Of a stretch of 20,000 bases of DNA, positions 1-20,000 are shown piece by piece. The stretch is taken from assembly GCA_000934665.2 (NCBI GenBank), contig KZ538383.1:56631-76630 (forward strand). Direction: 5' to 3'. Position numbers and translations under genes: made by a program. How positions within the stretch are numbered: position 1 is the stretch's first letter; every line of letters starts with the position of its first letter. This stretch comes from Catajapyx aquilonaris. Taxonomy: Eukaryota. Under the pieces are notes generated by a model. It worked only from the letters and a program-made list of their open reading frames with translations, had not been told where the DNA came from and did no database searches.

Positions 1-419
1 ACCGGACGACGAGTCTCAGGTGTCGTCTTCACCGGCTCGTACTGCTCCAAGTGGACGAATTCTCGGTAGTCCTGCACGTCGTCTAGTCCTACGAACAATT
101 CCCTGGCTCGTGTCTCTCCCTTGTCGTCCGGTCTCCATGTGTCACGCATTTCGCCTAGGACGTAGGCCAACCGTTCCATTTCACCGTTGGCCAACTCGTC
201 GTAGTCACTGTGCATGTTCTTACCGGTTCGGTCGCTCAGGTACACTTGCTCCGCATTTTTGTCGTCTATGAAGAACACCTCGGCGATTAGGATGAGCCCA
301 AAGATGGCAAAGAAAAAGATGACCAGGAAGAACGAGATGCTGGCCCTTTCACGCAACCGGCTTTTCTTGTTCTTGGGCTGGAGAGTCCGTCTCAGTTTCG
401 ATCGCATGTATGATTTCAT
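1..419 (-). CDS. N-terminal coding exon (runs off the window at the left) of a type II single-pass membrane protein, candidate Golgi/secretory-pathway enzyme
   Basis: Manual translation from the ATG at 419 is open to the window edge: MKSYMRSKLRRTLQPKNKKSRLRERASISFFLVIFFFAIFGLILIAEVFFIDDKNAEQVYLSDRTGKNMHSDYDELANGEMERLAYVLGEMRDTWRPDD...EPVKTTPETRRP. It has a basic cytosolic tail, a ~22-aa hydrophobic anchor and an acidic stem. The nearest upstream in-frame stop is TGA at 540-542 with no ATG in between; purine at -3. Confidence 0.8.
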   Translation of the reverse strand, partial: MKSYMRSKLRRTLQPKNKKSRLRERASISFFLVIFFFAIFGLILIAEVFFIDDKNAEQVYLSDRTGKNMHSDYDELANGEMERLAYVLGEMRDTWRPDDKGETRARELFVGLDDVQDYREFVHLEQYEPVKTTPETRRP

Positions 420-962
420 GACTTTGTCGGTGAATGATTGGAAATCAATTATTGTGCCCGGTTCGCAAAACAAGTCAAGCCTTGTAAACAACAGTTCATG
501 GAGATCATAATCTTGGAAGCATACGTTTGGTGCGCCTGTTCATTCCGGCCATTGTTCCACTCACGCACACTGGCAGGCCCGGACAAAATACCCCACAAGT
601 TCGTTACAGTGCCGGTGGGGTGCAAAGTACGAAAGGCGACTGATAAAAGGCATGACCTGGCAGGTGATGCAGGTCTTTTGCCCACGGCATTGTGCGTCAC
701 GAAGCATGGGCAAATCCGGAATGCTGGACACGGCTGGAAACGACATGACTTGGTGTATGTTCGTGGGTTTGGGTACGGAGATGCACTCTGGACACGAATC
801 ACAACTACATGGAAGGCTGATGCTTGCAAAGTATTGACTCACTGTACGACCACCACTATGCTGCTCACCTTTAGTCGCAAGTCAGCCATATTTTTCCAAA
901 CTCCAACAGCTATCAGCAGACATCCAATATCTTCAGTCTTGTACCTAAAATGCGAAATGCAG
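420..962 (-). other. Putative 5' UTR part of the same exon with upstream splice acceptor (exon start at 944)
   Basis: The minus strand reads CTGCATTTCGCATTTTAG|GTAC with the AG at 946-945. Composition switches from GC-balanced (exon side) to AT-rich (intron side) near this point. Confidence 0.5.
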
Positions 963-3900
963 GATTTGACATGTGCTCAATTAAATAAATATGCGACCGG
1001 CAGAATTATAGTTTAGTACCATAAATGACAACAACCACAAGATGTAGATTTCCGGATTGGTATAGACTGGTAGAATTAACATGCAATAGTTATATACTTA
1101 TATTACTCACGTATATTACCTACCTAAAAAATTGATACGAGACTACTGCATGCGTGAAATATGTACATCACCGGAGAGGCCATACCAAATAAAATGTGTG
1201 GAGGATGACCAGGTGTGTGGCAAAAAAAAAAATATTGAACTGACGTGATCGAAACAAAAAAAAAACGATCGAACGTCCTCCAGAATTTAATCTAGACGGA
1301 TGACCTTATTGTCCACATGCCGATAAAAGAAACTATTTTATGAGAAAACTCCAGAGGAGAAAAACTTTTTTCCCCCATTTTAAAACCGGGCTACATGGTT
1401 TACACATCAATACCACACGAACGAACTGCATGCAACGCTCGCGGTTTTGAGGAACTGTGCTCACTGGATATTTATTCTGAGACTGGCAGAATAAAAATGG
1501 GCGGTATCGATTTTTTAGAAATTATGAATTACGTCTCGTTATGAGTTTCATTCCGTCTCTTGTCAAATTTGACCGGAGTTTTGTGTGGCAATTTTCTCTT
1601 TAGTGTCAAGTTTCTCTTTAGCGACTGTGGAGACCTTGCTTCAATACAATACGTGATTGCGACAATTTTTTTAACAGAGAGCCTGCAATTCACCAGGAAT
1701 TGAATTCCGTCACAGATTATGTCAAGTACGATAAGAATCGCCCTCATTGTGTCCGTAATCATTACATTACTGTTCATTGTATAAAAACATCATTACCAGC
1801 GAGTTTAAGGCCATGTTGCGGTGCTGGTTGGTCCAAGGTAGCGGAAAACTCCGCATCTGGTAATGTCACGAATGTGTGTATGAATATCCTGTACTTGTAG
1901 TTTCTGTACCTACCCTGAAAGCTGTATACAGCAGCTTTTGTAATGTACTATATGCACAGAAGCCTGGAAGTTCAATTAATTTTCCAAGCCTGCTCATGTC
2001 AGTTCAGTTTGATAATATACTCGACAACGAGACGCATGTTTCACAACTGCGATATTTATCAGCTGTATTATACTGTTCCATGCAGCTTGGCCGCTTCCTT
2101 TAAAGGTTCCCTTGCCCCATTTCTAATTCTGAAGTAGGCCTAATATCGGCCAAGGTCCAGCTGATACAGTATTCCGTGATCGGAAAGTATTGGAAAATGC
2201 TCTTTTAAAATCCACTTCGTGCAGCCTATCAAGAACGACCGCACACAGCACGAGCCAAGAAAAATATTATTCTTTGGCCATAAATCTCAGCAACATTTAA
2301 TTGGACTGCTATGCAAAATTCCGCCTACACTTCGACCGCCATGAATATAACATAGCATGCTGCAGAGTGAAACAAAAGTCAGCCCAGATTCATATTGATT
2401 GTGTTTGCAACATGTGATGTGGAAAGATAGCAATTTAGTCCATCGAACTTGATAGTCAAAAAAAAGCGCAGCAACTTATCTTATTGCCACGTTTGTGACA
2501 CACGACTTCCCATTTGATTTCTTCCCGAGAAGGTGCGCCTTCCATGACTAAACTACCAACTAGGGAAAGATGGTGCCATGGCAGCTTATCAAGAAACACA
2601 ATAGTTCAAGGCTTTTTCTGGCCACCGTGTGCGTGTCGGCAGGAAATTCTCATTAGTCCTCCTCATGCAACCGCAAAAATGAACCCACTCCCTGGCTGCA
2701 GAACCCAGTCAGAATCGGAAGGGGGGGAAAAAACGCGTAAACAAGTGTGCGTTCAATAAAAGAGTAAAACCGGATTTTGTGGGGGCGTGTGGTACAGTAT
2801 TTCAGGGACCGGGAGCGATGGAGTTTGTGGGTACCAGAGACGGTTTCTATTCATTAGTAACTAGTTATGCAGGTACTTCGTGCAAAATGTATAGTAATGG
2901 TTTAGTTACTGGACAAAAATGGCCAATTAGTAAAGTGTAGGTGGCCTAAATTAGGGAAGTTCCTTGCTCCAGGCAATTAAGTAACTTGGTAATTATATGC
3001 AGGTGGAACATAACGAGATGTTTATATTGTGCTAGGCACTTCGACTCCCTAAGAGAAGTGGATAGAGGGATGCGAAAAGTACAATTTCAAATAATAATAT
3101 TTAATTTTTAAAGGGGGTATAGTTGTATACGGCACTAGAAAAGTGAAACATTTATTGGAATAATATACAACAGTCAATATGACCAAAGTAATGAGTCGGA
3201 ATGACCACAAATTATCATATAAGAAATATCACCTTGAACGAGATTTCCACCAATGTCGTGTATAGTATTTTAAAACCTAGGCACACTTTCTAACGACCTG
3301 TATTTATAATTAATGGTTGATTGAAAGTCTACCTCATTATGCACAGTGCATGTTATTCATATTGCTTTTAACTGCAGTACCACCTCGTTACTCGATTGAG
3401 TCGACCAACAACTTGCCCGTAATGTTGATGCAGCTGTCAGTTTCGCTCCTATTTGCACGATTCAGCAGCCTCGACAAAATTTTGCAATCTGCATGCGTGA
3501 TTTGAACTATGACGTTGATATCTGCAGGTGGCCAACCTTTTTATTTTGCATATTGTCTACACTATTTTTGTCGACGGCTATTACACGAGTCGTTGTCATC
3601 AACTTCTCACCAAAATTTGCGCTCAAAGTGCCTCGCTAATGTTGTCACATCATGCGACATATCACGTCATATTTCTAGTTTTGTTTGACATTTCAGTTTA
3701 GTTTGGAGAAGTGCAATGCCATCAAATTCGCGCAAAATATATCATATGTTTGTTCGCTTCTTTTTTCCGCGTCATTGCACCATTGCTTGCATAAATTGAT
3801 GATTTAGTGCTGCAGTACCATATACAAGTGCCTTTCAGGCTGCTGATTACCTTTTAATTTTTTTGTCTTATAGAGTAGGCCTACGATCAAAATATATTCT

Positions 3901-4320
3901 ATAGTATACGCCATTGAAATTACATAGTTTGAATTATTTAAAAAAAGGCTCGACTGAATATGAACCTACACCTACCACATACACTGCATTTCCGTAGTAC
4001 GTGCATCAGAAAGTAAACAACATAGTAATTTGCACTATACTGTGCCATTGAGGAGACACTGTGAATGAAACTTGATTGCGTGCTTACGGAATTATGTATG
4101 CGGCCGATATGTACGTAACCGCAACTGCGAAAGGTGGATAATAAATAACATCCCCCTATCTATGTATGCAATATTCAACGGTCAATTGCCGGCGCAGACG
4201 TTGCCACTAGATTTGATCACTAGTTTAACTACCATTTCGAAGGTGAATACCCGTTTCAGAATGCATTACAAAAACTGCCTTGATTTGATTAGCTGTGGGG
4301 CATGATGAAGTTATTCACAT

Positions 4321-4330
4321 GACTTACCTT
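4321..4330 (-). other. Candidate splice donor of an upstream non-coding exon
   Basis: The minus strand reads AAG|GTAAGTC, a consensus donor in the same orientation as the gene at the left edge. Motif only. Confidence 0.25.
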
Positions 4331-5525
4331 TACAAAAAGCAATTATTAGGATTATGCGTAACATTATTTCATCGGCGTATAATGTCCATTCTTTATTTCT
4401 AAATTGAGTCTCGAATATTTACATCTGCAAACTGACAGTAACATGATGTCTGTGGCAACAAAAACATATTGATATATCCGGAAGAATAGGCTATTGACAG
4501 TTCGTTAACTTATACCCTACCACATGCGGAAGAGTTGATTACACTGCACTCATCCGCTGAAAACTCGTTGACTACTAAAATCACTGACTCTATACGGACT
4601 CCCGTGACAAAGAAACAATATTTAAGCCATACTGAAATGTTCTTATACAAATCAACCATGAATTTTCTACACCCAATTTAACAATATCCATCTAGTAGTC
4701 TACAGCAAATATCACTACCAACCTATTTACACCATGTGAATCTTGTTCCTGTTTCCATCTACCACTACATCCAGCGCATGTCTGACATAGCTAAATTCCC
4801 CAGTGAACATGGCCCACCACAACAGACCACGCGTATTTGCGTGTAATACACGCGTGTAACCCCACAGTACTAGAAGGGTTGACCTACCGAGGCAATCGTT
4901 GCGGAAGAAGAAAGTAGATAAGTTTGGCTACAATTCTGGCAGCATCCGGAAGAATCCAGAAGTGGCTCGAGCTAGGCCTAGGACGTGTGGAAGGTCGGGA
5001 AGTGAGCAGGCCCAGCTTGAGGATCGGGCCTGTTTTGCTCGTCTGCGGCCGACTGAGAGAGAGAAATGGGGGGTGAGAGAGTAGGCTGNNNNNNNNNNNN
5101 GCCGGTAGACTCTGATATCGGCAATCGATTGCAATGCTGGGGCGGAGGAGGAAGGGATGAAGGAGATGGGACAATGGCTCCATGCGCAAGCGCCTCTCTC
5201 CCTGTACGATCGCATGCTGGCCCCATAAGCTCGCACACGACACATCAAACTTTGCTACCGTGCCCCTTCTGCACAGCCTCGCCCATTTTCTTGTGTATTG
5301 GGCAGGGAGAAAAAACGACTACGCAGTGCCTATGCAGGGCTCGGCTTCAATTTAAAACGGGGAGGTGTATCCTGGTCTAACAGTGGCGTCGATCCTATAC
5401 ACGCACCAAATTGGATGGCGAGCCCACCCTGGTTCTTCTTTAAATCATCTTAGGTCTCCATAAGAGGGAGAAAGAGAAAGAGAGGATTTTATATTATTAG
5501 TCGTCATGATTTTATATGGTGTGAG

Positions 5526-5610
5526 CCAATGAGCCAATGAGATTGGAAAGGATCCAATCCAACTTTTTCCAAGTTGGAGATATTGGTTCGTAAGCTCTGC
5601 TTAGGATTGG
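5526..5610. promoter_or_regulatory. Cluster of CCAAT boxes next to a GC/CpG-rich stretch (about 4830-5430); possible promoter of the minus-strand gene
   Basis: CCAAT/ATTGG at 5526, 5534, 5542, 5554, 5582 and 5606, including tandem GAGCCAATGAGCCAATGA. Confidence 0.3.
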
Positions 5611-5962
5611 AGCTTGAGCGAATAATATGATTATGGATCTTAATTTTCGTTACATCCCATGTTAACATCTTCTTCAAGAGACTCGTTTCAGAAAAGAGCT
5701 CATACAATAAGGCAACGTACTGTACATCTAAATATTATGATGACTTTCAACATGTGCTGAAAGAAGCACCGATGACTGGTGTTTAGGTCTGAAGATAATA
5801 TGAAGAATATTGCGTGGAAATGTTGGAAATAAATTACTTCCATCATTTTGTAATAAATTTAATGTTTTCCTATTCTGAAAAGTTGATCAGAGTTGAATAG
5901 AGTCCTTTTCAATTTCACCGACTCATGAACCGGTAGTCTACTGTCTTAGGGGGTCTACGCAC

Positions 5963-6104
5963 GGGATGTTGTACTAGCATTAGTTTCAGTCTCAAAGATC
6001 CGCCAATCGGCGTAAGCTGCTTCGCCCTTCGACATGGAGCAGCCAGCGCCGATTGGGGGAGCCTTAAGACTGCTAAGACTAAAACTACAGTGCTGAAACC
6101 GCCC
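5963..6104. mobile_element. Short degenerate foldback/MITE
   Basis: Nested inverted matches: TAGTTTCAGTCT (5981)/AGACTAAAACTA (6076), CCAATCGGCG (6003)/CGCCGATTGG (6047), GCTGCTTC/GGAGCAGC; GGG...CCC termini. Confidence 0.5.
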
Positions 6105-6599
6105 ATATGTAGACTCCTTTTACTGCACATGAAACACGAATAATGATCGCAATAATGATTACTGCGAACAAGGCAATCTCGCAAAATCCCATCAGTAATC
6201 TGTATCACTCTCATATCCCTTTCCCTTGGCATATACTGCGGGTACCAAGGCGGTATGGTAGTGAGTGCTTATCGCCAAAGCCTTCCTCCTATGAGGCCCT
6301 GCATTCGATCCCGGGGCGGAAAGAGGATCTTCTCACGTGGAAAGAGTTTAGATGGGCTCTCTCCGTGTTATCGTGGGATTTCTCGGGGTTATTCAGTTTG
6401 ATCCCAAAATCAAAATCTATCAGCAGTGTCACGACGTGTGTCTATGACTATAGGGAAAGGCAATTTCAGTGTGCAACCCGAATAGGCTACCTCTTTAGGC
6501 CAAGTGCTCGACTCAGGATCGAAAACAGTGGGTTTTTTCGTCTGGAATCGTCCAATGTTAAGATAAGTGAAAAGTCCGGAATGGATGGTGGGTATCCTC

Positions 6600-6842
6600 T
6601 AATGTACGGAAAACGAGAGAACGATCTGACGTCATCAAGGTTTCCATGGAAATGCCCTCACAGAACAATATGAGTAAACAGTGTCAACAAAAAGCAACAA
6701 TGTAAGAAACGATGACGTCAGATCGTTAAAATTCTCTCGTTTTCCGTACATTAGGCCTACTCACATTGTTCTGTGAGAGTCTTTCCATGGAAACCTTGAT
6801 GACATATTGACATCAGATCGTTCTCTCATTTTCCGTACATTA
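6600..6842. mobile_element. Foldback MITE-like element with an extra internal copy of the right end
   Basis: The left arm 6600-6676 is inverted at 6758-6842 with small indels. A second partial inverted copy of the terminus lies at 6711-6753. Confidence 0.7.
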
Positions 6843-7092
6843 CAAGAGAATATTTAGAAGGTCAGGGGTGGTGGAGGGCAGGGGAGGCGGGGAGGGGCAT
6901 TATTGGAAGATACAGGATGGCAACGTGATGCAGTATTTTTCGTTGGATTTCCTATTGCCTTGTTAAAAGTGTAAATAATTCAATTACATTTATGGTTCAG
7001 AATGAAGCTTCCGCCAACTTGGAAAGTCAGTGTACAACTGTACATTATTGGTGCCGGTATATAGGGCTATCACTTTATTCCATTACAGTAAG

Positions 7093-7093
7093 T

Positions 7094-7144
<51 letters not shown>

Positions 7145-7146
7145 TT
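7093..7146 (+). repeat. (TTTA)n microsatellite
   Basis: About 13 tandem TTTA units. Confidence 0.95.
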
Positions 7147-7681
7147 TTATTTTGTTTACCCCGTGATAGAGCAGTGCTCTGTTGGGGGGGGGGGNGGATT
7201 ACAGTAAGTAGAAACTACTAGCACTTATATAGTCACGGGTCTCCATTATGCATAATTACCATGCATTTAAATGTGTAAAATTATTTGCTCACATACTATA
7301 TGTACAAGCACATGCATAGCATTGTTTACGTGCATGTATTATTTTAGGTTAACCTGGTTAACCTGTATTCCCTACTTCCTTTGAATGATTTTACCGGGTT
7401 TTTCACTCAGCTGAATACATTCATTTGTGCACTTTCTGCATAAATAAGCCACATTGCCCACATACTATAGACTACACCTATACCGACTATATCTGAAATT
7501 CAATGCACATTAAAACTTATTTCATGCATCCTGGGCTGCAAACAATATGGTATAGACTCGTCGTTAATCTGACAAAAGGCAGAATAAATTCGTCATTTTT
7601 ACTCAAGTGGGATTACAGCCTCTGCCAGCACCATCAAGACAAGTGTTGCGTCGCATTCTGACAAAAAGGCGAACTCATGGG

Positions 7682-8167
7682 CAGTGCCGGATCTACGAAA
7701 TATCGGGGGGGGGGGGGGGGGGGGNTTTGCTGCTACCCCCACCCCCGCATTTTGAAAGGTTCACTTCATTTTTTTGGTATGACTCGTGTCCACTTGCACA
7801 GTACGGTATGTCGCCAAAATAATATTTTTCTAGATTTTCATTAGGGAAACTTATGTGGTATTACTTCTGAATGATTTTGGTCATTTCAGGAGCACAAAAA
7901 ATGCCTATGAAGGAATAAGTCCAGAATAGGCCCAAAAAAATCCAGAAATTCCTTCAAAAAAGTTCAAAAACTATACCAAAAAAGGCAAATAGGCCAGTTG
8001 CCTGTTGGGTCAAATTTCTTTCAAAGTTTTGCTTTCAGGGGGTAAGCAAAATTTGGTTAATTAATTTATGTGACAAGTATATTTCTAGGGACCAGACATG
8101 CCGCCCCCACATTGTTGCTGCCCGGGACATGTGCCCCTGATCCCCCCCCCCCCCCCCCCCCCNTCTA
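7682..8167. mobile_element. Degenerate non-autonomous element with poly-G / poly-C ends
   Basis: Starts CAGTGCCGGATCTAC followed by a G-run and ends in GTGCCCCTGAT plus a C-run, with an AT-rich interior. The right end is interrupted by the hAT MITE. Boundaries approximate. Confidence 0.4.
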
Positions 8168-8175
8168 GTCCTGGG

Positions 8176-8867
8176 CAAAGGTGGGCATTAGCTCCTCTAA
8201 TCAGCTAACAGCTAATAGCTGAACTAACTTTTCGCTAGCTGATTAGGTGTTTTCTCTAACTTTTCAGGCCGCTAGCTGACTAATTAGTCCCACTAAATTA
8301 GTGCCGCACTGCAGCTAAATACGTCGTAAATTCAGCTAACAAAATTCATTTGTGTTCCTGTCTCGCTGTCTGTTACTTTTTATAGTTGCATTGTTTCCAC
8401 TCCAGGCAGGGATTAAAATAGACAAGTTTTACAGGGCTAGGTGCCGGATTGTAAATTCTTTGTCTACCTGGCCAAAACTTTTTTCCGATCACTTCGGTGC
8501 GCGGATTATATTATAGCTACCAGTTTTTTAATATAAATTTTGCCTTGCCTGTCTTTGTAGCTTTCTTCTGAGACATGTAAACTTTTTTCCTCTTTGGATT
8601 AATTTGTTTATTACTTTTTGTATGGAACAGTAGCCTAAATAACTAAATAAGGCGTATGTGTAGCAATGCTCTCAGGGCTTTATCAGCTTAGGTATGTTTT
8701 TTAAGGGTCATGGAGCAAAAAAAAGGAAGTTCACTGTTAGCTGTTAGCATTAGCTTTATCTAATTTTCTAGCCATTTAGCATTAGCTATTTAGCAAATCC
8801 AATTTTTTGTAGTTAGCTGATCAGCTGTTAGAGAAGCTGATTTTTCGGTTAGCTGTGCCCACCTTTG
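8176..8867. mobile_element. Non-autonomous hAT-type DNA transposon (692 bp)
   Basis: Perfect 12-bp TIRs CAAAGGTGGGCA/TGCCCACCTTTG. Perfect 8-bp TSD GTCCTGGG at 8168-8175 and 8868-8875. Dense subterminal AGCTA/TAGCT repeats at both ends. Confidence 0.93.
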
Positions 8868-9116
8868 GTCCTGGGTCATAGGACAAGTTAGTGACGTCAG
8901 AGTTGGAGTGGGAAATCAAACTGCCATCCACCTTTTTTGTATAGTGGTTTGCAGGTTTATTTTGGCTGTGGGCTATCCTGTAAATTGTGAAAATGTCGAA
9001 TTCGCCCTTTTGTCCGATGAATGACTAACTATCCTGGCAAGTATGCATCCCTCAGCATTTCATGTTTTAATTTAAGCTACGGTCTCATTTGGTGTCGCAG
9101 GTTTTGTGCGAGCCAA

Positions 9117-9180
9117 AAGCGGACAAAGTGCAACCCTCTCCCCCCCTTCACTTGTCCGCGCGGATTATGGACGGCCCCTA
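9117..9180. mobile_element. Terminal fragment of a GGGGCCGTCCATA-type MITE
   Basis: Ends ...ATTATGGACGGCCCCTA, with an internal hairpin GCGGACAA...TTGTCCGC. The other end was not found. Confidence 0.45.
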
Positions 9181-9246
9181 CTCGAGAAAGTAACTCTTAG
9201 CAAGTAGCTGCTTAAAAAGTAGCAGCTTACGCGATTTTTCCAATAA

Positions 9247-9278
9247 CTGTTGCGGCGATAAAGTTGGATCACCCTGTA
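9247..9278 (-). mobile_element. Solo Tc1/mariner-type terminus (TA-CAGGGTG)
   Basis: The minus strand reads TATACAGGGTGATCCAAC, the same terminal motif as the MITE at 16426. No partner end seen. Confidence 0.35.
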
Positions 9279-9348
9279 TATACGTGTACGTATCTTCCAT
9301 TGTCTATGTTCTATCATCTATATGTTGTGGATGCAGCAAACCCTATAG

Positions 9349-9881
9349 CAGGGATATGCAACTGGCGGACCGCGGTCCGGATCCGGACCGCGACGCAATT
9401 TTGTCCGGACCGCGACAATATACAGGACAGTTTGAAATAGCATGATAAATTACTAATTCATGATTTTTTTAAGGAAAATGTGCTACCAATTTCATCATAT
9501 ACACACCTATTCAAATCTTCCACATCTCACCTAAGCTCGTGTGACCTTGAACCCCCCCAAAAATTTCGCCTGCGGCGGGCTCGTTCCCTGCCCTTTACAG
9601 CGTGTTCACCTTGTGCTTACGAAATGGCCTCCCCTCCGAAATTCTTCTGCCTACGCCCCTGTACAGGACATCATGAAAGGGCGAAAATGTATCTTAATAT
9701 GCCCTGTCTTGATAGGTCCTTCTACCCTTGCTGCACATGTTTATATTTTCAAATATGAACCCTGTGGTACCATATATAAAATCTATATATCCCCCCCCCC
9801 GGGGGGGAGGGGGGTCCGGACCTTCAATGACCCAGGAAAGGTAAAAACTGGACCTTGTCAGAAACTAGTTGAACACCCCTG
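9349..9881. mobile_element. Non-autonomous hAT (Charlie-like) element, 533 bp, with a nested fragment at about 9548-9661
   Basis: TIRs CAGGGATATGCAACT / AGTTGAACACCCCTG match 12/15. 8-bp TSD CCCTATAG (9341-9348) vs CCCTATAT (9882-9889). Subterminal CGGACC/GGTCCG repeats. Confidence 0.85.
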
Positions 9882-10201
9882 CCCTATATAGGTTTGCTGC
9901 ATCCACAACATGGAAGGTGGTATATTTCACTTTTTGTTTGCAGGAATCGGATTCCTGCAATCTCATGAACTCAGGCAAAAGTGGCGAAATAGCATTCACA
10001 ATATTATGGAGCTCTTACAGGTAGCTGACTCTTGGTGCATGGAAGACCCCCGATAACTTGGAGTGCAAGGTTACCCTCCTAGACAATACCATTGTCTATG
10101 GTTACGCTATAATAACAATGAGATCTCTGTATGGGCTTTTACCATTGTCTAGGATTATACTATAATCACAATGAGATATCCGCAAGGGATTTGAACTCGT
10201 T

Positions 10202-10861
10202 GTGCAACATTTTGTACCGTAAACCCAAGAAAAATAATAGTTTTGCATTCCAATAAAGCAGTTGCACTCCAAATTAATACTGGAGTGCATCTTCGTCATA
10301 TTTACGTCTTGATGGGTCATCATAAAGTGATCGTTTTGCAACATATAAATTGGGACGCAAGGTCTTGCAACGCAATTTTTTGCAAGCTCTAACATAAATA
10401 ATATATTATTTCCAAGATAATGCTGAATTTGAAAGTTAAAAAAGTGCCGATATGACTGGCCTATTGTAATAAAAAAAACTTAATTGCCCTCACCTCCCTT
10501 GTGCTCTAAAAAGAGTATTGGAACTTCTTATTTTTTGCATTTTTTGGTCCAGCAACAACACATTCCACCTCTCTTTTGGAAGTACAAAACTCTCAGGGGT
10601 GTAGTGTACGTACGCAGCTGAAGTCATTGTTGCTGGCCCAAAGAAGCTAACATAATGGGATGTAAAACTCTTTTTTTACTTCCAAAAGGTGCAAATTGAG
10701 TTTACGGCATACCATCAGTAAAATAGGCACTTTTGAATCCATTATATACTCCAGTATGAACTTAAAATGCACATATTTTCTTTACTGTAGATTGCTAAAA
10801 TTGGGATGCAAAACTATTTCTATGAGCAACACATCAAAAAATGGGTGCAAAACTACTGCAT
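10202..10861. mobile_element. Old degenerate foldback element
   Basis: Colinear inverted matches: 10237-10254 vs 10800-10817 (17/18), 10277-10286 vs 10748-10757, 10440-10448 vs 10726-10734, 10549-10558 vs 10627-10636. The left arm has about 140 extra bp. Confidence 0.55.
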
Positions 10862-10963
10862 AATTATAGCGATATAGGTTTCGTTGTTATTGCTGCATAA
10901 TCTTTCACCCGAAGTTAACGGGCCTAAAACCCACACATTAGGCTTTCACAACCTACTTCATGT

Positions 10964-12125
10964 CAGGGCCGCATTATCCACAAGGCTATATAGGCTGAAG
11001 CCTAGGGGCCCACCAAAAGCAGGGGCCCATCGCCATCACACATGCAAGTGTGCAACTTTTTTTTAAAGTGTTACTTGAACCCAAAAAAAATTTCGCCTGC
11101 GGCGGGCCCTCTCTTTGTAAAAGTTTGGGTATTTGGCTCCATCTCCGGGGGGTGATTACGCATGCACTTGTCACATCGCCGGTTCATTACTACATAGTTC
11201 TAACTCCACTTTTGATGAAGCGGAGATATTTGAATCCAAAGTTTGCACAGTACAACAATTAGACCATGAACATTCAAACGTAATGAGTTAATTTTTGCAA
11301 TGCTGTGGCTTACATACCCTACCCGTATCATGTGTTTCACTGTGCCAATGTCATTTGTCGTTGTCTGTAACAGCAGCAACAATGGTGGAGTTAGAACCTT
11401 TAAAATCACCTAATTTGAATTTTTTCAGAATCACAAAAGTCTAACTCCCGAGTTAGAACTTCATAACACTAACGAAAAGTGGCAATGTGGAGTTGCACCT
11501 CTTAAGTCACTACTTGGAGTTAGAACTATGTAAGTAATAAACCGGCGAAATGCATCCTGACCAGTTTTTTTTGGATAGGCCGATGGAGTTAGAAGTAGGT
11601 GCACCTCTTACGTCACTTTTTCTCAAAATAGGAGTTAGAACTATGTAGTAATAAACCGGCGAATCTCGTCACAAACTGTTCTGGCGAGGGGTCTTTTTCT
11701 GCTCTGAAACGTATTAAGAATTACCTGCATATCGCTCTGAAAGATGAAAAGCTCAACCATTTGGAAATAATGCACTTAAAATCATCTGTCCTCCGGAAAT
11801 TAAATTTTAACAAGGTTCTGGATCGGTTTGTTGAAAGATTACTGAGAAAAATGTTTCAGTAGCCGTGTACATAATATTATGTAGGCCTTTAGGGCCTATG
11901 TTAACCCTCACAGTACAGTCCCGGAATAAGTAATGCTTTGGTTAATGCTAATTAAAGGTTGTTTGATGAGATATTATTTTCTTTGTTACTCCATTAATTT
12001 CTTCATTTGTAACATTGTAATAAATGGCATGAAAGGAGAGCGTGATATTCGCGCGGGGGGGGGGGGGGGGGGGNGGGGGGGCACGGGCCCAAAGAAGCTC
12101 GAAGCCTAGGGGCCCAGCCATGGGT
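10964..12125. mobile_element. Non-autonomous DNA element with GGGGCCC subterminal repeats (likely hAT-derived), hosting a nested MITE
   Basis: Starts CAGGGCCGCATTATCC. GAAGCCTAGGGGCCCA is repeated near both ends (about 10997 and 12101). The right terminus is degenerate and no TSD was found. Confidence 0.55.
11176..11662. mobile_element. MITE with 32-bp TIRs and a duplicated right end
   Basis: TCGCCGGTTCATTACTACATAGTTCTAACTCC (11176-11207) is inverted at 11631-11662 (1 mismatch) and at 11516-11548 (1 mismatch, 1 insertion). Internal GAGTTAGAA repeats. TSD unclear. Confidence 0.85.
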
Positions 12126-13089
12126 TTCATGGTGGTTTCTACAAGTCACTGGTGGAACACACGTCTACAGAGATCAATGGCAACAGCCATTCCATTCAAA
12201 AGGATTCCAACCATATATCACCATTCCTGCTCTCTATTGGCAGTGATTATGGCCATCAGCAATTTACGGAATGCTCAACGGAACTGTATCAAGCACCAAA
12301 AGTTAATAAGGTCTTGTGCTAATGATAATTGCTTATGGGGTTAATTGATTAAAGAGAGCCGCATGATTTTTTCCTCTCTCTAATAAGTGAACAGGCCATC
12401 AAAACAGATCTTGTATACCTACTATTGGTCTGTGCAGTACAGTATATCTTTGGCGAAAATTGACTGAAGTTGGGTAAAGGTACAGGTACTGACGTACTGT
12501 ACATGTAACATCGTGGAAACAAATAGTAGCACGATCCTTTTCTCACTCTGTCTACAGGTCCTTTTCTCTCTCTTTCCATCCCAGAAAATGTTTTCCGAGC
12601 GTAGTGCAACATTATTTAAGTTTTAAGACATGTTTAACATAAGCCTACAGAAATGTCCAAGCCAAATCTTACCTTTGTCCCTCCCGCTGTCCCACCATCA
12701 CTTCACTACTCTACTTGACAGCGTGGTGTACAGTATTGTACAGTACTCGCATAGCTATTTAATCCAAGATCACGTTCTACTGCGCATGCACTCAACAGCT
12801 AGTGGATTGTGGCTGCGATAGCGGCTACAGACAATCTATTGCTCTGTGTTACAAAAGCAACCACATGGATGAAAAGATAGGAGGCTGAAGACCACCCCAC
12901 TGCAACTCTAACAACGTGACTGCAACTCTGGTGATATTTCCCGTTTTCACGGCAGATGGCGCGGATGGCAGTGAGGGACATGCTCATACCCAAACAGTTA
13001 CCAAACCCATTGGCTGGTTTCTCGGATAGTTAAAGAAAATTATGCCCGTTATGGTCAATTTGGTCATCAATTTTTTTGTGCAATAAATA

Positions 13090-13268
13090 CCGTATTTGAC
13101 GGCATATAAGAATAAGACGCACGTAACGTATAAGGCTCACCCTCATTTCAGCAGATCATATATTCAGGGGGGAAAAATGTTCTGTGTATTATTTTGCATA
13201 TAAGATGCATGGCGGTTTTTTGAGCAATTTTTTGGGGGAAAACGTGCGTATTACTGTATATGCCGTCA
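13090..13268. mobile_element. Degenerate Tc1/mariner-superfamily MITE (TA-CCGTATTT type)
   Basis: Left end TA CCGTATTTGACGGCATATAAG...TAAGACGCAC. The right end GTGCGTATTA...TATATGCCGTCA is inverted but lacks the last bases. Confidence 0.6.
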
Positions 13269-13793
13269 TTCTTATCCCAAGTTATATAGCCAAAAAATGT
13301 TAAGCGTTATGGGAGGGCGGGAAACGGAAATGTTTCCGGAGGACCAAAGTTGCAAATCGGACCTGTGCTGTGCCCATCAGGCATCAGCTGACTCGAAAGG
13401 AGATAGTTATAGTGATATATGGTACCATTGAAAAAGTATTCTTGCGGGTGTAAAGGATCCCACCAAACTGTATATATAAACCACCATTTACAGTTACCTT
13501 TTAAAAAATAGCCAGCTTGTTTTTCTTGAAACTCGTACCTATTTATGTAATGTATTAAGGTGTATTTTTAAGTTGCAAAGTGATACCAAGGTGATACACT
13601 GTTATCTGCATATTACTAGAAGCGCACGTTATTTAGTGACGAAATAATACCACTAACCTCCATGAAAATATGAGTTATACTACATAATTATACCTACCCG
13701 ATCGACATTAGGTCATCATATCATAAATAAAGTGCCTGATGAACAGTTATTTTTTCCCCTAAAACAACTCATAATGTCTCATATTTCTTGTAG

Positions 13794-14355
13794 GCGCAGG
13801 TGCAAGGCACATGTGCCGTGGCAGGTGTACAAGTGTAATTGACCTTATCTTATCGCTGCACACCTGCAATTGTTCCGTTCATAGTGGAAGAGTGACAGAG
13901 AAATGGAGAATGGAACAAGACGTGCAGTGGGTTGCCTGCAAACCGGCAAGCGACAAGGTGTCACCAGCGACGCCACGTGGGGAAATGGAAAAGTTGTCCA
14001 ACCGCTCCTACAGACCTGTACCGACTTCCGACTTCCCAACCCCTGTCCCAACCATTCTACAATGAACCTTACTAGCAGACATGGCGCCGCCGTTAGTAGT
14101 ACGAGACTACGAGCCAGTACGCGATCAACCGAAAATAGCCGGTGTGGAGTCTGATTTAGGAGACAGCAGTTGGAGGCCCAATGCAATGTCCAGCAGCTGC
14201 AGGCAGCTTTCCACAATATGAAGAAGGCTGATAGGAAGGCCGCTGCAAACAAGAACTGGTGGGGACCACACTGGCCCACCACTGGACAACCTGACCAAAT
14301 GCCATGCTGTGCTCTACATGGTTGATTATGATTGATGGGGTTGGGGTGAGAAATG
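13794..14355 (+). other. Candidate exon, non-coding or pseudogenic
   Basis: GC-richer block bounded by acceptor ATATTTCTTGTAG|G and donor ATG|GTAAGT. No frame is open across it and no protein is recognisable. Confidence 0.3.
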
Positions 14356-14672
14356 GTAAGTTGTGAATGCTGGCAGGTACACGTATAGCATAAGCCATAA
14401 GTGATATTATTATGTGCTAAAATCTCAGACTGCTATTGTCTTATTGGGGCAGGCTTGTAGGCATCGGCTTGTACGATGATGGTATGATGGTTCTGAGGAT
14501 GCTGGCAGTGATGCTGCAGACAAGCACAGACGACAGACAACATGTATCTCCAACCACTTGCGCCTGAAGTCATTCTCACTGACTGACATGTAAGGGTTCA
14601 TATACTGTATACCATTTGTTGGGGGTGCCCAGCGATGGACCCATGGGCTTTTTTGATGGTGAACAAATTGTT

Positions 14673-15205
14673 GCAGTAAAGATGAGCATGGGCAGGTACG
14701 TTGATCCTTCCTCTACTTGATAAGATGGGTAGGCACCTCCTTGCAACTTGTGCGCAGGTGCGGCAGCCGTCGAACAAGACTGAGTGGCGTGCCCGCCCAT
14801 ATCCCACCAGGAAAAGTTATGCCAGACAGAGAGTGTTGGTCACACAGACTAAGGCAGAAGTGAAGACACTGTTCGTAATTGCTGTGGTGTGTAGTCAGGG
14901 TCTCTGGTTGTCCTTCATGCTCACAAGCTTATTCCGAAATTGACGGCACCATATCACCACACTATTTTCTCGGACACGACATCTCCGGATCATACCCTCC
15001 CAAGAGCCAGCGATGAATGTCGTATGTCAAATGTCAGCCACTGGTAGCGATCATCTGTCCTCACTTCTGCCTTAGTTCATGTGACCAACACTCTCTGGCA
15101 TGACTTTTCCTGGAGGCACGGGCAGGCACACTCGGCTCGCCACTCAGTCTTGTCTAGCGGCTGCCGCACCTGCACTTAAGCTGCAAGAAGGCACCTATCC
15201 ATCTA
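14673..15205. repeat. Diverged inverted duplication: left arm about 14673-14870, right arm about 15055-15205, continuing at 18128-18176 beyond the retrotransposon
   Basis: CACTTCTGCCTTAGT..TGTGACCAACACTCTCTG..CGCCACTCAGTCTTGT..CGGCTGCCGCACCTGC matches the reverse complement of 14720-14870. AAGTAGTGGAAGGATCGACGTATCTGC (18133) matches the reverse complement of about 14692-14718. Confidence 0.85.
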
Positions 15206-16220
15206 AGATGAGAGCTGACTCTCTTCTGCAGGAGTATCCAGCAGTTTCACGTCCATTTCAACGAATACCGATGGATTTCGTTGGGCCGTTAACAACTTCC
15301 ATGAGTGGAAACAAACATATCCTAGTTGTCACTGATTTTTTCACAAAATTTGCCGAGGCATTCGCACTACCTGACCAAACTGCCGAAACTGTCGCAAAGG
15401 TAATGGTGTACAAAGTAATAGCCACGCATGGCGTACCAGCTGAGATGTTGACAGACAAAGGAAAAAATTTCACATCTAAACTCATGGATGAAATTTATAA
15501 ACTCTTAGGTGTGAGGGCTTTGCAGACTTCAGCCTATCACCCAGCCGGAAATGGACTCGTAGAGCGTTTCAACAAAACTCTTGTCGAAATGCTAAGTCAT
15601 TATGTTGACAAATACCAACAAAACTGGGATGTTGAAATACCGTTGGTCCTTATGGCTTATAGAGGTGCCATTCAAGAATCAACTGGTGAAACTCCTTTTT
15701 TTCTCAACCATGGACGTGACCTTATATTTCCATTCGATGACATTTTAAGGCGTGACAATTCTACCCCAACTAACACTTTCACACAAGGTCTTGTTACTAA
15801 ACTCCAAACAGCATACAAGATTGTAAAGGATAGAATCCATGACTCTTTTCTCAAGCAGAAAAAAAACCATGATCGTAGATTCCGCCACAAACACATTCGT
15901 GAAGGTGATCTAGTCTTGTTACATAAGCCACAATGTCCTCAGGGTCTGAGCAGAAAATTTGACAAACCTTGGGATGGTCCTTACCGAGTTGTCAAGCGAA
16001 GGAGCCCTGTCGTTTTTGAACTACAAAAGCGGGACAAACAGTTACTCTTGTGGCACATCGGGATCGCCTAAGAAAGTATTTTCCAGCGTGTCCCTTTCCA
16101 CAACAAGACAGAGACCAAACCTCCTCACAAGATCATCCCCCCACACCAACCATCACTTCTTCTTCACATCCATATAATTTAAGGCAAAGGTCCTACCCAG
16201 CTGGTTTTTACACTGAATAG
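15206..16220 (+). pseudogene. pol: Gypsy pol remnant: integrase catalytic core plus GPY/F C-terminus, one frameshift, HHCC domain missing
   Basis: Motifs PFQRIPMDFVGPL, LTDKGKNFTS, TSAYHPAGNGLVERFNKTL, STGETPFFL and KFDKPWDGPYRV. After a -1 shift near 16030-16038 the frame continues TVTLVAHRDRLRKY...HPYNLRQRSYPAGFYTE* to TAG at 16218-16220. Confidence 0.93.
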
Positions 16221-16425
16221 AATAATGGTTTATTCTTCAGTTGGAAAAATTTGTATATTTCTGATCCTAGAAATATGATAAATTTATGTTGCCTGGGTAT
16301 CGAAGAAAGAAAAAAAAAAATGATGAAAAAAAAACCGTTGTGTTGTTTTCTTATTAAAACAATCTCTATGGAGCTTCGTCTCCATAGAAACGGTTGTCCT
16401 GTTGATTATATTTTATAAAAATATA

Positions 16426-16875
16426 CAGGGTGGTCGGTAAATGGCGGACAAGCTTCAGGTAGCGAGATTCCTTGTGAAAAACCAGTAGATGGAAGTGAAG
16501 GTCATATTGCTCTGTGATGCATGGTTAGGGCTCACGAGGTCTCCAAAGTTTGGACCAAATCATGACGTCACATCCGCCCGCGAAATTTAAACAAAATGCC
16601 TGGCAACGTCCCTGCGAGTTTATACGGTTCCATTGTTTGGTGAAAATGTGGGGGATGTCAACATGGCAATGCCTGGTAACAAACCGTGTACTGCAACGAT
16701 ACGGTATTGTTTAAATTTCGCGGGCGGATGTGACGTCATGATTTGGTCCAAACTTTGGAGACCTCGTGAGCCCTAACCATGCATCGCAGAGCAATATGAC
16801 CTTCACTTCCATCTACTGGTTTTTCACAAGGAATCTCGCTACCTGAAGCTTGTCCGCCATTTACCGACCACCCTG
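16426..16875. mobile_element. Young 450-bp Tc1/mariner-type MITE inserted in the retrotransposon
   Basis: 169-bp TIRs (16426-16594 and 16707-16875) with one mismatch seen, CAGGGTG termini, and TA duplication at 16424-16425 and 16876-16877. Confidence 0.96.
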
Positions 16876-16935
16876 TATATGTCAACAAACATCATTTCCC
16901 TTCGAAACGTTGTTCGAAACAGACGTGTTTTTGAA

Positions 16936-17463
16936 ATGGGAAAAAAGTCAAAGATTAGGTCAAGGGGAGGACTCTTCTGCTACCGAGTAGTAGCCATACC
17001 ATCCCCGATGGCTCCATCACCACCATCTCCTAGTTCACCACCATCTCCTGGTTCACCACCATCACCACCATCTCCTGCTTCATCACCAGCACCTGATTCA
17101 CTGCAGTCCCCTTACTATCTGCCATGGACGCCAGAGCCTGCAAAGGAGGAGCGACGGACACCTGCGTGGGACCTGGCTGACCTCATCCCCAATCCGTTTG
17201 GAGCCGAAGAGGTGCGTCTCCAATACAGGAGTCATACCATCCAACGACGGGACTTCCACCGGGCTCGACACTGTGTCCCGTCGTTGGGGTCCGACCAGCG
17301 ATCTGGAGGAGAAGGTTGTGGCGGCCAGCGTGGTGGGACACCTCGTCTGGGGCACTACCCAGGGAGTGGACGGGGAAGCGGACGAGGAAGGTGCAGAAGA
17401 AAAGGTGTAGCGGCCCGATTGGACCACAACCCTTTTTCTAAAGAGAGAGGTAATGTAATGTAA
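16936..17463 (+). CDS. Extra post-pol ORF of the Gypsy element, Pro/Ser-rich, unknown function, possibly frameshifted
   Basis: Open frame 16879-17463 with ATGs at 16936 and 17008 and SPPSP repeats. An overlapping frame (RRWGPTSDLEEKVVAASVVGHLVWG...EEKV*) stops at 17410, just before the PPT. Confidence 0.5.
   Translation: MGKKSKIRSRGGLFCYRVVAIPSPMAPSPPSPSSPPSPGSPPSPPSPASSPAPDSLQSPYYLPWTPEPAKEERRTPAWDLADLIPNPFGAEEVRLQYRSHTIQRRDFHRARHCVPSLGSDQRSGGEGCGGQRGGTPRLGHYPGSGRGSGRGRCRRKGVAARLDHNPFSKERGNVM
17440..17450 (+). other. Polypurine tract
   Basis: AAAGAGAGAGG preceded by a T-run, 3 nt upstream of TGTAATG. Confidence 0.8.
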
Positions 17464-18127
17464 TGTAATGATACATGTATTCTGTTAACCACTTGTTTGT
17501 TGTTCTGTTGGCTACTTGTTTGTTAATGTAACTTGGATACAGGTTACCATGTATCCCAATGGTTAATTACCTGTTGGTCCACCTCCAAACACATATGTAA
17601 CAATATGTAGGCTATTTCGGTTGGACCTTATCAATAAACAAAGTCGGCCGACTATAAAAGGCTGGCCGTCCGGCTGATCGGGCGAGTTGTTGTTTGACCT
17701 TAGACGGGGTAAGAGCTCTCTCAGGTCTAATTGTCGGCAGTGACTCCCTGGTAACCGTACGCTTAAAACAATCAACCAGTCTTGTCAATGGGGGGTTGTA
17801 ACTGAAGAAGGAATACAGGCCTATCTTAACTGATGACCGGGCCAGCACTTTGTGCGCCGCCTAGTCTATCGGTCAGGAGGAAGGATTGGTCATAATTGGG
17901 CCAGCACTTTGTGCGCCGCCTGACTTATACCAATCCGGCTGTACTGGTTGTTATCGGGGCCAGCACCTTGTGCGCCGCCCGGACTAACGACCAGCGTACT
18001 TCCTTTAGCGACCTTAAAGTGCTTCCCCTGTACTGGCTATGGCCAGCGGAAGCCCGAACTGGGTCGGGGTGTACCTATTCCAACTGGTCACTCCCACAGC
18101 CATGTGTAATGCCAACCTGGCGTCACA
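17454..18127 (+). repeat. 3' LTR (about 674 bp)
   Basis: Begins TGTAATG after the PPT; the start is ambiguous because of (TAATG)4. Ends CGTCACA (5/7 inverted termini). TATAAAA at 17654. No second LTR in the window. Confidence 0.8.
17824..17999 (+). repeat. Array of three 23-nt repeats at 59-nt period forming three tandem RNA hairpins
   Basis: GGGCCAGCACYTTGTGCGCCGCC at 17839, 17898 and 17957. The two 36-nt spacers are dissimilar, and each half pairs across the neighbouring repeat. Confidence 0.85.
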
Positions 18128-18891
18128 CTATGAAGTAGTGGAAGGATCGACGTATCTGCTCATTCTCGTTTTTACCCTGTCCGTTGAATGGCGTCGAAAC
18201 TGCAGTATCGCGAAACTTATTCTCCGACTAGCCTCGTATTTAAAAAGCTAAGTATGCCAATTTGGTACTGATTCCATATGTGCATGACATGTGTATGGCG
18301 TTAGGCATCCTAGAAAATGAATTTTTGATAGCCAACAGGATGAGTCGTGTGTCCGTCCAGTGCACTAGACCTGTTTATGCTCTCATGACATGAGTCTTGG
18401 TAGCAAGCACGACTATTCTGTTGGCACACATGAATTGCACAGGGCATTTATGCCGTTCCGACTAGAATTGTGTGACGCATGTGCAACATCACGCAGCCAG
18501 CAGCATGAGTGCAAGAATTTCTTTGACTTGGTCATAGATAGGAGCAATGAGATATGTCATTGCACCATGTTATAAATGAATTTTTATGTTTTCAGTTGCC
18601 TGAGGAGCCATGTGATTTCATTTATGTGGATGAAGTTCAGCTGCCACCATCCAGCCCAGAAGATGGAAGAAGGAATGATCAGGCAGTGTTCATGTGACAT
18701 TGTCATGATGATTGTATTGTTGGCCATTTGGCACAACTGTCAGGTTATTGATAGTGACTGAGTTGAGTAAATTGTTGAGTTCATGGAATGATAACGTGTT
18801 CTGATTAACAGGCCGTTCGAAGGCCATTCAAGGGCTAACATTTCAATGATATATGGATTTGAAAATGGAATTGCTAAATTGTGATGTTTCA

Positions 18892-19050
18892 GGGGAGGCG
18901 GAGTGGCGCTGCGGTAGCGTATGTGCCAACGGATGGAAGGGTCCCAGGTTCAATCCCAGCCCGGGGTCTCCCCCCTTCATCTCGTGCAGTGTTGGGTTGT
19001 CTCTGACTTTGTCTCGGGTGGAATCTCCGATAGACTAATCCACCCGAGGA
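18892..19050 (+). mobile_element. tRNA-derived SINE (head and start of body; 3' end undetermined)
   Basis: A-box-like TGGCGCTGCGG (18904) and B-box GGTTCAATCCC (18947) at tRNA-like spacing, but no full cloverleaf. Body hairpin CTCGGGTGGA...TCCACCCGAG (19014-19049). Confidence 0.7.
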
Positions 19051-20000
19051 GTTCAGAAAATGTACCATTTGAGACAATGCACTTGCACTTTGCACATCCC
19101 CCTCCCAGTCACCCTGCCCTTGGACCAGGGCGATTCTTGAAAAGTTTCCCCAGAAAGGCCCAAAGATGGTCCAGCACAGGGTATTATAAAATTTTAAAAG
19201 TCATGTTTCATAAAATCCAGGTATTTGAATGTGGAGGAACCACACAATTGAGGTGCTCCGAGGAAGAACAGCATATCCCAACTGAAGTTCGTTTTTAGAA
19301 AAGTGGCTTTTTGTGTTTTGCTTTATCATGCAGCTAAAGCTACAGACAAATTTTACAAGTGGAATATGTGAGCTTTGACATGTCCCAATTCATTTGGTAC
19401 TTCAGCACATGAAAGGTAGATGGCAGGAGAGTACAGGACTACAAACTCAAAATTGGAGGTCCGTTGGGATATGCCGTTCTTCCTCTGAGCGCCTCATTTG
19501 TAAAGGATTACATGAAGCCCATAGCAATGTGGCATTTCAGAATCAGACATTGCACTAGTCAGCAGCATTTACAGGCCAGTCCACTCCTCCCCATGAAGTG
19601 CACGTTCCATGCTGGCCCCTTTCAAATGCTGGAACCCACCTCATAATTTTCCACTCACCATACGCTTCGTGCAATCCTTCATAGCACTGAGCATATGACA
19701 GGGCTGACGTGGCATTTGTTGAAGTTTCAGACAAAGAGAATATTGATAAACAGACTTTGATAGTTATCATACAAGACTCAGACATGGAATGGGGGTAGTA
19801 AATGGACCAATCTGAACACCCTGCTACAGAAATCAAGTGATTTTATGATTTCACTAGCTTTTGTCAAATCCATGCCCATTGCCAACCTCACAATATAATG
19901 CAATATCCCCATATATATAAAGCTCAAAATTTGTACATTTATTTATCACGCCTAATTAAGCCACTTCCCGGGTACGGAGAGCGCTCAAATTTCTCACAGC

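Follow-up and report, generated by a model that had tools for sequence, protein, structure and literature searches.

A tandem array of three hairpins, each predicted to display the same 23-nt tip on a basal stem of its own sequence, lies within a putative LTR of a Ty3/Gypsy retrotransposon fragment in the genome of Catajapyx aquilonaris. The evidence for the array comprises its repeats, their predicted folds, the paired changes in their stems, a near-invariant core, and a position past an AATAAA and a TATA-like box in a multi-copy, Gypsy-type LTR. Taken as a whole, the array has the appearance of an RNA docking signal that has been under selection and is of an undescribed type. Throughout, "the window" denotes the whole 20,000-nt stretch of DNA that we analyzed, and all coordinates are positions within it.

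Results

The core of the array, GGGCCAGCACYTTGTGCGCCGCC, was located by pattern search on the + strand at 17839-17861, 17898-17920, and 17957-17979, and no further match was found in the 20-kb window with up to three mismatches allowed. Dinucleotide shuffles of the window contained a core match in 0 of 200 cases, meaning that none is expected by chance. A first-pass annotation of the sequence had reported exact repeats at these three positions, with a 59-nt period and dissimilar 36-nt spacers, and all of this is confirmed: the period is exact, the core is 23 nt long, and the two 36-nt spacers are identical at 10 of 36 ungapped positions, close to the random level. It is equally correct that the copies differ only in the loop, the sole difference being a T-to-C substitution at 17967, the first triloop base of the third copy. 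At the center of this GC-rich 23-mer, GCAC-N3-GTGC forms a perfect inverted repeat around a 3-bp spacer. Translation of the array meets stops in all six frames, and the array is thus non-coding. Tandem Repeats Finder (score of at least 30) did not report it, as is expected when only 23 of every 59 nt are conserved.

The core pattern had no match in a collection of viral contigs and a single match in metagenome contigs, a lone core copy without an array in a very GC-rich sequence; we judged it, on reading, to be a chance match. A pattern of two cores had no match in a collection of genome contigs. In the literature outside subscription journals, we found neither an occurrence of the 23-mer nor, by keyword, a description of such a hairpin array.

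Folding of the array region, which the first-pass annotation had proposed as a check, yielded hairpins on the + strand that are stable relative to shuffled sequence, and the − strand folds as well. For 17820-18003 on the + strand, RNAfold predicted three separate hairpins with a minimum free energy of −82.5 kcal/mol (z = −5.06), a stability reached by 0 of 200 shuffles, and the same three hairpins persisted when the 511 nt from 17630 to 18140 were folded whole. Unit 1 (17824-17878; −23.2 kcal/mol), unit 2 (17883-17936; −24.0 kcal/mol), and unit 3 (17941-17999; −29.8 kcal/mol) each consist of a variable basal stem and the invariant apical module, and the stability of unit 3 ranks third among 7,858 windows of 59 nt on both strands. 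The outer 4 bp of unit 3 are uncertain, as the majority form of the family differs at 17997 and 17999. Adjacent hairpins are joined by the 4-nt linkers that had been annotated (17879-17882 and 17937-17940). RNAfold likewise reproduces the annotated apical architecture in full: all three units carry a 4-bp GGGC/GCCY helix, a CA/GCC internal loop, and a GCAC-YUU-GUGC hairpin, beneath which the half-spacers flanking each repeat are complementary and form stems of 12 to 16 bp.

Each hairpin was also said to bear a single pyrimidine bulge on its 3′ strand just below the motif. The bulges are indeed there, one per hairpin (T17867, C17924, and C17984), but they do not occupy a constant place, lying four, two, and three layers below the core in units 1, 2, and 3, respectively. 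Absent from the earlier description were 1-by-1 mismatches in the stems (17838/17863, 17828/17874, and 17956/17981), a 5′ bulge at C17891, and a 2-nt bulge at 17994-17995. When the arms alone were shuffled, structures as stable as the observed ones arose in 28, 3, and 7 of 3,000 trials for units 1, 2, and 3, respectively, and when the arms were mutated at random and refolded freely, 5 to 6% of trials were as stable as units 1 and 2. Taken alone, this energy test is not extreme.

The arms of the three units are 36 to 54% identical to one another (10/28, 13/32, and 15/28 positions), whereas the cores agree at 68 of 69 positions, and yet the divergent arms still pair. In a structure-guided table of stem layers, which is biased toward pairing by construction, layers that differ on both sides nevertheless remain paired in both units in 6/8, 5/8, and 5/5 cases. 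An independent MAFFT alignment of the three units on the + strand gave, under RNAalifold, one consensus hairpin of 20 pairs (−24.43 kcal/mol) in which 94.8% of 58 cells are paired and 7 of the 20 pairs have changed on both sides. Either value was reached in only 2 of 500 shuffles of the columns, and sliding one partner by one to three columns lowered the pairing to between 30 and 44% and the double changes to zero or one. In simulations of the neutral divergence of a duplicated hairpin, a mean of 27.8 of 48 cells remained paired, and none of 200,000 runs reached the observed 41 of 46. These comparisons, whose covariation material is three paralogous units of one LTR copy, confirm that stem pairing has been kept through two-sided changes and reject the neutral decay of a duplicated hairpin. 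The original proposal that pairing was retained despite different stem sequences is borne out by the two-sided changes and by the 94.8% pairing. Units 1 and 3 also have in common a U-G pair at the same layer.

The + strand, which the orientation of the integrase identifies as the sense strand of the element, is preferred, but the discrimination between strands is weak to modest. Fold z-scores were −5.06 and −4.09 for RNA of the + and − strands, compared with −2.92 and −2.00 with DNA parameters. The first-pass annotation had argued for the + strand from its G-U pairs; the direction is right, with eight G-U cells on the + strand against three that would be G-U on the other, but the argument carries modest weight, as RNAalifold on the − strand also finds a 20-pair consensus with seven compensated pairs (−21.98 kcal/mol).

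Other copies of the family, which are covered in part, supplied variants that we read from assembled contigs mapped to the window. Among the 40 variant entries listed, out of 168, none falls inside a core. At 17930 (C>T) and 17953 (A>G), the majority form of the family stays paired on the + strand, a G-U pair taking the place of the Watson-Crick pair in each case. The same form has 17949 T>G, which turns a U-G wobble into G/G; its partner, 17989, is without change among the variants listed, a high-depth contig seems to cover it, and the change at 17949 looks uncompensated. A further majority change, 17925 T>G, would disrupt an A-U pair if its partner, 17895, is unchanged. In a second sample, one contig covers 17520-18098 at nearly equal length, so the length of the array has been kept in a diverged subfamily. 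In run X1, the depth was 374.7 to 411 over the LTR (main family contigs), 126.9 over the internal part at 17300-17415, and 19.6 over unique flank, figures that are not copy numbers; the family is multi-copy, and its LTR is commoner than its internal part.

The element that carries the array is a fragment on the + strand (15205-18128), delimited by domain searches, homologue searches, and the foldback element that it splits, and it retains a C-terminal part of the integrase, the 3′ region, and one LTR. An open frame at 15085-16071 (+) contains the integrase core (rve, E = 2e-11) and an Integrase_p58_C domain; its first ~40 codons are foldback-element sequence, and the fragment, which sits inside the foldback element, starts at 15205 within the integrase. 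The frame has 114 homologues, of which the best named are arthropod Ty3/Gypsy integrases at 39 to 48% identity. As a query against viral contigs, the integrase gave eight pattern matches, none of which was confirmed. None of the 21 upstream + strand frames (10999-16177) reached the Pfam curated cut-off, and thus no reverse transcriptase or RNase H was found upstream. A gag gene is likewise absent from the window. The window also holds at least four other inverted-repeat (foldback- or MITE-like) elements.

The putative LTR spans 17455-18127 (+). Its 3′ end is firm, fixed at 18127/18128 by the split foldback element and marked by loose contig ends at 18128; it reads ...GTCACA (18122-18127), and a single additional C separates it from the foldback arm, which continues from 18129. 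The 5′ end is approximate and was read from the sequence of this copy alone, in which a purine run (17441-17451) is followed by TGTAATG at 17455, the candidate border. The earlier placement of the array in a Gypsy LTR holds, given an rve integrase upstream on the same strand, the fixed 3′ end, and a depth that is greater over the LTR than over the internal part. We found no second LTR copy within the 20-kb window and no target-site duplication at the fragment junctions. The fragment is dead, 5′ truncated, and left with a single LTR, and as such it cannot act as a 5′ LTR here. A frame between pol and the LTR (16879-17463, tested as 16777-17463) matched no Pfam family and had no homologue among 1,717 candidates, and it may not be a gene. 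Joining this frame across the nested foldback insertion was rejected, as a stop at 16416-16418 precedes the insertion site. We also rejected a PBS-like reading of 18041-18060, which lies inside the LTR and by eye has a poor tRNA 3′-end pattern; a tRNA scan found none.

Three signals help to place the array within the LTR. A motif search found a sole AATAAA/ATTAAA in the LTR, a candidate poly(A) signal at 17633-17638 (+); it is followed by a TATA-like box, TATAAAA, at 17653-17659 (+), and by a GT-rich run, GTTGTTGTTTG, at 17686-17696 (+), a candidate poly(A) downstream element, the latter two being read from the sequence. A passage in PMC3601003 describes a conserved motif order in animal Metaviridae LTRs, AATAAA and then a GT-rich stretch, and the LTR matches that order, with its GT-rich run 48 nt after the AATAAA. 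An AATAAA upstream of both the TATA-like box and the GT-rich run fits a poly(A) site at ~17650-17670, with the array in U5. Judging from the AATAAA and TATA positions, the array probably lies in the U5 or R-U5 part of the RNA leader. The first-pass annotation had placed the array about 170 nt past the TATA-like box; the measured distance from 17653 is 171 nt, but this is not the sole guide to placement, as the upstream AATAAA points to U5. Its corollary, that the array would be transcribed in a 5′ LTR, agrees with a position downstream of the TATA-like box but cannot apply to the copy in the window, which is dead and has no 5′ LTR. A scan for sigma-70 promoters and terminators, a method not suited to a eukaryote, gave one terminator-like match at 17667-17684, in the putative poly(A) region.

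No Rfam family matched anywhere in the window at the gathering score, and the three weak matches found in 17450-18240 at E values up to 10 do not lie on the hairpins, in keeping with the annotation's remark that it did not recognize the motif as a described one. An LTR of the hammerhead ribozyme or retrozyme type, which would have three helices with CUGAUGA and GAAA boxes about helix II, was rejected, for CUGAUGA is confined to the 5′ arm of unit 1 (17830-17836) and is absent from the other two units, and no Rfam match falls on the hairpins.

Discussion

Transcription of the region, activity of the + strand, binding of a protein, and the nature of the function are inferences from these data. 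We tentatively favor a reading in which the genomic RNA carries, in the array, a multivalent docking element for protein that is used in packaging and dimerization or in export and translation, a serious possibility that we would stop short of calling probable. The array would be a cis-acting element of the full-length (+) RNA, situated in the stretch of the LTR (U5 or R-U5) from which the 5′ leader is made. Each 59-nt unit, having its own basal stem sequence, would fold locally into its own hairpin and display the same 23-nt apical module of two 4-bp helices, a CA/GCC loop, and a YUU triloop. A single RNA-binding protein with sequence specificity would then find three equivalent docking sites on the identical modules, and by binding multivalently it would mark the genomic RNA. 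The partner that we would prefer is the element's own Gag/nucleocapsid, acting in selective packaging and dimerization in a Psi-like manner; a host or element-encoded export or translation factor would be our second choice. Diversified stems would likely confer two benefits, namely that units do not mispair with one another and that direct repeats are shorter, with fewer deletions by reverse transcriptase. A bolder version, about which we are more doubtful than hopeful, would make the array an "address tag" composed of the 23-nt module in three copies, and the earliest packaging or recognition signal to be defined for an animal Ty3/Gypsy element. Stem diversification would itself be under selection, so that each hairpin folds independently and the array escapes repeat deletion by reverse transcriptase, and Gag/NC or an element-specific export factor would read the tag multivalently.

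The docking proposal has to be weighed against readings that need no RNA-binding protein. The array may have no function at all if a palindromic unit was duplicated in tandem and its palindromes were kept by template switching in quasi-palindromes, in the course of replication or reverse transcription, and not by selection, an account that we consider unlikely but worth keeping in view. Reverse transcription is, as a matter of general knowledge, prone to template switching; palindromic DNA is common in this genome, to judge from the other inverted-repeat elements of the window; there are only three units, both strands fold, and the majority form has its probable uncompensated change at 17949. 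Yet hairpin-templated correction should give perfect palindromes, whereas all three units have the same asymmetric CA/GCC loop, a 3′ pyrimidine bulge is kept, and a U-G pair is shared at one layer by units 1 and 3. The account also leaves the near-identity of the cores beside such divergent arms unexplained, and the simulation rejects neutral decay. Selection could instead act on DNA, the core being the site of a dimeric transcription factor that was tripled as a downstream enhancer or insulator within the LTR. The perfect inverted repeat at the center of the core, with its 3-bp spacer, and the invariance of the core between variable flanks would suit such a site, and there are precedents: tandem repeats in LTRs are often enhancers, and the leader of Drosophila gypsy holds a tandem array of Su(Hw) sites. 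We nonetheless think this improbable, for a duplex site gives no reason why 15-nt flanks should stay complementary through two-sided changes, and the folding signal is weaker with DNA than with RNA parameters.

Other RNA-level roles fit the anatomy less comfortably. In HTLV-1 and BLV, a folded R/U5 domain brings an upstream AATAAA close to a distant cleavage site, and the hairpins could similarly assist 3′-end formation or, as a U5 structure aiding strand transfer or primer use, reverse transcription. The AATAAA does precede the TATA-like box, the LTR has no other AWTAAA, and the 511-nt fold closes ~17730-18080 into one multibranch domain. We give this only a slim chance, since ~100 nt would still separate the AATAAA from the base of the folded domain, the GT-rich run 48 nt past the AATAAA already provides an ordinary poly(A) site of the type in the passage cited above (PMC3601003), and roles in spacing or structure leave the sequence-invariant 23-nt tip unexplained. 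A source of small RNAs, as three clustered pre-miRNA-like or siRNA-generating hairpins in the LTR, is very improbable: the hairpins are 54 to 59 nt long, with a stem of ~23 bp, and are clustered like pre-miRNAs, but an invariant tip with divergent arms is the reverse of the pattern of miRNA paralogues, the basal extension for Drosha-type processing is missing, and no Rfam miRNA family matched at E values up to 10. A CRISPR array has next to no chance of being the right description. The first-pass annotation had called the array CRISPR-like, and three 23-nt direct repeats with two dissimilar 36-nt spacers do bear a superficial likeness to one, since in CRISPR arrays, too, short exact repeats regularly alternate with spacers that are dissimilar but uniform in length. 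Context and anatomy refute it and reduce the label to a look-alike: this is a eukaryotic retrotransposon with only three repeats, no cas-like domain occurs in the 24 frames scanned, and the self-complementary spacer halves pair across the repeats as the arms of neighboring hairpins.

Cis-acting RNA signals have been well mapped in retroviruses but hardly in Ty3/Gypsy elements. In a passage of a 2016 review, the packaging sequences of Ty elements are described as not precisely defined and the RNA structure of Ty3 as uncharacterized (PMC4974528). A short modular motif with internal covariation would offer a directly testable entry point to the way in which an invertebrate retrotransposon tags its genomic RNA, although an array of neutral palindromic DNA would be nothing unusual in a genome rich in repeats.

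Repeated hairpins with a conserved tip and covarying stems are found here as they are in retroelement leader signals. The GACG-hairpin pair (SL-C/SL-D) is found in the leader of murine leukemia virus (MLV) and related gammaretroviruses and in MLV contributes to dimer stability and packaging, according to a passage in PMC5874298, and the array resembles this gammaretroviral pair in placing neighboring repeated hairpins, with the same apical motif on different stems, in a putative RNA leader. The MLV element described there differs in having two hairpins with 4-nt GACG loops that kiss and that lie downstream of the PBS (PMC5874298), whereas the array has three hairpins with a 23-nt module, lies in the LTR upstream of the expected PBS, and has no sequence likeness to the MLV pair. 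The CTE of Mason-Pfizer monkey virus and that of NXF1 intron 10 present a repeated internal-loop motif that is read by NXF1/Tap for the export of unspliced RNA, as set out in PMC4338338, and the array likewise shows an identical internal-loop motif more than once on a helical scaffold. The CTE, in contrast, is a single extended stem-loop that carries two loops and sits close to the 3′ end of the RNA, not three separate hairpins in an LTR, and the Rfam scans gave no CTE-like sequence match. In export of the Rev/RRE, Rex/RexRE, and Cer1 CERV type, an accessory protein encoded by the element acts on unspliced RNA; the main text of the Cer1 paper names no cis element under the terms "cis-acting," "response element," or "stem-loop." The counterpart here would be the frame between pol and the LTR, which is without homologue or domain.

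If the docking reading is true, the array would be a natural example of the design rule of engineered hairpin arrays, in which the same tip is set on different stems. Engineered MS2/PP7 arrays with non-repetitive stems and the dispersed coat-protein packaging signals of single-stranded RNA phages share a protein-binding tip across different stems, an arrangement that achieves multivalent binding while avoiding misfolding and recombination. Those systems are phage or synthetic, and the likeness of the Catajapyx array to them, the same tip on different stems, is by analogy only.

Three predicted hairpins with a shared tip on divergent stems

The 23-nt core GGGCCAGCACYTTGTGCGCCGCC occurs on the + strand at 17839, 17898 and 17957, with a period of exactly 59 nt, and nowhere else in the window at up to three mismatches; no match was recovered from 200 shuffled sequences. 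The two 36-nt spacers are identical at 10 of 36 ungapped positions, and the sole difference among the cores is a T-to-C change at 17967, the first base of the predicted triloop. The window search and the spacer comparison confirm the repeats and spacers described in the first-pass annotation. When 17820-18003 (+) was folded as RNA, three separate hairpins (17824-17878, 17883-17936 and 17941-17999) were obtained, joined by 4-nt linkers as had been proposed, with a minimum free energy (MFE) of -82.5 kcal/mol (z -5.06) that none of 200 shuffles equaled. The same three hairpins were recovered when 17630-18140 was folded in one piece. Every predicted hairpin carries the apical module (a GGGC/GCCY helix, a CA/GCC internal loop and a GCAC-YUU-GUGC triloop hairpin), one pyrimidine bulge on the 3' strand, and a few extra mismatches and bulges. 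The single bulge had been described as lying just below the motif in each unit; its presence held, but its constant position did not, since it sits 4, 2 and 3 stem layers below the core in units 1, 2 and 3. Shuffling the arms alone gave equally stable hairpins in 28, 3 and 7 of 3000 trials for units 1, 2 and 3, respectively. Stop codons interrupt all six reading frames of the array.

The three units are paralogues of equal length that share the core and retain alignable arms. RNAalifold, applied to an independent MAFFT alignment of the units, returned one consensus hairpin of 20 pairs in which 94.8% of 58 cells (one pair in one unit) are paired and 7 pairs have changed on both sides; either value was reached in 2 of 500 shuffles of the columns, and sliding the 3' partner by 1 to 3 columns reduced pairing to 30-44% and double changes to 0-1. 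A structure-guided table of stem layers, biased towards pairing by construction, has 44 of 49 cells paired. In this table, arm identity between units is 10/28, 13/32 and 15/28, versus 68/69 for the cores, and where a layer differs on both sides, the two units compared nonetheless both pair in 6/8, 5/8 and 5/5 cases. In a neutral simulation of a perfect ancestral stem diverging to an identity tuned slightly above that observed, a mean of 27.8 of 48 cells remained paired, and the observed 41 of 46 was reached in none of 200,000 runs. A looser test, in which mutated arms refolded freely, gave a less extreme result: 5-6% of trials matched units 1 and 2 in stability. We conclude that the repeats, the paired changes in the stems and the predicted fold into three hairpins are genuine and stand out statistically. 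The earlier proposal that pairing kept across different stems reflects selection on RNA structure is supported by the paired changes and the neutral simulation and, as judged from three sequences, is suggestive rather than conclusive.

Strand and molecule

The - strand also folds as RNA (MFE -77.2 kcal/mol, z -4.09), and DNA parameters gave -35.4 kcal/mol (z -2.92) for the + strand, with the fold of unit 1 partly lost, and -33.1 kcal/mol (z -2.00) for the - strand. The - strand consensus has 20 pairs, 7 of them compensated, at -21.98 versus -24.43 kcal/mol for the + strand. G-U pairs had been said to favor the + strand; the direction held (8 G-U cells versus 3 A-C cells, which would be G-U on the other strand), but the strength is modest. 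We infer that + strand RNA is the favored form by a modest margin, also because the + strand is the element's sense strand.

The host element and its other copies

Because the frame at 15085-16071 (+) encodes an integrase core domain (rve, E 2e-11) and has 114 homologues, of which the closest named ones are integrases from dragonfly and mite (39-48% identity), we assign the host to an animal Ty3/Gypsy-type element in + orientation. No reverse transcriptase or RNase H domain was found, as all 21 + strand frames upstream stayed below the Pfam curated cut-off, and the window holds no second long terminal repeat (LTR). The arm at 14676-14722 pairs with 18129-18175, and the directly adjoining arm at 14723-14793 pairs with 15134-15204; a 2924-bp insert thus divides one foldback element exactly between 15204 and 18129. 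This insert starts inside the integrase and ends ...GTCACA-C; no target site is duplicated, and the 3' junction carries an additional C. Lacking its 5' part and having a single LTR, the copy is a truncated fragment, and the element that holds the array in this window is dead. Such an insert, truncated and without duplication, resembles the capture of a partial cDNA at a break more than it does ordinary insertion by integrase. Since the foldback arms bound the insert, the LTR 3' end is fixed at 18127/18128, where the first-pass annotation had assumed it; the putative 5' end (+) lies at ~17455, after a purine run at 17441-17451.

In contigs from public DNA runs, a different, more abundant repeat starts at 18128, and its loose-end sequence matches foldback arm 15172-15202; the split foldback family is highly repeated in these runs. 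The main-family contigs of one run have depths of 374.7-411 across the LTR, 126.9 across internal positions 17300-17415 and 19.6 in unique flank, so within the limits of contig depth, which is not a copy number, the family is multi-copy with LTRs in excess.

These contigs identify the window copy as a minority variant, the majority form differing at four stem positions, and the evidence they offer is mixed and partial. With each of two changes (17930 C>T and 17953 A>G), a Watson-Crick pair becomes G-U on the + strand. A third, 17949 T>G, would convert U-G to G/G; its partner 17989 is unchanged among the rows listed, and the change is probably uncompensated, as a high-depth contig apparently covers that partner. 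The fourth, 17925 T>G, disrupts an A-U pair, barring a matching change at 17895, which lies close to a contig end. None of the 40 variant rows listed (a further 128 exist) falls inside a core. In a second sample, a contig of 798 nt covers 17520-18098 with 552 of its letters and represents a subfamily with 58 substitutions and 41 gap positions, so the array is of about the same length there. One contig joins 17922 to 18032, skipping 109 nt, and represents a copy without unit 3 and the sequence after it. Another join, across 17664-17810, skips 145 nt and points to LTR variants without the segment preceding the array.

Placement in the LTR and candidate functions

The single AATAAA of the LTR lies at 17633, followed 48 nt later by a GT-rich run (17686-17696), with TATAAAA (17653) between the two. 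In animal Metaviridae LTRs, according to the available text of Benachenhou et al. (PMC3601003), AATAAA is well conserved and precedes a GT-rich stretch marking the start of U5, with the TATA box showing less conservation. Applied here, this model would place the R/U5 border at about 17650-17670 and the array in U5; with the TATA-like box as promoter instead, the array would lie ~140 nt into the transcript. The first-pass annotation had relied on the TATA-like box, which is not the sole means of placement. On either model, RNA made from a 5' LTR would contain the array in its predicted 5' leader, ~128 nt ahead of the LTR end and the predicted primer-binding site.

An invariant, structured 23-nt tip on stems constrained for pairing only is what one would expect of a hairpin recognized by a sequence-specific partner. 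The three copies at 59-nt steps suggest multivalent or cooperative binding, and differing stems could let each unit fold independently; by general retroviral biology, they would also limit direct repeats to 23 nt and so may reduce template-switching deletion during reverse transcription. We tentatively favor a protein-docking leader element, a reading to which we give somewhat less than an even chance, with Gag/NC capture (packaging or dimerization) ranked as its first candidate role and binding of an export or translation factor as its second. The array would then count among the cis-acting structured RNA elements known from retroelement leaders. The closest analogues, the MLV GACG hairpin pair and the CTE with repeated NXF1-binding loops (as far as the available text of PMC5874298 and PMC4338338 describes them) and Cer1/CERV accessory-protein export (PMC10309623), have neither sequence nor exact architecture in common with it.

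Against this docking element stand several less probable explanations. That the array has no function, its palindromes being kept by a mutational mechanism, is unlikely but deserves some weight. It is improbable that the units are sites for duplex-DNA factors, and rather more so that they take part in 3'-end formation or reverse transcription. Small-RNA precursors are very improbable, and miRNA-like conservation is reversed here, with the tip invariant and the arms variable. A CRISPR array, to which the first-pass annotation had likened it, can practically be discarded, given the eukaryotic retroelement context, the count of three repeats and the spacer halves that serve as hairpin arms.

A scan found no tRNA. 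The hammerhead core box CUGAUGA occurs at 17830-17836, in the 5' arm of hairpin 1, and is absent from units 2 and 3; with no ribozyme match, we take it as coincidence. Rfam gave no match at gathering score and none on the hairpins at E values up to 10, and the 23-mer does not occur in the searchable literature; the motif is undescribed, as the first reading had supposed.

Neighboring features

Between the integrase and the LTR, an open frame at 16879-17463 (+) combines a Pro/Ser-rich part, made of 9/18/27/45-nt tandem repeats (17014-17101), with a tail rich in Arg and Gly. Neither a Pfam family nor a homologue was found for this frame, and it may not represent a gene; an accessory protein rich in Arg would make a natural candidate for the partner of the hairpins. 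Inside the element, immediately before the LTR, 17236-17294 is predicted to form a strong hairpin whose 13-bp stem is perfect and which ranks within the 25 most stable 59-nt windows. A second foldback/MITE-like element (16412-16889; 183-nt arms, 97% complementary, TATA at both flanks) sits within the Gypsy region, in the interval from integrase to LTR, and two further inverted-repeat elements (arms 40-46 nt, 90-93% complementary) lie at 6595-6847 and 11176-11662; the window is rich in palindromic, mobile-element-like DNA. Homopolymer runs of G20, C21 and G27 (7705-7724, 8142-8162 and 12055-12081) may be assembly or sequencing artifacts or poly-G/C tracts; the G27 run gives X in translation and so apparently holds an ambiguous base. 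A 53-nt unit is tandemly duplicated at 10087-10192 (81% identity). Nested GC-rich palindromes containing recurring words of the GGACCGCG/CGCGGTCC type and a C-run/G-run palindrome, at 9360-9420 and 9790-9815, count among the window's most stable local folds.
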